The notes under the pieces are model-generated. The model did no database searches. It had not been told where the DNA came from and was given only the letters and a program-made list of their open reading frames with translations. Source: a bacterium (lineage in GTDB: Bacteria > Patescibacteriota > Microgenomatia > Levybacterales > UBA12049). Taken from it: a stretch of DNA of 51,389 bases. This document shows positions 1-51,389 of the stretch, one piece after another; position 1 is the stretch's first letter, and the number at the start of each line of letters is the position of its first letter. The stretch is from NCBI GenBank assembly GCA_021791545.1, contig JAJYWL010000003.1, positions 1 to 51,389 on the forward strand, read 5' to 3'. Position numbers and translations under genes: made by a program.

Positions 1-4
1 CTTA

Positions 5-880
5 TTAAGAGTTTTTTCTGTAGAAAACAAAACCTGTTGTGGTTAGTGCTACCACTCCGAGGAATTGGAATAACTGAAGAGCAACATTTTCATTTCCTCC
101 TGTTGCGGAAAGTCCTAAAACAGATGTTGAAGCGCCTAATACAGCTTGAGTGTGTGGAGGCTGAGTGCACTCAGGGCAAGAAGAAAGTCCATCTGATCTT
201 CCGTCTCCGCCTGTGCTAGTTCCTTGAACACTTTGTGTAGGCGTAGGCGTAGGGGTTGCAGTAGGTGTCTCTGTAGGCGTTGGTTCTCCAGTTGGTGTGA
301 CTGTTGGAGTAACGGTTGGAGTTACGGTAGGTGTTGGTGTTGGTGTGACGGTCGGTGTAACCGTAGGTGTAACAGTAGGGGTAACAGTAGGTGTAGGTGT
401 TGGTGTAACACTTGGAGTCACTGTCGGCGTAGGTGTGCAGGTAGGAGTAGGTGTAGGAGTAGGGCTAACAGAAGGACAGTCAACCCAGAAAGTTTTATGT
501 TTTACTTCTGTTTGTTCATCATTGTTTTGATCTTCCCAGTCAAGTTTATAATGTCCATTACTTAAGTTGTAAACTATGCTTTGCCAATTTCCATTATTGT
601 CTGCCGTATATGGTGTTTTTGCAACTATTATTGGGTCAGAAGAGTAGGTGGGGGTCCATCCCTCAATCCAATAATTGTGGCTTTGTCCTGGATCAAAGTT
701 GGTACCGGATATATAGAAAGAACAAACGTGTGGATCATTATCGTTTCCACTCTGGTAGTTGTCATTTGCATTTATTTTTACGTCACCATTATTGCTATCT
801 GCAAAAACATTGAAAACCGACAGTAAGAAGATTACTGTTACTAGGACTCCAAGCGATAGGACTCTGAAATATTTATTCAT
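5..880 (-). CDS. secreted surface protein with signal peptide, small N-terminal domain, PT/VT-repeat linker, Cys-containing C-terminal cassette, LSATG sortase-like motif, TM helix and basic tail
   Basis: 291-aa ORF. The N-terminus MNKYFRVLSLGVLVTVIFLLSVFNVFA is signal-peptide-like. Residues 136-216 are almost pure (T/V)PT repeats. The C-terminus reads ...LSATGG, 12 aa, LGVVALTTTGFVFY, RKNS, which is the tripartite layout of sortase substrates. Confidence 0.75.
   Translation of the reverse strand: MNKYFRVLSLGVLVTVIFLLSVFNVFADSNNGDVKINANDNYQSGNDNDPHVCSFYISGTNFDPGQSHNYWIEGWTPTYSSDPIIVAKTPYTADNNGNWQSIVYNLSNGHYKLDWEDQNNDEQTEVKHKTFWVDCPSVSPTPTPTPTCTPTPTVTPSVTPTPTPTVTPTVTPTVTPTVTPTPTPTVTPTVTPTVTPTGEPTPTETPTATPTPTPTQSVQGTSTGGDGRSDGLSSCPECTQPPHTQAVLGASTSVLGLSATGGNENVALQLFQFLGVVALTTTGFVFYRKNS
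233..475 (-). repeat. in-frame low-complexity tandem repeat encoding the (T/V)PT linker
   Basis: The plus strand shows reiterated ggtgt(a/t)ac(a/g)gt(a/c)gg units. Translation on the minus strand gives PTPTPTVTPTVTPTVTPTVTPTPTPTVTPTVTPTVTPT. Confidence 0.85.
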
Positions 881-1036
881 ATCTTTGGGCTAGAATATTG
901 TTGAGATTATATTCTTATAGCAATGAAATGTCAAATTTGTGTAAGACTTATAGAAAAGAATTGTAAGGCTGTGTTTATAAGTCCTAAAAGATATAGTTTT
1001 TAAAGAAATATGCGTTTTTTAATTAATTTTAGAGTA

Positions 1037-4000
1037 TTAATTTGAGGCGCTTTTTCTGATTATCTTTTTATAAACAAAGAATAAGATAAGTAATGCAACT
1101 AAAAATAAAATACTCCAAAGAAGTAAATTTGAAGAGCTTGATGCAACTTTTCCTGTTGTAGTTTTTTCTGTTTGAACTTTAGCGCTTTCTGTAGAGGCTC
1201 CAAGTACATCACCTTGGGTTCCTTTATCGTTACTAGCTAATAATTGTTCTGATGATTGCTGTTGAGATGTAGATGCTCCTAAAACGAGTTGAGGAGTTTG
1301 TGTGCAACCAGGGCAAGACGAGAGTCCATCTGACTTTCCATCAGATTTTCCATCTCCTGCAAGGCCAAAGACATAATAGGTGGCAAATGCTGTCTCATTT
1401 CCGACTGCTTCAGGTGAACCTGCGGAAACGGTTCTATAATAATAATCTTGATTTACAGTAAGACCAGTAATTGTAACGCTATGTGAGGTCACTTTATTTG
1501 TATCTTCTGTCGTTGAATATGTGTAACCGTAATTTGGTGCACTTCCTAAAGTAGAATGTGAAACAGTATCATATACAACTCTACTTGTTGCTGGAAAATT
1601 AGTTGTCCAGGTTACTAGTACTGAATTATCATTTGTTCGCACGATAGACTGGTTTGAAATAACGGGAGGAACATTGTAGTCCCCGGTAAATGTAGTACTG
1701 TTTCCGGCATTATCATAGGCAATGGCATTTATTGTAAGGTCTTGATCTACAACAATAGGCGCTGTGTATAAAATTCTCGTTGCTGAGGTAGCAGGATTTG
1801 TTCCGTCAGTTGTATAGTAGACATTTTTTACTCCGCTTAAATTGTCGGTAGCTGTTAAGGTTACATCTGTTGGATTATTCGGCTGGTCACCGGGCAATGG
1901 ATTTGCAGTCAAGGTAGGAGCAGTTGCATCGAATACATAATGCACAGGAGTGCTCCATGCCCCAACATTACCTGCATTATCAACGGCCCTTACATAAATT
2001 GTAACTCCGCCTTGTTCATTTAATCCCGGAACATGGCCTCTAGATGTTACATTTCCGGCTACATCACGACATCCGCCATTTGGTAGGTCCGAGCATGTAC
2101 TCCCGGAAAAAGTGTGATGGTCATCGTAAACGTATCCTACTTGATATTTAGCAATTCCGCTGGCATCCGTAACCGCTGTCCAATTAGCAGTAATTGGTAT
2201 CGAATTAAAATAATTTCCATTACTTGGAGACGTGATTGTAGGCGCTGATGGAGCTGTATTATCTACGGTCACTGTATGTACATCGACCGATCCTGCATCT
2301 TTGTTGTTTGCCGCATCCCTAGCTTCTAAATCTATTGTATAGCTTCCGCTTGGGAGCCCGTTTAGATTCCAGTTGAATAAAGACTTATTTGTGAATGAGG
2401 ATGAATCGTAAACTGTTCCCGGTCCTGCTCCATAACCACTAGGGCCCGAAATGTGCAAATAGTAATGGTTGGGATTTACATCGGTTACTGTTCCTAAAAT
2501 ATCGACTATCCCATTATTGGTATAGCTTAGCAAAGCACCATTTGCCGGTGATATAATTTGCGCAACCGGTGCGGTTTTATCATAAGTTATTACAAAAGGA
2601 GTTGAATAGCTAGAACAATTGTCTGCGGCGTCACAAGCGCTGAATGCAAAATACTGAACTCCCTCTCCCTGTGTAAACTGGTCATTGTAAACGCCTAAAG
2701 AACTGGAATATGAACTAAGATCTGTAGGATTCCAAGGTGTGGAAATTTTAAACGGTGAGCCTGAAATGTCATTCCAATATTTCAATTGATATCTTGTAGT
2801 ATCTGCAGAGGAAGATAAAGTAAATGTAAATGTCTTAGAGTTTGTATAACCATTAGTAGATATGTTTATATTATTTGCTTTGAATGACATGCTCGGGACT
2901 GTCGGAGCCGTAGTGTCGACTACTACCTTATTAATTTTGCTCCAAGGACCTATATCGCCTACCGCATCAACTGCGCGAACTTGCCAATAATATGTACCTT
3001 GAGGGGTACCACTATTATGACGCGTAATTAACGTAGGAGTAATATTATAGTTGCTGGAAGTACTATTATCGCTATAAATAATTGTACCAAGGTTGCTGCC
3101 GTTTAAAGTATTTGATGTTTGATATTCATATTTAGCCGCGCCTGTAACAGGAGTCCATGTATCGCTAAAAGCAGGATTATTTGTATAAGTACCATCTATA
3201 GGTGTTAGATTAGTTGGAGCAGTCAGCTCAAGAGTAGTAAAAGTTTTAACTTGTCCCGGATACCATACTCCGCCCACCAAAGACCATGCGACATAATAGT
3301 AAGTAGTACCCGGAGTAATTGCAGGCATTGTCGAATGGACCCCACCCGTTATAATTGCATTTGTAGTAAGTGATGACAGTAGCGCTGTAAAGCTTGCGTT
3401 TGATGCTATGTTACCCATATCAGAAGTAGAATAAACGCCCGCGGGAATGTTTGGATTAGATGTGCTGAACGGAGTCAATGAAACCCAGAATGAATGACCC
3501 GTTGCATAATAAGAACCATTAGCGCCATTTAATGTTGCGTTATTTAAGATAATATTAGTTGCGTCTTCGGTAATAGCATTAGGGGAAGCTAAAGTTGTTT
3601 TTGAACTGTCCAAATACCAAGGTCTATAGTCTACGAACGAACTAACTGGAGCACCTTTTCCGGAAGGATTGTTGTAATTTGGCGTTCCAGGTAAACTTTT
3701 ATTATCCAGCGGTCCGGAGGCATCTCCCCACCAGTTATCAGTAGCGTCAACAATTATGGATGCAGAGTTAATATTTTCGACGCCGTAAGAAGTGTTACCA
3801 GAAAGATCATTTTTATTTATTATTACCTTAGCGCCTGAAGCAAGACCTTTGGCAGAAATATAGACTCCACGTTTGTTTCCGGAAAGATCATTGTTAGTAA
3901 TTGTGAATGTCCCTGTGTTTGAAGTATCGCTGGTATATTCTCCTCCAAGGATGGCAATTGCACTACTACCACCACCATTAATTCTATTATTGTCAATTGT

Positions 4001-6451
4001 TACAGAGCCTGAAACACTACCAAAAAAGAATATAGGCGAACCTGAGGTAGGAGTGCTAGTTATATTGTTGTCTGATATTACTATTCCACTGGCCACACCA
4101 CTGAAAGCTGTAAAACTTGTTCCGTTCGGGTCAGCGAGCCCAGTATCCATATTTTCGGAAACTATCACTCCCGTAGAGCTACTTCCTGTGCAACTAAAAT
4201 TGACGTCTGCTCCGCCGTTATTTGAGGCAGCTGTAAAAACGTTGTGGTTCACAATAGTGCCATTACATCCGCCCGGAGTAGAGCTGTTTGCCTTAATCTG
4301 AATAGATTCAGAATTTGCAAGAGGATTCTTAAAAAGATTACCTGTTATTAAAATATTTCCTGCATTATAGGTTGGGAATCCGACTGAGCGGTATCCACTA
4401 AATATATTATTTTGAACTTTAACTCCCACAAGAGATGTTGTGCCATTTACATTCATCTGAACCCCTGGATTAGTAAGACTAAACCCGTCTACGGTAACAT
4501 TACTTGCGGTTATATTAACTGAGCTTATATCAGATTCCCCTACGCGTGTCCCGTTTCCGCTTATTCCAACATTTGATCCATTCAGAACAATGCTTTTGCT
4601 GATATTTACATTCTCGTTATAAGTTCCGGGTGCTACGTCAACTGTACCTCCAGAAGTTACTGCATTAACAGCCGCTTGAATACCTCGATTATTTGCAGTT
4701 GCAATAGCAGTGTTCGGCAATATAAATATAGAGTTGTCTCCAGAGACCGATGATTTATCAAGTTTATCGATTAATTTATCCTGAATAACTCCAAGTTGAA
4801 TAATTGTTGCGCCGGAAGGCGAGACGGATCCAAAAGTATTATTATTGGTTGCATCAATATTGGGACTGCCTGCAACTGTTGAAAGGTAATAATCGCAGTT
4901 GCTAAATGAAGTATTTTTTACTGTGGTAAGATTTCCTCCTCCGTAAGCAAGTATTCCCGTGGCTTCCGCTTCTGGAGAATAAATAAAATTCTTTATACTC
5001 GTTCCATCAATCGAACCCGTAACGGAACCCCCTCCACGGTTCCAGAGCACAATTCCGTTTTGCGCAATAACCGAAGTTGAACCGGCACCTGTAATGTTTC
5101 CGCCTACAACTTCTAAGTTAATATTTCCGTTTGCACCGCTTGTTGCACCGTTTCCGTTAATTGCATCTATTCCATTTTTTTGAAATCCCGAGATATTAAC
5201 ATTATTAACTGTTAAATCTGAATTTATCGAATTGCCAGCATCAACTGCGATACCTTGTCCTGTTTGAACACCATTTATAGTATATGTTGCAGTTATATTG
5301 CTATCCTTGATAATACCGGATGAAGAATTCCAAAAAACGAGAGCATCAGGTCCTCCGCTACTCGGTGTTTTTCCATTATCTTTAATTCCAATATCTTGGA
5401 TAGTAATATTGGTAGAGCCACTCACTAAAACCGAAACCTGCATATTCGCAGTATATTTATGCGTTATGTTACTTGAGATAAGGGTGGTTGGTTGTATTAA
5501 GGTGCTAGCGCTACCAGCCCCTGCAATAGTTATATTTGATTTATTTAAAACAGAAAACCCCTCATATGTCCCTGCTGCCACATTAATCGTATCTCCGGTA
5601 ACAGCAGCATCGATAGCAGCTTGAATCGTCGAATAACACGTTGTTGTTCCTGCGGGAAGAGTAACCGAAGCTCCTGTACAAGCGGGGGCAGCAGTTAATC
5701 CTGTAACGACAAAAATTGTAAAGTGATTGAGTCCTGTTGCTGAGACAACTCCGCTTGTTGTTTGATTTGCATTATCCGCATTGGAGTCCTTTAGTCCCTC
5801 AATAGTTTCCGATGATTTTATTCCGAGGGTTTTGCCTTGTGCGGTATCAGGTACGGGCAATGTCAAATTATACTGGAAGGTTCCATCTGTCATATCGGAT
5901 GATATGTTATAAGCCGTATCCGAAAGCGCCCCCGACGCTTTTTGCTGATCCGCTGTTAATTTAACTTCTGTAATTGTTAATTTTCCCGGATTATCGGGTA
6001 ATTTTGTAAACGTAACCGTAACACTGCTATTTTGGGGAGCTTTATAAACCTGATTTAAAGAAACAACGTTTGTCGTAGTTTGTGAGCCATCGGGATTTTC
6101 CTGCCATTGGGGAGAATTCAAAGTGGCGCTGGGTTGAACTTCTTTTGACGGGGGAGAAAGATTGTCTGTAGAAGTTGCTTCCGGTGTTGTTGTTAATTCG
6201 GGTGTCGGACTTGGTATTACTGTGGGAGTTTCGGAAGGAGTGATAATTGGTGTAGGAGCCGGAGTAGTTACACTTGGGACGGGGGTAGGTGTGGCTGTTG
6301 GAGTTTCAGTTGGAGTTACTGTTGTTTCTTGAGTTATTTCTTGGGCAAAAGCTTTTTGAGTGCTTAAAGTCACTAAAGGAGATAACGATTGGACAAGGAT
6401 CGAAGTTAAAGCTATGAATGTAAGGGCTCTTCTCCAAGCTAGCTGTTTCAT
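1037..6451 (-). CDS. giant (1804 aa) cell-surface protein with signal peptide, PT-rich linker, right-handed parallel beta-helix (PbH1/NosD-like) repeats, multiple Ig/FN3-like modules, a chitobiase/hexosaminidase-C-like module and a C-terminal cassette with membrane anchor
   Basis: N-terminal signal MKQLAWRRALTFIALTSILVQSLSPLVTLSTQKAFA. Repeated N-I-T/G-N beta-helix turns (NITIQDIGIKDNG, VNNVNISGFQKNGIDA). Module boundaries are marked by D(T/K/N/A)TAP(T/V/S). VYYTTDGTNPATSA...INAIAYDNAGN resembles the CHB_HEX_C-type module. The C-terminal hydrophobic helix LLLWSILFLVALLILFFVY is followed by KKIIRK. Confidence 0.8.
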   Translation of the reverse strand: MKQLAWRRALTFIALTSILVQSLSPLVTLSTQKAFAQEITQETTVTPTETPTATPTPVPSVTTPAPTPIITPSETPTVIPSPTPELTTTPEATSTDNLSPPSKEVQPSATLNSPQWQENPDGSQTTTNVVSLNQVYKAPQNSSVTVTFTKLPDNPGKLTITEVKLTADQQKASGALSDTAYNISSDMTDGTFQYNLTLPVPDTAQGKTLGIKSSETIEGLKDSNADNANQTTSGVVSATGLNHFTIFVVTGLTAAPACTGASVTLPAGTTTCYSTIQAAIDAAVTGDTINVAAGTYEGFSVLNKSNITIAGAGSASTLIQPTTLISSNITHKYTANMQVSVLVSGSTNITIQDIGIKDNGKTPSSGGPDALVFWNSSSGIIKDSNITATYTINGVQTGQGIAVDAGNSINSDLTVNNVNISGFQKNGIDAINGNGATSGANGNINLEVVGGNITGAGSTSVIAQNGIVLWNRGGGSVTGSIDGTSIKNFIYSPEAEATGILAYGGGNLTTVKNTSFSNCDYYLSTVAGSPNIDATNNNTFGSVSPSGATIIQLGVIQDKLIDKLDKSSVSGDNSIFILPNTAIATANNRGIQAAVNAVTSGGTVDVAPGTYNENVNISKSIVLNGSNVGISGNGTRVGESDISSVNITASNVTVDGFSLTNPGVQMNVNGTTSLVGVKVQNNIFSGYRSVGFPTYNAGNILITGNLFKNPLANSESIQIKANSSTPGGCNGTIVNHNVFTAASNNGGADVNFSCTGSSSTGVIVSENMDTGLADPNGTSFTAFSGVASGIVISDNNITSTPTSGSPIFFFGSVSGSVTIDNNRINGGGSSAIAILGGEYTSDTSNTGTFTITNNDLSGNKRGVYISAKGLASGAKVIINKNDLSGNTSYGVENINSASIIVDATDNWWGDASGPLDNKSLPGTPNYNNPSGKGAPVSSFVDYRPWYLDSSKTTLASPNAITEDATNIILNNATLNGANGSYYATGHSFWVSLTPFSTSNPNIPAGVYSTSDMGNIASNASFTALLSSLTTNAIITGGVHSTMPAITPGTTYYYVAWSLVGGVWYPGQVKTFTTLELTAPTNLTPIDGTYTNNPAFSDTWTPVTGAAKYEYQTSNTLNGSNLGTIIYSDNSTSSNYNITPTLITRHNSGTPQGTYYWQVRAVDAVGDIGPWSKINKVVVDTTAPTVPSMSFKANNINISTNGYTNSKTFTFTLSSSADTTRYQLKYWNDISGSPFKISTPWNPTDLSSYSSSLGVYNDQFTQGEGVQYFAFSACDAADNCSSYSTPFVITYDKTAPVAQIISPANGALLSYTNNGIVDILGTVTDVNPNHYYLHISGPSGYGAGPGTVYDSSSFTNKSLFNWNLNGLPSGSYTIDLEARDAANNKDAGSVDVHTVTVDNTAPSAPTITSPSNGNYFNSIPITANWTAVTDASGIAKYQVGYVYDDHHTFSGSTCSDLPNGGCRDVAGNVTSRGHVPGLNEQGGVTIYVRAVDNAGNVGAWSTPVHYVFDATAPTLTANPLPGDQPNNPTDVTLTATDNLSGVKNVYYTTDGTNPATSATRILYTAPIVVDQDLTINAIAYDNAGNSTTFTGDYNVPPVISNQSIVRTNDNSVLVTWTTNFPATSRVVYDTVSHSTLGSAPNYGYTYSTTEDTNKVTSHSVTITGLTVNQDYYYRTVSAGSPEAVGNETAFATYYVFGLAGDGKSDGKSDGLSSCPGCTQTPQLVLGASTSQQQSSEQLLASNDKGTQGDVLGASTESAKVQTEKTTTGKVASSSSNLLLWSILFLVALLILFFVYKKIIRKSASN

Positions 6452-6484
6452 TCTGAGAGCACATCTTTAAACGATGTTGGCTGG

Positions 6485-6514
6485 ATAATAACACAACCAT
6501 TTTTTAAATGTCAA
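6485..6514 (-). promoter_or_regulatory. candidate sigma70-type promoter for the giant surface-protein gene
   Basis: On the minus strand, TTGACA (plus 6509-6514), an 18-nt spacer ending in TG, then TATTAT (plus 6485-6490). It lies about 35 nt upstream of the ATG at 6451. Confidence 0.4.
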
Positions 6515-6543
6515 GAGATAGTAGTTAACTAGAAGTCTTATTT

Positions 6544-6927
6544 TTATATACCGAGTATTTTTTTTAATTCAGTTATTAAATTATTTAACCAGTAATTTAA
6601 ACTATCATTTTTCTTTATAGTATTTATTGTTTTTGATGTAGGTTTTTCTGCTGGTTTCGGAGTTACTGTTGGGGTAGGAGAAGTTTTCTGTTCTTGATTG
6701 TTTTCAGTTGAATTTACTTCTAGTTTATATGTCCCCGGTTTATTTGCATCTAATGTTTTAGTGTTTCCGTTTGCATTTACTTCAATATGCGTAGAGACAT
6801 TTCCGTTTCCTTGTATGTTTGTTTCAACGGATGCATGTGAACTAGAATTTCCAGTCGCTATTTGTGCAGAAACACTTGAAGTAGATGCTAAAAGCAAGAC
6901 AGCAGATATAATGGGTACTTTTTTCAT
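6544..6927 (-). CDS. small secreted protein of unknown function
   Basis: 127 aa. Signal peptide MKKVPIISAVLLLASTSSVSA-Q, an N/T/S-rich body and a short PT stretch. Confidence 0.6.
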   Translation of the reverse strand: MKKVPIISAVLLLASTSSVSAQIATGNSSSHASVETNIQGNGNVSTHIEVNANGNTKTLDANKPGTYKLEVNSTENNQEQKTSPTPTVTPKPAEKPTSKTINTIKKNDSLNYWLNNLITELKKILGI

Positions 6928-6959
6928 GAGTAATATTTAAGACCTTATTTGTAAGAATA

Positions 6960-8228
6960 TTACAAGAAGCTGAAGAGATTTGGGGCGAATAATGAAATCA
7001 TATAAATAGTTGAAGCTATAGAAAGTCCAATTAGTGTAAGGATTAGGATTACATTAATTAGTTTATTATTTGCATATTCCCCTAAAAGTTTTTTATCGTT
7101 TGAAAGAAGATAAAGAAAAATAAAGATAGGGATAAGAAGTATTGCATTAATCGCCTGAGATACAACAAGTATTGTTAAGAGAGGGAAGAAGGGAAGTATT
7201 ACCATTAATCCTCCCAGTATTAAAAGAAGAAGGAAAAGTCCGTAAAACTGAGGTGCTTCTCTGTATCTAAAATTAAGTCCGGATTCCATACCAAAAGCTT
7301 CTGTAATAACATAGGATGTTGCTACTGGAACAAGTGAAGCTCCGAATATTGATGCATTCAAAAGTCCAAAGGCAAAAAGCAGAGACGCAAAGTTCCCGGC
7401 TAAGGGTGCAAGAGCAACAGCTACATCTTTTGCATTATTTACAGGAATTCCTTTTGCAAATATTGTTACGGCACAAGCAACGATTATAAAGAATGAGATA
7501 AAATTTGTAAGAAAGCTTCCGAAAAAGACGTCTCCTCTTTCTATTTTTAAATCTTCTTTAGAAAGCTTTTTATCTACAACGTAATCTTGAATAAAGAATT
7601 GCCCCCACGGAGTTATTGTAGTTCCTATTACTGCCATTAAAGTTAGAAGATATGTTTTGTTAAGCGATAGGTTTGAGGGAACAAAAATACTTTTAAAAGC
7701 AGTTCCCCAATCTGGATGGACAATTATTGCAGAAAGGATGTACGCAACGTAGAAGAAGGATAATAGGAGAAAAAGTTTTTCTAGTTTCCCAAAGCTTCCT
7801 CTTGTAACTAATAAAAATATTAAAACTATTGCTATGGGGACAGAGATAAATTTAGGAATATTAAATATTCCCATAGCAGCTGCAATTCCGGCAAATTCAG
7901 CAGCAATAGTACCCATATTTGCAATAAAAAGACAAAGCATTGTAAAGGCTGTCCATCTTATTCCAAACTTTTCTCTTATAAGAGAGGCAAGTCCCTTACC
8001 GGTAACAAGACCCATCCTTGCTCCTATTTCTTGAGTGATTGCCAAAGAGAAGGTTGTAAGAAGTAGTACCCAAAGAAGATTTAGGCCAAATTGAGCTCCA
8101 GCTACAGAATAAGTAGTAATTCCCCCTGCATCATTATCAACAGAGCCGGAGATTATACCAGGTCCTATTATTGCCAGTATGGGAATAAGGAATAGGAATC
8201 GATTTCTGATTGATTTAAATAATTTCAT
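6960..8228 (-). CDS. NRAMP/SLC11-superfamily cation transporter with non-canonical metal-site residues (NRMT-like, possibly Mg2+)
   Basis: 422 aa and polytopic. The TM1 motif GPGIISGSVDNDAGGITTYSVAGAQFG aligns with NRAMP GPG..S.AY.DPGN. The TM6 region GTTITPWGQFF sits where canonical NRAMPs have GA.VMPHN.YLHS. Confidence 0.75.
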   Translation of the reverse strand: MKLFKSIRNRFLFLIPILAIIGPGIISGSVDNDAGGITTYSVAGAQFGLNLLWVLLLTTFSLAITQEIGARMGLVTGKGLASLIREKFGIRWTAFTMLCLFIANMGTIAAEFAGIAAAMGIFNIPKFISVPIAIVLIFLLVTRGSFGKLEKLFLLLSFFYVAYILSAIIVHPDWGTAFKSIFVPSNLSLNKTYLLTLMAVIGTTITPWGQFFIQDYVVDKKLSKEDLKIERGDVFFGSFLTNFISFFIIVACAVTIFAKGIPVNNAKDVAVALAPLAGNFASLLFAFGLLNASIFGASLVPVATSYVITEAFGMESGLNFRYREAPQFYGLFLLLLILGGLMVILPFFPLLTILVVSQAINAILLIPIFIFLYLLSNDKKLLGEYANNKLINVILILTLIGLSIASTIYMISLFAPNLFSFL

Positions 8229-9405
8229 TGTCTCTGTTTGATGATTCTATCTGGGCTAGAATCATGTCTATGGTTATTATTCCGATAGGTTTTTTATCTT
8301 GGTCTACAACCGGAAGAGACCTTAGGTTATATTCACTGAAAAGTCTTATTATTTCCCTAAGCTCCACATTAGCATATACGAATTTTCTATTTGTTACTAT
8401 ATCCCTTAATTGCGCAAGGGGGTCAAGATCAAGAATATCCTTAGTTAGAAGTACTCCTAAGAGTTTTTGATTACCATTAGTTACAAGAATAGTTTCAGGT
8501 TTTGGTCTTCTTTCGTAGAGTGTGTTATAGACCTCTTTTATGGTAGTTTCAGAGTCGAAGCTAAAAAAACGGGGGTTCATGAGACCCCCTGCTGTGTTAT
8601 TTGAAAATTGGATAAGATTCTTAATTGTTCCCGCTTTTTCGGTTCCGATTGCTTTTAATATTTCATTTATCCTGAGGGGGTTTAAGAGGTAAAAAAGATC
8701 TGCAATTTCGGCAATATGCATTCTGTTTACTATTTTGCTTAATTTGGTGGAAGGAAGCTCTCCGAGTATTGCTTCTTGAGTTCTATCGTCTGTTTCTTCA
8801 ATAGATCTTGCTGCAAGCTTTGCTTCGAGGGTCTCTACTATTCCTAATCTCTCTTTAGTTCCAAGCTCTTCGAGAATATCTGCCATTTCGCTTGGATGGA
8901 AAGAGTTAAGATTATCTTTAGCAACATTTATCCTGACATTTCCTGTATCATAATCGAAGGCCTCGATCATCTTCCAAGGAAGAATTTTTGACTCAGATTT
9001 TATAAAAGCTCCCAGCCCCAGTCTTCTAAAGATTCCTGCTGCTCCTATATCTATTCCCACAACCTTAAGTTCACCCTTGTCGTCGAGCATTATGTCATTT
9101 ACTCTAACAAGCCTTTTTCCGTCGGTATCTATGACCTGTTTATCCAAAAGATCCTCATTTAAGTAAAAATCCTTTTCGTCGTAGGGAAGAAAAGGAATAT
9201 TATCAGAAACAAGTGTTACTCTTTTTCTCTTAATATCGATTGCTGAAGGAGTAATCGTAATTTTCTTACCTTTTCCTTTCTTAATTACTACTTTTGATAG
9301 GGAAGGGTGTGCTACGTTTGTAAACACGGCAAAATCGGCAATGGAACCGATTTTTTGGTTCTTGTAGTAGATATTCTTATTTAGGAGTTGACTTAAATAA
9401 ACCAT
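8215..9405 (-). CDS. soluble PRC-barrel + MgtE N-terminal domain + CBS-pair protein (MgtE-type cytoplasmic sensor module lacking the MgtE membrane domain)
   Basis: 396 aa with no TM segments. The central region FHPSEMADILEELGTKERLGIVETL...IAEIADLFYLL is MgtE_N-like. The C-terminus has two CBS-like repeats (LLGVLLTKDIL; PIGIITIDMILAQI). Its stop overlaps the NRAMP-like gene start by 14 nt. Confidence 0.7.
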   Translation of the reverse strand: MVYLSQLLNKNIYYKNQKIGSIADFAVFTNVAHPSLSKVVIKKGKGKKITITPSAIDIKRKRVTLVSDNIPFLPYDEKDFYLNEDLLDKQVIDTDGKRLVRVNDIMLDDKGELKVVGIDIGAAGIFRRLGLGAFIKSESKILPWKMIEAFDYDTGNVRINVAKDNLNSFHPSEMADILEELGTKERLGIVETLEAKLAARSIEETDDRTQEAILGELPSTKLSKIVNRMHIAEIADLFYLLNPLRINEILKAIGTEKAGTIKNLIQFSNNTAGGLMNPRFFSFDSETTIKEVYNTLYERRPKPETILVTNGNQKLLGVLLTKDILDLDPLAQLRDIVTNRKFVYANVELREIIRLFSEYNLRSLPVVDQDKKPIGIITIDMILAQIESSNRDNEII

Positions 9406-9541
9406 TTTGCTTTAATTGTAGTTACGCAAGAACGTGCGTGTCAACCCTGTAATTATTGTCTAAAGTGTATATGGAGCGTTAATAAGGGTTCATCCTCGGA
9501 AATTGTACTTATCTTATATTATTTTTAAGGCCATTTTAGCC

Positions 9542-9570
9542 TTGACATCTAGCAATTAATGTGCTAGATT
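9542..9570 (+). promoter_or_regulatory. candidate sigma70-type promoter of lon with an embedded inverted repeat
   Basis: TTGACA (9542-9547), 17 nt, TAGATT (9565-9570). The inverted repeat CTAGCA-attaatg-TGCTAG (9549-9567) fills the spacer. Confidence 0.5.
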
Positions 9571-9592
9571 GCTAAATACAAAGATATTCATT

Positions 9593-11953
9593 ATGGAACG
9601 ATATATCCCAATAATACCAATTAGAGACGGAATAATATTCCCTAATACAGACTCAGTATTAACCTTCGGAAGACCAAAGAGTCTTGCTGCTCTTGAATCA
9701 TCTTTTACCCAGGAAAGAGTTGTTGCTTTTGTTCTACAGAAAAACTCAAGGATCAATGACCCCGAACCAACAGATCTATACACCGTTGGAACCCTTTGCC
9801 ATATAGAGAGAATGATCAAGGCAGACGGGGAAATAAATGCACAGGTTAGAGGTCTTTCAAGAATCCAAGTTTTAGAGTACGACGAAAGCACCGCTTTTCT
9901 TATGGGAAGAGTACTTGAAATAGAAGAAACACCAGATGATTCGGCAGAAGTAAAAGCTTTATGCAACCACCTTACAAACGAATTTAGAAGAGCAATGAAT
10001 TTGGGAAAATTCGTAGATTTCTTGGTCTTTATGAATATAATGTCCGAGAATACCCCTTCACAGCTTGCAGATTTGGTTTCCTCAGTACTTGATCTTAAAC
10101 CTGCAGAGAAACAAGTTCTTCTCGAAGAATTGGACGTAAAGAAAAGACTTGAGAAAGTAATAGATTACCTTGCAAAAGAAATAAAGGTATTAGAGCTTGA
10201 GAAAAAGATAGCCTCAAAAACACAGGAAAGATTTGAAAAAGGCGCAAGGGAAGTAATGTTAAGGGAAAGATTAAAGACCATCGAGAAAGAGCTTGGGGAA
10301 AATGATGAGGATAGCGAAACAAGAGAACTTCTTCTTAAGTTAAGAGATGCGGGAATGCCAAAGGATACGGAAGAAAAGGCAAGAAAAGAAATAAAGAAAC
10401 TTTCCCAAATGAATCAGTTCAATCCTGAAGCAGGATATATAAGAAACTACCTTGATTGGCTTCTGGCCCTTCCTTGGAGCAAGGAAAGTAAGAGTAATAT
10501 AGATATAGCAGTAGCAGAGAAGATTCTTAACCAGGATCATTTCGGCCTGGATAAGGTAAAAGAAAGAATCGTAGAGTATCTTGCCGTCAATAAGCTTGCC
10601 GGAAAAATGAAGGGACCGATACTTTGCTTTGTTGGACCGCCCGGCGTAGGTAAAACATCTCTTGGAAAATCCATAGCAAGAGCCCTTGACAGGAAATTCA
10701 TCAAAGTTTCTTTGGGAGGAATAAGAGACGAGGCAGAAATAAGAGGACATAGAAGAACATATGTAGGAGCTTTACCCGGAAGAATTATTCAGGGAATAAA
10801 AGATGCAGGAACAAGAAATCCTGTATTCATGCTTGATGAAATCGATAAGGTAGGAGCAGATTTCAGGGGAGATCCTTCTTCCGCCTTACTCGAAGCACTT
10901 GATCCCGAACAGAATAACGTTTTTTCAGACCATTATCTTGAGGTTCCTTTTGATCTTTCCGACGTAATGTTTGTCACGACGGCAAACGTTTTGGACACAA
11001 TTCCTCCTGCTCTTAGAGATAGGCTCGAAATAATCCAATTCTCGGGCTATACCCAGGAAGAAAAATTCAGGATTACAAAAGGATTTCTTCTTAAGAAAGA
11101 AATGGAAAGTCACGGACTTAAAGACAGTCAGGTACAGATTACGGATAAGGCAATAAGATTTGTCATAGACCATTACACGAGAGAAGCCGGAGTAAGAGGT
11201 CTTGAGAGACAGGTAGCTACGATTCTTAGAAAAGTAGCGAAGATGGTAGCAGAAGGAAAGAAAGGAAAAGTTGTTGTCACGGAGAAGAATGTGACAAAAT
11301 TCCTTGGCCCCACGAGACTTGGTTCGACATTGATTGAAAAACAGGACGAAGTCGGAATGTCCACGGGACTTGCATGGACCGAAGCAGGCGGAGACATACT
11401 ATTTATAGAAGTCGCTCTTATGCCGGGTAAAGGCAGTCTCATCTTAACCGGACAGCTTGGAGATGTAATGAAGGAATCTTGTCAGGCTGCTCTTTCATAT
11501 ATAAGGGCTAGGGCACAGCAAATGGGGATAAGCGAAAAGTTCTTCCAGAAGATGGATATACATGTTCATGTGCCCGAAGGAGCTGTTCCCAAAGACGGTC
11601 CTTCCGCAGGAACTGCAATAACAACTGCAATAGTTTCGGCTTTGACCAAAATTCCTGTCAATAGAACCGTAGGTATGACAGGAGAAGTAACGTTAAGAGG
11701 AAGAGTACTTGAAATAGGTGGTATAAAAGAAAAAGTAATTGCGGCCCATAGAGCGGGACTTAAGACGGTAATTATGCCAAAAGAGAACAAGAAAGATTTG
11801 GAAGATGTTCCTAAAGAAGTACTAAAGAAAATGAAGTTTGTCTTTGTAGAGCATATGGATGAAGTGCTTAATATTGCTCTAACAAAACCTCTTAAACAGA
11901 AGGAATATCAAAGACCTGTTCTTTACGCAGCAAATCCTCAGCAGGCTGATTAA
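9593..11953 (+). CDS. lon: ATP-dependent Lon protease (LonA type)
   Basis: LON N-domain, Walker A GPPGVGKTS, Walker B FMLDEIDK, and a Ser-Lys protease domain PKDGPSAGTA. The ORF track starts at a TTG at 9569, but the first ATG (MERYIPIIPIRDG) at 9593 fits better with the promoter at 9542-9570. Confidence 0.95.
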   Translation: MERYIPIIPIRDGIIFPNTDSVLTFGRPKSLAALESSFTQERVVAFVLQKNSRINDPEPTDLYTVGTLCHIERMIKADGEINAQVRGLSRIQVLEYDESTAFLMGRVLEIEETPDDSAEVKALCNHLTNEFRRAMNLGKFVDFLVFMNIMSENTPSQLADLVSSVLDLKPAEKQVLLEELDVKKRLEKVIDYLAKEIKVLELEKKIASKTQERFEKGAREVMLRERLKTIEKELGENDEDSETRELLLKLRDAGMPKDTEEKARKEIKKLSQMNQFNPEAGYIRNYLDWLLALPWSKESKSNIDIAVAEKILNQDHFGLDKVKERIVEYLAVNKLAGKMKGPILCFVGPPGVGKTSLGKSIARALDRKFIKVSLGGIRDEAEIRGHRRTYVGALPGRIIQGIKDAGTRNPVFMLDEIDKVGADFRGDPSSALLEALDPEQNNVFSDHYLEVPFDLSDVMFVTTANVLDTIPPALRDRLEIIQFSGYTQEEKFRITKGFLLKKEMESHGLKDSQVQITDKAIRFVIDHYTREAGVRGLERQVATILRKVAKMVAEGKKGKVVVTEKNVTKFLGPTRLGSTLIEKQDEVGMSTGLAWTEAGGDILFIEVALMPGKGSLILTGQLGDVMKESCQAALSYIRARAQQMGISEKFFQKMDIHVHVPEGAVPKDGPSAGTAITTAIVSALTKIPVNRTVGMTGEVTLRGRVLEIGGIKEKVIAAHRAGLKTVIMPKENKKDLEDVPKEVLKKMKFVFVEHMDEVLNIALTKPLKQKEYQRPVLYAANPQQAD

Positions 11954-13392
11954 TTATTATCAAGTAACTTCTTGTAGAGGGAAAAATACTCTTGGGCGCT
12001 TCTTTTCCAGGAAAAGTCGGAGTTGAGAGCGTTATTGGTAATCTCTTCAAACTGTTTTTTATCGTTTTTCCAGACATCGAACGCTTTAAATAAAGCTTTT
12101 TCTAATGATTCGGAATTATATTTCTCAAACAAGAATCCGGTAAAGTTTTCTTTTATTGAATCTATTAATCCTCCCGTTTTGTGGGCAACAGGAATGGTTC
12201 CGAAAAGCATAGCTATCATTTGTATTAGTCCACAAGGTTCATAAAGTGAAGGGATAAGTATGAAGTCTGAGCCTGCATAGATTTGATGAGCAAGAGCTTC
12301 GTCAAACTTAAAATTACAGGAAACATATTTAGGGAAAAAAGTTGAGAGCCAGTTATATCTTTCTTCCCAATGTTTATCTCCATCGCCTAACATTACGAAT
12401 TGGAATTTTTGCTTTTCTACGTTTCTTCGAAGCATAGTATGCATTATGTCTAGTCCTTTTTGTTTAGGGTCAAGTCTTCCTATAAAGCAGACAAGTGGAA
12501 GATTGTTGTCTACTTTTAATCCTAATTTTTTTTGCAAGAATTTTTTGTTAAGTTTCTTACCTTCTTTCCAATTGTAGAATTTTTTTCCTCCAACTATTTC
12601 TTCGTGGCTATTATAAGGATATTTAACTGATTTATAGTGAGTTGTATTTCTCCATCCGGTATCAATTCCGTTTAATATTCCCTCTATTTTTCCTTCCATT
12701 CCCCTTAAGATTTCGTTTAAACCTTGTCCATATTCTTCTGTTAAAATTTCCTTAGCGTAGGTAGGCGAAACAACAGTTATCTTATCTGAATGAATAATTC
12801 CTTCCAGCAGGAAATTAATTTTCTTTGACTTAATTTCCCATTGCACAATCTTACAAAGATTCGGATCAATTCCCATATCTTTTATGACTGAGACGGGAGA
12901 AGGTCCTTGGTATGCCAGGTTATGTATTGTAAACACGGTTTTAACAGGAATCTTTTCGTTCTTTATTAGAAGAGGAATAAGTCCGCAGTGGCGATCGTTT
13001 AAGTGAAGGATATCAGGTTCCCAATCAAGAACTTTTCTCTTTAAGATTTCTACAATTACTTTATCGAAGAATCCCCATGTATCTACGGGATTAGCCTTAT
13101 CAAGGTATTTTTTGTTTTTAATAAAATAAGCGGGGACTCCTGTATATGGACTTTGGGTAGTCCAAACCTCAACCGTTTGTTTTTTTCCTCCATAAACAAG
13201 AGAAAAAACAGCTACCTTTTCTTTTTTATTTCTTCCCATCTTTTCTACTTTGTAGTAGGGGGTAATAACTCTTATATCTACTCCTAAGGATTTAAGTGCT
13301 GCAGGTAGTGATCTTGCTACGTCACCTAAGCCTCCCATTTTGAAAAAGGGGTCGAGTTCCCAAACTGCGAAGAGGACTTTCATCTCGACCAT
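11950..13392 (-). CDS. glgA: glycogen/starch synthase (GT5, GlgA-like)
   Basis: MKVLFAVWELDPFFKMGGLGDVARSLPAAL matches the K-x-GGL motif of GlgA. Size and C-terminal GT-B features fit. The ATG at 13392 is preceded by AGGTGG (minus strand), so the 24 extra N-terminal codons in the ORF track are probably not translated. Confidence 0.85.
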   Translation of the reverse strand: MVEMKVLFAVWELDPFFKMGGLGDVARSLPAALKSLGVDIRVITPYYKVEKMGRNKKEKVAVFSLVYGGKKQTVEVWTTQSPYTGVPAYFIKNKKYLDKANPVDTWGFFDKVIVEILKRKVLDWEPDILHLNDRHCGLIPLLIKNEKIPVKTVFTIHNLAYQGPSPVSVIKDMGIDPNLCKIVQWEIKSKKINFLLEGIIHSDKITVVSPTYAKEILTEEYGQGLNEILRGMEGKIEGILNGIDTGWRNTTHYKSVKYPYNSHEEIVGGKKFYNWKEGKKLNKKFLQKKLGLKVDNNLPLVCFIGRLDPKQKGLDIMHTMLRRNVEKQKFQFVMLGDGDKHWEERYNWLSTFFPKYVSCNFKFDEALAHQIYAGSDFILIPSLYEPCGLIQMIAMLFGTIPVAHKTGGLIDSIKENFTGFLFEKYNSESLEKALFKAFDVWKNDKKQFEEITNNALNSDFSWKRSAQEYFSLYKKLLDNN

Positions 13393-13416
13393 TATACCAC
13401 CTATTACTCTTAATGT

Positions 13417-13445
13417 TTGCCTCAATAAGTGGATGAGAATATAAT
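13417..13445 (+). promoter_or_regulatory. candidate promoter of the P-type ATPase gene; implies a leaderless or near-leaderless mRNA
   Basis: TTGCCT (13417-13422), 17 nt, TATAAT (13440-13445). An in-frame ATG at 13453 lies 7-8 nt downstream of the -10 element. Confidence 0.45.
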
Positions 13446-15810
13446 GATATCTATGGGGCCTCATTTTACAGGACTTACTTCAGAGAAAGCGAAAGAAATA
13501 TTAGATAAAGATGGGCTGAATGTAATACCCGAGGCAAAAAATGTTTTTCTTAAAAAGATTATAAGTTCATTTTTCTCCGTAATTTCTCTTATGCTTCTGG
13601 GAGCATCTCTTCTTTCTTTTTACACAGATAAGGTATTCGATGGATTCTTTATTATTTTTCTTTTGATTCTAAATAGTTCTGTAACTTTTTGGCAGGAGAG
13701 AAAAGCTGACAATGCCATTAAAAAACTTAATAAAAGTATTTCTTCTTTTGTCGAAGTTTTAAGAGACAATGAATGGAAAAAGTTAGATTCAACAAAAATA
13801 GTAAGAGGAGATACGATTCGGGTTTCTTTAGGCGGGGTCATTCCTGGAGACGGAAGAATACTTGAAGCAAAAAATCTAAGTATCAATCAATCGGTTCTCA
13901 CGGGAGAATCACTCCCGCTTTCTAAAAAAGAAGGGGATACGGTATATTCAGGTTCGTTTGTATCTACAGGTCTTGTTGTTTTGGAGGTTACGGCAACAGG
14001 ATCCAATACTTATTTTGGTAAAACAATTTCATCGGTCGATAAAGTAAGAAAGAAAAGCCTCTTGGAGAAGGATATAATAAGGATTTCTCAATTCCTGTCT
14101 GCAATGAGTATCGTGGCAATTGTAATTCTCACTGTGGTTTTTCTTTCTCTTAAGGTAAGTTTTGTAGATACACTAACATTGAGTCTTACTCTTCTTATCG
14201 CCGGAATACCCATAAGTCTTCCAACAGTAATGACTCTCATTATTGAATTAGGAGTTATTGAGCTGGCAAAGAAAAAAGTAATCGTAAGAAGGCTTTCGTC
14301 TCTTGAAGATTTATCAAATGTTAATTTTCTTTTGACAGATAAGACGGGAACTCTTACCAAAAATCTTATAAGCATAAATCAGGTCGTTTCCTATTCGGAT
14401 TTTTCAGATAATGAGGTTATTCTCTATTCCTATCTTTCTTCGGTTAATGATGCTCAGAGTACTATCAATCAGGCAATAATAAGAAAAAAAGAGGAATTAA
14501 AGCTTGATTCTTCTTCTTACGAAATACAAGATTTCATTCCCGTAGATCTTGAGAGAAAAAGAGCTTCGGTTATAGCTACTTATAAGGGCGAAAAATTGGA
14601 TATAACAGTCGGTGCTCCTCAAGAAATAGAAAAACTTTGCAAGCTTTCGAATGAACTTAAGGCAAAACTTGAAAACGACGTGGAGGATTTTGCAAGAAGA
14701 GGATTCAGGGCAGTTGCTGTGGCGGTCGGTAAAAAGGAAAAGAACATGGAGCTTGCAGGACTATTATCGTTATCTGATGAGTTAAGGGAAGAAGCCGGAG
14801 ATGTAATTTCATTTCTAAAACAAAACGGAATTTCGACCTCGATGGTAACGGGTGATAATAAGGCAATAACCTCGGAAATAGTCAGGAAGTTAGGAATAGA
14901 GGGTGACGTTTTGACAAAAGAAGATCTCGAGAAAATGGGATGGGAAAATGTCGCGAGAGACACTTTCTTAAAGACCGGAGCATTTTCGGAGATAATGCCG
15001 GAAGATAAGCTTCTCTTGGTAAAATATGCAAAGAAATATTTCGTAGTCGCTTCAAACGGAGACGGAATAAATGATCTTCCTGCTCTAAAAGAAGCAAACG
15101 TCGGTATTGCCGTAAAAAATGCCGTAGATGCTCTTAAAGCAACCGGGGACATAGTGCTTTTGTCTTCGGGGATATCGGTAATAAAGGACGCAATAATTGA
15201 AGCAAGAAAAATCTTTGAAAGACTTTATGTTTATTCGGTCTACAGACTCTCTGAGAGCCAAAGATTAATAATTACTGTTTTGGTTTTAGGATTAATTTAT
15301 AAAGCCTATCCTCTTTCTCCTCTCCAGTTAATACTTCTTGCGCTTTTGAACGATCTTCCGATTATTACTCTTGCCTTCGATAGGGTAAAGATAACTTCAA
15401 GTCCCGAAAAAATAAACGTAAGACAAAGACTTCTTCTAAGTTCTTTGTTCGGCATTACGGGAGTCTTGAATTCACTCATACTCTTTTTTATTATGACTTC
15501 GATTTTGCATCTTCCCTGGGGAATGGTAGAAACTATCTTTTTCCTAAAGCTTACTATTTCGGGCCATATGCTTATCTATGTTGCCCATACGAAAGATAGA
15601 TGGTACAAGTTCTTCCCAAGTAAGGAAGTAATTTTTGCGACAACAATCACTCAGGTTATAGCTTCGTTATTGGCATTTACCGGAATATTTATGCCTTCCG
15701 GAATTTCCCTTGGGTGGATAGTTATTGTCTGGATATGGGCATTCTTCTGGATGCAGGTATCCGAGGGAGCAAAAATTCTACAGCAGAAATTAGCAGGAAG
15801 AGATATTTAG
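13429..15810 (+). CDS. P-type cation-translocating ATPase, P3A (H+-ATPase)-like
   Basis: DKTGTLT phosphorylation motif (LLTDKTGTLTKN), TGES (LTGESLP), TGDN and GDGINDLPALKEANVGIAV. The N-terminus GLTSEKAKEILDKDGLNVIPE resembles archaeal and plant H+-ATPases. The start is ambiguous (GTG 13429, ATG 13444 or ATG 13453). Confidence 0.85.
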   Translation: MDENIMISMGPHFTGLTSEKAKEILDKDGLNVIPEAKNVFLKKIISSFFSVISLMLLGASLLSFYTDKVFDGFFIIFLLILNSSVTFWQERKADNAIKKLNKSISSFVEVLRDNEWKKLDSTKIVRGDTIRVSLGGVIPGDGRILEAKNLSINQSVLTGESLPLSKKEGDTVYSGSFVSTGLVVLEVTATGSNTYFGKTISSVDKVRKKSLLEKDIIRISQFLSAMSIVAIVILTVVFLSLKVSFVDTLTLSLTLLIAGIPISLPTVMTLIIELGVIELAKKKVIVRRLSSLEDLSNVNFLLTDKTGTLTKNLISINQVVSYSDFSDNEVILYSYLSSVNDAQSTINQAIIRKKEELKLDSSSYEIQDFIPVDLERKRASVIATYKGEKLDITVGAPQEIEKLCKLSNELKAKLENDVEDFARRGFRAVAVAVGKKEKNMELAGLLSLSDELREEAGDVISFLKQNGISTSMVTGDNKAITSEIVRKLGIEGDVLTKEDLEKMGWENVARDTFLKTGAFSEIMPEDKLLLVKYAKKYFVVASNGDGINDLPALKEANVGIAVKNAVDALKATGDIVLLSSGISVIKDAIIEARKIFERLYVYSVYRLSESQRLIITVLVLGLIYKAYPLSPLQLILLALLNDLPIITLAFDRVKITSSPEKINVRQRLLLSSLFGITGVLNSLILFFIMTSILHLPWGMVETIFFLKLTISGHMLIYVAHTKDRWYKFFPSKEVIFATTITQVIASLLAFTGIFMPSGISLGWIVIVWIWAFFWMQVSEGAKILQQKLAGRDI

Positions 15811-15811
15811 G

Positions 15812-16270
15812 TTATTTTTCTACAGGGAATCCTTCGGAAATCCATGCATTAATCCCTCCGGAAAGATCATAAACATTCGTAAAGCCTTTCTGTTGCATGA
15901 TTTTCAAAACCGAAGACGATCTATGGCCGGTTCTGCAGTAGACCAGGTAGTTTGCTTTCTTATCAAGGCTATCCAGATAGTCGGAGAACTGTTGTGTCTG
16001 ATAATAATCTTTTTGTGTAGCTCCTTTTATATGTCCTCCCAGGTATTCACTTACTGTTCTTACGTCTAAAAGTTTGAATTTTCCGGATACCAGTTCCCTA
16101 TTGAAATCGGAAGGGGAGAGGTCGGTGAAATAGGCTTGTGAACCGAGAGTAGTGGAATTAGGTTTTGAATCAATACTTAAGACTATTGCCCCAAGTAAAA
16201 CGACTATAAGTATTGCGACTCCAAGCAAAATGATTCTGTTCATTTTTTTATTATATCCTTGACCTAACAT
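15812..16270 (-). CDS. membrane-anchored rhodanese-domain sulfurtransferase
   Basis: 152 aa. N-terminal TM IILLGVAILIVVLLGAIVL, then a rhodanese fold with the active-site loop CRTGHRS. The alternative start MNRIILLG (16243) is possible because the first ATG lies inside the operator palindrome. Confidence 0.8.
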   Translation of the reverse strand: MLGQGYNKKMNRIILLGVAILIVVLLGAIVLSIDSKPNSTTLGSQAYFTDLSPSDFNRELVSGKFKLLDVRTVSEYLGGHIKGATQKDYYQTQQFSDYLDSLDKKANYLVYCRTGHRSSSVLKIMQQKGFTNVYDLSGGINAWISEGFPVEK

Positions 16271-16289
16271 ATTAGCAAGTGCTAATATG
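16268..16289. promoter_or_regulatory. 10-2-10 perfect inverted repeat; candidate ArsR-family operator in a divergent promoter region
   Basis: CATATTAGCA-AG-TGCTAATATG lies between the divergent rhodanese gene and the arsR-like gene (ATG at 16295). Confidence 0.65.
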
Positions 16290-16294
16290 TATTT

Positions 16295-16564
16295 ATGGAA
16301 ACAACTGTTATTAATGTCTTTTCAAGTCCGGTCAGGTTGAAGCTCCTCTGTTGCCTATCGAGAAACAAAAGGAACGTTTCTGAATTAGTTAAATTTTGTG
16401 GACTTGAACAATCTGCTGTTTCGCAGCATCTTTCTAAGCTAAAGAAGGCAGGACTAATAAGAAATGAAAGAGACGGAAAATATATCTATTACTCTTTAAC
16501 AAAAGCCGAAACAGGGAAAATAGCGAATATGTTAAATAATTATTGCGAGGAGGTGAGTAAATGA
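16295..16564 (+). CDS. ArsR/SmtB-family winged-helix transcriptional regulator (YgaV/BigR-like by context)
   Basis: 89 aa. The HTH region NVSELVKFCGLEQSAVSQHLSKLKKAGLI matches the ArsR family. Cys residues are present in the alpha3-equivalent position (KFCG) and near the C-terminus (NNYCEE). Confidence 0.85.
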   Translation: METTVINVFSSPVRLKLLCCLSRNKRNVSELVKFCGLEQSAVSQHLSKLKKAGLIRNERDGKYIYYSLTKAETGKIANMLNNYCEEVSK

Positions 16565-17178
16565 ACTTTTCATATTTTAGAAAAAGCACTTTTTCTTTAG
16601 AAGAAACACTTGATAATGTTAAAAAACTTGCGGAAAAAAGAGGTTGGAATGTTTTGGGTGAAGCGGATTTTGACAGCGGAAAAATGGTCTTAATCTGTAA
16701 AAAGGAATGGGTTAAAACATTGGTAAAGGAAAATTATGAACTTCTTGGCTTTTTGCCTTGTGCAGTTTCAGTTTTTGAAAAAGATGGAAACCTTATGGTA
16801 GGAACAGGACAACCTTCCGTTATTAAAGCACTTGCTAAAAATCCGGCAACGGCATTTATGGCTCAAGAAGCAGAAAAGCAAGTAAAAGAGCTCATTAACG
16901 AAGCGGCAGGAGTAGGAGAATTAAAACCTACAAATGTTAAACTATATTCAACCATGAGTTGTCCTTATTGCAAGATGGAGAAATCCTGGCTTGAAGAGAA
17001 AAAAGTAGACCATAAAGTCGTATATGTAGATCTTAATCCGGACGAAGCTCAGAAAATGGTAGAAAAGACCGGACAGATGGGGGTTCCAGTAACAGAAATT
17101 GAATTTGAAGAAGGAGAACCTCAATACATAATAGGTTTTGATAAGCCAACATTATCTCAATTACTTGGAGTAAATTAA
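16561..17178 (+). CDS. DUF302-like domain fused to a glutaredoxin/NrdH-like thioredoxin-fold domain
   Basis: 205 aa. The C-terminal part LYSTMSCPYCKMEKSWLEEKKV...GQMGVPV has a CPYC redox motif. The N-terminal ~110 aa resembles DUF302. The start overlaps the arsR-like stop (ATGA). Confidence 0.65.
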   Translation: MNFSYFRKSTFSLEETLDNVKKLAEKRGWNVLGEADFDSGKMVLICKKEWVKTLVKENYELLGFLPCAVSVFEKDGNLMVGTGQPSVIKALAKNPATAFMAQEAEKQVKELINEAAGVGELKPTNVKLYSTMSCPYCKMEKSWLEEKKVDHKVVYVDLNPDEAQKMVEKTGQMGVPVTEIEFEEGEPQYIIGFDKPTLSQLLGVN

Positions 17179-17200
17179 TTTCAAGGAAAGGAGGTGTAAG

Positions 17201-17404
17201 ATGTTAAAGAAAATTCAAAACGAAAGCCAGCAGGACAGGATGATAAGACTAGTTTTAGGTGTCGTTCTCGCTCTTGCCGGATACTTCTTTTTTTCCGGAA
17301 CTATTCAGATCGTAGTTTATGTACTTTCTGTAATAGCACTGGTAACAGGTTTAACAGGATTTTGTCTTTTATATAAGATTTTTGGTATAAAAACTCTGAA
17401 ATAA
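17201..17404 (+). CDS. DUF2892 (YgaP C-terminal-like) small membrane protein
   Basis: 67 aa with two TM helices and the conserved-looking segments RMIRLVLGVVL...GFCLLYKIFGI. There is a strong SD (AAAGGAGGTG) 6 nt upstream. Confidence 0.65.
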   Translation: MLKKIQNESQQDRMIRLVLGVVLALAGYFFFSGTIQIVVYVLSVIALVTGLTGFCLLYKIFGIKTLK

Positions 17405-17422
17405 AGGATAGTAATTAGCAAC

Positions 17423-17450
17423 AAAAACCCGCCTGAAATGGCGGTTTTTT
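17423..17450. terminator. intrinsic terminator between convergent genes, possibly bidirectional
   Basis: AAAAA-CCCGCC-tgaaat-GGCGG-TTTTTT, a GC stem flanked by an A-tract and a T-tract. Confidence 0.6.
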
Positions 17451-17467
17451 GTATTAAGATGAAAAGT

Positions 17468-17989
17468 CTATTGCCCCATCTGCATTTTAAGACCTTTTTG
17501 ATATCTCATTCCTGCTCCGGGTGTAACGGTTACCCCGTTGTTTCCGGAATTTTGAATATATTGTTTCATTATCCCCCTCATGGGTCCCTTACTAAAGACG
17601 GTATTGTCGAGATTAAGATAATCCATCAGAAAACCTGCGGCAAAAATCGAAAGCACTAAAAGAAGTGATATAAGAAGGAAATTCTTTTTATAAGAAATGT
17701 CATAATTTTTCAAAAGCCTTATGCTTATTAATATTGCAAATATTGCAAGAAGAGGTGCCCACCACGGGAAATTTGATAAAAGCTGAGTAAGTCTTATCTG
17801 ACCCATGGGTCCATGAGATCTTAGTACGAAATCTGTAAGTGATATTAGAAATATTGATGCTATTAGTGAAAATACCAAAGACAAGAATAAGAATAATGAG
17901 CCAAGGATAAAATAAATTCTTGGTTTCATTTTAATGTTATCTTTATGTATCTGATTCATTACAGAATCACTTATATTTACTTTTGACAT
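17468..17989 (-). CDS. polytopic membrane protein; candidate anti-sigma factor by position only
   Basis: 173 aa with about 4 TM helices. It overlaps the upstream ECF sigma gene by 13 nt. No zf-HC2 motif was recognised. Confidence 0.45.
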   Translation of the reverse strand: MSKVNISDSVMNQIHKDNIKMKPRIYFILGSLFLFLSLVFSLIASIFLISLTDFVLRSHGPMGQIRLTQLLSNFPWWAPLLAIFAILISIRLLKNYDISYKKNFLLISLLLVLSIFAAGFLMDYLNLDNTVFSKGPMRGIMKQYIQNSGNNGVTVTPGAGMRYQKGLKMQMGQ

Positions 17990-18504
17990 ATTTTTTTCAT
18001 TAACTCCTTCGCTCTTCTTATCCTTATAGACACTGTTCCCATCGGAATTCTAAGAATTTCGCTTACTTCTCCATATGATTTTTCCTCAAAATAATATAAG
18101 ACTAAAGGTTCTTTATATATTACAGGAATTTTATCAAGGCATTCATGTGCCATTTCCATTATTTCTTTCTTTGAAAAATTTTCTTCCAAATCTTCTTTAC
18201 TCTCGTAATTCAAATCCTCCCTTATAGGAAACTCTTTCTTATATTTATTGATCTTATTCATCGCTTCGTTATGTACGATTCTAAATATCCAGCTCGAGAA
18301 TTTCTTGTTAGTATTGAACCCGTTAAGGTTTTTATAAGATTTGATAAAAGAGTCCTGTACAACATCCATTGCTTTTTGTTCGTCGTGTATCAAAAACACT
18401 GCATATTGCATAAGTTTATCTTCATATCTTTTTACAAGATCTGAAAACAATTCTTTGTCTTCTTTCCGTATCTTATCAACAAGTTCCTCATCCGTTAACT
18501 GCAT
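17977..18504 (-). CDS. ECF-type sigma-70 family RNA polymerase sigma factor
   Basis: 175 aa. The region 2-like segment is DVVQDSFIKSYKNL...WIFRIVHNEAMN. The region 4 HTH is SYGEVSEILRIPMGTVSIRIRRAKELM. Confidence 0.85.
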   Translation of the reverse strand: MQLTDEELVDKIRKEDKELFSDLVKRYEDKLMQYAVFLIHDEQKAMDVVQDSFIKSYKNLNGFNTNKKFSSWIFRIVHNEAMNKINKYKKEFPIREDLNYESKEDLEENFSKKEIMEMAHECLDKIPVIYKEPLVLYYFEEKSYGEVSEILRIPMGTVSIRIRRAKELMKKICQK

Positions 18505-18554
18505 ACTATTATATTAATACAATTCATGTTTGTTTTCTCTTTCATATTTTACGT

Positions 18555-18579
18555 CAAAACCCCGTTCTAGAAACGGGGT
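18555..18579 (-). terminator. intrinsic terminator downstream of the secreted-protein gene
   Basis: The minus strand reads CCCCGTT-tctag-AACGGGG followed by TTTTG. Confidence 0.6.
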
Positions 18580-18596
18580 AGACGTATTAGCAAAAT

Positions 18597-18941
18597 TTAT
18601 CTGCTAAAATTTGGTCCCATACCAAGACCTAATCCAAGTTGTTCTCTTATTTGATTAGCTTCCTGGACTTTTCCTTGAAGCATCAGCTCGTGCATTTTTG
18701 CAAAGTCTGAAAAATTATCTTGGTTTATGACTCTTGAAACGTTTCCTCTTCCCTGCATGAGATTTTTCCATGCGTTATAGTCTTTGTTGTCAAAAGCCTG
18801 TTCCGTCTGGGTGTGTCTTTCCTGGGAATAGTTAGGACCGTAAATGCTAGGGTTTCCCCTATATGCGTCAGCTTGATTTGGTTGGAAAGCTAGTGCTCCC
18901 AAAGCTAAAGCTGTAATTCCTAACAATAATGTTTTTTTCAT
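18597..18941 (-). CDS. small secreted protein of unknown function
   Basis: Signal peptide MKKTLLLGITALALGALAFQPNQADA. The ATG at 18941 is preceded by AGGAGGTG, so the 6 extra codons in the ORF track are unlikely to be translated. Confidence 0.6.
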   Translation of the reverse strand: MKKTLLLGITALALGALAFQPNQADAYRGNPSIYGPNYSQERHTQTEQAFDNKDYNAWKNLMQGRGNVSRVINQDNFSDFAKMHELMLQGKVQEANQIREQLGLGLGMGPNFSR

Positions 18942-19035
18942 ATTTTCACCTCCTTTCAATAACTAATACATTTAAAAGGAGGGATTTGTTTCATGATAAG
19001 AAATATAGCTATAAACAAAGTGCTACAATTTAAGA

Positions 19036-19503
19036 ATGGAAGTTTTTATAAGACAGGCTAAATTTTCTGATCTCGAAGAAATATTAAGGTTAAATAAAGC
19101 ACTCTTTGATTATGAGGAAATTTTTAATAGTGAATACGATTTGAATTGGACTTATTCTGATGTGGGAAGAAAATATTTTAAGGAAAGATTGGAAAATAAA
19201 TCTTCGGTAATTTTGATTGCAGAGTTAGACAAAAAAATTGTTGGATATATGCTGGCTTTTATAAATAATTATCCTTTTCGTTCAAAAAATCCCATTGCTG
19301 AAATAGAGAACATGTATATCGATGAAAGATTTAGGGGGATTGGGACTGGCACAAAATTAATGGATGAACTTAAAAGAATCTTAAAAGAAAAAAAGGTTAA
19401 AAGAATTAAAGTAGAAGCTGTAGCGCAAAATTATAAAGCAATAGAATTTTATAAAAAGAACGGGTTTGGGGATTTCGACGTTACTTTAGAACTTAAGCTT
19501 TGA
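19036..19503 (+). CDS. GNAT-family N-acetyltransferase
   Basis: 155 aa. Acetyl-CoA binding motif RFRGIGTGTKLMDEL and the typical C-terminal A..FY.K.GF. Confidence 0.8.
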   Translation: MEVFIRQAKFSDLEEILRLNKALFDYEEIFNSEYDLNWTYSDVGRKYFKERLENKSSVILIAELDKKIVGYMLAFINNYPFRSKNPIAEIENMYIDERFRGIGTGTKLMDELKRILKEKKVKRIKVEAVAQNYKAIEFYKKNGFGDFDVTLELKL

Positions 19504-19547
19504 TTAGTATCTTAAAACTTATTTCTGATTAATCTGTAATAGAATCA

Positions 19548-20018
19548 TCAATAATTCAGTTTAAATCTTTTTTTAATAAAATACGCAATAATTGTTGCTG
19601 AAATTGCAATAATAACACTTCCTATAATATCCTCTGCATGATGTACTCTTGCCAACACTCGGGCTATTCCTATACATGTAGCAATAATTGTAAGTATTAT
19701 TCCAAGTTTTCGGTTATAAATAAAAACAACTGCGGCAATATTCATGGTTAAAAGCATATGATCGGACGGAAAGCCGTTATCAGCAGCATGGGCTATAAGT
19801 GGTTTTACATGTTCAACTACGAAGGGGCGAGGGTCGTAAATAATTAATTCAGTAATTCTTGAGATTAAATAAGAAAAAGGGAAAGATAGTAAGGAAAGAG
19901 CTAAGAAATTAAAAAAATTGCTTTTGTTCTTAAACCACAGAAAGGTAATATAAGCAAGAATAATTAAAATACTTGTAATAAAAAAATATTCTGCGGTAAA
20001 TACAATTAAAATATTCAT
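19548..20018 (-). CDS. PAP2-family membrane phosphatase (undecaprenyl-diphosphatase/BcrC-like)
   Basis: 156 aa and polytopic. PAP2 motifs PSDH (FPSDHML) and SR...H...D (ARVLARVHHAEDIIGS). Confidence 0.7.
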   Translation of the reverse strand: MNILIVFTAEYFFITSILIILAYITFLWFKNKSNFFNFLALSLLSFPFSYLISRITELIIYDPRPFVVEHVKPLIAHAADNGFPSDHMLLTMNIAAVVFIYNRKLGIILTIIATCIGIARVLARVHHAEDIIGSVIIAISATIIAYFIKKRFKLNY

Positions 20019-20162
20019 AAGGATTTATTGTAACAGAAATTTTTAGCTCTAACCAAGAAGATTCTTCATTTTACTCATAAAGAATGGGAAGATAGTTTTA
20101 TGAAAATAACATGAGAAATAATTTTCATTTAATTCTCATATGTTTTATGAGAAAATATTTTT

Positions 20163-21284
20163 ATGCCAAAAAACATAAAAAGCCATAAATACCATAAAAA
20201 AACAATTTTGTTGCTTTTTGTTTTAGGATTATCCCTTTTAGTATTAAATTTAAATAATATTTCAGGTTTTATTGCAGATTCTGTTATTCATCCTTTGCTT
20301 GGAGAAAAGAATACGCTTTTACTTGAATCCGTATATTTTGGTATTCAGGATAAATTTAATCAGCTTGAATATAAATATTTAGGGAAAAATAATCCCTCAT
20401 TTACTAAAACTGTTATTTCCAAAAAAGTGAAGCTTCAAAATGTCGATCAGATGGATCTTAATACTTTTACCTTGCAATTAAATTTACCCAAGATATCCGG
20501 TGAGGGTGAATGGACTCCAGTTTCCCAGATTTATTTTCCAAATCAAGTTATATTAGCAAAATCATTTATCCGTCCCGATTTAACACGCCCTTATGCAATT
20601 GTATATTTAGTAAAGATGGATATGAAAAAACTAGGTGTAGGTGTACAAGCGGGTACCTATTATCCTGGTGGAACACATCGAGTTTATGGTCCGGGTGTTG
20701 TACCGCTTGACATTAAAAACAGTAATTCGCTTCTTGCGGTTTTTAACGGCGGCTTTCAGGAAAAAGACGGCCATTACGGAATGATTGTCGGGAATAAAAC
20801 TTACGTTCCGCTTCGAAAAAATATGCCTACATTGTTGTTCCACGCAGACGGTTCTTTTTCGCTTATTACATATACAGGGCAAGAGATTCCTAAAGACGTG
20901 GTGGCACTTCGTCAAAACGGACCCTTTCTCATTGAAAATGATCGGGTTACGTCCTATGTGGAACTTGGTCCGGATACTTGGGGAAGAACGGTTACTAACA
21001 GCATGTATACCTGGCGTTCGGGGTTAGGAATTACCAAAGATGGAAATCTTATTTATGCAGTAGGAAACTCGCTTCTTCCCGGTACATTGGCAAAAGCTTT
21101 AATTGCGGCAGGCGCCGTTAATGCAATTCAATTGGATATAAATCAGCCTTGGGTTAGATATATAATCTACCAAAGTATCGGAAATGGGAAATATAATTCT
21201 GCACCTCTTTTAACCTCGATGAAAGGCGGAAAGGAATATTTAACGAAATACAATAAAGATTTTTTTTATATTTATAAAAAATAA
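20163..21284 (+). CDS. phosphodiester glycosidase (DUF2233/NAGPA-like) family protein with an N-terminal membrane anchor
   Basis: 373 aa. N-terminal TM LLLFVLGLSLLVLNL. Family-like segments AVFNGGFQEKDGHYGMIV and GAVNAIQLD. Confidence 0.55.
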   Translation: MPKNIKSHKYHKKTILLLFVLGLSLLVLNLNNISGFIADSVIHPLLGEKNTLLLESVYFGIQDKFNQLEYKYLGKNNPSFTKTVISKKVKLQNVDQMDLNTFTLQLNLPKISGEGEWTPVSQIYFPNQVILAKSFIRPDLTRPYAIVYLVKMDMKKLGVGVQAGTYYPGGTHRVYGPGVVPLDIKNSNSLLAVFNGGFQEKDGHYGMIVGNKTYVPLRKNMPTLLFHADGSFSLITYTGQEIPKDVVALRQNGPFLIENDRVTSYVELGPDTWGRTVTNSMYTWRSGLGITKDGNLIYAVGNSLLPGTLAKALIAAGAVNAIQLDINQPWVRYIIYQSIGNGKYNSAPLLTSMKGGKEYLTKYNKDFFYIYKK

Positions 21285-21334
21285 TCCTTATAAAGGAGCG
21301 TTAATATGCAATATCAAAGTTTTTTTCTTGACAA

Positions 21335-22129
21335 TTGGTTTTGGCGATCCTAACATTAATAACTGTGTCCATAAAATCTTTTTTAAATAAACAAACATCC
21401 CGTAAGGTTCCCCAGGTCATTTTATTATTTTGGGTTATAAAACTACTAACAACAGCCATGGGTGAGTCAACCTCGGATTTCTTGGTTCATACCATCGATC
21501 CCGTTGTTGCAGTTATTTTAGGTGGGATAGGGTTTGTGATTGCCATCAGTATTCAATTCTACGTTAAGAAGTATATTCCATGGGTATATTGGCTTACGGT
21601 TACGATGGTAGCGGTTTTTGGAACTATGGCGGCAGATGTTGTCCACATTGTTTTAGGCGTTCCTTATCTTATATCGACAATCTTTTTTTCTATAACTTTA
21701 GCCATAGTTTTTGCAATTTGGTACAAAAGCGAAAAAACATTATCAATTCATAGTATTTATATTCCCAGACGGGAAGTTTTTTACTGGTTGACAGTTGGGG
21801 CAACTTTTGCACTTGGTACAGCAGCAGGCGACATGACTGCAATCACGTTAAGCCTTGGTTATCTTAATTCAGGTATTATGTTCGGCATTTTGTTTATTTT
21901 GCCGCTTTTGGCACATAAATATTTAAAGTTGCATGAAGTTTTTACTTTTTGGTTTTCATATATCATGACACGTCCATTTGGCGCTTCGTTTGCTGATCTT
22001 TTTGGACGAACCCCTGATTTAGGAGGATTGGGATTTGGGACCGGAAAAACCAGTATTGTTTTAGGTATTTTGATAGTAATATTTGTTACATATTTGACAA
22101 TTTCTAAGAAAGACATAGAAGAAACATAA
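21335..22129 (+). CDS. integral membrane protein (COG4705-like, recalled from the motif KVP..I..FW.IK.LTT..GE..SD)
   Basis: 264 aa with about 7 TM helices. The start is uncertain (TTG 21335 or GTG 21365). Confidence 0.5.
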   Translation: MVLAILTLITVSIKSFLNKQTSRKVPQVILLFWVIKLLTTAMGESTSDFLVHTIDPVVAVILGGIGFVIAISIQFYVKKYIPWVYWLTVTMVAVFGTMAADVVHIVLGVPYLISTIFFSITLAIVFAIWYKSEKTLSIHSIYIPRREVFYWLTVGATFALGTAAGDMTAITLSLGYLNSGIMFGILFILPLLAHKYLKLHEVFTFWFSYIMTRPFGASFADLFGRTPDLGGLGFGTGKTSIVLGILIVIFVTYLTISKKDIEET

Positions 22130-22317
22130 AAATATATCTTCGTGTAGTTTGAATTTAAAGGGATTTCAGCAGTATTAGGCAAAACAAAGATTTTGTGTTA
22201 AGTACCCTCAACGCAAATACCATCGAATCATTTTTACCCTGGATTTTTAATCTAATGGAAGCTTATGGCTATAAACCAAAAGACCAATCCAGTGATGATG
22301 TATAATGTGCTGAGTAT

Positions 22318-22641
22318 ATGAATGATAATACAAACATAAAAATATTACCAGAAGACAAGATAAATCTTACTCAAGACCAAAAGAATTTAATTGAGCTAGC
22401 TTTTATAAAGCAGGTTCCACCGGAAGATGCTAGGTTTATGGAGAAAGTGCAAAAGGAAGCAAAAAGTGATACAGATTCTTTTACTCGATTAAGTCAGTAT
22501 TTTAATAATAAATACGGATTAGATTTTGGGACGATTTACCTGGCAGCTATCATGGGAGGAAGAGAAAAATACAACGAAACAGTTCAATTAATTGAGAAAT
22601 CAAAAGCCGAATCAAGGATTGCTAGTCTTCAAAAGAACTAA
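22318..22641 (+). CDS. hypothetical protein
   Basis: 107-aa ORF with a charged, helical-looking sequence and no recognisable motif. Confidence 0.4.
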   Translation: MNDNTNIKILPEDKINLTQDQKNLIELAFIKQVPPEDARFMEKVQKEAKSDTDSFTRLSQYFNNKYGLDFGTIYLAAIMGGREKYNETVQLIEKSKAESRIASLQKN

Positions 22642-22886
22642 GAGGGGAGTATTTCCGAAGCATCTATTTTTAATACCTTAATTATTTTATGTAAATTCTT
22701 TATCGTCAGGTTTATTTCTCCCCGCTCAATTTTTGCATAATAATTACCTTTACCTTTGATCTCTGCAAGTTTTGCAACTTCTTCTTGAGTTAGGCCTAAT
22801 TTTTCTCGAGCTGTTTTAAACTTACTGCTTAGTTCTTTATTAATGTTTTCTGAAGGTCTAGTAGTCATATAAGGATAGTATATCAC
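22638..22886 (-). CDS. XRE-family helix-turn-helix transcriptional regulator
   Basis: 82 aa. The HTH_3-like segment is LGLTQEEVAKLAEIKGKGNYYAKIERGEINLTIKNLHKIIKVL. It is divergent from the DGR target gene. Confidence 0.8.
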   Translation of the reverse strand: MIYYPYMTTRPSENINKELSSKFKTAREKLGLTQEEVAKLAEIKGKGNYYAKIERGEINLTIKNLHKIIKVLKIDASEILPS

Positions 22887-22891
22887 GTTTT

Positions 22892-22900
22892 TGCTATAAT
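22892..22900 (+). promoter_or_regulatory. extended -10 promoter element (TGcTATAAT) for the DGR target gene
   Basis: TGCTATAAT ends 17 nt upstream of the ATG at 22918. There is no SD in the short leader. Confidence 0.45.
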
Positions 22901-22917
22901 AATCCTGTATTGATATT

Positions 22918-24780
22918 ATGGAAAACGTGAGCCCAGAAAACCAATTACTTAAAAATAAATATGTTTTACATAAACAACCTGAAGTAGATGTTGCCGCAAG
23001 AAGAACACTTGCTCACACAGACGAGAAAGTTCCTCAAGATCCATTAGCTCGTATTCAAAATTATTTAGATAGGTTTCACGAAATTACAGACAGAACTGAC
23101 CCAAGAGACAGAGAGCATGGATTAGATGCAGCCAAAAGACTGTTATACCGAAAATATATCATAAAACCAGATGAGATCCCCGAAGGATATTTTGATAATC
23201 AGCGCCGCCTAGCAAGAGAATTAGGACATGGTGATATTGAGATAACTCCTCAAGCAAGAGAACAACTGACTGAAGTAATTATTGCAGATCAAAAATCAAG
23301 TTTGGATCTATGGGTTGATTACCTCTCATCTTCTGATGCTCCATATTCAGACGGACTTAAGTATTACACTCTACGAAGTGTTCTTTCAATGGGTTCTTAT
23401 GATAAAGAAAAAGGGAAATTCAGCGAAAGAGCAAAAGGAACAGTTAAGCCGTTTCCTGATTTAAATAGAGAAGCCTTAGCTTACGTCCTTGACGCACTAA
23501 GTAAGAAATATAAGGGGTATGATGTTGATTTATCAAAGATTGAGGAAACAGATAGGCCTCAATTTGAAAAACTGCTAGCTTCTGAAAACTTCCCAAAACT
23601 TTACGCTTGGGCGATTGATAAAGTTACCCCCGCAACTGCCGAAGAGTTGTCTGCAACAAATGGTAAATGGGTAAAATACGACCAAAATTCTGATCATATG
23701 CCACTTGTAAAGAGCTTGGAAGGCCACGGAACAGGTTGGTGTACAGCAGGAGAATCAACAGCAGAGGCTCAACTTCAAGGCGGAGACTTCTATGTATATT
23801 ATTCAATGGATAAAGCTGGAGAACCAACTGTACCAAGAATTGCAATTAGAATGCAGGAGGACAGGATTGCAGAAGTAAGAGGAATTGCACCAAATCAAAA
23901 CCTTGATGCAGGAGTTGAGCAAATTGTCGAAGATAAACTAAAGGAATTTCCAGATGGTGAGCTTTACAAGAAAAGGGTGGCTGATATGAAAACACTTACT
24001 GATATTGAAAATAAAGTAAGTGAAGGAGGCAATCTAACTTCCCAGGAGTTACGATTTCTCTATGAAATAGATTCATCAATTGAAGGTTTTGGTTATCAAA
24101 GAGATCCCCGTATTGAAGAACTTCGAAGTGGTAGAAATACAGACCAAGATATGTTAACAATTTTTGATTGTGAACCTTCAGAAATTGCCCACAATACAAA
24201 TCAAATCAATGAAAGTACTAAAGCCTATGTGGGTCCGCTTGAAGCAGGTATATTTACTACCCTGCAAAGATACGGTATTGAACATATTTACACAAAATTC
24301 CCAGAAGGAAGAATAAAATTTGATTCTGTAGCTGTAGGAGGTAAGGATTTAAATCAACTGCAAAGAGAGTTAAGTGAAAACAAAATTAATATTTCTTCCT
24401 ACGCTGAATATATGATGAGAACTGGTCTAAGTCTAACCGCAGGACAGAGTCAAAATCTTGATATAGTACGGTTAAAAGTTGGTGATTTAGGACTACCTGA
24501 CGACTATCCTACAACAGACAAAATATTTAAAAGAGCAAAAGAGCTTGGTCTAGAACTTTGTCCGGCAGACCTTGGACCAAATTACAGACTTCAATATAAA
24601 GATCAACCTATGGATGACTGGTTTTATGTTGGTATGAAGCCAATCGCCGACTCGGATGGCGATCCCTATGTCTTCCTGCTTTCTCGCAGTGTTGGCGGGT
24701 TGTGGTTGAGCTACCGTTGGGCTGTTCCAGACGACGAGTGGAATCCGGAGTACGAGTTTGTTTTCTCCCTTCGCAAGTAA
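22918..24780 (+). CDS. DGR variable (target) protein: 620 aa, no signal peptide, unrecognised N-terminal ~570 aa, C-terminal variable region
   Basis: The C-terminal 46 codons align with the TR and differ almost only at TR adenines. The TR-encoded peptide ...NNNWANPDNKWNPKNEFVFSLRK resembles the Asn-rich ...NPDNR..N.GFR ends of C-type-lectin-fold DGR targets (recollection). Confidence 0.85.
   Translation: MENVSPENQLLKNKYVLHKQPEVDVAARRTLAHTDEKVPQDPLARIQNYLDRFHEITDRTDPRDREHGLDAAKRLLYRKYIIKPDEIPEGYFDNQRRLARELGHGDIEITPQAREQLTEVIIADQKSSLDLWVDYLSSSDAPYSDGLKYYTLRSVLSMGSYDKEKGKFSERAKGTVKPFPDLNREALAYVLDALSKKYKGYDVDLSKIEETDRPQFEKLLASENFPKLYAWAIDKVTPATAEELSATNGKWVKYDQNSDHMPLVKSLEGHGTGWCTAGESTAEAQLQGGDFYVYYSMDKAGEPTVPRIAIRMQEDRIAEVRGIAPNQNLDAGVEQIVEDKLKEFPDGELYKKRVADMKTLTDIENKVSEGGNLTSQELRFLYEIDSSIEGFGYQRDPRIEELRSGRNTDQDMLTIFDCEPSEIAHNTNQINESTKAYVGPLEAGIFTTLQRYGIEHIYTKFPEGRIKFDSVAVGGKDLNQLQRELSENKINISSYAEYMMRTGLSLTAGQSQNLDIVRLKVGDLGLPDDYPTTDKIFKRAKELGLELCPADLGPNYRLQYKDQPMDDWFYVGMKPIADSDGDPYVFLLSRSVGGLWLSYRWAVPDDEWNPEYEFVFSLRK
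24641..24780 (+). repeat. DGR variable region (VR), including an IMH-like 3' end
   Basis: It aligns colinearly with 25102-25241 (offset 461). Codon-by-codon comparison shows 23 TR-A to VR-N substitutions plus one T-to-C (VR 24768) near the 3' end, where IMH and IMH* are expected to differ. Confidence 0.9.
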
Positions 24781-25052
24781 TTGAAATTTAATTTCTTTGT
24801 CACTTCGTTTTTTTTGAGTCTTTGTTTCTTTGATACTTTGATTTTTTCGTCCAGAAATTTTTGATATACTTTTTACAGATTGGTTTAATTGAACGGTTAC
24901 GGCTTTTCAAAACCTCTCCGGCATAAATATATTGAGAATGTAAGTTACTACGGTTTCTTACAGAGGATATATTTATTGTTTCTAAAAAAAGATAAACTTG
25001 GTGTTACGTGCTGGTTGATTTTATATCACAAATAAAATACAGCTTATTTTCT

Positions 25053-25068
25053 TCCGCCAATTGGCGGA
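25053..25068. other. 16-bp perfect GC-rich palindrome about 35 nt upstream of the TR
   Basis: TCCGCCAATTGGCGGA sits in an otherwise AT-rich spacer. It could be an RNA hairpin or a protein-binding site. Confidence 0.5.
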
Positions 25069-25101
25069 TTAAAAGAGCAGTGAACTAGATGGCACGTTTC
25101 A

Positions 25102-25241
25102 CGAAAACCGACTCGAATGGCAATCCAAATGTCTTCAAGCTTAATCGCAATGATGACGGGTTGTGGTTGAACAACAATTGGGCTAATCCAGACAACAAGT
25201 GGAATCCGAAGAACGAGTTTGTTTTCTCTCTTCGAAAGAAG
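25102..25241 (+). repeat. DGR template repeat (TR)
   Basis: Adenine-rich (AAC/AAT/AAG codons) invariant copy of the VR. The ORF-track entry 25089-25292 is just the open frame inherited from the VR. The 5' boundary is uncertain by a few nt. Confidence 0.9.
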
Positions 25242-25248
25242 GTCTTTT

Positions 25249-25278
25249 CCACACTTTCAATAGGTGTGGTTTTTCTTT
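25249..25278 (+). terminator. intrinsic-terminator-like hairpin immediately 3' of the TR
   Basis: CCACAC-tttcaatag-GTGTGG followed by TTTTTCTTT on the plus strand. The avd stop codon (25257-25259) lies in the loop. Confidence 0.5.
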
Positions 25279-25580
25279 ATTGGATTATCTAAGCTTTTCT
25301 TCCAACCCCAAAGCATTTTACCGATTTCATCAAGCCTTGTAGCTATCTCCTCGTATTGTTTATGAGAAATGAGTTTGCCTTCCCACGCTACAGAAACAAA
25401 ATATTTAAGAATATCTAATTTAGAAATACATTCAGATAGCTTGTGTGATTTCTGCTCTTTTTCGCTAAAATATGTAGTGTATGAAAGTTCTAAGAGATCA
25501 AGGAATATATTCTCAATCCTTATGCCGATTGCGTAGCGTGAAGATTTTGGAATATGCGGCAAGATATTAAGCCATATCAA
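25257..25580 (-). CDS. avd: DGR accessory variability determinant (Avd, four-helix-bundle protein); N-terminally truncated as called, and probably extends to the ATG at 25654 through a frameshift in the (TC)9 tract
   Basis: LPHIPKSSRYAIGIRIENIFLDLLEL...LISHKQYEEIATRLDEIGKMLWGW matches the Avd/TIGR02436-like pattern. The called start is a TTG only 10 aa before the IPK motif, whereas Bordetella bAvd has about 35 aa there. The frame stays open upstream to 25655 but contains no start codon. Confidence 0.75.
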   Translation of the reverse strand: MIWLNILPHIPKSSRYAIGIRIENIFLDLLELSYTTYFSEKEQKSHKLSECISKLDILKYFVSVAWEGKLISHKQYEEIATRLDEIGKMLWGWKKSLDNPIKKNHTY

Positions 25581-25619
25581 ATATCCCTCTTTGATACGAC
25601 AGAGGATTGTAGGATTTTC

Positions 25620-25638
25620 GAGAGAGAGAGAGAGAGAG
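25620..25638. repeat. (GA)9G dinucleotide microsatellite in the avd 5' region and the avd-RT divergent intergenic region
   Basis: gagagagagagagagagag read directly. On the minus strand this is (TC)n encoding SLSLSL. Confidence 0.95.
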
Positions 25639-25678
25639 TAGAAGGTCGTGTCATATTAAATATAATGATATCATCTCT

Positions 25679-26620
25679 TTGGAAAATCTGCTTATCTCCT
25701 GGCAAGAATTCCTAAAAGGCAAAAGAAAACGTAAAGACGTTTTGGAATTTTCTGTCAGATTCATGGACAATATTCTTAAACTCAAAAATGAATTAAAGGG
25801 CAAGCAGTATAGACATGGAACATATTATGCTTTTAAAATTAATGATCCAAAACCCCGTGATATTCATAAAGCAAAAGTTAGAGATAGAATTGTTCATCAC
25901 GCAATCTACAGATTATTATATCCCTACTTTGATAAAAAATTCGTTTATGATTCATATTCGTGCAGGGTTACTAAGGGAACTCACAGGGCAATTAATCGCT
26001 TTAGAACTTTAAGTAGAAAGGTATCTAAAAATGACACAAAAACTGTTTGGATTTTAAAATGCGACATTAGAAAATTCTTCGCCAACATAAACCATGAAGT
26101 TCTAAAAAACATTCTAAGAAAACACATTATTGACGATGAAATTATGTGGCTTTTGGAAAATGTCATTGACAGTTTTTATACTAGAGATTATTTAAACATC
26201 GGGTTGCCGTTAGGTAACGTTACAAGTCAGATATTTATTAATATCTACATGAATGAGCTTGATCAATTCGTTAAAAGAGAATTAAAAGTTAAATATTTTA
26301 TTCGCTATGCTGACGATTTCGTGATCTTAAATACTGATAAGAAATACCTAGCTAATCTTATTCCCAAAGTATCTGAATTTCTAGAAGAAGAGCTAAAACT
26401 TTCTCTTAATCCGAAAAAAGTTTCAATTACAACGCTTTCATCCGGTGTTGATTTTTTAGGCTGGGTAAATTTTCCTCATCATAGGGTTTTAAGAACTACT
26501 GCAAAGCGAAGGATGTTTAAGAAATTGAAGATAAATCAATCAAAAGAAACAATGGCTTCATATATAGGACTTTTGAAGCATGGGAATACTTATAAGCTTA
26601 TGAAATTAATTCAGGATTAG
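25679..26620 (+). CDS. DGR-type reverse transcriptase
   Basis: 313 aa. RT motif 4 LPLGNVTSQIFINIYMNELD (the DGR-typical I/LGxxxSQ) and catalytic YADD (IRYADDFVIL). It has a TTG start, and no ATG is in frame upstream (stop at 25610-25612). Confidence 0.9.
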   Translation: MENLLISWQEFLKGKRKRKDVLEFSVRFMDNILKLKNELKGKQYRHGTYYAFKINDPKPRDIHKAKVRDRIVHHAIYRLLYPYFDKKFVYDSYSCRVTKGTHRAINRFRTLSRKVSKNDTKTVWILKCDIRKFFANINHEVLKNILRKHIIDDEIMWLLENVIDSFYTRDYLNIGLPLGNVTSQIFINIYMNELDQFVKRELKVKYFIRYADDFVILNTDKKYLANLIPKVSEFLEEELKLSLNPKKVSITTLSSGVDFLGWVNFPHHRVLRTTAKRRMFKKLKINQSKETMASYIGLLKHGNTYKLMKLIQD

Positions 26621-27076
26621 TGCTTTTCTAACTTTTTCTGCATATGGTAATCTTTCTTCTGGAGTTGTTGATTTCTTGTCTAATATGTTTTTGTGCAACT
26701 CATCGTTTGAATATCTTGGGAAAACATGAAGATGATAATGAAAAGCGTGCTGATTTCCAGCTGGTTCATTATTCTGTAAAGTTGTAATTCCTTCTGCCTT
26801 GTAACCAGCTTTTATGGCAAGTGCAATTTTTTGAGCAACTTTATGTATTCTGGTTGCATATTCTAATGGAAGGTCATAAATATTTTCAAAATGTTCATTT
26901 GGAACAATTATTACATGTCCAGGATTATTTCCAATAAAAAAAGAGTTTATAAAAGCAGTAACTAATTCATCTTTGTAGACAATGTCGCTTTGTGTGATTA
27001 AAGTATCTTTACTTTCAATTCCCATAATAGCTGGACAAATTGGACATTTATAATCTTGTGATGCATGACTGTACAT
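26606..27076 (-). CDS. HIT-family (histidine triad) nucleotide hydrolase/transferase
   Basis: 156 aa with the histidine triad HAFHYHLHVFPR. It overlaps the RT 3' end by 15 nt in convergent orientation. Confidence 0.85.
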   Translation of the reverse strand: MYSHASQDYKCPICPAIMGIESKDTLITQSDIVYKDELVTAFINSFFIGNNPGHVIIVPNEHFENIYDLPLEYATRIHKVAQKIALAIKAGYKAEGITTLQNNEPAGNQHAFHYHLHVFPRYSNDELHKNILDKKSTTPEERLPYAEKVRKALILN

Positions 27077-27127
27077 AAAAAGATTCCTAAAAGATTAAGC
27101 CTCTCAGATTGCAAGGGTATATTCACT

Positions 27128-27763
27128 TTACTTGCTCTTTAAATAAAAAGTGAGATTTGCGTTATCAGGAGCTTTTCCTGAAATCGAAAATACTCCATCC
27201 GAGATTTGTTTTATTGTTACTCCGTCTGCGGAGGATTCCTGTATTTGTTTTCCCCTTAACTCATTTACTTTTCGCCAAGGTTGACCAAAAATAAAATCAT
27301 CATAGCTTCCATCGAACTTATCTACACCTAACATATTTTGAATTGAATCTCGTTCGGGAATTTGAGTATCTACGTAGAATCCAATTCTGTCAACATCACA
27401 AAGCCTTATTGATTGCGAGCTGTTTCTGAATTCTGCTACATGTAAGCTTACATCTCTTATTCTTGTATAACCCTGCGCTTGAAGCGTTGCTTCTTCTATT
27501 TCTTTTGCTTTTATTTCCCTTATTTCCCAGTGTGTTTTTGACCAGTCAGGTAAGTCTGGGGTAAGTACTCTATAAGTTTGTTTACCAGTCATTATATCCT
27601 TAGTAATTTTAGGAAAACCATGATTTCCTTTATTTGGGCTATCCCATAAGCTATATTCTATTTCTTCATCTGGGCCACTAACTTTAATATAGCCTGCGTT
27701 CTCTAATTTAGCGGAGAGTAATTCAAATCTTGAAACTGATTGTGGTTTTTCTTCTCCTCCCAT
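27128..27763 (-). CDS. hypothetical protein
   Basis: 211-aa ORF, soluble, with no recognisable motif. Confidence 0.45.
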   Translation of the reverse strand: MGGEEKPQSVSRFELLSAKLENAGYIKVSGPDEEIEYSLWDSPNKGNHGFPKITKDIMTGKQTYRVLTPDLPDWSKTHWEIREIKAKEIEEATLQAQGYTRIRDVSLHVAEFRNSSQSIRLCDVDRIGFYVDTQIPERDSIQNMLGVDKFDGSYDDFIFGQPWRKVNELRGKQIQESSADGVTIKQISDGVFSISGKAPDNANLTFYLKSK

Positions 27764-27816
27764 AAAATGATTATAACAAAACTCTATTTAGGCCTTGCTT
27801 CTCTCTTTCGCAAGGT

Positions 27817-28245
27817 TTATACAAAAGAAAAGATTAAACCAATTCCCATAATAGCTAAGCTAATAAATATTTTAGGATTAAGTTTTTCTCCCAAAATAAA
27901 ATAGGCAAAGACACTTATTAGCATTGGAGACAGTAATGCAAAAAGTGATTGTTGATCTAGCGGCATATATTTATATCCCTTAATTCCTAGCCAAAAAGCC
28001 ACACCATTAATGAGTCCAACTATAAGTAATAAAATAATCAAATTTTTCCCATTTTGTAAATTTAATGAAAGTGAATGCTCGAAAAATATACTCATGAATA
28101 ATGAGAGTAGAAATAAGGAAAGCATAGAAATTGTCATTACCGTGAATGGAGGAATTGACACATTTGCCTTTTTTAGTAAGGGACTAAGTAAAGCATAAAG
28201 GATTGTTGATAAAGAGACAATTCCAATTCCTAAGATTTTATTCAT
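27817..28245 (-). CDS. half-size EamA/DMT-superfamily membrane protein
   Basis: 142 aa with 4-5 TM helices. EamA-like N-terminus GIVSLSTILYALLSPLLK. Confidence 0.6.
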   Translation of the reverse strand: MNKILGIGIVSLSTILYALLSPLLKKANVSIPPFTVMTISMLSLFLLSLFMSIFFEHSLSLNLQNGKNLIILLLIVGLINGVAFWLGIKGYKYMPLDQQSLFALLSPMLISVFAYFILGEKLNPKIFISLAIMGIGLIFSFV

Positions 28246-28780
28246 AAGTTTCCTTTTTTTGTTTTAAAGTAATTAGCAGTGGAGAAAAGAAGAAGCATGT
28301 TTTTAATTCCTGAATACTATTTAAAATAACTTCTTTAGGTAATTTAATTCTTTCTCCTTTCCAAGGGTCTATAATATACATATATTCATCATCTTGTTCT
28401 TCGACAATTATAAAATGAGGTGCATGGGTGTATTTATTAATTTCATATTGGTCAATATATAAAATGAATGGGTTTTTCTGATTATGAATAAATCTTTCGT
28501 TGATAGCTTGATGAGCTATTTTTAATCGATGATCATTATTAAACTTACTTAGATAATTAGCGTAAGGTTTAATATCAACAAAAAGATCTATTTCTAAATC
28601 ATAGCTTTCTATAAATGAGAGAATTACATTAAATGTATAATAAGTGTCTCTGTTCTTAGTTAAGCCCTTGATTAATAAATCCAGTTCTTTTTCTTTACTT
28701 GATTTAATGCCAGAAATTCCAAATAAGCATACAGGTAGACACCCCTCGAAAGTTTCTTGCTTAATAATTTGTATTGACAT
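28238..28780 (-). CDS. putative papain-fold (C39-like) cysteine peptidase
   Basis: 180 aa. Gln7 and Cys14 (QETFEGC) have papain-like Q-x6-C spacing, followed later by HFIIVEE...IIDPW (His and Asp candidates). It overlaps the downstream DMT gene by 8 nt. Confidence 0.4.
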   Translation of the reverse strand: MSIQIIKQETFEGCLPVCLFGISGIKSSKEKELDLLIKGLTKNRDTYYTFNVILSFIESYDLEIDLFVDIKPYANYLSKFNNDHRLKIAHQAINERFIHNQKNPFILYIDQYEINKYTHAPHFIIVEEQDDEYMYIIDPWKGERIKLPKEVILNSIQELKTCFFFSPLLITLKQKKETYE

Positions 28781-28898
28781 ATTTGAGGATTATATACCCT
28801 TATAATTTATATATATTTATATATACAATTTAGCTTCAAAAATGACTAAAAAAGACTATTGACAATAAAAATAAAGGAAGTAGGAATCGGAAAATTGG

Positions 28899-29468
28899 TT
28901 ATCTGTTCCAAGGATAAATTGGTTGCCTATTTTGATTTTTATTTACTACAATTCCAACTATGCCTGTTTGTGTAAAAGTAAGCGTTCCCGCTTCAGTGAT
29001 TCTTTCTCTCCATAGCCCATCCTCAATTGTTCCTTCCAACATTTCAAATTCATACTTTTTATCTTCAAGAACTAATTCTTTTGGTCCACGAAAAGGAAGT
29101 TCCGGGGTTACTTTCTTAAGGGCTTCTTTCAAAAATCCAAATGTTTCCTTTGCTCTATCCTCATGTCCTTCAGTTTGTCCGTGTCCACCATATTGCATTG
29201 TCCAAGCTGGTTCCCCTTTATAATAAACAGTTGTCATACCAGGTGCTCTAAAATATCCAGTATAACTATCCCTTAACATCCAATCTCCTTGTGGTTCATC
29301 TGGCGAAGGAAATTGTAATTCTTTATAACCTGGGCGTTGCGCTGGAACTTCTTTACCTTCTCCTGCCCAAGTTGCAAGATTTGCCTTGACAATAAATTGA
29401 GATAAATCAGCTAACCAAGCTTGTTTTCTAACTTCCTGCTCGGTAGTTGGCTTTGTTTCTATACTCAT
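28899..29468 (-). CDS. conserved hypothetical protein (DUF5680-like, from memory of the family pattern)
   Basis: 189 aa. The segments FIVKANLATWAGEG...GYKELQF...DSYTGYFRAPGMTTVYYKGEPAWTMQYGG resemble DUF5680. Confidence 0.45.
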   Translation of the reverse strand: MSIETKPTTEQEVRKQAWLADLSQFIVKANLATWAGEGKEVPAQRPGYKELQFPSPDEPQGDWMLRDSYTGYFRAPGMTTVYYKGEPAWTMQYGGHGQTEGHEDRAKETFGFLKEALKKVTPELPFRGPKELVLEDKKYEFEMLEGTIEDGLWRERITEAGTLTFTQTGIVGIVVNKNQNRQPIYPWNR

Positions 29469-29497
29469 GCAGTGAAATTATATCATTCGAATTATTT

Positions 29498-30277
29498 TTA
29501 TTCCACTTTATCCCAAATATTCTCTATACTTGTATTTTGTAATTTACCCTTTGTTATCAAGCGAAAAACAATCTCTTCATCTTCTGCTTGTTCTCTGATC
29601 TGTTTCTTAAGATATCTTTCTGATTTCTCATCCGGTGCAACAAGAATAACTTCGGGGAATTTAGTATTGGTGTTATCTTGCCACTCATCACCTTGGAAAT
29701 ATTCAATGTATTGACTAACTCTTTCTATTATCCAAAACCTCGGTGATTGAGGATCAAAAATTTCTAAGAAATACCTTTTTGTTCTTTTGCTCGTACCTTT
29801 AATAGAAAAGTAAGCATGAGGCAGGTTATCTGGTAAATGGTCAATATTTTCAAGATCCATTTGGGTATAAAAATCTAAGTTGGTTTTATCTTTTTTGGAT
29901 TGTTTTTGTAAAGATAGGTAAATATCTGCAATCAGAAGGCATCTATCTCGAAAAGTTTGGGATCTGGTTTTTTCTTTATATATTCTTTTAATTATTCTTT
30001 CTTCAACTTCTTTTTCTCTAAGATATGGAATAGATCCTTTATCTAGACAGTAGATTGATGGAATCCCTGCAAATTCTTTTGAATAAATCCTAAAGATATA
30101 CCCTCTTTTAGTTAGGTTATTTAACCATCTGATTACTTTCTCTTTATATTTATGATTTAATATTGTTTGAACTTGTGGTCTATTTAAGAATCTGAAACGA
30201 AGTAGATTATCGATAATTTCTTTTTCCCTGTTTTTAAGTTTGTAAGCTATTTCTTCCATAATATTTTCTCTCTCCAT
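29498..30277 (-). CDS. replication-relaxation (Replic_Relax) family protein
   Basis: 259 aa. The N-terminal winged-helix-like pattern IIDNLLRFRFLNRPQVQTIL...VIRWLNNLTKRGYIFRI...PSIYCLDKGS is typical of PF13814-type proteins found next to T4CP genes. Confidence 0.6.
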   Translation of the reverse strand: MERENIMEEIAYKLKNREKEIIDNLLRFRFLNRPQVQTILNHKYKEKVIRWLNNLTKRGYIFRIYSKEFAGIPSIYCLDKGSIPYLREKEVEERIIKRIYKEKTRSQTFRDRCLLIADIYLSLQKQSKKDKTNLDFYTQMDLENIDHLPDNLPHAYFSIKGTSKRTKRYFLEIFDPQSPRFWIIERVSQYIEYFQGDEWQDNTNTKFPEVILVAPDEKSERYLKKQIREQAEDEEIVFRLITKGKLQNTSIENIWDKVE

Positions 30278-30333
30278 ATATTTATATATGGGAAAGAAGA
30301 GAAAGATTTAAAACATTTTAGCCTTAAACAAGA

Positions 30334-30360
30334 CAAAAATTGGTAGACATAGGTGTCTAC
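30334..30360 (-). terminator. hairpin with T-run overlapping the stop codon of the T4CP-like gene
   Basis: The minus strand reads GTAGACA-ccta-TGTCTAC-ca-ATTTTTG. Confidence 0.45.
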
Positions 30361-33158
30361 TGTTTTTGGTTCTTGGCTAGTTTTTTAATTGACGCATTTT
30401 TGTTATCAGTTTTAGCTACTTTTGTTTGCATTTTGAGTCCGGTGTACAAAATGGCGTAATTTTTCCTCGATGCTTCAATTAGGCTTTCTATTAATTGTTT
30501 GTCTTTATTAAGTTGTATTGGTATTGTTTCCCCGGAGAATGGTTCTTCAGGGTTTGTTGCTGACATTTTAATGTAGAATTTAAATCTTGGAAGATTAGCA
30601 AGATCCTCTTTGGTAATATTTGGCATAAATTGTGGTGCCATCATTTGTTCATCAATTGGAGAAGAAGTTGCAAAACAAATTACAGTACCTGTATTAGCTA
30701 AGATGACATTAACTACACTTCTATCTTGTTGTTGGGAGGTAGATTGTTCAGCAAGCGTAAGTCTTAGGCCAAACTTTCTACCACCTGATAATATTCTTGT
30801 AAATGAAGTGGTGGCAAAGTTTTGGAACTCATCAACGTAAAGATAGAAAGGCTTTCTGTTTGTTACTTCTTCTCTTGCTCGTCTTAAAGCTGCCTGGTGA
30901 ATTTTAGCAAGAACCATTAGGCCTAAGACTTGAGCTGTATCTTCTCCTATCTTTCCTTCAGATAGGTTACATATTAATATTTTTCCCTCATCTAGTATCT
31001 TATTAAAATCTATAGTTGATTTCTCCTGTTCAATTATTCTTCTAGCAGTTGGAGAGAAAAGAAACCTTCCTACTTTTGCGGTAACTCCAGCTGCCATTTT
31101 AACAGCCTGATATGCTCCGGCTTTTCCAAACTCATCTTTCCAGAAGTTTTTAAGCGTTTCATCACTAAGTGTATTTACCACCTTATTCCTAAAGCTTTTA
31201 TCATTTAAAAGGCTATATAGTGTAAATAGCGTCCGATTGGGAACAGCAAATGAGGTATAGATTGTGTTTCTTAAGATATATTCAATTCTATGAGCATTAA
31301 CGTATTCTTCTTTTGAAAATATTCTTCTAAATACAGAGATTACGCTTTCCGCAACCAGTTCTTTTTCTAGTTCCAAATCGTCTCCACTTATATTATCCGG
31401 AAGCTCTAAAAGATTAATGCCAATCGGATATTTAAGATCAAAAGGGTTAAAGTAAATTAAGTCGTTAATCCTATTCTTTGGAACTATTGATAACAAATCT
31501 TCTGCCAGATCACCGTGTGGATCAATAACAGCAACACCTCTTTGCTTTTGAATATCTTCTTTTGCCATCTGAAAGATTACTGTTGATTTACCGCTACCTG
31601 TTTTTCCTAAAAGATAGACATGTTTTGCTCTTTCCTCATCGGTTAGACCGATGTCAGTTACCAAATTTCCATAACTGTTTTTAGCAAAGACAACATCAAG
31701 TTTTTTGCTTGTTTTTAACGTTAATGGCGCAGGAAAGTCAGGGCTTAAAGACTTAACCATATCCTCGGTTTTAGTCGTATTGGTATATGGAAAATGGAAA
31801 AGATCTGATATTTCAGAAGATGAGAGAATTAAGTTTTTACCTAACATTGGGTTAGATAAAACTCTTTGTTTAAATTGAGTCTCTCTACTTTTAAATGAAG
31901 AGCCAATAAATGAGCTTTTTGTGGTTAATGATTGATAACTACTACTCATTAAACCAAATGAAGCTAAAAGACCTGAGACTCTTGTTTCAAATTCTTCTTT
32001 ATCTTTTCCCAAGACTAAGATTCGTATTGTTGATTCAAACAACTGTTGATCAATCTTTTCTTTAACAACTGTTTTTAATTCCTGTTCGTAAGGGTTAAGT
32101 AGTTCTTGAGGAATAACAGGATCTTTTCGGGTAGCAAACGGAGTATTATCTAAATTGTTATCCATAATTGCTGAAGGCATACTGATTACAAACATAAAAG
32201 CTAATTTAAACAAAAGAAATATTCCTTTTACTCCAAGCCATAAAAGAGAAATTACAGGAAGTGATACTAGTTCTTGAAAAGGGTTTTTCTGTAAACTTTC
32301 AGTTAAAGGTAATCCTTTATACATTCTGTATCTAAGCTTTCTCGTTTCGTTGACTATTTTTCCATGAGTTGGGGATAATACCGGTGTTACAACCATTTGA
32401 AATGCAATTAACTCTTTAGGATCAAGATTTGTCATATTACCTGTTAAATATGAGATTGGGTCGTGTTCTGAAAGAGTTTTCTGATTATTAAGAGGAAGTG
32501 CAAAATGACTTGAAAGTTTAAGTTCCACTATTCCTAATGTCTGATCGGTACCTAAATTAAAATCTTTATTAAGATAATCATCTATTTCTTTTATCTTTAT
32601 TCCGGGAAGGTAGGATAAAAGATTTCGCTTTAAGACATCAATGTTTTTAGAACTTGCAATTAAAAGATACCTGATTCCTTCATTTTTTGTAGATACTATT
32701 TCTAAAGAATATTGCTTCTTAATTTGAGTTAATGTTTCAATTAAGGTTTTTTGACGGGCAAGCGTATGAAAAAGAGTATATAGCTGTTTTGTGGCATAGG
32801 CAGATTTACTAGTATCTGAGGGAAAAGTTAACTCCAAGAACTTCTTTTCTTCTTTAGTCTTATTAAACTTACTTAAAACAAATGGAATTAATATTCTAAT
32901 AAGTGAGATTATGGATTTAACAAAGAAATATAAAAACAAGAGAAAGATTATTGGTCCAATCAGTATGAGGATTGTTGTTTGCATCGGAGAGAGAGACGGA
33001 AGAGGTAAGCTCATAAAGAAATGGTAAATTGCAAGTTTCCAGTGAATTGGTAACGGTAAAGCAAAGAGAATGAGAAGATAGGTATGTCCTACAGACAATG
33101 TATGCGTTTGTAACTGATGAATTAGTTGTAACTCCTGTTGGTAGTCACTATTATTCAT
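30357..33158 (-). CDS. type IV secretion coupling-protein-like (TraD/VirD4/TraG family) membrane ATPase
   Basis: 933 aa. N-terminal TM helices, Walker A LLGKTGSGKST, Walker B with the TraG-D_C-like segment FYLYVDEFQNFATTSFTRILSGGRKFGLRLTLAEQS. Confidence 0.75.
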   Translation of the reverse strand: MNNSDYQQELQLIHQLQTHTLSVGHTYLLILFALPLPIHWKLAIYHFFMSLPLPSLSPMQTTILILIGPIIFLLFLYFFVKSIISLIRILIPFVLSKFNKTKEEKKFLELTFPSDTSKSAYATKQLYTLFHTLARQKTLIETLTQIKKQYSLEIVSTKNEGIRYLLIASSKNIDVLKRNLLSYLPGIKIKEIDDYLNKDFNLGTDQTLGIVELKLSSHFALPLNNQKTLSEHDPISYLTGNMTNLDPKELIAFQMVVTPVLSPTHGKIVNETRKLRYRMYKGLPLTESLQKNPFQELVSLPVISLLWLGVKGIFLLFKLAFMFVISMPSAIMDNNLDNTPFATRKDPVIPQELLNPYEQELKTVVKEKIDQQLFESTIRILVLGKDKEEFETRVSGLLASFGLMSSSYQSLTTKSSFIGSSFKSRETQFKQRVLSNPMLGKNLILSSSEISDLFHFPYTNTTKTEDMVKSLSPDFPAPLTLKTSKKLDVVFAKNSYGNLVTDIGLTDEERAKHVYLLGKTGSGKSTVIFQMAKEDIQKQRGVAVIDPHGDLAEDLLSIVPKNRINDLIYFNPFDLKYPIGINLLELPDNISGDDLELEKELVAESVISVFRRIFSKEEYVNAHRIEYILRNTIYTSFAVPNRTLFTLYSLLNDKSFRNKVVNTLSDETLKNFWKDEFGKAGAYQAVKMAAGVTAKVGRFLFSPTARRIIEQEKSTIDFNKILDEGKILICNLSEGKIGEDTAQVLGLMVLAKIHQAALRRAREEVTNRKPFYLYVDEFQNFATTSFTRILSGGRKFGLRLTLAEQSTSQQQDRSVVNVILANTGTVICFATSSPIDEQMMAPQFMPNITKEDLANLPRFKFYIKMSATNPEEPFSGETIPIQLNKDKQLIESLIEASRKNYAILYTGLKMQTKVAKTDNKNASIKKLAKNQKQ

Positions 33159-33242
33159 AGCCCTTTTAGAGGGCAGGATCTTCTAAGTGGCCTAGAGTCT
33201 ATCATTGAAGCTAAAAGAAGTCAACTGGAATCATTTTAGTAC

Positions 33243-33270
33243 TTGACAGCAGCCTCAAGATGGCTATATA
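33243..33270 (+). promoter_or_regulatory. candidate promoter for the small ORF and recombinase operon
   Basis: TTGACA (33243-33248), 16 nt, TATATA (33265-33270). It is followed by ACTGTC-N8-GACAGT and a third ACAGTC copy. Confidence 0.5.
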
Positions 33271-33306
33271 CTGTCTATATATGGACAGTTAATAATACAG
33301 TCTAGA

Positions 33307-33621
33307 ATGAAAAACTTAACTACTACTAATTTAGCTACGATTACAAATACTACTCCACAAGAAAATAATCCTCGTTTTGATGTCAGCCGTTTTCCACAGT
33401 CAGATAACATTATTAATGCGCTTAATGAAATGTTTCCGGAGCAATCATTTGAGGATAAAACGCTGCAGAAGGTTAAGGAAATATTAGGCACGAATTATTC
33501 TACGGAAGAAGTAAAATCCCTTATTGCCTCATTTGAATATCTTATTGAGAATTGGTTAGAAGAGTACGAAAGAAAAATCTTTAATAATAAAACTGTGAAA
33601 GAACTACTACATTCATTTTAA
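33307..33621 (+). CDS. hypothetical protein co-transcribed with the serine recombinase
   Basis: 104-aa ORF that ends 4 nt before the recombinase start. No motif was recognised. Confidence 0.45.
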   Translation: MKNLTTTNLATITNTTPQENNPRFDVSRFPQSDNIINALNEMFPEQSFEDKTLQKVKEILGTNYSTEEVKSLIASFEYLIENWLEEYERKIFNNKTVKELLHSF

Positions 33622-33625
33622 AAAT

Positions 33626-35143
33626 ATGTTTACAGACGTATTACAACAAGGTAGAAAGGCAGTCATTTATCTAAGGGTGTCCAGCGAAGAACAAGTTGAA
33701 AATTTTTCGCTTAGTACCCAGGAAGAAATATGCCGAAGAGAAGCAACCAGGCGCCAATTTGAAGTCGTCGAGGTTTTTCGGGAAGAGGGAAGATCAGCTA
33801 AAACCATCACCGGTAGGCCGACTTTGATTAAGCTTTTGGAATTTTGTCGAAAGAATCGTCGGACTGTCGATGCGGTATTTGTCTATCGGGTAGATAGATT
33901 ATCCCGCCAAACAGCAGATTATCTGGCGATTAGGAAAAAACTGGCTGAATATGGCATTACTTTAATATCGGCAACCGAACCAACAGGGAATAGCCCAACA
34001 GACAAACTAATTGAAACAATGCTTGCAGGATTTGCCCAGATGGATAATGATGTTCGAAGCGAAAGATCTAGAAATGGACTAAGAGCCAGATTTTTATCCG
34101 GTTTATGTATTGCAAAAGTACCAATTGGATATCTAATTAAAGATGGTTATGCGATTAAGGACGAGGTTTCTTTCGACAAAATGAAAAAAGCGTGGAATTT
34201 GGTGGCAACTGGCACTAAAAGCATGTCTGAGATGGCAGAAATTATGAATAAATGGGGTCTTCGTAAGTTTGTTTTCGGAAAAGAACACATGTTAAGAGCA
34301 CAAACTGTAGACAGAATATTTCGTAACAAGTTTTACGCAGGTTTTATTACTTCGGAAAAATACAAAGAGGAAGCAAAAGGGCAACATATACCAATGATAA
34401 CTGAAGAACAATTTTATAAAGTTCAGGCGATTATAGATGGAAGAAATCGTTGCGGAATGACTGTTGGGAAAAGACTTAAAGACAATCCGGATTTTCCCCT
34501 AAGAAGATCGATAAAGTGCGGTAGGTGTGGAGGAAATTTATCAGGAGGTTGGAGTAAGGGAAGATCAAAAAGATACGCCTATTATATTTGCAAAGGTCGT
34601 TGTGGGGCACCATCTATAAAAGTACAAGTACTGAATGATTCATTGATTGAATTTTTACATTCGATCACACCGCCTAAGAAAAAACTTGAGGTATTTATAA
34701 TGCTTCTTAGGAAAGGTTTTAATCAAAGTTTTAATTCTTTGATGGTAAAAAGAGAAAAAGCAGAGTCAGAATTATTGTTGCAAAAAAGATTAATGGGGGT
34801 TCTTGTTGAAAAAAATTTGATGGGAACTTATACAGATGAGGTTTATAAAGAACAAAGCAAAATTTACGAGGATAGAATAACTGCTGCTGAACTAGTTTTA
34901 GGAAAAACTGTATATGACAAGTATAATTTTACCGATATTGAAAAGTTTATGAGAGATAAATTTAAAGATCTGGGCAAGACTTATCTTAAATCAGAGCCGG
35001 GCGTGCGTAGGGTACTTCTTGGTTCGATATGTCCCTCTGGGCTTGCCTGGCGATATTCTGGTTTATCGAACCAGCAGTTTAGCCCGCAATATCAAGCTAT
35101 TCTTGATGTTCGAGAAGACGATTTTGCATTGAGTACCGCGTAG
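33626..35143 (+). CDS. large serine recombinase (resolvase/invertase N-domain, recombinase domain, zinc ribbon)
   Basis: 505 aa. The catalytic-Ser region is AVIYLRVSSEEQ. RVDRLSRQ is also present. The zinc-ribbon-like segment is CGRCGGNLSG...YYICKGRCG, followed by a C-terminal coiled coil. Confidence 0.9.
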   Translation: MFTDVLQQGRKAVIYLRVSSEEQVENFSLSTQEEICRREATRRQFEVVEVFREEGRSAKTITGRPTLIKLLEFCRKNRRTVDAVFVYRVDRLSRQTADYLAIRKKLAEYGITLISATEPTGNSPTDKLIETMLAGFAQMDNDVRSERSRNGLRARFLSGLCIAKVPIGYLIKDGYAIKDEVSFDKMKKAWNLVATGTKSMSEMAEIMNKWGLRKFVFGKEHMLRAQTVDRIFRNKFYAGFITSEKYKEEAKGQHIPMITEEQFYKVQAIIDGRNRCGMTVGKRLKDNPDFPLRRSIKCGRCGGNLSGGWSKGRSKRYAYYICKGRCGAPSIKVQVLNDSLIEFLHSITPPKKKLEVFIMLLRKGFNQSFNSLMVKREKAESELLLQKRLMGVLVEKNLMGTYTDEVYKEQSKIYEDRITAAELVLGKTVYDKYNFTDIEKFMRDKFKDLGKTYLKSEPGVRRVLLGSICPSGLAWRYSGLSNQQFSPQYQAILDVREDDFALSTA

Positions 35144-35207
35144 GGGAGTTGAACCCCTGATTTTCGGGATGAGAACCCGATGTCCTAGGCCACTAGACGA
35201 ACGCGGC
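35134..35207 (-). tRNA. tRNA-Glu (anticodon CUC); CCA not encoded
   Basis: Hand-folded cloverleaf: acceptor GCCGCGT/ACGCGGT (G1-U72 wobble), D-arm GTCT/GGAC, anticodon stem TCGGG/CCCGA with loop TTCTCAT, 5-nt variable loop, T-arm AGGGG-TTCAACT-CCCCT, discriminator A. Total 74 nt. Confidence 0.85.
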
Positions 35208-35232
35208 TTTTGTTCAGATCAATTATACATTA

Positions 35233-35254
35233 CTTTAGCTTCTTTCTAAAGTCT
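35233..35254 (+). repeat. 22-nt hairpin repeat, copy 1 (CTTTAG-cttcttt-CTAAAG-tct)
   Basis: Identical to 36831-36852. Located upstream of the ABC permease gene. Confidence 0.8.
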
Positions 35255-35294
35255 AGAACTTCACTTTAGTTCCTAAAAGTTCTACACTTAAAGT

Positions 35295-36107
35295 GTGGCA
35301 ATAAGACATTATTATCATCACTATCACTTTTCGTATTTAACTTCTAGAAAAATGAACCTTTCTTCCATTCTTGTGGTTTCAGCAATTTTAGTTATCTTAT
35401 TTTTATTTCTTTTTAAACTTTTTACTCCGGATGTTGCTTTGAATCTTAAGGACCTGTCTTTCGGAACTATTCTACTTGCTTCAATTAATACTTTGATAAG
35501 GTTATTAATATCTTATTTTTTTTCCTTATTTTTATCTATACCTATTTCCCTTCTTATTACTAAAAGTGAGAATAGTGAAAGAATTCTTTTGCCTATATCG
35601 GACATAATCCAATCGATTCCCGTTTTGGCTTTTTTCCCTATAGTTGTAGTAGCTTTCATAAAATTAAACTTAACAGAAGGAGCAGTAATTTTCATTTTGT
35701 TCTTGGCAATGCTTTGGAATCTTGTTTTCTCAATGATAGGAGGATTAAAGACAATTCCAAGAGATATATTGGATGCGGCAAAAATATTCAGAATCGGAGG
35801 ATTTAATAGATTAAGATATGTCATTCTCCCCTCAATATTCCCCTATATAATCACCGGTTCTCTTTTGGCTTGGGCACAAGGATGGAGTCTTTTGATTGTT
35901 GCCGAAGCTCTGCACAGTTTTGTTCCCAATAGTAGTTCAAATTCTGATCCATTAGGTCTTGGAAGTCTTCTTGTTAATTCCTTCTATCAGGGTCAAGATT
36001 TTGTTTTCCTTGTCACACTTATTGTTATGGTGATTATTATTACACTAATTAATTTTTTCGTTTGGCAGAAACTTTTGCATCTAGCGGAAAGGTTTAAATT
36101 TGACTGA
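35295..36107 (+). CDS. ABC transporter permease (NitT/TauT-like BPD_transp_1 family)
   Basis: 270 aa with about 6 TM helices. EAA-like loop DAAKIFRIGGFNRLRYVILPSIFPYI. The start is uncertain (GTG 35295 or ATG 35352). Confidence 0.75.
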   Translation: MAIRHYYHHYHFSYLTSRKMNLSSILVVSAILVILFLFLFKLFTPDVALNLKDLSFGTILLASINTLIRLLISYFFSLFLSIPISLLITKSENSERILLPISDIIQSIPVLAFFPIVVVAFIKLNLTEGAVIFILFLAMLWNLVFSMIGGLKTIPRDILDAAKIFRIGGFNRLRYVILPSIFPYIITGSLLAWAQGWSLLIVAEALHSFVPNSSSNSDPLGLGSLLVNSFYQGQDFVFLVTLIVMVIIITLINFFVWQKLLHLAERFKFD

Positions 36108-36825
36108 AATAATTAAATTTATAAATGTGGGTAAGGAGTATAAGGTTGTTAAGGCTACTGCCTTGTCTTCTGTCACTTTTAGTGTTAATGAAGGAGAATT
36201 TTTATGTATTGTTGGTCCTTCAGGATGTGGAAAATCGACAATCTTAAGATTAATCGGTGGAATAGAGGATAAAACTTTAGGAGAAATCGAAAAACCGGAG
36301 GGAATTTCAATGGTTTTTCAGTCGGGTGCGCTTCTTCCTTGGATGAATGTTGAAGAAAACGTTTCTCTTGTAAATAAAATTAAAGGATATGGAGTGTTAA
36401 AAGTAAAAGAAATAAGTAATCAATATTTGAAAATGATGGATTTGAAAGAGTTAAAGATGAGATATCCGAGAGAGCTTTCGGGAGGACAGCGTCAGAGAGT
36501 GGGAATAGCAAGGGCTCTTGCTGTCGAACCTAAAGTTCTATTGCTTGACGAACCGTTCTCTGCATTGGATCCCGTAACAACAGAAGAGATGCATAAGTAT
36601 TTATTGGATATCTGGTTTAAAACAGGAAAAACAATAATTATGGTTTCTCACTCGATAGAAGAAGCATTGCTTCTTGCAGACAGAATTATGGTAATGGAAA
36701 AAGGGAAAATAAAGCAAGTTTTGAATGTCGAAATTGAAAGACCCAGACATGAGGAATCTGAAAAGATAATTAAGGATGCGGAGAAAATAAAAAAAATCAT
36801 GGAATCCGAATTTGCTTCTCAATAA
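36100..36825 (+). CDS. ABC transporter ATP-binding protein (NitT/TauT-like)
   Basis: Walker A GPSGCGKST, signature LSGGQRQR, Walker B LLLDEPFSALD. It overlaps the permease gene by 8 nt. Confidence 0.9.
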   Translation: MTEIIKFINVGKEYKVVKATALSSVTFSVNEGEFLCIVGPSGCGKSTILRLIGGIEDKTLGEIEKPEGISMVFQSGALLPWMNVEENVSLVNKIKGYGVLKVKEISNQYLKMMDLKELKMRYPRELSGGQRQRVGIARALAVEPKVLLLDEPFSALDPVTTEEMHKYLLDIWFKTGKTIIMVSHSIEEALLLADRIMVMEKGKIKQVLNVEIERPRHEESEKIIKDAEKIKKIMESEFASQ

Positions 36826-36830
36826 TATTC

Positions 36831-36852
36831 CTTTAGCTTCTTTCTAAAGTCT
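36831..36852 (+). repeat. 22-nt hairpin repeat, copy 2
   Basis: Identical to 35233-35254. Located immediately after the ABC ATPase stop and upstream of 36893. Confidence 0.8.
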
Positions 36853-36892
36853 TACAGCTTTATAACATTTTTTTAATCAGAGAGACTCTAGA

Positions 36893-37705
36893 ATGTTTTT
36901 CATGGAGAATGAGCCTCGAATACCCGAAGAAACCCTGCAACAAGAAGGGGTTGTGCCTGAGGATGGTGAAGATCAGTCCAGAAAGCCCATAAAAGCGGGA
37001 GAATTCGGAAATGTTGAGATATTCAGAATGCCTTCAAGAAGAAGAGAAGTTCCTTTGGTTTCCGTTCCTACAGAAATGATGGGTATATATACAGTTTGGG
37101 AGAAAGGAATAACGCCCGAAGAAGCCAAAGCTTTTCCTCATGCAAAGAAATCAAATCTCTTGGGAAGAAAAAGACGAAGAAGAAAAAACTTGATAAATAG
37201 ATTGACCCGAGAAGAGCGAAGCGAGAATAGAGAACAGGTAGCTTTTGCCGATAAGTTTCCTGGTTATAGAGGAGTAGCATCAAGAAGAGCCGATTTATAT
37301 ACCCATATTTATCCCGATTCAAAGGTTTCAATACAATATCTACTTCTTCTTCAATCTTTAGGAGATAATTTTGCTAAATACACGCATACCGATATAGTCG
37401 CCTCAATAGACGCGCAAGCTTTTGCAAATAGAAGAGGTGCCCTCCGTGCAGAGGGAGTGCTTGCAGCTTTACATAGAAGATTTCCCAAAATGAGCATAGA
37501 AGATATAAAAAGAGCGGTGAATGTAAGAACAGTTATTACGGTAGACGAAGAAGCTCTGTTAAGAGATATAGATGCAGGAAGAATTTCCTTAATAGATGGT
37601 ACAATAAAAACCAAAGTCTCTGGAAGAAAGGTTGTTCAGTATCCGTTTAGTGCTGCCCCTAAACCCCTATATCCTCAACAAAGAAAAGAAAAAGATAACT
37701 CTTGA
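36893..37705 (+). CDS. hypothetical protein with an internal basic patch (RKRRRRKN)
   Basis: 270-aa ORF, soluble, with no recognisable motif. Confidence 0.45.
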   Translation: MFFMENEPRIPEETLQQEGVVPEDGEDQSRKPIKAGEFGNVEIFRMPSRRREVPLVSVPTEMMGIYTVWEKGITPEEAKAFPHAKKSNLLGRKRRRRKNLINRLTREERSENREQVAFADKFPGYRGVASRRADLYTHIYPDSKVSIQYLLLLQSLGDNFAKYTHTDIVASIDAQAFANRRGALRAEGVLAALHRRFPKMSIEDIKRAVNVRTVITVDEEALLRDIDAGRISLIDGTIKTKVSGRKVVQYPFSAAPKPLYPQQRKEKDNS

Positions 37706-37730
37706 CTTTCTTCAGGATAATACTTATAAT
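37702..37730 (+). promoter_or_regulatory. near-consensus sigma70 promoter of the marR-efflux operon
   Basis: TTGACT (37702-37707), 17 nt, TATAAT (37725-37730). Confidence 0.6.
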
Positions 37731-37739
37731 GTCAAATTG

Positions 37740-37752
37740 TTAGATTATCTAA
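37740..37752. promoter_or_regulatory. 13-bp palindrome; candidate MarR operator
   Basis: TTAGAT-T-ATCTAA lies between the -10 element and the marR-like ATG (37757). Confidence 0.5.
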
Positions 37753-37756
37753 TAAT

Positions 37757-38188
37757 ATGACAACTAAAGTAAATGACGAGATAATGGAACTCATGAGAGA
37801 CTTCTCGAAAACAATGAAGGGAAGAATGCATTTTAACTTGAAGTCCTCACATCTTACGATGGTTCAATTTGACGCCCTATTATTTATCAAAAAAAATAAT
37901 GGTGCTCAAATGAGTGATATTTCAGATTACTTTGGAACGACACTTCCAACAACAACTTCTTTAATTTCTAAACTCTCAGATTTTGGATTGGTTATTAGAG
38001 AAGATGATAAAGAAGATAGAAGAGTTGTAAAAATTAAATTAACTAAAAAAGGAGAGACTCTTTTAAAGGAAGCAATGGAACATAGACATGCAGAAATAAA
38101 TAAAATGCTTTCATATCTTTCGGAAGAGGATAAAAAAGATTTACTCAGAATATTTAAAAAATTAGTAACTCAAATAAATGAAAAATAA
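37757..38188 (+). CDS. MarR-family transcriptional regulator
   Basis: 143 aa. The winged-HTH pattern is LTMVQFDALLFIKKNNGAQMSDISDYFGTTLPTTTSLISKLSDFGLVIREDDKEDRRVVKIKLTKKG. Confidence 0.85.
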   Translation: MTTKVNDEIMELMRDFSKTMKGRMHFNLKSSHLTMVQFDALLFIKKNNGAQMSDISDYFGTTLPTTTSLISKLSDFGLVIREDDKEDRRVVKIKLTKKGETLLKEAMEHRHAEINKMLSYLSEEDKKDLLRIFKKLVTQINEK

Positions 38189-39296
38189 AAAATTTACAAA
38201 AAAAGATTTTCTTAAGCTTTCAGGAATAACCTTACTTATAGTAGTCGTTGCTATACTTGGGATTTCTCTTTTAGCTAAGGCAAGTGCAGAGAATCCGGAT
38301 ATAAAAACAGCAGATATACAGACCGTTGGTTCTAATATTCTCGCGAATGGTTCTACCGATTCACAAAACAAAGCAACACTCACCTTCCAGATAGGCGGAA
38401 AACTTGTTTACCTTCCTTTTAAAGAAGGAGATACGGTTTATGCCGGACAGACTGTTGCACAACTTGATTCTTCCGATCTTCAAAGAAAACTTCAGATGGC
38501 ATTGAATACATATCAGTCAACTAGAGATACTTTTGATCAGACACAGCAAAACTCACAGGATAATATTGCTCAAAATCAGCAAAAGACATCCTTAAACCAG
38601 CAGGGAGCAGGAGTTTCGGGAGATACTCAGGTAAATGTCATTAACGATATTGTTAAAAGACTTTTGGACCAGAACCAGATGAATTTGGATAATTCGGTAT
38701 TAAATGTCGAACTTGCGAATTCTGCAGTACAGTTATCTACATTAACGAGTCCTATAAACGGAATTGTAATGCACGAAGATGCAACAAATGCAGGAACAAA
38801 TATTTCACCTGCTGCGACATTTGTCATTGCAGATCCATCTTCTATGGTTTTTAGCGCAAATGTAAGACAACAGGACATAGACTTTATAAGTGTAGGAAAT
38901 GAAGCAACTATAACTTTGGACAGTAATCCTTCAAACAAAATAACAGGGACCGTAGATAAGATTTATCCTCAAAAAACAGTTCTTCCTACAGGTGAAAGTG
39001 TTTACAAAGTAGATATAAAGGCAAACGGATTAAATTCTTCGCAAGCAATTCTTGGTCAAACAGGAACTGTTCTTATTAAAAGTAACTTTACACAAAAAGT
39101 GATGCTTGTTCCTTCATGGACAGTTCTTGGAAACAACTATGTCTGGGTAATGGAAAACAATAAGCCGGTTCTTAAAAAAGTAGAAGTCGGAGATACTACA
39201 AATGAGAGAACAGAAATAATGGGAGGACTTTCAGACAACGACAAAGTAATAACAAACCCTGCAAGCGTAATTTCTAAAAACTATACATTACTATGA
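38178..39296 (+). CDS. HlyD/efflux membrane-fusion (periplasmic adaptor) family protein
   Basis: 372 aa. N-terminal TM, a lipoyl-like segment GGKLVYLPFKEGDTVYAGQTVAQLD, a Q-rich coiled coil and a beta-barrel C-terminus. Confidence 0.7.
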   Translation: MKNKKFTKKDFLKLSGITLLIVVVAILGISLLAKASAENPDIKTADIQTVGSNILANGSTDSQNKATLTFQIGGKLVYLPFKEGDTVYAGQTVAQLDSSDLQRKLQMALNTYQSTRDTFDQTQQNSQDNIAQNQQKTSLNQQGAGVSGDTQVNVINDIVKRLLDQNQMNLDNSVLNVELANSAVQLSTLTSPINGIVMHEDATNAGTNISPAATFVIADPSSMVFSANVRQQDIDFISVGNEATITLDSNPSNKITGTVDKIYPQKTVLPTGESVYKVDIKANGLNSSQAILGQTGTVLIKSNFTQKVMLVPSWTVLGNNYVWVMENNKPVLKKVEVGDTTNERTEIMGGLSDNDKVITNPASVISKNYTLL

Positions 39297-39940
39297 AAAA
39301 AATAAGAAATTTATTTAAAAAATTAAGAGATCCTAAAGTAGTAAGAGTCTTAGTGGTAGCTACTGTCTCAATATTAATTATTGGTGCTTTTCTTTTCTAT
39401 GAACTTTATAGAGGAAGAGTTTCTATTGAAGATTCTTTGGTGCAAGCACCAATTACCAGTATATCTCCTGATGCTCCTGGTAAAATCCTGGATGTTAAGG
39501 TTTATGAAGGAGAAATGGTAAAAAGAGGAGATTCACTGGCAACCGTTGGTACTCAAACATTAAATGCATATCAGGATGGTTTGGTAGTATCTGTTAATAA
39601 ACAGATAGGAAGTATCGCTTCTGCTCAAGTACCGGTAGTTCAGGTAATAAGTCTTAAGGACATGAGAGTTGCCGGAACAATAGACGAAAACAAAGGTCTT
39701 AATAAAGTTAAAGTGGGACAGCCTGTTTCGTTTACAGTAGACGCTTTGCCCGGTCAGACATTCTGGGGATATGTTGATGAAATAAGTCCTACGGCAAAAC
39801 AGACACAATTGCAGTTTTCTGTTTCTAATGAAAGACCTACCCAGCAGTTTGTAGTTTACGCAAGATTTAATGCTTACGAATATCCTCAGATTAAAAACGG
39901 TATGTCTGCAAAAATGACAGTCTATACCGATACTCCTTAG
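39293..39940 (+). CDS. second, short HlyD-family adaptor protein
   Basis: 215 aa. N-terminal TM and a lipoyl-like segment APGKILDVKVYEGEMVKRGDSLATV. The start overlaps the upstream stop (ATGA). Confidence 0.65.
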   Translation: MKKIRNLFKKLRDPKVVRVLVVATVSILIIGAFLFYELYRGRVSIEDSLVQAPITSISPDAPGKILDVKVYEGEMVKRGDSLATVGTQTLNAYQDGLVVSVNKQIGSIASAQVPVVQVISLKDMRVAGTIDENKGLNKVKVGQPVSFTVDALPGQTFWGYVDEISPTAKQTQLQFSVSNERPTQQFVVYARFNAYEYPQIKNGMSAKMTVYTDTP

Positions 39941-39944
39941 TCCT

Positions 39945-41453
39945 ATGAAAGATAAAGAGCAAAAAGGGATTCATCCGCATGAGTGGATTGTGCTGCTTAC
40001 GGTAATGATAGCAAGCTTCTTGGGAAGACTTGACGGAACCGTAGTAAATCTTGCTTTACCCAAAATGATATCCGATTTCGGGATAACAGTTTCTCAGGCA
40101 AGCTGGATTTCTACTGCCTATATTATCGCCAACGCCATATTTGTTCCTATTTTCGGAAAGCTTGGTGACATGATTGGAAGAAAACCTCTGTATCTTTTCG
40201 GAATAATAGGCTTTGTAATCACTTCGATGTTGGCAGGGCTTTCTGCAAACCTTAGTCAAATGGTCATCTTCAGGATTTTACAGGCTATAACGGTTTCCAT
40301 AGATTATCCGTTAGCCCTTTCAATCATTGCTTTCACATTCAGAGATAGGGCAAAAAGAGCTCAGGCGATGGGACTTTGGTCTGCCGTCTTCGGAGTAGCT
40401 GCCGTCTTCGGGCCATTATTGGGAGGACCTTTAATAGATAATTTTTCCTGGAGATCGGTTTTCTATATCAATGTTCCCATAGGAATAATAGGTGCCTTGA
40501 TGGCAATGAAATTTATTGAGGAACCTGTACAAAAAATTAGAGGAATTAAGAATTTCGATATTTTTGGTTCTCTCACTCTTGGTTTATCTTTGGGTACTTT
40601 GGTTTTAGTTTTAGACCAGGGTCAGAGCTGGGGATGGCTTAGTTTTAACAGTGTAATAAGTTACATAATAACAATAGTTTCATTGGTATTATTTATTTTT
40701 ATAGAAAAAAGACAGAAAGAACCTGTTGTAGATTTAAAGTTTTTTGCAATTCCAGAGTTTTCAATTTCTTTAATAGCATCTTTTATTACTTTCATGGGAA
40801 TGATTGGTGGTCTTTTTCTTCTTCCTCTTTTCGTGCAGAATTATCTTGGGTACTCGGTTACTAAAACAGGATATCTCTTTCTCCCGATGGCTTTGGGAAT
40901 GATGATAGCTGCTCAGACCGGAGCAAGACTTGTTACGAGATTTCCTCCTAAATATATAGTATCTTCCGGACTTGTTTGGGCAGCCTTCATACTCTATCTT
41001 TTCTCGGGAATAGATCTTACCTGGAGTCAGGTCCATTTTTCTATTCTTTTGTTTGCTTTTGCTCTTGGTCTGGGTTTTACTTTTGCTCCACTTACAAATG
41101 CTGCAATAGCAACAGTTCCACATGACGAAGTAGGGGTGGCTTCTTCAATTCTTGCTTTGGTAAGAAATATTGCCGGAGCTTTCGGTGTAGCTATTTTTGC
41201 GACCGTTCTTACGGATAGCGTTACCTCAAATCTAATTGCAGTAAATAAATATTCGATAATTAACACTTTAAATCCTCAGGCTCTTCAGCAGGCAGCTTAT
41301 CTTATGGTAATAAAGGCAAACATTGCTTCTTTTGAAATTGTATTTAAGGTTTCTGCCGTATTTACATTAATAGGTGCGGCTGTCGCCTTATTCCTTAAAG
41401 AATCGAAAAAAGACTTTCAGGGAGAAGATAACATGACCGAAATGGGAATGTAA
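39945..41453 (+). CDS. MFS transporter, DHA2 (EmrB/QacA, 14-TMS) family drug:H+ antiporter
   Basis: 502 aa. Motifs LPKMISDFG, GKLGDMIGRKPLY and PLLGGPLID are characteristic of DHA2. Confidence 0.85.
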   Translation: MKDKEQKGIHPHEWIVLLTVMIASFLGRLDGTVVNLALPKMISDFGITVSQASWISTAYIIANAIFVPIFGKLGDMIGRKPLYLFGIIGFVITSMLAGLSANLSQMVIFRILQAITVSIDYPLALSIIAFTFRDRAKRAQAMGLWSAVFGVAAVFGPLLGGPLIDNFSWRSVFYINVPIGIIGALMAMKFIEEPVQKIRGIKNFDIFGSLTLGLSLGTLVLVLDQGQSWGWLSFNSVISYIITIVSLVLFIFIEKRQKEPVVDLKFFAIPEFSISLIASFITFMGMIGGLFLLPLFVQNYLGYSVTKTGYLFLPMALGMMIAAQTGARLVTRFPPKYIVSSGLVWAAFILYLFSGIDLTWSQVHFSILLFAFALGLGFTFAPLTNAAIATVPHDEVGVASSILALVRNIAGAFGVAIFATVLTDSVTSNLIAVNKYSIINTLNPQALQQAAYLMVIKANIASFEIVFKVSAVFTLIGAAVALFLKESKKDFQGEDNMTEMGM

Positions 41454-41473
41454 TTGTTCACTTAAAGTATTTT

Positions 41474-42250
41474 TTGTATAATCTTATTGTGGAAAAGATA
41501 TTTCTATCTGTTGTAATACCCTCGTATAACGAAATGGCAAACCTCCGAAAAGGTGTTTTGGATAAAGTAGAACATTTCCTTGATAGACAGAAGTTTGAAT
41601 ACGAAGTAATAGTTGTTGATGACGGTTCTTCCGACGGAAGCCAGGAATTCGTAGAGAAATTCTCCAAAGAAAACAAAAGATTCAAGATAATAAAAAACCA
41701 GCATCTGGGAAAAGCAGGAGCAGTATCATCCGGAATGCTTGCTGCAAAAGGTGAGTACAGACTCTTTACCGATATGGATCAGGCAACTCCAATAGAAGAA
41801 GTAGAGAAACTTTTGCCTTTCATGGGTAAGAATTACGACATTGTTATAGGAAGCAGAAACAGTACTAGAAAAGGTGCTCCTTGGACAAGAGCTCTTATGG
41901 CAAAGGGAATGATCATATTAAGGACTTTGATAGTAGGAATAAGGGGAATACAGGATACACAGTGTGGATTCAAAATGTTCAGAGATAATGCTTCCGAAGA
42001 ATTATTCACCAAACTAGAAAAATTTCACCATGGTTACAAGAAGATTTCAGGTTCTTCGGTAACAGCGGGTTTTGACGTCGAACTCTTGTTTTTAGCCGAA
42101 AAAGAGGGATTTAAAATAAAAGAGGTTCCTGTCGAGTGGTTATATGTTGAATCAAGAAGAGTAAGTCCTATTAAAGATTCAATAAATGCTCTCTTGGAAC
42201 TTCTAAGGATAAGGTATAATGACTTGTCCGGTAAATACAGGGCTTTATGA
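41474..42250 (+). CDS. GT2 glycosyltransferase, polyprenyl/dolichyl-phosphate sugar synthase-like
   Basis: VVIPSYNE, VVDDGSSDGS and DMDQATP motifs. The real start may be the GTG at 41489, because TTGTTC-N17-TATAAT overlaps 41454-41482. Confidence 0.8.
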   Translation: MYNLIVEKIFLSVVIPSYNEMANLRKGVLDKVEHFLDRQKFEYEVIVVDDGSSDGSQEFVEKFSKENKRFKIIKNQHLGKAGAVSSGMLAAKGEYRLFTDMDQATPIEEVEKLLPFMGKNYDIVIGSRNSTRKGAPWTRALMAKGMIILRTLIVGIRGIQDTQCGFKMFRDNASEELFTKLEKFHHGYKKISGSSVTAGFDVELLFLAEKEGFKIKEVPVEWLYVESRRVSPIKDSINALLELLRIRYNDLSGKYRAL

Positions 42251-43419
42251 AAAAGCTTTATCTTTTATTCTTTTCCTATTTAGTTTATCTTTTTTCATTA
42301 TTTTTATACTCCTTTACACAGGTTGATTTAGACCTGACTCTATCAAGATCTTCAATCTTTCAATTTTTGGAAAAGAAATTCCAATATGTAGGATATTTTC
42401 AAAGACCTGAATCGGCAATGATTTTCAGTATCCTTATGGTTCTTGCCTTTGTTTTTTACCTCATATTTTTTTACTTGGGGTGGAAAAAGAAACTGACCAA
42501 AAAACAAATCTGGTTTCTTATTTTAGGGACTTTTGTTTTTTTAATCCTTTCCTATAATGCTTTTTCCTACGATATTTTTAACTATATGTTTGACGCTAAG
42601 ATAATTACCCATTATGGACAAAACCCTTATACGACTCCTGCCTTGGCTTTTCCTCATGATCCAATGATTAACTTTATGAGATGGGTACATAGGGTTTATC
42701 CATATGGTCCTTTCTGGTTGGTATTGACTGTGCCTCTTTCTTATATAGGTTTAAATTATTTTCTTCCAACCTTTTTTCTGTTCAAGATAATGATTGGATT
42801 AAGTTTACTTGGAACTGCCTATTTTATTTCAAAAATACTTAAAGAAGTTTCTCCTGAAAACGAAAACCTTGGACTTATTTTCTTTGCCTTAAATCCATTG
42901 GTTTATATAGAGACTTTTGTATCTGCCCATAACGATATGCCCATGCTTTTCTTCTGTGTACTGGCTTTATACCTTTTTATAAAAAGATCATATATAAATA
43001 GTGCTGCAGCATATCTTTTTTCCGTAGGGATTAAATTTGCGACAGGACTTCTTGCCCCTGTAATTTTATATCTTGGATATCTAAAATATTCAAAGAAAAA
43101 AATAAACTGGGAGCATATCTTTATTTTTTCATCTCTTTTTATGGTTGTTGCTGTATTTCTGGCAACATTTAGATTTGTTTATCAGCCCTGGTACTTTCTA
43201 TACGTTCTTCCTTTTGCCGCTCTTACGCCCAAAAAATATTACATTTATATTCCCGTTTTTGTGATTTCTATACTAAGTCTTTTCCAATATCTTCCGTTTA
43301 TTGCCTGGGGTAATTGGGATCCACCCGTACAAACAATCCTTGTATCTACACAGCTTGCTTCTGTAGCTATTTCAGCTTTATTAGTATTGATTGTTTTTCT
43401 CTTCAAAAAGTTTGCTTAA
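42247..43419 (+). CDS. polytopic membrane protein, possible GT-C-type glycosyltransferase
   Basis: 390 aa with more than 10 TM helices, embedded in the glycosylation cluster. The start overlaps the upstream stop. Confidence 0.4.
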   Translation: MKKLYLLFFSYLVYLFSLFLYSFTQVDLDLTLSRSSIFQFLEKKFQYVGYFQRPESAMIFSILMVLAFVFYLIFFYLGWKKKLTKKQIWFLILGTFVFLILSYNAFSYDIFNYMFDAKIITHYGQNPYTTPALAFPHDPMINFMRWVHRVYPYGPFWLVLTVPLSYIGLNYFLPTFFLFKIMIGLSLLGTAYFISKILKEVSPENENLGLIFFALNPLVYIETFVSAHNDMPMLFFCVLALYLFIKRSYINSAAAYLFSVGIKFATGLLAPVILYLGYLKYSKKKINWEHIFIFSSLFMVVAVFLATFRFVYQPWYFLYVLPFAALTPKKYYIYIPVFVISILSLFQYLPFIAWGNWDPPVQTILVSTQLASVAISALLVLIVFLFKKFA

Positions 43420-43452
43420 GATTGTAGCCTCTTGTATAATCAAAGTTAGGTT

Positions 43453-44976
43453 ATGGACTTTTTAAAAAGATTCAAAAAAGAGATTTTTCTCTTTCTTTCT
43501 ATTTCCGCTCTTTACTTTCTTATAAGACTTCCCTTACTTTCAAATCTTCCGATGTTTACTGATGAGGCAATATATCTAAGATGGGCACAGATTGCTCTCC
43601 ATGACTCTTCCTGGAGATTCATTTCGTTAACAGACGGAAAACAACCTCTTTTTGTCTGGGTTGTAATGGTATTTATGAAATTCATTCAAGACCCTCTTAT
43701 AGCGGGAAGAATTGTTTCCGTTCTTTCCGGATTTTTCACTCTTTGGGGACTTTGGCTTTTATCCTATGAGCTTTTCAAGAATAAAAGAGTCTCTTTATTT
43801 ACCTTATTGATATATATCTTCTATCCCTTCGCATTCGTCTACGACAGGATGGCTCTAATGGACGGAATGGTCGGGACTTTTACCGTCTGGTCTTTGTATT
43901 TCTCTGTCCTTTTGGTAAGAAGATCAAGGCTTGATATAGCATATACTTTGGGAATAATAACGGGACTTGGAACCCTTACCAAAAGTACAAATTTTTTCAG
44001 CATTTATCTTTTGCCTTTCACTTTAGTTCTTTTCAATTTCCGAGAAAAACCGTTATTGAAAAGACTCGGTAAGTGGATACTTCTTGCAGGTTTTTCCGCA
44101 GGAATAAGTTATGGAATGTATAACGTTTTAAGACTTTCTCCTCTTTACGAAATGATTTCCGCAAAGAATGCTACTTTTATATATCCGGTCAGCGAATGGA
44201 TTCATCATCCTTTTGCAATGTTTTTGGGAAACCTTAACGGGCTTATTACTTGGTGGTTCCAATATTCGACGGTCTCTTATTTAATTCTTCTTGCAGTATC
44301 TCTTATTTTTTTAAACAAATTCTTCAAGGAAAAACTTATTTTGGTATTGTATTTTGTTCTTCCTTTTATAGCATTAGCTCTTTTTGGAAAAGTACTGTTT
44401 CCAAGATACATATTCTTTATGAGTCTTTCACTTCTTCCTTTGATGGCGTGGGCTTTAGATTTTATTGTCTTAAAGATCGAGAGGTATCTTTCATTCAGAA
44501 GGTCGAATATAATACTTCCTTTGGTTTTACTCGTAGTATTCCTGTCTCTTCCCGGATTTGTAAGTTACAAGTTCATGATGGATCCTGCTAATGCTCCTGT
44601 TGCAGATTCTGACAGGGGACAGTATTCAAACGGATCGGCAGCAGGCTGGGGAGTAAAGGAAAGTGTATCTTTTTTTAGGCAACAAGCAGAAAAAGGAAAG
44701 ATTTATGTAGCAACCGAAGGAACTTTTGGTCTGATGCCTGAGGCAATGGAAATGTATTTCTTCCAGAACAAGAATGTGACTGTAAAAGGCTTCTGGCCTA
44801 TAAATTCATTCCCTAAGGAAGTAGAAGACGCTTCAAAGAAAATGCCTACTTACTTTATTTTTTATCAGCCTCAACATAGGGTAATTCCTTCGGATTTTCC
44901 TCTAAAGCTTCTTTTCCAGGTGAAACAGGGCAATACTAACTTCTATTACAGAGTTTATCAGGTGCTGCCAAAGTAA
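43453..44976 (+). CDS. ArnT/PMT-like (GT39/GT83) polyprenyl-phosphate-sugar-dependent glycosyltransferase
   Basis: 507 aa. The first-loop acidic motif is FTDEAIYLRWA. Polytopic N-terminal half with a soluble C-terminus. Confidence 0.65.
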   Translation: MDFLKRFKKEIFLFLSISALYFLIRLPLLSNLPMFTDEAIYLRWAQIALHDSSWRFISLTDGKQPLFVWVVMVFMKFIQDPLIAGRIVSVLSGFFTLWGLWLLSYELFKNKRVSLFTLLIYIFYPFAFVYDRMALMDGMVGTFTVWSLYFSVLLVRRSRLDIAYTLGIITGLGTLTKSTNFFSIYLLPFTLVLFNFREKPLLKRLGKWILLAGFSAGISYGMYNVLRLSPLYEMISAKNATFIYPVSEWIHHPFAMFLGNLNGLITWWFQYSTVSYLILLAVSLIFLNKFFKEKLILVLYFVLPFIALALFGKVLFPRYIFFMSLSLLPLMAWALDFIVLKIERYLSFRRSNIILPLVLLVVFLSLPGFVSYKFMMDPANAPVADSDRGQYSNGSAAGWGVKESVSFFRQQAEKGKIYVATEGTFGLMPEAMEMYFFQNKNVTVKGFWPINSFPKEVEDASKKMPTYFIFYQPQHRVIPSDFPLKLLFQVKQGNTNFYYRVYQVLPK

Positions 44977-44982
44977 TCTGAA

Positions 44983-46608
44983 ATGAAAAGTAAAATCTTA
45001 TATTTCTTAGGTCTTTTTGTCTTAGCATTTTTAATAAGTCTGCCTCTTATCCTCCCTTATTTTAAACAGGGTTTTTTCCCTACACACGACGGAGAATGGG
45101 CTGTCGTAAGGCTTTCCGATATGTATAGGGAAATTAAGGATTTGCAGTTTCCTGCACGTTTTAGCGGGTATCTTAATTTCCAATATGGATATCCTCTTTT
45201 TAATTTTGCTTACCCTTTGCCTTATTACTTTGGCCTTATTTTTGTATTTCTAAAAATGGGCTTTGTAGGAAGCATCAAGATCCTTTTTTCACTAAGTGTT
45301 ATTTTTTCATTTATTTCAATGTATCTTCTTTCTTCTAACTTTTGGAAGAACAAGTGGGCCGGTTTAATCAGCGGAATCTTTTATCTATACGTTCCGTATA
45401 GGATTGTTGATCTTTATGTAAGGGGGTCGATTGGTGAATCTTTGTCTTTTGTTTTATTTCCTCTGATTTTATGGGGAATAAAGAAAATATATGAGAGCAA
45501 GGACTTGAAATATTTCTTTGCAACTTCCGCTTTTTTTGCTCTTCTTGTCGCAACACACAATATAATGACGGTTCTTTTCGGTCTTATAATTTTCCTTATT
45601 GTTGTCGCTTCTCTTTTGTATAAAAAATTTAATTTTGTTTTTAGACTTTTTGGTTCTTTGGTTTTTTCCATGTGTCTTTCTGCATTTTTCTGGATCCCTG
45701 CAATATTTGAGAAGAATCTGATTCTTCTTTCAAAGATTCCTATTGCGGACAGGAATCTTTATTTTGTTAAACCATTGGATCTGATTATTCCTAAATGGGG
45801 ATATGGAACACCGACTGATCCGAACGGATTTGGTTATCAATTGGGAATTCCTCAGCTTTTGGCTTTAGGTTTTGTCATTTTATTCTTTATATTAAAGTTT
45901 AAGAAAGAATCACAAAGAAAAGTTCTTTCATTTTTAATAATTTCTACATTAGTCATTTCTTTCCTTATGTTTTCGGCAAGTTCTTTGTTATGGAAACTTC
46001 CGTTACTCTCGGAAATAAATTATCCATGGACCGTACTTTCAATACTTATTTTTCTCGTAGCTCTTATTGCAGGATATCTGGGTAAGCTGGGTAAGAAATT
46101 TACTATTCTGGCAATTATCCTTTCTCTTTCGGCGGTAGTTTTTGTTCTTCCTCATGCGGTTCCCAATTATCAGGTAGATAGAGGAGACGGTTTTTATGTA
46201 ACCAATCAGGCAACAACTACTTCTTCAAATGAGCTTATGCCTTTATGGGTAAAAGTTTTTCCCTTAAGTGCTCCATCGTCGAAGGTAGTTGCAAAGGGAA
46301 ATATAAGTAATCTTAAATCAAAATCAAATTCCATTTCTTTCAATGTTTCATTGGAGAAAAATGAAACCGTAAAAATAAACACAATTTATTATCCCGGATG
46401 GGAATTTAAGATTGACGGTACCGGCACAAAGATTAATTACAATAATAAATATGGTGTTATGGAAATTAATGTTCCAAAAGGAAATCATTTAGTGCAGGGT
46501 AAATTAAGTGAAACACCATTAAGGATGACAGCAGATTTTATTTCTTTTGCCGCAGTCTTTACTTTGATTTTCTACGCAATATATTCTTACTTTAAGAAAA
46601 TAAAATGA
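44983..46608 (+). CDS. GT-C-like membrane protein, paralogue A
   Basis: 541 aa. The N-terminal loop is FFPTHDGEWAVVRL...FQYGYPLFNFAYPLPYY. C-terminal beta-rich domain with a final TM. Confidence 0.5.
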   Translation: MKSKILYFLGLFVLAFLISLPLILPYFKQGFFPTHDGEWAVVRLSDMYREIKDLQFPARFSGYLNFQYGYPLFNFAYPLPYYFGLIFVFLKMGFVGSIKILFSLSVIFSFISMYLLSSNFWKNKWAGLISGIFYLYVPYRIVDLYVRGSIGESLSFVLFPLILWGIKKIYESKDLKYFFATSAFFALLVATHNIMTVLFGLIIFLIVVASLLYKKFNFVFRLFGSLVFSMCLSAFFWIPAIFEKNLILLSKIPIADRNLYFVKPLDLIIPKWGYGTPTDPNGFGYQLGIPQLLALGFVILFFILKFKKESQRKVLSFLIISTLVISFLMFSASSLLWKLPLLSEINYPWTVLSILIFLVALIAGYLGKLGKKFTILAIILSLSAVVFVLPHAVPNYQVDRGDGFYVTNQATTTSSNELMPLWVKVFPLSAPSSKVVAKGNISNLKSKSNSISFNVSLEKNETVKINTIYYPGWEFKIDGTGTKINYNNKYGVMEINVPKGNHLVQGKLSETPLRMTADFISFAAVFTLIFYAIYSYFKKIK

Positions 46609-48281
46609 AATATCTAAAATATTTATTATCTTTATTAGTGCTACTGTTCTTTCTTATACCGGTGCTTCCTCTTTTTCATTCCGGTTTTTTCCCAATCCAT
46701 GATAATACTCAGGTCCAGAGAGTCTTTGAAATGACAAAGTCTCTTTCATTCGGGATGTTTCCTGTAAGATGGGTTTCTGATCTGGGTTTTGGTTACGGTT
46801 ATCCTATTTTTAATTTTTATGCCCCTCTTGCATATTACTTTGGATCTTTATTTAACCTTTCCGGATTAGATCCTCTTTTATCTACAAAAATAATGATGTT
46901 TGTGGGAATTTTTATTTCGGGATTTTCGATGTATTTTCTTGGAAAAGAAGTTTGGGGGAAAATGGGCGGGGCAATATCGGGTCTTCTTTATACCTTTGCT
47001 CCTTACCACGCAGTAGATATATATGTGAGAGGCGATGTTGCGGAGTTTTGGGCGTATGCCTTTATTCCTCTGGTTTTTTATTCTCTTCTGAAGCTTAATA
47101 AGACCAATAAATTGAGGTATCTTTTGCTAGGAGCCTTTTCATTTTCTTTTGTGGTGTTAAGCCATAACCTTACGGCTTTAATGGTTACTCCTTTCATTTT
47201 TATCTTTTGGCTTTTTCTTAGTTTGATGAATAAGAGGAGTATTAAAAAAAGTCTTTTTCTTTTGACTCCTTTAGTCTTTGGTCTTTTAATCTCTGCATTT
47301 TATTGGCTTCCCGCCCTTTCTGAAATGAATTTTACCAACGTAATTTCGCAGGTTGGAGGAGGAGCAGATTATAGGGATCATTTTGTTTGCCTTAACCAAC
47401 TTTGGGCAAGTCCTTGGGGATTCGGAGGTTCTGTAAAAGGATGCGTAGACGGAGTTTCCTTTATGATAGGGAAATTACATATCTTACTTTCCCTTGCAGG
47501 AATTGTTCTTTTCGTTTTTGCCTTTATTCTCAGGAAAAAAGAAAAAGAGAAAATATTTGTTTTTCTATTTTCTCTTTCCGGGCTTTTATTGACGGTACTT
47601 CTTACTCTTGATGTCTCAAAACCTGTCTGGGATTTGATAAAGCCTATGGGGTTTTTTCAGTATCCTTGGAGATTTCTTCTTTTAGCATCCTTCTTTATAT
47701 CTTTTATAGGAGGTTCTGTGGTTTACTATTTTGATCTTTTTGCAAAGAAAAAATTGTTTACAGTGCTTTTCTTTATTTCTCTTATATTGGCTGTATCGGG
47801 TTTTAACTCCAAATACTTTTTTGCCCAGACATACACTAATGTATCATCAAAAGATTTTACAAACAGCCATTCCCTAAAATGGGTAACGTCGAATGTAACC
47901 AATGAATATATGCCGAAGGGTTTTTCGAAACCGACTTCTTTCGATCAAATTCCCAATGCCGTATCTGTAAGGCAAGGAGACGTAAACATAATAAGTGAAT
48001 CTTCTACTCCCAGAAAATATATCGTTTCATATGAATCCCAAGATGGAGGAAAGATTAGAGTACCAATCGCTTACTTTCCTTTCTGGAAGGCAGAACTTGA
48101 CGGGAATAAATTCGGATATTCTGTGACTAGCTCCGGAATTTCGGTAATGCTTCCAAAGGGTTCGCATACTCTTACTCTTTATTACTCACAAACCCTCACA
48201 GAGATTCTTGCAAATATTATTTCTGTCTGTGGCATATTAGCCTTGATTATTGTTATAATCTTTAGGAGGAAAGCTATATGA
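46605..48281 (+). CDS. GT-C-like membrane protein, paralogue B
   Basis: 558 aa. It shares FFPIHDNTQ...FGYGYPIFNFYAPLAYY and the C-terminal YFPFWKAELDG pattern (compare YYPGWEFKIDG) with the upstream gene. Confidence 0.5.
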   Translation: MKYLKYLLSLLVLLFFLIPVLPLFHSGFFPIHDNTQVQRVFEMTKSLSFGMFPVRWVSDLGFGYGYPIFNFYAPLAYYFGSLFNLSGLDPLLSTKIMMFVGIFISGFSMYFLGKEVWGKMGGAISGLLYTFAPYHAVDIYVRGDVAEFWAYAFIPLVFYSLLKLNKTNKLRYLLLGAFSFSFVVLSHNLTALMVTPFIFIFWLFLSLMNKRSIKKSLFLLTPLVFGLLISAFYWLPALSEMNFTNVISQVGGGADYRDHFVCLNQLWASPWGFGGSVKGCVDGVSFMIGKLHILLSLAGIVLFVFAFILRKKEKEKIFVFLFSLSGLLLTVLLTLDVSKPVWDLIKPMGFFQYPWRFLLLASFFISFIGGSVVYYFDLFAKKKLFTVLFFISLILAVSGFNSKYFFAQTYTNVSSKDFTNSHSLKWVTSNVTNEYMPKGFSKPTSFDQIPNAVSVRQGDVNIISESSTPRKYIVSYESQDGGKIRVPIAYFPFWKAELDGNKFGYSVTSSGISVMLPKGSHTLTLYYSQTLTEILANIISVCGILALIIVIIFRRKAI

Positions 48282-48988
48282 ATAAAGTCCCTGAACTTAC
48301 GATTTTTTTCCCCTTTTGGAATGAAGAGAAAAATATAGAACAGGTAGTTAAAAAAGCAATTCCGGTAGCAAAAAAAGTTGCAGACAAGTGGGAAATACTC
48401 ATGATAGATGACGGTTCCTCGGATAAGACTGCGGCAATAGGAAAAAAACTAGCGGAACAAAATCTAAATTTAAGGCTTATTTCTCATGTTCCTAACAGAG
48501 GATATGGGGCAGCACTTAAAGAGGGATTCAAAAACGCAAAGTATGACTTAATCGTATTTAATGACGGAGACGGACAGTTCGATTTCTCCGAAGTCACAAA
48601 ATTTTTGGCCAAAATTAAGAATGCGGATGTCGTTATAGGTCACAGGAAGAAAAGAAGTGACCATCCCTTCAGGCACTTGTTAATGAATCTTCTAAAGATC
48701 TGGGATTTGGTATTTTTCGGTTTTTACTTTAAGGATATAGACTGTGGTTTCAAACTGTTCAGAAGGCAAGCAGTAGATAAAATTATGCCTCTTAAATCGG
48801 AAGGTGCGATGATTACGACAGAGATACTCGCAAAGTCAAAAAAGGCAAAACTTAGAATCTTGGAAGTTGAAGTCAATCATTATCCAAGATTATTCGGAGA
48901 TCAAACGGGGGGAAATTTAAGGGTAATTATTAGAGCTATTAGAGAAAGCTTTTCTTTATGGAAGGATTTAAGAAATGGAAGAGCTTGA
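48278..48988 (+). CDS. GT2 glycosyltransferase
   Basis: MIDDGSSDKT and FNDGDGQFD (DxD-like) motifs. 236 aa. Confidence 0.8.
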   Translation: MNKVPELTIFFPFWNEEKNIEQVVKKAIPVAKKVADKWEILMIDDGSSDKTAAIGKKLAEQNLNLRLISHVPNRGYGAALKEGFKNAKYDLIVFNDGDGQFDFSEVTKFLAKIKNADVVIGHRKKRSDHPFRHLLMNLLKIWDLVFFGFYFKDIDCGFKLFRRQAVDKIMPLKSEGAMITTEILAKSKKAKLRILEVEVNHYPRLFGDQTGGNLRVIIRAIRESFSLWKDLRNGRA

Positions 48989-50429
48989 TATCGCCGCTGT
49001 AACAAAAAGGTCGATAAGGGGAGTATTCGCCCTAACTTCAAGAACCTTCATAATCCAACTCGTAGGTTTTGCAAGTAATCTTTTACTGACTATTTTTCTT
49101 TCTCCTTCAGTGTTCGGAGTCTACTTTGTCGTTTCAGCCGCAATTGCTTTTCTTTCCTACTTTTCGGATATAGGTCTTGCGGCAGCGCTTATCCAGAAAA
49201 AAGAGCAGATAACAGAAGACGATCTAAAGACAACTTTCACCATACAACAGATTCTTGTAGTCTCGGTTGTCGCGATTGCACTTTTATCATCGAGTTTCGT
49301 CTCAAGATTTTATCATCTGCAGGGAGAAGAGATTCTTCTTTTCCAGGCACTTGCCATATCGTTCTTTCTTTCTTCATTAAAGACGATTCCTTCGATTCTT
49401 ATGGAAAGAGAGCTTCGTTTTGAAAAGCTTGTAATTCCTCAAATAGTTGAAGTTTTGTTCTTTAATGTAACGGCCGTCTTTCTTGCTTGGAAAGGATACG
49501 GCGTAACAGCTTTTACTGTTGCCGTATTGGCAAGGGGACTTTCCGGACTTATCGCAATATATATAATTAATCCTTGGAGAATTAGACTGGGTCTTTCAAA
49601 AGATGTTGCGAGAAAACTTCTTTCTTTCGGAATACCTTTCCAGGCGAATAGTTTCTTGGGGTTAATAAAAGATGATTTATTTGTGGCATACCTAGGTAAA
49701 GCTCTTCCTATTGCACAGGTAGGTTATATCGGATTTGCCCAGAAATGGGCATATATGCCATTAAGACTTATCATGGATAACGTAATAAGGATTACTTTCC
49801 CTTCTTTCTCGAGGCTCCAGAATGAAAAAGACGTATTAAAGAAAGCAATAGAGAAGGCAATCTTTGCTTCGTGCTTCATCATTTTTCCTGCTTTAACAGG
49901 TTTGGTAATACTCTCAACCCATTTTGTAGAATTTATTCCTAAATACGAAAAGTGGGAGCCTGCAGTAATTTCATTATTCTTCTTTGCCGTTAACGCAGCT
50001 TTTTCTTCCATCTCTACGCCTCTTACAAATGCATTAAATGCAATAGGAAAGATCAAGGTTACTTTATATCTTATGGTTTTCTGGACTGTTGCAACATGGG
50101 TACTTACTCCAATATTTATCGCTATTTACGGATTTAACGGCGTTGCAATTGCCTCCGCTTTGATATCTCTTTCAATTGTGGGGGTTGTTATCATTACAAA
50201 AAAATATATCAATTTCAGTGTTCTTTCGACAGTTACTGTTCCTATCATAAGTACGGTAATTATGGGTGTAGTTGTCTACTTCTTTAATTTATATTTTGTA
50301 AGGGGTCTTATGACATTAGGAGCATCAATTATTGTCGGAGTTTTGATATATTTTGTCACGAGCATTATAATTGCTAAAGAGCAGATTATTTCTGACATTC
50401 AAATGGTCAGGGATAATTTAAAAACATGA
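48975..50429 (+). CDS. MOP-superfamily oligosaccharide flippase (Wzx-like)
   Basis: 484 aa with about 12-14 TM helices. N-terminal pattern GVFALTSRTFIIQLVGFASNLLLTIFLSP. Confidence 0.7.
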   Translation: MEELDIAAVTKRSIRGVFALTSRTFIIQLVGFASNLLLTIFLSPSVFGVYFVVSAAIAFLSYFSDIGLAAALIQKKEQITEDDLKTTFTIQQILVVSVVAIALLSSSFVSRFYHLQGEEILLFQALAISFFLSSLKTIPSILMERELRFEKLVIPQIVEVLFFNVTAVFLAWKGYGVTAFTVAVLARGLSGLIAIYIINPWRIRLGLSKDVARKLLSFGIPFQANSFLGLIKDDLFVAYLGKALPIAQVGYIGFAQKWAYMPLRLIMDNVIRITFPSFSRLQNEKDVLKKAIEKAIFASCFIIFPALTGLVILSTHFVEFIPKYEKWEPAVISLFFFAVNAAFSSISTPLTNALNAIGKIKVTLYLMVFWTVATWVLTPIFIAIYGFNGVAIASALISLSIVGVVIITKKYINFSVLSTVTVPIISTVIMGVVVYFFNLYFVRGLMTLGASIIVGVLIYFVTSIIIAKEQIISDIQMVRDNLKT

Positions 50430-51331
50430 AGATTTCGGCTGTAATTTCCGTATATAACGAAGAAAAGAGAATAGCTGCCTGCCTGGAATCGGTTAAGTTT
50501 GCAGATGAAATAGTTGTAGTAAATAACTCCTCAACAGACAAAACGGAAGAAGTAGCAAGAAAATATACGGACAAAGTCTTTAGACAGGAAAATAACCCTC
50601 TATATATAGATCTTCTTAAGAATTTGGGATTTGAAAAAGCAACAGGTGATTGGATTTTAAGTCTTGATGCAGACGAAACGGTTTCAAAAGAACTGGCACA
50701 GGAGTTAAGAGAAGTAACAATAAATAGCGGTAAAGACGCCTATTATATTCCTAGAAAAAATATTATCTTCGGAAAATGGATTGAGCATACCGGTTGGTAT
50801 CCTGACAACCAGCTAAGACTTTTCAAAAAAGGAGCAGGAAAATATATAACCAAACATGTTCATGAGCAGGTAAATATTGAAGGAGAAAAAGGATATCTTC
50901 AAAATCACATAATCCATGATAATTATTCTTCAATAAAAGATTTTTTTCAAAAGACAGTTTTTATGTATGCTCCAAATGAAGCGGAAAACATGCTTGAGAG
51001 AGGTTATAAATTCTCAAGAATGGATGCGATAAGGTTTCCCGTAAATGAGTTCCTAAGCAGGTTCTTTGCAAGAGAAGGATACAAAGACGGCCTACATGGT
51101 CTGGTTCTTTCAATGTTGATGGCTTTCTATCATTTCCTTATCTTTGCATATATCTGGGAGAAAAAGGACTTTGTTCAGGAAAGTCCAAAATATTTCTTAG
51201 AGGAAACAGAAGATGAAATAAAGAAAGTAAACAAGGATATAATGTTTTGGTTTTATAACGAGAAATTGAAATCTATAAAGAACCCAATAAACAGAAATCT
51301 TCAGAGAGTTCTAAAAAAGGTACCGCACTAA
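50426..51331 (+). CDS. GT2 glycosyltransferase
   Basis: ISAVISVYNEE and LSLDADE motifs. 301 aa. Confidence 0.8.
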   Translation: MKISAVISVYNEEKRIAACLESVKFADEIVVVNNSSTDKTEEVARKYTDKVFRQENNPLYIDLLKNLGFEKATGDWILSLDADETVSKELAQELREVTINSGKDAYYIPRKNIIFGKWIEHTGWYPDNQLRLFKKGAGKYITKHVHEQVNIEGEKGYLQNHIIHDNYSSIKDFFQKTVFMYAPNEAENMLERGYKFSRMDAIRFPVNEFLSRFFAREGYKDGLHGLVLSMLMAFYHFLIFAYIWEKKDFVQESPKYFLEETEDEIKKVNKDIMFWFYNEKLKSIKNPINRNLQRVLKKVPH

Positions 51332-51389
51332 TGAAACTTTCAGGTGTCATCATTGCAAAAAACGAAGAGAAAATGATAGAAGACTGCAT
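51331..51389 (+). CDS. GT2 glycosyltransferase, 5' fragment truncated by the window end
   Basis: MKLSGVIIAKNEEKMIEDC. The ATG shares one nucleotide with the upstream TAA (TAATG). Confidence 0.55.
   Translation, partial: MKLSGVIIAKNEEKMIEDC

Follow-up and report, generated by a model that had tools for sequence, protein, structure and literature searches.

The candidate phyla radiation (CPR) consists of tiny bacteria in which diversity-generating retroelements (DGRs) are already known as common. The locus studied here, in a 51,389-nt stretch of DNA from a member of the Patescibacteria (hereafter the window), raises the question of whether it holds an intact element of this kind, what that element rewrites and what, if anything, it adds to the known picture. 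The locus is very likely an intact Patescibacteria DGR, laid out as target with variable region (VR), template region (TR), avd on the opposite strand and reverse transcriptase (RT), which rewrites the last 44 codons of the gene for a 620-aa cytoplasmic protein; this reading includes an RNA and priming mechanism that we infer and a probable tuning of expression by a (GA)9 tract. About 100 related loci served as the comparison set.

Adenine-directed variation at the end of the target gene

The repeat pair was recovered in two ways, by gapless comparison at an offset of 461 and by a repeat finder, which joins 24647-24777 to 25108-25238 as a family (D1) with 82% identity. The VR (24646-24777, plus strand) comprises 44 codons, codons 577-620 of the 620-aa ORF, and lies in frame and free of stop codons at the 3' end of the target gene. 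The TR (25107-25238, plus strand) contains 41 adenines, 12 AAY codons and 4 AAG codons, and a 67-aa ORF that runs over it (25089-25292) is the TR read in the frame of the VR. An earlier note on this DNA had counted 23 mismatches at TR adenines and one T to C change between repeats 461 nt apart, and the computed alignment gives the identical count: 24 mismatches over the 132-nt core, 23 of them opposite a TR adenine (11 A>G, 5 A>C and 7 A>T), the sole non-adenine one being a T>C at VR 24768 (TR 25229). The note had drawn the repeat as 24641-24780; the 132-nt core is secure, whereas the outer 5 nt on the 5' side (24641-24645) are barely homologous. Mismatches are not spread evenly over the four TR bases, and with A making up 41 of the 132 nt of the TR core, the hypergeometric probability that at least 23 of 24 fall on A is 1.4e-13. 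Relatives behave in the same way, TR adenines taking 468 of the 505 VR/TR mismatches in 24 related loci. Codon positions 1-2 hold 38 of the 41 TR adenines, and the amino acid is altered in 17 of the 44 VR codons (N>D/Y/S/R/V, K>L/E, D>V/G and T>A). The TR has no further match anywhere in the 51-kb window, which contains only one VR.

The pattern of the 23 adenine mismatches is indeed adenine-specific, but one of them should not be counted as a product of mutagenesis: almost every related locus shares the A>C change at VR 24774 (VR ...GCAAG, TR ...GAAAG), and this near-universal, fixed difference points to an IMH/IMH*-type marker. The adenine-directed differences run from 24646 to 24751, and the last 26 nt of the VR (24752-24777, plus strand), which hold both this marker and the T>C at 24768, show no random A>N change and form an IMH-like boundary. 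With 46% GC, this stretch is not GC-rich. A search after the VR for an inverted repeat or cruciform yielded just a weak AT palindrome (24783-24795), and none is conserved in the relatives; such structures are not universal, being present in 34% of DGRs (Wu et al., PMC5758913).

The target gene (22918-24780, plus strand) is an ORF for a 620-aa soluble protein, with neither a transmembrane segment nor a signal peptide predicted. It consists of an N-terminal domain of ~417 aa, which has no assigned function and contains an invariant GHGTGWCTAGESTA motif, and a C-terminal domain of ~200 aa, which carries the VR. The protein has no match in Pfam, NCBIfam, PADLOC or PDB sequences, and its family is large (>3,790 close homologues, 7,320 clusters at 50% identity) and essentially all from Patescibacteria. 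The model of the C-terminal domain has a pLDDT of 93.7; its top fold matches in the PDB are all C-type lectins, weak ones (E 0.07-0.4, TM 0.26-0.45), and a fold search against a viral library returned nothing. A target of the PcfJ-like type (category g of Wu et al.), with a PcfJ-like Pfam domain upstream of the VR, was considered and rejected, the N-terminal 417 aa being without a Pfam match even at E ≤ 1.

A DGR-type reverse transcriptase and its Avd partner

The RT is encoded by an ORF of 313 aa, counted from a TTG (25679-26620, plus strand), which matches RVT_1 (Pfam) and bRT. The DGR-RT motifs that had been attributed to an adjacent ORF are located in it: LGNVTSQ at 26210-26230, conforming to the DGR-type LGxxxSQ, and YADD at 26306-26317. 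The best match of the RT among solved structures is the Bordetella bRT (8ub7; E=1.5e-41, 146 bits, 282 residues aligned), whereas the top-scoring group II intron RT reaches 2.5e-22 (83 bits) and retron RTs match more weakly still. The second ORF, predicted from its sequence to be Avd-like, encodes 107 aa and passes the threshold of Pfam PF22296 bAvd (65.5 bits, 7e-18, cut-off 40), and it scores under the cut-off of 80 of the NCBIfam DivGenRetAVD equivalog (67.8 bits, 8.6e-19). Its identification stands with a correction of strand, since it lies on the minus strand (25257-25580), convergent with the TR and divergent from the RT. This TR>|<avd|RT> module is kept in every related locus, the orientation of avd included; as a whole it may face either way and may flank the target on either side.

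These matches bear on the reading that VR and TR are an ordinary diverged duplication beside an RT derived from a group II intron, a retron or a defence system. The best NCBIfam match of the RT is a group II intron RT/maturase model (148 bits), and PADLOC lists many DRT models for it. That NCBIfam match, however, is far under the 300-bit cut-off, with no DGR-RT model among the NCBIfam matches; among solved structures bRT leads by about 20 orders of magnitude, Rfam yielded no RNA family of group II introns or retrons, and both the adenine-specific mismatch spectrum and Avd are present. We regard this reading as extremely improbable, refuted as it is by the adenine spectrum, its P value and the bRT match; by match score, the RT appears closest to bRT and not to group II or retron RTs. 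The mismatch spectrum, the bRT match, the Avd threshold and the 24 relatives all agree with the adenine-directed DGR proposed in the earlier note, whose word "complete" holds as regards the parts present.

A predicted structured RNA around the template region

The TR is predicted to sit in an RNA of ~400 nt (about 24878-25279) specified by a -10 box, a leader, the TR itself and a terminator-like hairpin. The extended -10 promoter-like box TGATATACT (24862-24870, plus strand) is aligned as TTTTTGnTATAAT in all related modules; a two-hexamer promoter scan did not detect it at this position, so that its recognition comes down to conservation. The structured 5' leader (24878-25106, plus strand, ~230 nt) folds on the same strand into helices P1 (24890-24897/24902-24909), P2 (24924-24933/24966-24975, with an inner stem 24939-24949/24952-24962), P3 (25001-25012/25091-25102), P4 (25016-25019/25025-25028) and P5 (25038-25057/25064-25082). 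Compensatory double changes occur in 47 of its 57 pairs (RNAalifold, 23 genome loci), and the helices were recovered again in 22 independent metagenome loci. In the metagenome set, 91% of cells pair under the transferred structure versus 35-47% when it is slid, the covariation score is 0.657 versus 0.10-0.16 (0/500 shuffles), and double changes affect 48 pairs versus 21-27 in the slid controls. The leader has no Rfam match, even at E ≤ 10. The hairpin (CCACAC/GTGTGG followed by a T-run; 25249-25279, plus strand), detected by a terminator scan, is GC-rich, lies ~10 nt past the TR, overlaps the antisense avd stop codon and recurs in all related modules with compensatory changes in its stem. Handa et al. 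2018 describe an Avd-binding stem-loop just downstream of the TR (PMC6182149), of which this hairpin may be the counterpart. The whole predicted TR RNA folds with z=-4.5.

An A-rich strand of the leader, AAAAGAU (24987-24993, plus strand), is predicted to pair with the U-rich GUCUUUU (25242-25248, plus strand) between the end of the TR and the hairpin, and is a candidate primer strand. The two segments covary between loci (AAAAGAAAA/UUUUCUUUU, AAAUGAAA/UUUCAUUU, AAACAU/AUGUUU and AUAUGC/GCAUAU), and the duplex within a locus reaches -4.44 versus -3.05 ± 0.23 kcal/mol for permuted partners (0/5000), in a permutation test that ignores the shared ancestry of the loci. By analogy with known DGR RNA, we infer a priming model. 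The ~400-nt transcript, started from the extended -10 promoter and ended at the hairpin, would be bound by RT-Avd, and the leader strand, paired just 3' of the TR, would serve as a cis-primer. Synthesis of cDNA would then proceed 3' to 5' over the TR, with misincorporation opposite adenines, and would halt at helix P3, whose closing pair lies 4 nt short of the TR; in a last step the cDNA would replace the VR as far as the IMH-like boundary.

A variable repeat tract before the reverse transcriptase gene

A simple-sequence repeat, (GA)9G (25620-25638, plus strand), lies between avd and the RT gene, 41 nt ahead of the annotated start of the latter. Related loci have a tract just upstream of the RT in 65 of 69 cases (94%), composed of (GA)5-17, G7-14 or T16/24. 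Analysis of the reading frames gives a mixed picture: a canonical start follows 3-25 nt downstream of the tract in 36 of these 65 loci, which places the tract in a 5'-UTR or promoter, and is absent in 29, and loci thus differ in where the tract lies relative to the start codon. In the window, the conserved N-terminus of the RT reaches upstream to at least ~25643-25655 (SRRSCHIKYNDIIS), with no in-frame ATG, GTG or TTG upstream of it, and ahead of the TTG the RT frame stays open for just 22 codons. At a length of (GA)9, the frame of AT[N]-GAG-GCG type that is conserved upstream meets a TAG; (GA)10 or (GA)7 would put it in frame. Judging from the sequence, the tract probably tunes or switches the expression of the RT, and perhaps that of Avd, through slipped-strand changes in its length.

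That the tract is no switch at all, being instead a microsatellite that evolves neutrally, a purine-rich part of a promoter or ribosome-binding site or an artefact of assembly, with the leader conserved for a reason unconnected with reverse transcription (such as a promoter or UTR of neighbouring genes), seems to us rather unlikely. The starts found 3-25 nt after the tract in 36 of 65 loci mean that it could serve as a 5'-UTR or a Shine-Dalgarno-like sequence, only one of the three near-identical contig pairs differs in tract length, and the lengths of homopolymers such as poly-G are error-prone in short-read assemblies. Nevertheless, in that one pair a G10 versus G8 tract is the sole difference over 6,771 nt, 2 nt with nothing else changed in 6.8 kb. 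Moreover, GA, G and T repeats are unrelated and yet are found at one and the same site, in 94% of loci and with 5-17 units or 7-24 nt; three repeat types at one position argue for selection on repetitiveness and not on sequence. As for the leader, it accompanies the TR wherever a module is inverted or relocated, and its compensatory changes are specific to its helices.

An RT without a canonical start and a VR identical in four assemblies suggest that the element may currently be silent. We consider it possible, if somewhat doubtful, that a real DGR has fallen silent in this population, leaving the VR as a frozen record, with the RT off in the (GA)9 state, where the conserved upstream frame runs into the TAG, or with the element in early decay. 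VR, TR and (GA)9 are identical in a related locus from another assembly (L081), and the VR is identical in two further ones (L082 and L083; four assemblies in all); these assemblies may share a site or a lineage, which makes the identical VR weak evidence for silence. In line with it, 20 of 35 well-flanked target homologues have no DGR nearby, an indication that members of the family often lack or have lost the DGR. Opposed to silence, the three ORFs, the RT catalytic motifs, the 41 TR adenines, the leader helices and the hairpin are all intact, and a near-cognate start (ATT at 25655, preceded by AGAAGG) or the TTG could still yield RT.

Comparison with known systems

The order target-TR-(avd)-RT of this very likely intact DGR is the published architecture B3 of Wu et al. 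2018, TR-(avd on reverse strand)-RT, to which 90% of CPR DGRs belong (PMC5758913); as a DGR, the locus is therefore of a known kind, as the earlier note had already said of its class. It shares with the CPR B3 elements the gene order, the orientation of avd, the host group, a single C-terminal VR, adenine-specific mutagenesis and a target without recognisable domain or membrane anchor. Roux et al. 2021 define a DGR clade 2 restricted to Patescibacteria whose targets lack known domains (PMC8144416). Two clade-wide features stand out, a structured RNA leader before the TR and a variable-length repeat upstream of the RT. The DGR literature covered yielded no description of either, nor of the pairing between the leader and the post-TR segment or of the fixed VR/TR marker. 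Paul et al. 2017, outside this scope, reportedly deals with CPR/Patescibacteria DGRs. Leader, pairing, marker and tract are properties of the clade, and nothing in the locus itself differs from CPR DGRs.

The DGR of Bordetella phage BPP-1 (mtd-avd-TR-brt), whose RNA is treated in PMC6182149 and in a cryo-EM preprint (10.1101/2023.10.23.563531) and forms the Rfam RT-10 motif (PMC5737381), likewise has Avd, adenine-specific mutagenesis and a VR at the 3' end of the target. The RNA predicted here also resembles it in a duplex by the 5' edge of the TR and a strand pairing just 3' of the TR, and mirrors the order seen in Bordetella Sp53-139: primer strand, P3, small hairpin P4, A-rich single strand and long stem P5. 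In contrast with Bordetella, avd here follows the TR and is read from the opposite strand, and the accessory RNA is 5' of the TR instead of in the TR-RT spacer, so that the RNA looks circularly permuted. Its predicted end is the terminator-like hairpin that lies ~10 nt past the TR, and it is distinct from the mRNA of the RT. The Bordetella IMH is GC-rich, whereas the IMH-like region here is not, and the VR is not followed by a conserved cruciform; the protein diversified is cellular and cytoplasmic and not a phage tail fibre, and a repeat tract precedes the RT.

This tract recalls the contingency loci of Neisseria, Haemophilus and Campylobacter, in which simple-sequence repeats lie in phase-variable genes (PMC5084427, PMC3315296). 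In both cases a tract of one repeated base or dinucleotide keeps a fixed place in the promoter or 5' end of a gene, and its length varies between relatives, once here between otherwise identical sequences. The position of the tract relative to the start codon is, by contrast, not uniform across the DGR loci, and whereas contingency loci concern genes for surface structures, the gene under control here would be that of a mutator enzyme.

A Patescibacteria-type diversity-generating retroelement

The earlier note had claimed a complete diversity-generating retroelement (DGR) with adenine-specific divergence between its variable (VR) and template (TR) repeats. A repeat finder recovered one long direct repeat (24647-24777 versus 25108-25238, 82% identity, spacing 461), whose upstream copy lies at the end of the 620-aa target ORF (22918-24780, plus strand). 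Base-by-base comparison of the 132-nt core (VR 24646-24777, TR 25107-25238) gave 24 mismatches, 23 of them at an A in the downstream copy, the TR (11 A>G, 5 A>C, and 7 A>T); the sole non-adenine mismatch is T>C at VR 24768. Since both approaches agree, the mismatch count and coordinates of the earlier note are correct, and the divergence is adenine-specific rather than spread over the four TR bases (P=1.4e-13 for at least 23 of 24 mismatches on A, given 41 A among 132 TR bases). Most TR adenines (38/41) occupy codon positions 1-2, and 12 codons are AAY; four AAG codons, mutable to TAG, represent a small departure from a stop-free AAY design. VR and TR differ at 17 of 44 residues. Among relatives, 24 clean VR/TR pairs place 468 of 505 mismatches at TR adenines. 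No second VR for the window TR was found across the 51 kb.

The VR ends in ...GCAAG and the TR in ...GAAAG (or GCCAG) in almost all relatives and, because this difference recurs, the A>C at 24774 in the window is, by sequence comparison, a fixed VR/TR marker and not a product of random mutagenesis. Adenine-directed changes stop at 24751, and the T>C at 24768 lies within the same terminal stretch as 24774, which appears to behave like an IMH/IMH* pair, though it is not GC-rich (46%). No conserved hairpin was found 3' of the VR in relatives. Directly 3' of the target stop codon, 24781-24846 consists of two 33-nt units in tandem, which are 73% alike and have abundant CTTTGA-like motifs; relatives carry similar CTTAGA/TTTGA motifs 3' of the VR, often coding a short C-terminal tail. 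In one target-homologue locus, a 231-nt stretch over the target 3' end occurs in two copies with 100% identity, ~3.1 kb apart (L016:7657-7887 and L016:10763-10993), both upstream of one avd-RT pair, and may represent a duplicated target gene.

The 313-aa protein (25679-26620, plus strand) contains an RVT_1 domain and has as closest solved relative the Bordetella DGR RT (bRT; 8ub7, E=1.5e-41, over residues 2-283), with group II intron RTs well behind (E=2.5e-22) and retron-type RTs also behind, so that by sequence similarity it appears nearer to DGR RTs than to either of these groups, as had been proposed. The RT motifs first read from the sequence were confirmed in the alignment to bRT, with LGNVTSQ opposite IGSLTSQ and YADD opposite YMDD. 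The best NCBIfam match is a group II maturase model, far under its cut-off. The minus-strand 107-aa ORF (25257-25580), earlier described as Avd-like, passes the Pfam bAvd threshold; against PDB sequences it matched designed coiled coils only, which is uninformative. Exact-protein look-up returned no record for Avd and no contig beyond the one already known for the RT.

Of 80 genome loci with a gene for a target homologue, 35 have an RT, Avd or TR in the vicinity, and in all 35 avd runs antisense to the TR and points away from the RT gene. This module (TR forward, avd reverse, RT forward) occurs downstream of the target, inverted, or upstream of it. The layout corresponds to architecture B3, which made up 90% of the CPR set of Wu et al. 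(PMC5758913), and Roux et al. (PMC8144416) described a DGR clade confined to Patescibacteria, with targets that lack recognisable domains. Therefore, the locus is typical of a clade already described and calls for no new category, which upholds both the earlier identification of a DGR of known class and its interpretation. Beyond what is routine for a DGR are the leader RNA, its pairing with the segment after the TR, the fixed VR/TR marker and the repeat tract, all of them observations at the level of the clade.

A large target family with a variable C-terminus

The target had no match in Pfam, NCBIfam or PADLOC, nor among PDB sequences, whether searched as a single protein or as a 30-sequence profile, and neither a hydrophobic segment nor a signal peptide was found. 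The Pfam search did not support a PcfJ-like identity. The family is very large, with >3,790 close homologues and 7,320 clusters at 50% identity; relatives occur in 488 GTDB species representatives, and the named ones are nearly all Patescibacteria. Its alignment shows an invariant GHGTGWCTAGESTA motif and a C-terminal scaffold, P.VF.L.R..GLWL...WA.P...W.P..EFVFSLRK, in which the variable columns match the TR-adenine codons. Many remote relatives share the N-terminal ~430 aa alone, joined to other C-termini.

Foldseek with the full-length model (pLDDT 78, pTM 0.53) yielded no significant match. The last 203 residues were modelled confidently (pLDDT 93.7), and their best PDB fold matches were all C-type lectin domains; as these matches are weak (E 0.07-0.4), a C-type lectin fold for this predicted structure is plausible, not established. 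The same model had no match in a viral structure library. DGR parts were present within 3 kb at only 15 of the 35 loci, drawn from the 80 target-homologue loci, that have at least 3 kb of flank on both sides of the homologue. The family is thus not obligatorily linked to DGRs, at least in cis.

A repeat tract ahead of the RT gene

The ~100-nt intergenic region between the divergent avd and RT genes contains a (GA)9G tract (25620-25638). Among related loci, 69 have 150 nt or more of sequence 5' of the RT, and 65 of these have a tract in the corresponding place, as (GA)5-17 in 21, G7-14 in 42, and T16 or T24 in two. That three different repeat types share one conserved position points to selection for a slippage-prone tract, which may act on the reading frame, on initiation of translation or on the divergent promoters. 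Two independent metagenome contigs, L145 and L155, differ over 6,771 nt only by G10 versus G8 in the tract; near-identical contig pairs number three in all, and tract lengths are equal in two of them. Our literature search for DGR RTs tied to repeat tracts or phase variation returned nothing relevant.

Downstream of the tract lies a conserved RT N-terminus, R-L-R-H-I-Y-N-N-I-I-S-x-E-N-L-L, which aligns to the bRT residues before WENL and shows codon-like third-position variation. In the window it is encoded at 25640-25679 (SRRSCHIKYNDIIS), upstream of the annotated TTG start (25679), and the RT frame is open for just 22 codons 5' of this TTG, without ATG, GTG or TTG. A canonical start between the tract and the RT N-terminus is present in 36 of the 65 loci and absent from 29, the window included. 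A possible near-cognate start is the ATT at 25655, which follows AGAAGG. A conserved upstream frame of the AT[N]-GAG-GCG type runs into TAG with the (GA)9 of the window and joins the RT frame with (GA)10 or (GA)7.

State of this copy and genomic setting

The exact target protein is found on five contigs. One of them (L081) is 100% identical to window positions 22201-27780, including VR, TR and (GA)9, and two Logan contigs (L082 and L083) match window 22201-24798 and break off exactly 18 nt past the VR stop codon, a sign that the assembly graph of those samples may branch directly behind the VR. The VR is identical in four assemblies and this, together with the start-codon problem, is compatible with a presently silent element.

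Identity of L081 and L082 to the window starts exactly at 22201. To the left of it both share a flank, encoding a PEGA-domain protein and a sortase, that the window lacks; position 22201 might mark a breakpoint, the edge of an island or a chimeric join. Downstream of the DGR, within 28238-35207, are genes for a C39-like peptidase and a DUF5680 protein, Replic_Relax (29498-30277), a TraG/VirD4-like ATPase (30357-33158) and a large serine recombinase (33626-35143), the 3' end of which overlaps a tRNA-Glu (35133-35207). Given the identity edge at 22201, these mobile-type genes, the recombinase and the tRNA, the DGR may reside on a ~13-kb integrated element. A search for att-type repeats from 22201 to the recombinase/tRNA-Glu end retrieved chance 9-10-mers only. 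The neighbouring HTH, HIT, 107-aa and 211-aa ORFs are not conserved among relatives.

A conserved RNA leader upstream of the TR

The ~240 nt upstream of the TR are conserved in all modules, inverted ones included, starting in the window with an extended -10 box, TGATATACT (24862-24870). RNAalifold on 23 genome loci predicted five helices, in which 47 of 57 pairs show compensatory double changes; P3 (25001-25012/25091-25102) closes 4 nt before the TR. For a second set, 80 RT-anchored metagenome loci were fetched and the leader was located by nhmmer, which found it in nearly all loci with enough sequence, including those with unrelated targets. The same helices were predicted independently on the 22 metagenome loci that were aligned. 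Imposed on this second alignment, the first structure left 91% of cells paired versus 35-47% for slid partners, with double changes at 48 pairs versus 21-27 and a covariation score of 0.657 versus 0.10-0.16, a value reached by none of 500 shuffles. RNAalifold also proposed pairing between a leader ACUUG and a CAAGU inside the TR, which we rejected because the two segments do not covary and ACUUG is kept even where the TRs are unrelated.

About 10 nt 3' of the TR, a GC-rich hairpin followed by a T-run (25249-25279) overlaps the avd stop codon; hairpin and T-run are present in every module, and stem changes are compensatory. The predicted 405-nt RNA folds better than shuffled sequences (z=-4.5). 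Rfam gave no match for the leader/TR RNA even at E<=10, and no relevant paper on a CPR TR leader turned up in a literature search. The only DGR RNA assigned by Weinberg et al. (PMC5737381) is the Bordetella spacer motif RT-10. L145 has a second leader/avd copy, 92% identical and ~2.5 kb from the first (L145:1023-1574; L155:2236-2785), which suggests tandem DGR modules in that genome.

Candidate primer strand and comparison with Bordetella

A U-rich stretch that separates the TR from the hairpin is complementary to an A-rich strand immediately 5' of P3, with predicted pairing of 24987-24993 to 25242-25248 in the window. The two strands covary across loci (AAAAGAAAA/UUUUCUUUU, AAAUGAAA/UUUCAUUU, AAACAU/AUGUUU, AUAUGC/GCAUAU), and duplexes formed within a locus are more stable than those between permuted partners (-4.44 versus -3.05 +/- 0.23 kcal/mol, 0 of 5000 permutations) in a test that ignores shared ancestry. 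The A-rich leader strand is a candidate primer strand.

To our knowledge, the DGR mechanism has been worked out almost entirely on a single phage element. For Patescibacteria the locus itself is an ordinary DGR, and its comparative by-products matter more. Tentatively, and with slightly less than even confidence, we propose that CPR-type DGRs combine a permuted DGR RNA with a repeat-controlled, phase-variable mutator, the window being in an OFF-like (GA)9 state. Every element for RT/Avd docking, priming and stopping would reside in the ~230-nt leader 5' of the TR, transcription of the template would be separate from that of the RT, and the hypermutable tract at the 5' end of the RT gene would place the mutator under stochastic control. 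If equivalent RNA elements do lie upstream in a large CPR clade, they would offer a second, independent system for priming, processivity and termination, in which the abundant covariation can guide mutagenesis; if the tract switches the RT, it bears on the question of what keeps a targeted mutator affordable for cells with tiny genomes. With thousands of members, an invariant HGTGWC motif and DGR linkage at ~40% of well-flanked loci, the target family represents a large piece of unexplained CPR biology.

In the Bordetella spacer, the first element is the primer strand (Sp53-56), which pairs immediately 3' of the base templated first. Next come the stop-duplex strand (Sp59-70), whose partner is the segment bordering the TR on its upstream side, a small stem-loop, adenosines with a single-stranded ring, and a long RT-binding stem (10.1101/2023.10.23.563531). 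That work reported a post-TR stem-loop for CPR DGRs among others, and its screening of TRs was limited to 40 nt upstream and 100 nt downstream; as just 40 nt upstream of the TRs were covered, the leader would fall outside it. The CPR leader presents its elements in the same order, namely the A-rich strand, P3, P4, an A-rich single strand and P5, but 5' of the TR, whereas their Bordetella counterparts lie downstream of the template. From this shared order on the opposite side of the TR, we infer that the CPR DGR RNA would be a circularly permuted version of the Bordetella-type RNA.

Follow-up and report, generated by a model that had tools for sequence, protein, structure and literature searches.

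The window, i.e., the whole stretch of 51,389 nucleotides that was analysed, carries a CPR/Patescibacteria DGR with the order target gene and VR, TR, avd on the opposite strand, and RT. The VR (24647-24777, plus strand) forms the 3′ end of the target gene (ORF 22918-24780) and is paired with the TR at 25108-25238 of the same strand. The two sequences differ at 23 positions, 22 of which are adenines in the TR (A to G 10, A to C 5, A to T 7), and these adenine-specific differences indicate that the DGR has been active. The RT gene adjoins the TR and matches the Pfam model RVT_1 with 91.6 bits (cut-off 29.6); among the NCBIfam models, a set that does not include a DGR-specific RT, the group II intron RT came nearest but stayed under its cut-off. 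Avd matches the Pfam family bAvd (PF22296) with 64.9 bits (cut-off 40) and the NCBIfam model NF033474 with 68.4 bits, under the cut-off of 80. Its AlphaFold model (pLDDT 84) has the Bordetella Avd 4dwl as the best PDB match, with a target-normalised TM of 0.87 and an rmsd of 1.4 Å across 108 columns. With an adenine-biased TR/VR pair whose VR ends the target gene, an RT by the TR, and a four-helix-bundle Avd, the element is a DGR: Avd is identified by Pfam/NCBIfam and by its fold, RT by RVT_1, and the mutagenesis by the TR adenines. A profile search of the Avd alignment against the PDB sequences gave spurious matches to designed coiled coils only, and it was the fold search that reached bAvd. 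The Rfam scan of the window returned one tRNA and no match at the avd-RT locus.

The 5′ parts of avd and RT share a simple repeat. Where the sequence-only reading had placed a (TC)9 tract, positions 25620-25638 hold a pure GA tract of 19 nt and 9.5 units, i.e., (GA)9.5 on the plus strand and (TC)9.5 on the minus strand. It is the sole dinucleotide repeat of at least six units within the 51 kb window, and no repeat of this size occurred in 100 dinucleotide-preserving shuffles of the window. The tract starts 16 nt past the avd ATG: it is a pure repeat, long enough to slip, in a 5′ coding position, as in SSR contingency loci. Read in the Avd frame, it gives (LS)n within a disordered N-terminal tail, and on the RT strand it gives (RE)n, part of an N-terminal extension of that protein.

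On the minus strand, the Avd body extends, in a frame of its own, from the codon that follows the tract to the stop (25257-25619) and encodes an intact four-helix bundle. This frame is open from 25655 down to the stop at 25259-25257, and no ATG, GTG or TTG precedes the TTG at 25580-25578, the first canonical in-frame start, which follows an SD-like AAGAGGGA and would give a product of 107 aa. The ATG upstream of the tract (25652-25654, minus strand) is off the frame of the Avd body by 2, because it lies 74 nt from the TTG. In the present phase, it opens an abortive ORF of 25 codons (25577-25654, minus strand), which reads MTRPSTLSLSLSKILQSSVVSKRDI and stops at 25579-25577. When one GA unit was deleted in silico, the ATG was fused to the body and an Avd of 131 aa was obtained, beginning with MTRPSTLSLSLENPTILCRIKEGY. 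In all these respects, the frames and distances described by the sequence-only reading were confirmed. Its statement that a start at the TTG removes helix 1 stands in part: the 107-aa product does lose helix 1 sequence, but only nine of the 18 residues of the predicted helix (residues 16-33), not the whole of it.

The TTG at 25580 is probably not the functional start of avd. The residues encoded 5′ of it (SIL.RIKEGY) are conserved as amino acids, with Arg19 using all six codons synonymously, and the homologues that have the ATG in frame begin MTRPST-LSLSL-ENASIL. When counted from the ATG upstream of the tract, the IPK/IPR motif of the window Avd falls at about residues 34-36, as it does in bAvd. 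A start of Avd at an ATC/ATT codon just past the tract was also considered, and it was rejected as the Ile/Val codons found there are not conserved as any single codon.

The RT reading frame (25613-26620, plus strand) is open from 25613 through the tract. The conserved N-terminus of RT, HIKYNDIISLENLL, starts ahead of the TTG at 25679, which is the sole canonical in-frame start. A candidate start codon is found on the other side of the tract: the ATG at 25554-25556 (plus strand), the reverse complement of the CAT codon of Avd His33. It opens an ORF of 53 codons (25554-25715, plus strand), an RT N-terminal extension put out of frame by the 19-nt tract. With a tract of 17 nt, the same ORF continues in silico into RT, yielding a protein of 354 aa, and Avd is restored to 131 aa; a tract of 23 nt gives 133 and 356 aa, respectively, whereas both proteins are truncated at 15, 19 and 21 nt. 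The proposed starts make avd and RT antisense to each other over roughly 100 nt at their 5′ ends. The suggestion that the tract lies in a divergent avd-RT promoter region was not borne out: there is no intergenic region, the RT frame crosses the tract, and avd overlaps it in antisense.

The sequence-only reading had proposed to compare the presence and the length of the tract among orthologues, and we did so on 75 species-level Patescibacteria loci, covering about 420 kb in total. A simple repeat was found at the same site in 70 of the 75 loci, as (CT)n of 10-43 nt, poly-C of 8-12 nt, a C-run with (CT)n, or (CA)24, and with a length that ranges among species from 8 to 49 nt. The distance from the avd ATG to the repeat is 12-25 nt, and SIL.RIKEGY follows the repeat by about 12 nt; of the 70 loci with a repeat, only two lack an ATG at 12-25 nt upstream. 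Such tracts are specific to this site: 73 were counted at the avd-RT site and three elsewhere in the 420 kb.

The phase of the ATG relative to the avd body (0, 1 or 2) is random among the loci, with 18, 25 and 27 loci, respectively (chi-square p = 0.38). In-phase loci amount to 24-26% and are not enriched, i.e., there is no visible selection for the ON state at the consensus level. All five repeat-less loci are in phase (p = 0.004). More generally, where the tract is absent or not longer than 13 nt, nine loci are in phase and three out, and where it reaches at least 14 nt, 11 are in phase and 39 out (Fisher p = 0.001). This preference of repeat-less and short-tract loci suggests that the phase matters where slippage is impossible. 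Whatever the phase, the avd body is intact in the 74 homologous loci, with 109-178 codons (median 116). The offset, the motif and the length are all unconserved, unlike in a programmed-frameshift or transcriptional-slippage site; a programmed frameshift is excluded by an offset between ATG and body that varies (25 loci are in phase 1 and 27 in phase 2).

The same 75 loci carry signatures of selection on the antisense ORF. The His33 codon is CAT in 72/72 loci, while the other His codons of avd are 48 CAT and 32 CAC (Fisher 5e-11). Among the Leu/Ser codons between the tract and His33, none of 265 is of the type that creates a stop in antisense, compared with 246/1088 (22.6%) elsewhere in avd (Fisher 1e-26). 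The RT-strand frame is open with an ATG opposite His33 in 75/75 loci, and the RT frame is open across the tract in all of them; canonical in-frame RT starts downstream of the tract are limited to a minority of the 75. Synonymous codons vary less within the overlap, with an entropy of 0.49 compared with 0.82 outside it (p = 9e-5), and the avd phase equals the RT phase in 70/72 loci. Translation through the tract is indicated by two features upstream of it, an antisense ATG that does not vary and an overlap free of stops, and on the basis of these selection signatures, the ATG at 25554, opposite Avd His33, is the most likely start of RT. Since the tract lies inside the antisense overlap, RT is probably gated as well. 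A second RT-strand frame has a TTG in 67/75 loci, and thus RT may not be strictly co-gated with avd. The ATG of M-RPRH, in the stretch from the tract to the avd ATG, was discarded as the general RT start, being present in only about 10/75 loci.

Other signals were observed around the two 5′ ends. An SD-like AGGA lies only 2 nt from the ATG at 25554. Part of the synonymous constraint at GAG-GGA-TAT-TTG could reflect an internal SD and TTG start of avd. A minus-strand promoter match (TTGATA-18-CATATT) over the TTG and His33 codons was evaluated as the cause of the conservation, and it was set aside because it leaves the absence of antisense stops unexplained. The promoter/terminator consensus scan found five promoter-like sites, with 4.4 expected from the shuffles, and thus no promoter is claimed. 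A conserved perfect palindrome, ATGATATCAT, occupies 25665-25674, in the interval from the avd ATG to the RT body; speculatively, it might be a -10-like element of a near-leaderless avd transcript. A candidate hairpin follows the TR, at 25249-25269.

Length polymorphism of the tract among near-identical genomes was found in a related strain (L090). Ten assemblies of this strain, obtained from different samples, have a tract of 25 nt (six assemblies), 27 nt (two) or 21 nt (two). Their flanks are identical, with 0-2 mismatches, over 105-340 nt on the left and 734-763 nt on the right (about 1.1 kb), and the tract length is the sole difference among them. The alleles recovered from this strain (21, 25 and 27 nt) are all OFF, and the recovery route favoured the 107-aa product. 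Exact look-ups of nine predicted ON-allele proteins of the window and L090 strains gave no hit in the protein collection, an absence that carries little weight because gene callers may choose other starts. The exact look-up of the window's 107-aa Avd on contigs returned no record, and a metagenome pattern scan with degenerate flanks for alleles of the two strains returned one contig, which had been found previously.

Among other relatives, the tract length also varies. Avd proteins of 129 aa and of 107 aa occur together in the 90%-identity cluster to which the window's Avd belongs. Among the relatives at 81-86% nucleotide identity, the tract measures 9, 16, 17 or 19 nt, and in L001, at 76% identity, it measures 15 nt. 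On the other hand, the nearest relatives that share the same flanks, L082 and L083, have a tract of 19 nt as well; their nucleotide identity to the window is about 84%, they come from two data sets, and around the tract they do not differ from each other.

Taken as a whole, the best explanation, which we consider fairly probable from the sequence data, is that avd and RT of this DGR are gated by slippage of their shared repeat. The slipped-strand ON/OFF switch that had been proposed for the accessory gene is supported by the repeat in 70/75 loci, the random phase, the intact bodies, the in-phase state of the five repeat-less loci, and the length-only differences within one strain. Through replication slippage, the tract would gain or lose 2 nt at a time. 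Both start codons would be in frame with the gene bodies only where the length equals 2 modulo 3 (17, 23, ... nt); at other lengths, Avd and RT would both be cut off after 25-53 codons. The 19-nt allele of the window would be OFF and would need a change of one unit to be ON. Within a population, mutagenic retrohoming would be silent in most cells, and a minority slipping into phase would make Avd and RT and diversify the target protein. We infer that the tract would switch in the window organism, that in-phase alleles would express both Avd and RT, and that OFF alleles would abolish retrohoming.

An alternative, which we regard as unlikely, is that expression is indifferent to the frame: slippage of the RNA polymerase or of the ribosome would yield some in-frame Avd (and RT), the phase of the DNA would be irrelevant, and the repeat would merely lower expression. 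The random phase across species without enrichment of in-phase loci and the intact gene bodies of out-of-phase loci would be explained in this way too. However, the loci without a repeat (5/5) or with a short tract (9/12 in total) are mostly in phase, some out-of-phase tracts are too short for efficient slippage (C8-C9, (CT)5-6), and slippage was directly observed at the DNA level in the same-strain assemblies. Moreover, efficient transcriptional slippage is established at homopolymer runs, not at dinucleotide tracts. The (CA)24 repeat of one locus, which is (TG)n on the RT strand, weighs against a further and quite unlikely alternative: the tract could be kept for a nucleic-acid role on the RT strand, as a polypurine ribosome-binding site or spacer of RT or of the DGR RNA, its instability being tolerated and Avd and RT using non-canonical starts. 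Although the tract is purine-only on the RT strand in 69/70 loci, as (GA)n or G-runs, and a canonical RT start lies just past it in few loci only, (GA)n is expected to pair poorly with the anti-SD, and neither gene has a conserved start codon downstream of the tract. The evidence for translation through the tract, i.e., the invariant antisense ATG and the stop-free overlap, also argues against it; furthermore, Avd conservation begins right after the tract, and the pre-tract ATG is in frame whenever the tract is absent.

An error of assembly or sequencing, with a true tract of eight units and both genes intact, would be sufficient for the window alone, as dinucleotide runs can be miscalled and a 2-nt error is all that would be needed. 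We consider it very unlikely: this single site is out of phase in 52/70 independent assemblies, whose gene bodies contain no frameshifts, and L082 and L083 independently have 19 nt. The contig names are mostly of the MEGAHIT/SPAdes type, which suggests short-read assemblies, and tracts of 15-40 nt fit within single reads. The least likely explanation among those weighed is that the DGR is decaying and that avd (and RT) are pseudogenes inactivated by the frameshift. Neither gene has an in-frame canonical start where it would be expected in the window, as in a pseudogene, but the repeat is the sole lesion: the 107 avd codons and 313 RT codons downstream are intact, the adenine-specific VR/TR differences indicate past activity, and the avd bodies are likewise intact in all out-of-phase homologues. 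No disabling mutation was found in the body of avd or RT of the window, nor in that of avd in the 74 homologous loci.

The slippage-gated reading has precedents in the translational phase variation of simple sequence repeats (SSR): Neisseria opa, with (CTCTT)n in the region coding for the leader peptide, Haemophilus lic1, with (CAAT)n, the type III mod genes, and the poly-G tracts of Campylobacter. As in these contingency loci, the start codon is closely followed by a pure repeat, at a place where the protein can vary in length, and slippage shifts the frame; the phase is random among strains while the body is intact, and the length is the sole difference between otherwise identical sequences. 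Conversely, what would be gated is part of a targeted-hypermutation machinery, as opposed to a surface antigen or a methyltransferase; the host belongs to an uncultivated lineage of Patescibacteria and is not a host-adapted pathogen; and a single tract is shared by two ORFs that overlap in antisense, both of which it appears to gate. A single dinucleotide tract setting the state of two divergent genes is also found in hifA/hifB of Haemophilus influenzae, where (TA)n alters the -10/-35 spacing of overlapping promoters and the control is transcriptional; in the window, instead, the tract is inside both coding frames, without an intergenic region, and the control would be translational.

Among DGRs, the element of the window shares gene order, orientation, host group, the set of Avd, RT and TR/VR, and the adenine mutagenesis with the CPR architecture B3, i.e., TR-(avd)-RT (Wu et al. 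2018, PMC5758913), and with DGR clade 2 (Roux et al. 2021, PMC8144416). The DGR of the Bordetella phage BPP-1 (bAvd/bRT) has the same Avd fold (4dwl), but its avd, TR and brt are on one strand, without repeat or antisense overlap (PMC5758913). Term searches in PMC5758913 and PMC8144416 found no avd repeat, no frameshifted avd and no 5′-5′ antisense overlap of avd and RT; the main survey of CPR DGRs (Paul et al. 2017, Nat Microbiol) was outside this search. The sequence-only reading knew of no repeat-mediated phase switch on a DGR component, and, with the same exception of Paul et al. 2017, none was found in the searchable literature.

It is not settled how cells hold DGR mutagenesis in check. 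According to a 2024 study, the signals and the regulatory mechanisms behind mutagenic retrohoming are still to be discovered, and mutagenesis is expected to come in bursts with quiescent periods between them (bioRxiv 10.1101/2024.11.15.621889). If true, the repeat switch would be a concrete mechanism for such bursts and quiescence, and it is testable from sequence alone in the group of bacteria where DGRs are most abundant. DGR clade 2, which is restricted to CPR, has an activity lower than average (PMC8144416). We give about even chances to a broader proposal: throughout the Patescibacteria-specific DGR clade, the antisense-overlapping avd and RT would share one hypermutable repeat, so that a single slippage event would turn both on or off, or give three states if the second RT-strand TTG is used. 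Such a stochastic, heritable and reversible master switch could explain the low activity of the clade in populations.

If the switch exists, the state of a DGR would be readable from metagenomes, with the repeat units of each read linked to the VR haplotypes by long reads. Many avd and RT genes of CPR would be mis-annotated, and 107-aa "four helix bundle proteins" and RTs with a wrong start would be phase-OFF alleles. The locus would be a rare case of functional antisense-overlapping genes with one common contingency repeat. Furthermore, contingency loci would extend from pathogens to free-living or episymbiotic ultra-small bacteria, and a targeted hypermutator under phase variation would be a mutator of a mutator.

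The locus in the window is a diversity-generating retroelement (DGR). A 620-aa open reading frame on the plus strand (22918-24780), the target gene, ends in a variable repeat (VR, 24647-24777, plus strand), which matches a template repeat (TR, 25108-25238, plus strand) except at 23 positions, 22 of which are TR adenines. The target protein has no match among Pfam or NCBIfam families; the targets of CPR (Patescibacteria) DGRs are reportedly without recognisable domains, and this one agrees. The accessory gene avd lies on the opposite strand. Its product matches Pfam bAvd (PF22296) at 64.9 bits (cut-off 40) and NF033474 at 68.4 bits, under that model's cut-off of 80; its AlphaFold model (pLDDT 84) has Bordetella Avd (4dwl) as top PDB match, with a target-normalised TM of 0.87. 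A reverse transcriptase (RT) of the RVT_1 family follows avd on the plus strand. This is the TR-(avd)-RT "B3" architecture, reported for 90% of CPR DGRs (PMC5758913).

Directly 3' of the TR, and overlapping the avd stop, lies a hairpin, CCACACTTTCAATAGGTGTGG, that with the T-run behind it resembles a terminator (25249-25279, plus strand). If functional, it would stop the TR RNA before RT, which would then need its own promoter within the antisense avd. Just ahead of a promoter-like site at 24904-24933, the stretch from the target-gene stop to the TR contains an imperfect T-rich repeat (TTTCTTTG plus a 16-17-nt unit; 24792-24847, plus strand). At the left end of the window, whose GC content is about 35%, a set of imperfect tandem repeats whose period is 12/24/36 nt (GTTGGTGTAACT...; 289-470, plus strand) is probably a repetitive coding segment.

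On the minus strand (25660-25577), an ATG preceded by TTTAAT is followed by four codons (ACA CGA CCT TCT), by A(CT)9C, and by the codons GAA AAT CCT ACA ATC CTC TGT CGT ATC AAA GAG GGA TAT TTG ATA TGG. In plus-strand reading, Tandem Repeats Finder delimits the tract as a pure 19-nt alternation, (GA)9.5, at 25620-25638. It is the sole dinucleotide repeat of at least six units in the 51-kb window, and 100 dinucleotide-preserving shuffles yielded none. The sequence-only reading had proposed here a slipped-strand ON/OFF switch, and the reading frames are as it described: the Avd frame (minus strand) stays open between 25655 and its stop at 25257, and its first ATG, GTG or TTG codon is the TTG at 25580; the ATG at 25654 opens a different frame, which terminates at 25577 after 25 codons; and in silico removal of one tract unit gives a 131-aa Avd. 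It had also held that the product from the TTG would be without helix 1; the 107-aa product is indeed shortened, but in the model it loses half, not all, of this helix. In the predicted 131-aa Avd, helix 1 spans residues 16-33, and residues 1-11 (MTRPSTLSLSL) have pLDDT below 50, so on the model the repeat encodes a disordered tail that tolerates changes in length.

Five nucleotides upstream of the TTG at 25580 there is a Shine-Dalgarno-like AAGAGGGA (25578-25593, minus strand), and the codons at AAGAGGGA-N5-TTG are almost fixed among homologous loci (GAG 90%, GGA 78%, TTG 96%). This near-fixation may mark an internal start, giving a truncated Avd, or may follow secondarily from antisense coding of the RT extension (Q-I-S-L-F-D); the two could also act together. 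Furthermore, the RT codons N-D-I-I contain a perfect palindrome, ATGATATCAT (25665-25674), at a distance of 11 nt upstream of avd's ATG. It is kept in most homologous loci, both of its strands include a -10-like TATCAT, and it could act as the promoter of a near-leaderless avd transcript.

We then compared the site across homologous loci. Most of the 461 Avd homologues, almost all from Patescibacteria MAGs, begin M-x-x-P-x-x-LSLSL-x-N-A-S-I-L-x-R-I-K-E-G-Y, and therefore the tract-encoded peptide recurs in them; some are 107 aa long or have odd N-terminal extensions. Using DNA from 80 species-representative genomes, the site could be measured in 75 loci with enough upstream sequence, and 70 of these bear a simple repeat, about 12 nt upstream of the SIL.RIKEGY codons and, in all but two, 12-25 nt after a conserved ATG. 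Most of them have (CT)n, 10-43 nt long, as the motif; 13 have poly-C of 8-12 nt or a C-run combined with (CT)n (the combined form in L017, L034 and L049), and one, L067, has (CA)24. In the homologous locus L066, a base change relative to L064 creates a new in-frame ATG adjoining the poly-C tract. Over about 420 kb of homologous loci, 73 such tracts fall at the avd/RT site and three elsewhere, namely two (GA)8 tracts in L070, which follow the avd anchor at distances of about 1.4 and 1.9 kb, and a C8 run in L072.

Relative to the Avd body, the ATG is in phase 0 in 18 loci, phase 1 in 25 and phase 2 in 27, compatible with randomness (chi-square p = 0.38), and the body, from anchor codon to stop, is intact in 74/74 loci (109-178 codons, median 116). 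All five repeat-less loci are in phase (p = 0.004). With no tract or one of at most 13 nt, nine loci are in phase and three out; at 14 nt or more, 11 are in and 39 out (Fisher p = 0.001). What is conserved at this site is thus the presence of a repeat and not its sequence, and phase is randomised only where tracts are long enough to slip, with no decay of the genes. Such a comparative pattern is the classical signature of a contingency locus.

The tract also shows hypermutability at the DNA level. Proteins of 129 aa and of 107 aa occur together in the 90%-identity cluster of the window's Avd; in a second cluster, 134/135-aa and 107-aa proteins occur alongside other forms. One related strain was recovered in ten different samples (JGI, ENA, Logan), with identical flanks (105-340 nt left and 734-763 nt right, 0-2 mismatches); six copies have a 25-nt tract, two have 27 nt and two 21 nt, so that in about 1.1 kb nothing but the tract varies. 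Tract lengths in relatives sharing 81-86% nucleotide identity with the window are 9 nt (an interrupted tract), 16, 17 and 19 nt, of which those of 9 and 17 nt are in phase; L001, a locus at 76% identity, has 15 nt.

The tract had also been placed in a divergent avd-RT promoter, which found no support: the RT frame is open through it in 75/75 loci and overlaps that of avd in antisense. The conserved RT N-terminus is H-I-Y-D/N-D/N-I-I-S-x-ENLL, and no conserved canonical RT start lies downstream of the tract in the 75 loci (ATG in about 10, ATG/GTG/TTG just before ENLL in about 17); in the window, the sole in-frame one is the TTG at 25679. In 75/75 loci, the RT strand has a frame 5' of the tract that is antisense to Avd codon for codon and stays open over at least 22 codons; it bears an ATG, the reverse complement of the codon for Avd His33. 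This codon is CAT in 72/72 loci, against 48 CAT to 32 CAC at other avd His codons (Fisher 5e-11). From the tract to His33, codons that are antisense stops (TTA, CTA, TCA) make up 0/265 of Leu/Ser codons, against 246/1088 in the rest of avd (Fisher 1e-26). Normalised synonymous codon entropy is lower within the overlap (0.49) than outside it (0.82; p = 9e-5). Measured from this ATG, RT has the same phase as avd in 70/72 loci. The simplest reading is that RT starts at the ATG at 25554-25556 (plus strand), 37-52 codons upstream of ENLL, so that avd and RT would overlap 5'-to-5' in antisense with the repeat within both frames. In silico, a 17- or 23-nt tract in the window gives an Avd of 131 or 133 aa and an RT of 354 or 356 aa, and 15, 19 or 21 nt truncates both at 25-53 codons; the frameshifted RT N-terminus is a 53-aa frame (25554-25715, plus strand). 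A second RT-strand frame upstream of the repeat has a TTG in 67/75 loci, and in 58/75 it runs open over at least 15 codons; translation of RT might therefore be possible in two phases out of three, which might make a three-state switch.

Frame-agnostic expression, through transcriptional or translational slippage, would equally produce random phase, but it leaves unexplained both the in-phase bias of loci with no or short tracts and the out-of-phase loci with C8 or (CT)5 tracts. A purely nucleic-acid role of the tract on the RT strand, for example as a polypurine ribosome-binding site, is argued against by the (CA)24 variant and by neither gene having a conserved start downstream of the tract. 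Assembly error is implausible, with 52/70 independent assemblies out of phase at one site and gene bodies free of frameshifts. Pseudogene decay is excluded by the intact avd bodies, and programmed frameshifting by the non-fixed frame offset.

Slipped-strand switching is supported by the repeat at a conserved site, the random phase with intact bodies, the in-phase bias of repeat-less and short-tract loci and the length polymorphism in the related strain, and the loci compared support extending it to a probable dual gating of avd and RT. The proposed mechanism is that of standard translational phase variation by simple sequence repeats (SSRs). It differs from known cases in gating the enzymes of a targeted hypermutator, in having uncultivated Patescibacteria as hosts, and in placing one tract within two antisense-overlapping frames. 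Like the sequence-only reading, which knew of no repeat-mediated switch on a DGR component, we found, in full-text searches, no literature linking DGRs to phase variation, SSRs, slipped-strand or contingency mechanisms, or dinucleotide or homopolymeric tracts; an earlier remark in Paul et al. 2017 is possible. Term searches within DGR surveys found no mention of repeat-mediated phase variation in the text covered, and a 2024 study states that DGR regulatory mechanisms still await discovery (bioRxiv 10.1101/2024.11.15.621889).

In the window organism, replication slippage would alter the tract in 2-nt steps, Avd and RT would be expressed only at tract lengths of 2 modulo 3, and the 19-nt allele would be OFF, one unit from ON. 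The VR would then be fixed in most cells, with a slipping minority diversifying it. Coherently, activity below average is reported for the CPR-restricted DGR clade 2 (PMC8144416), which fits a mostly-OFF state.
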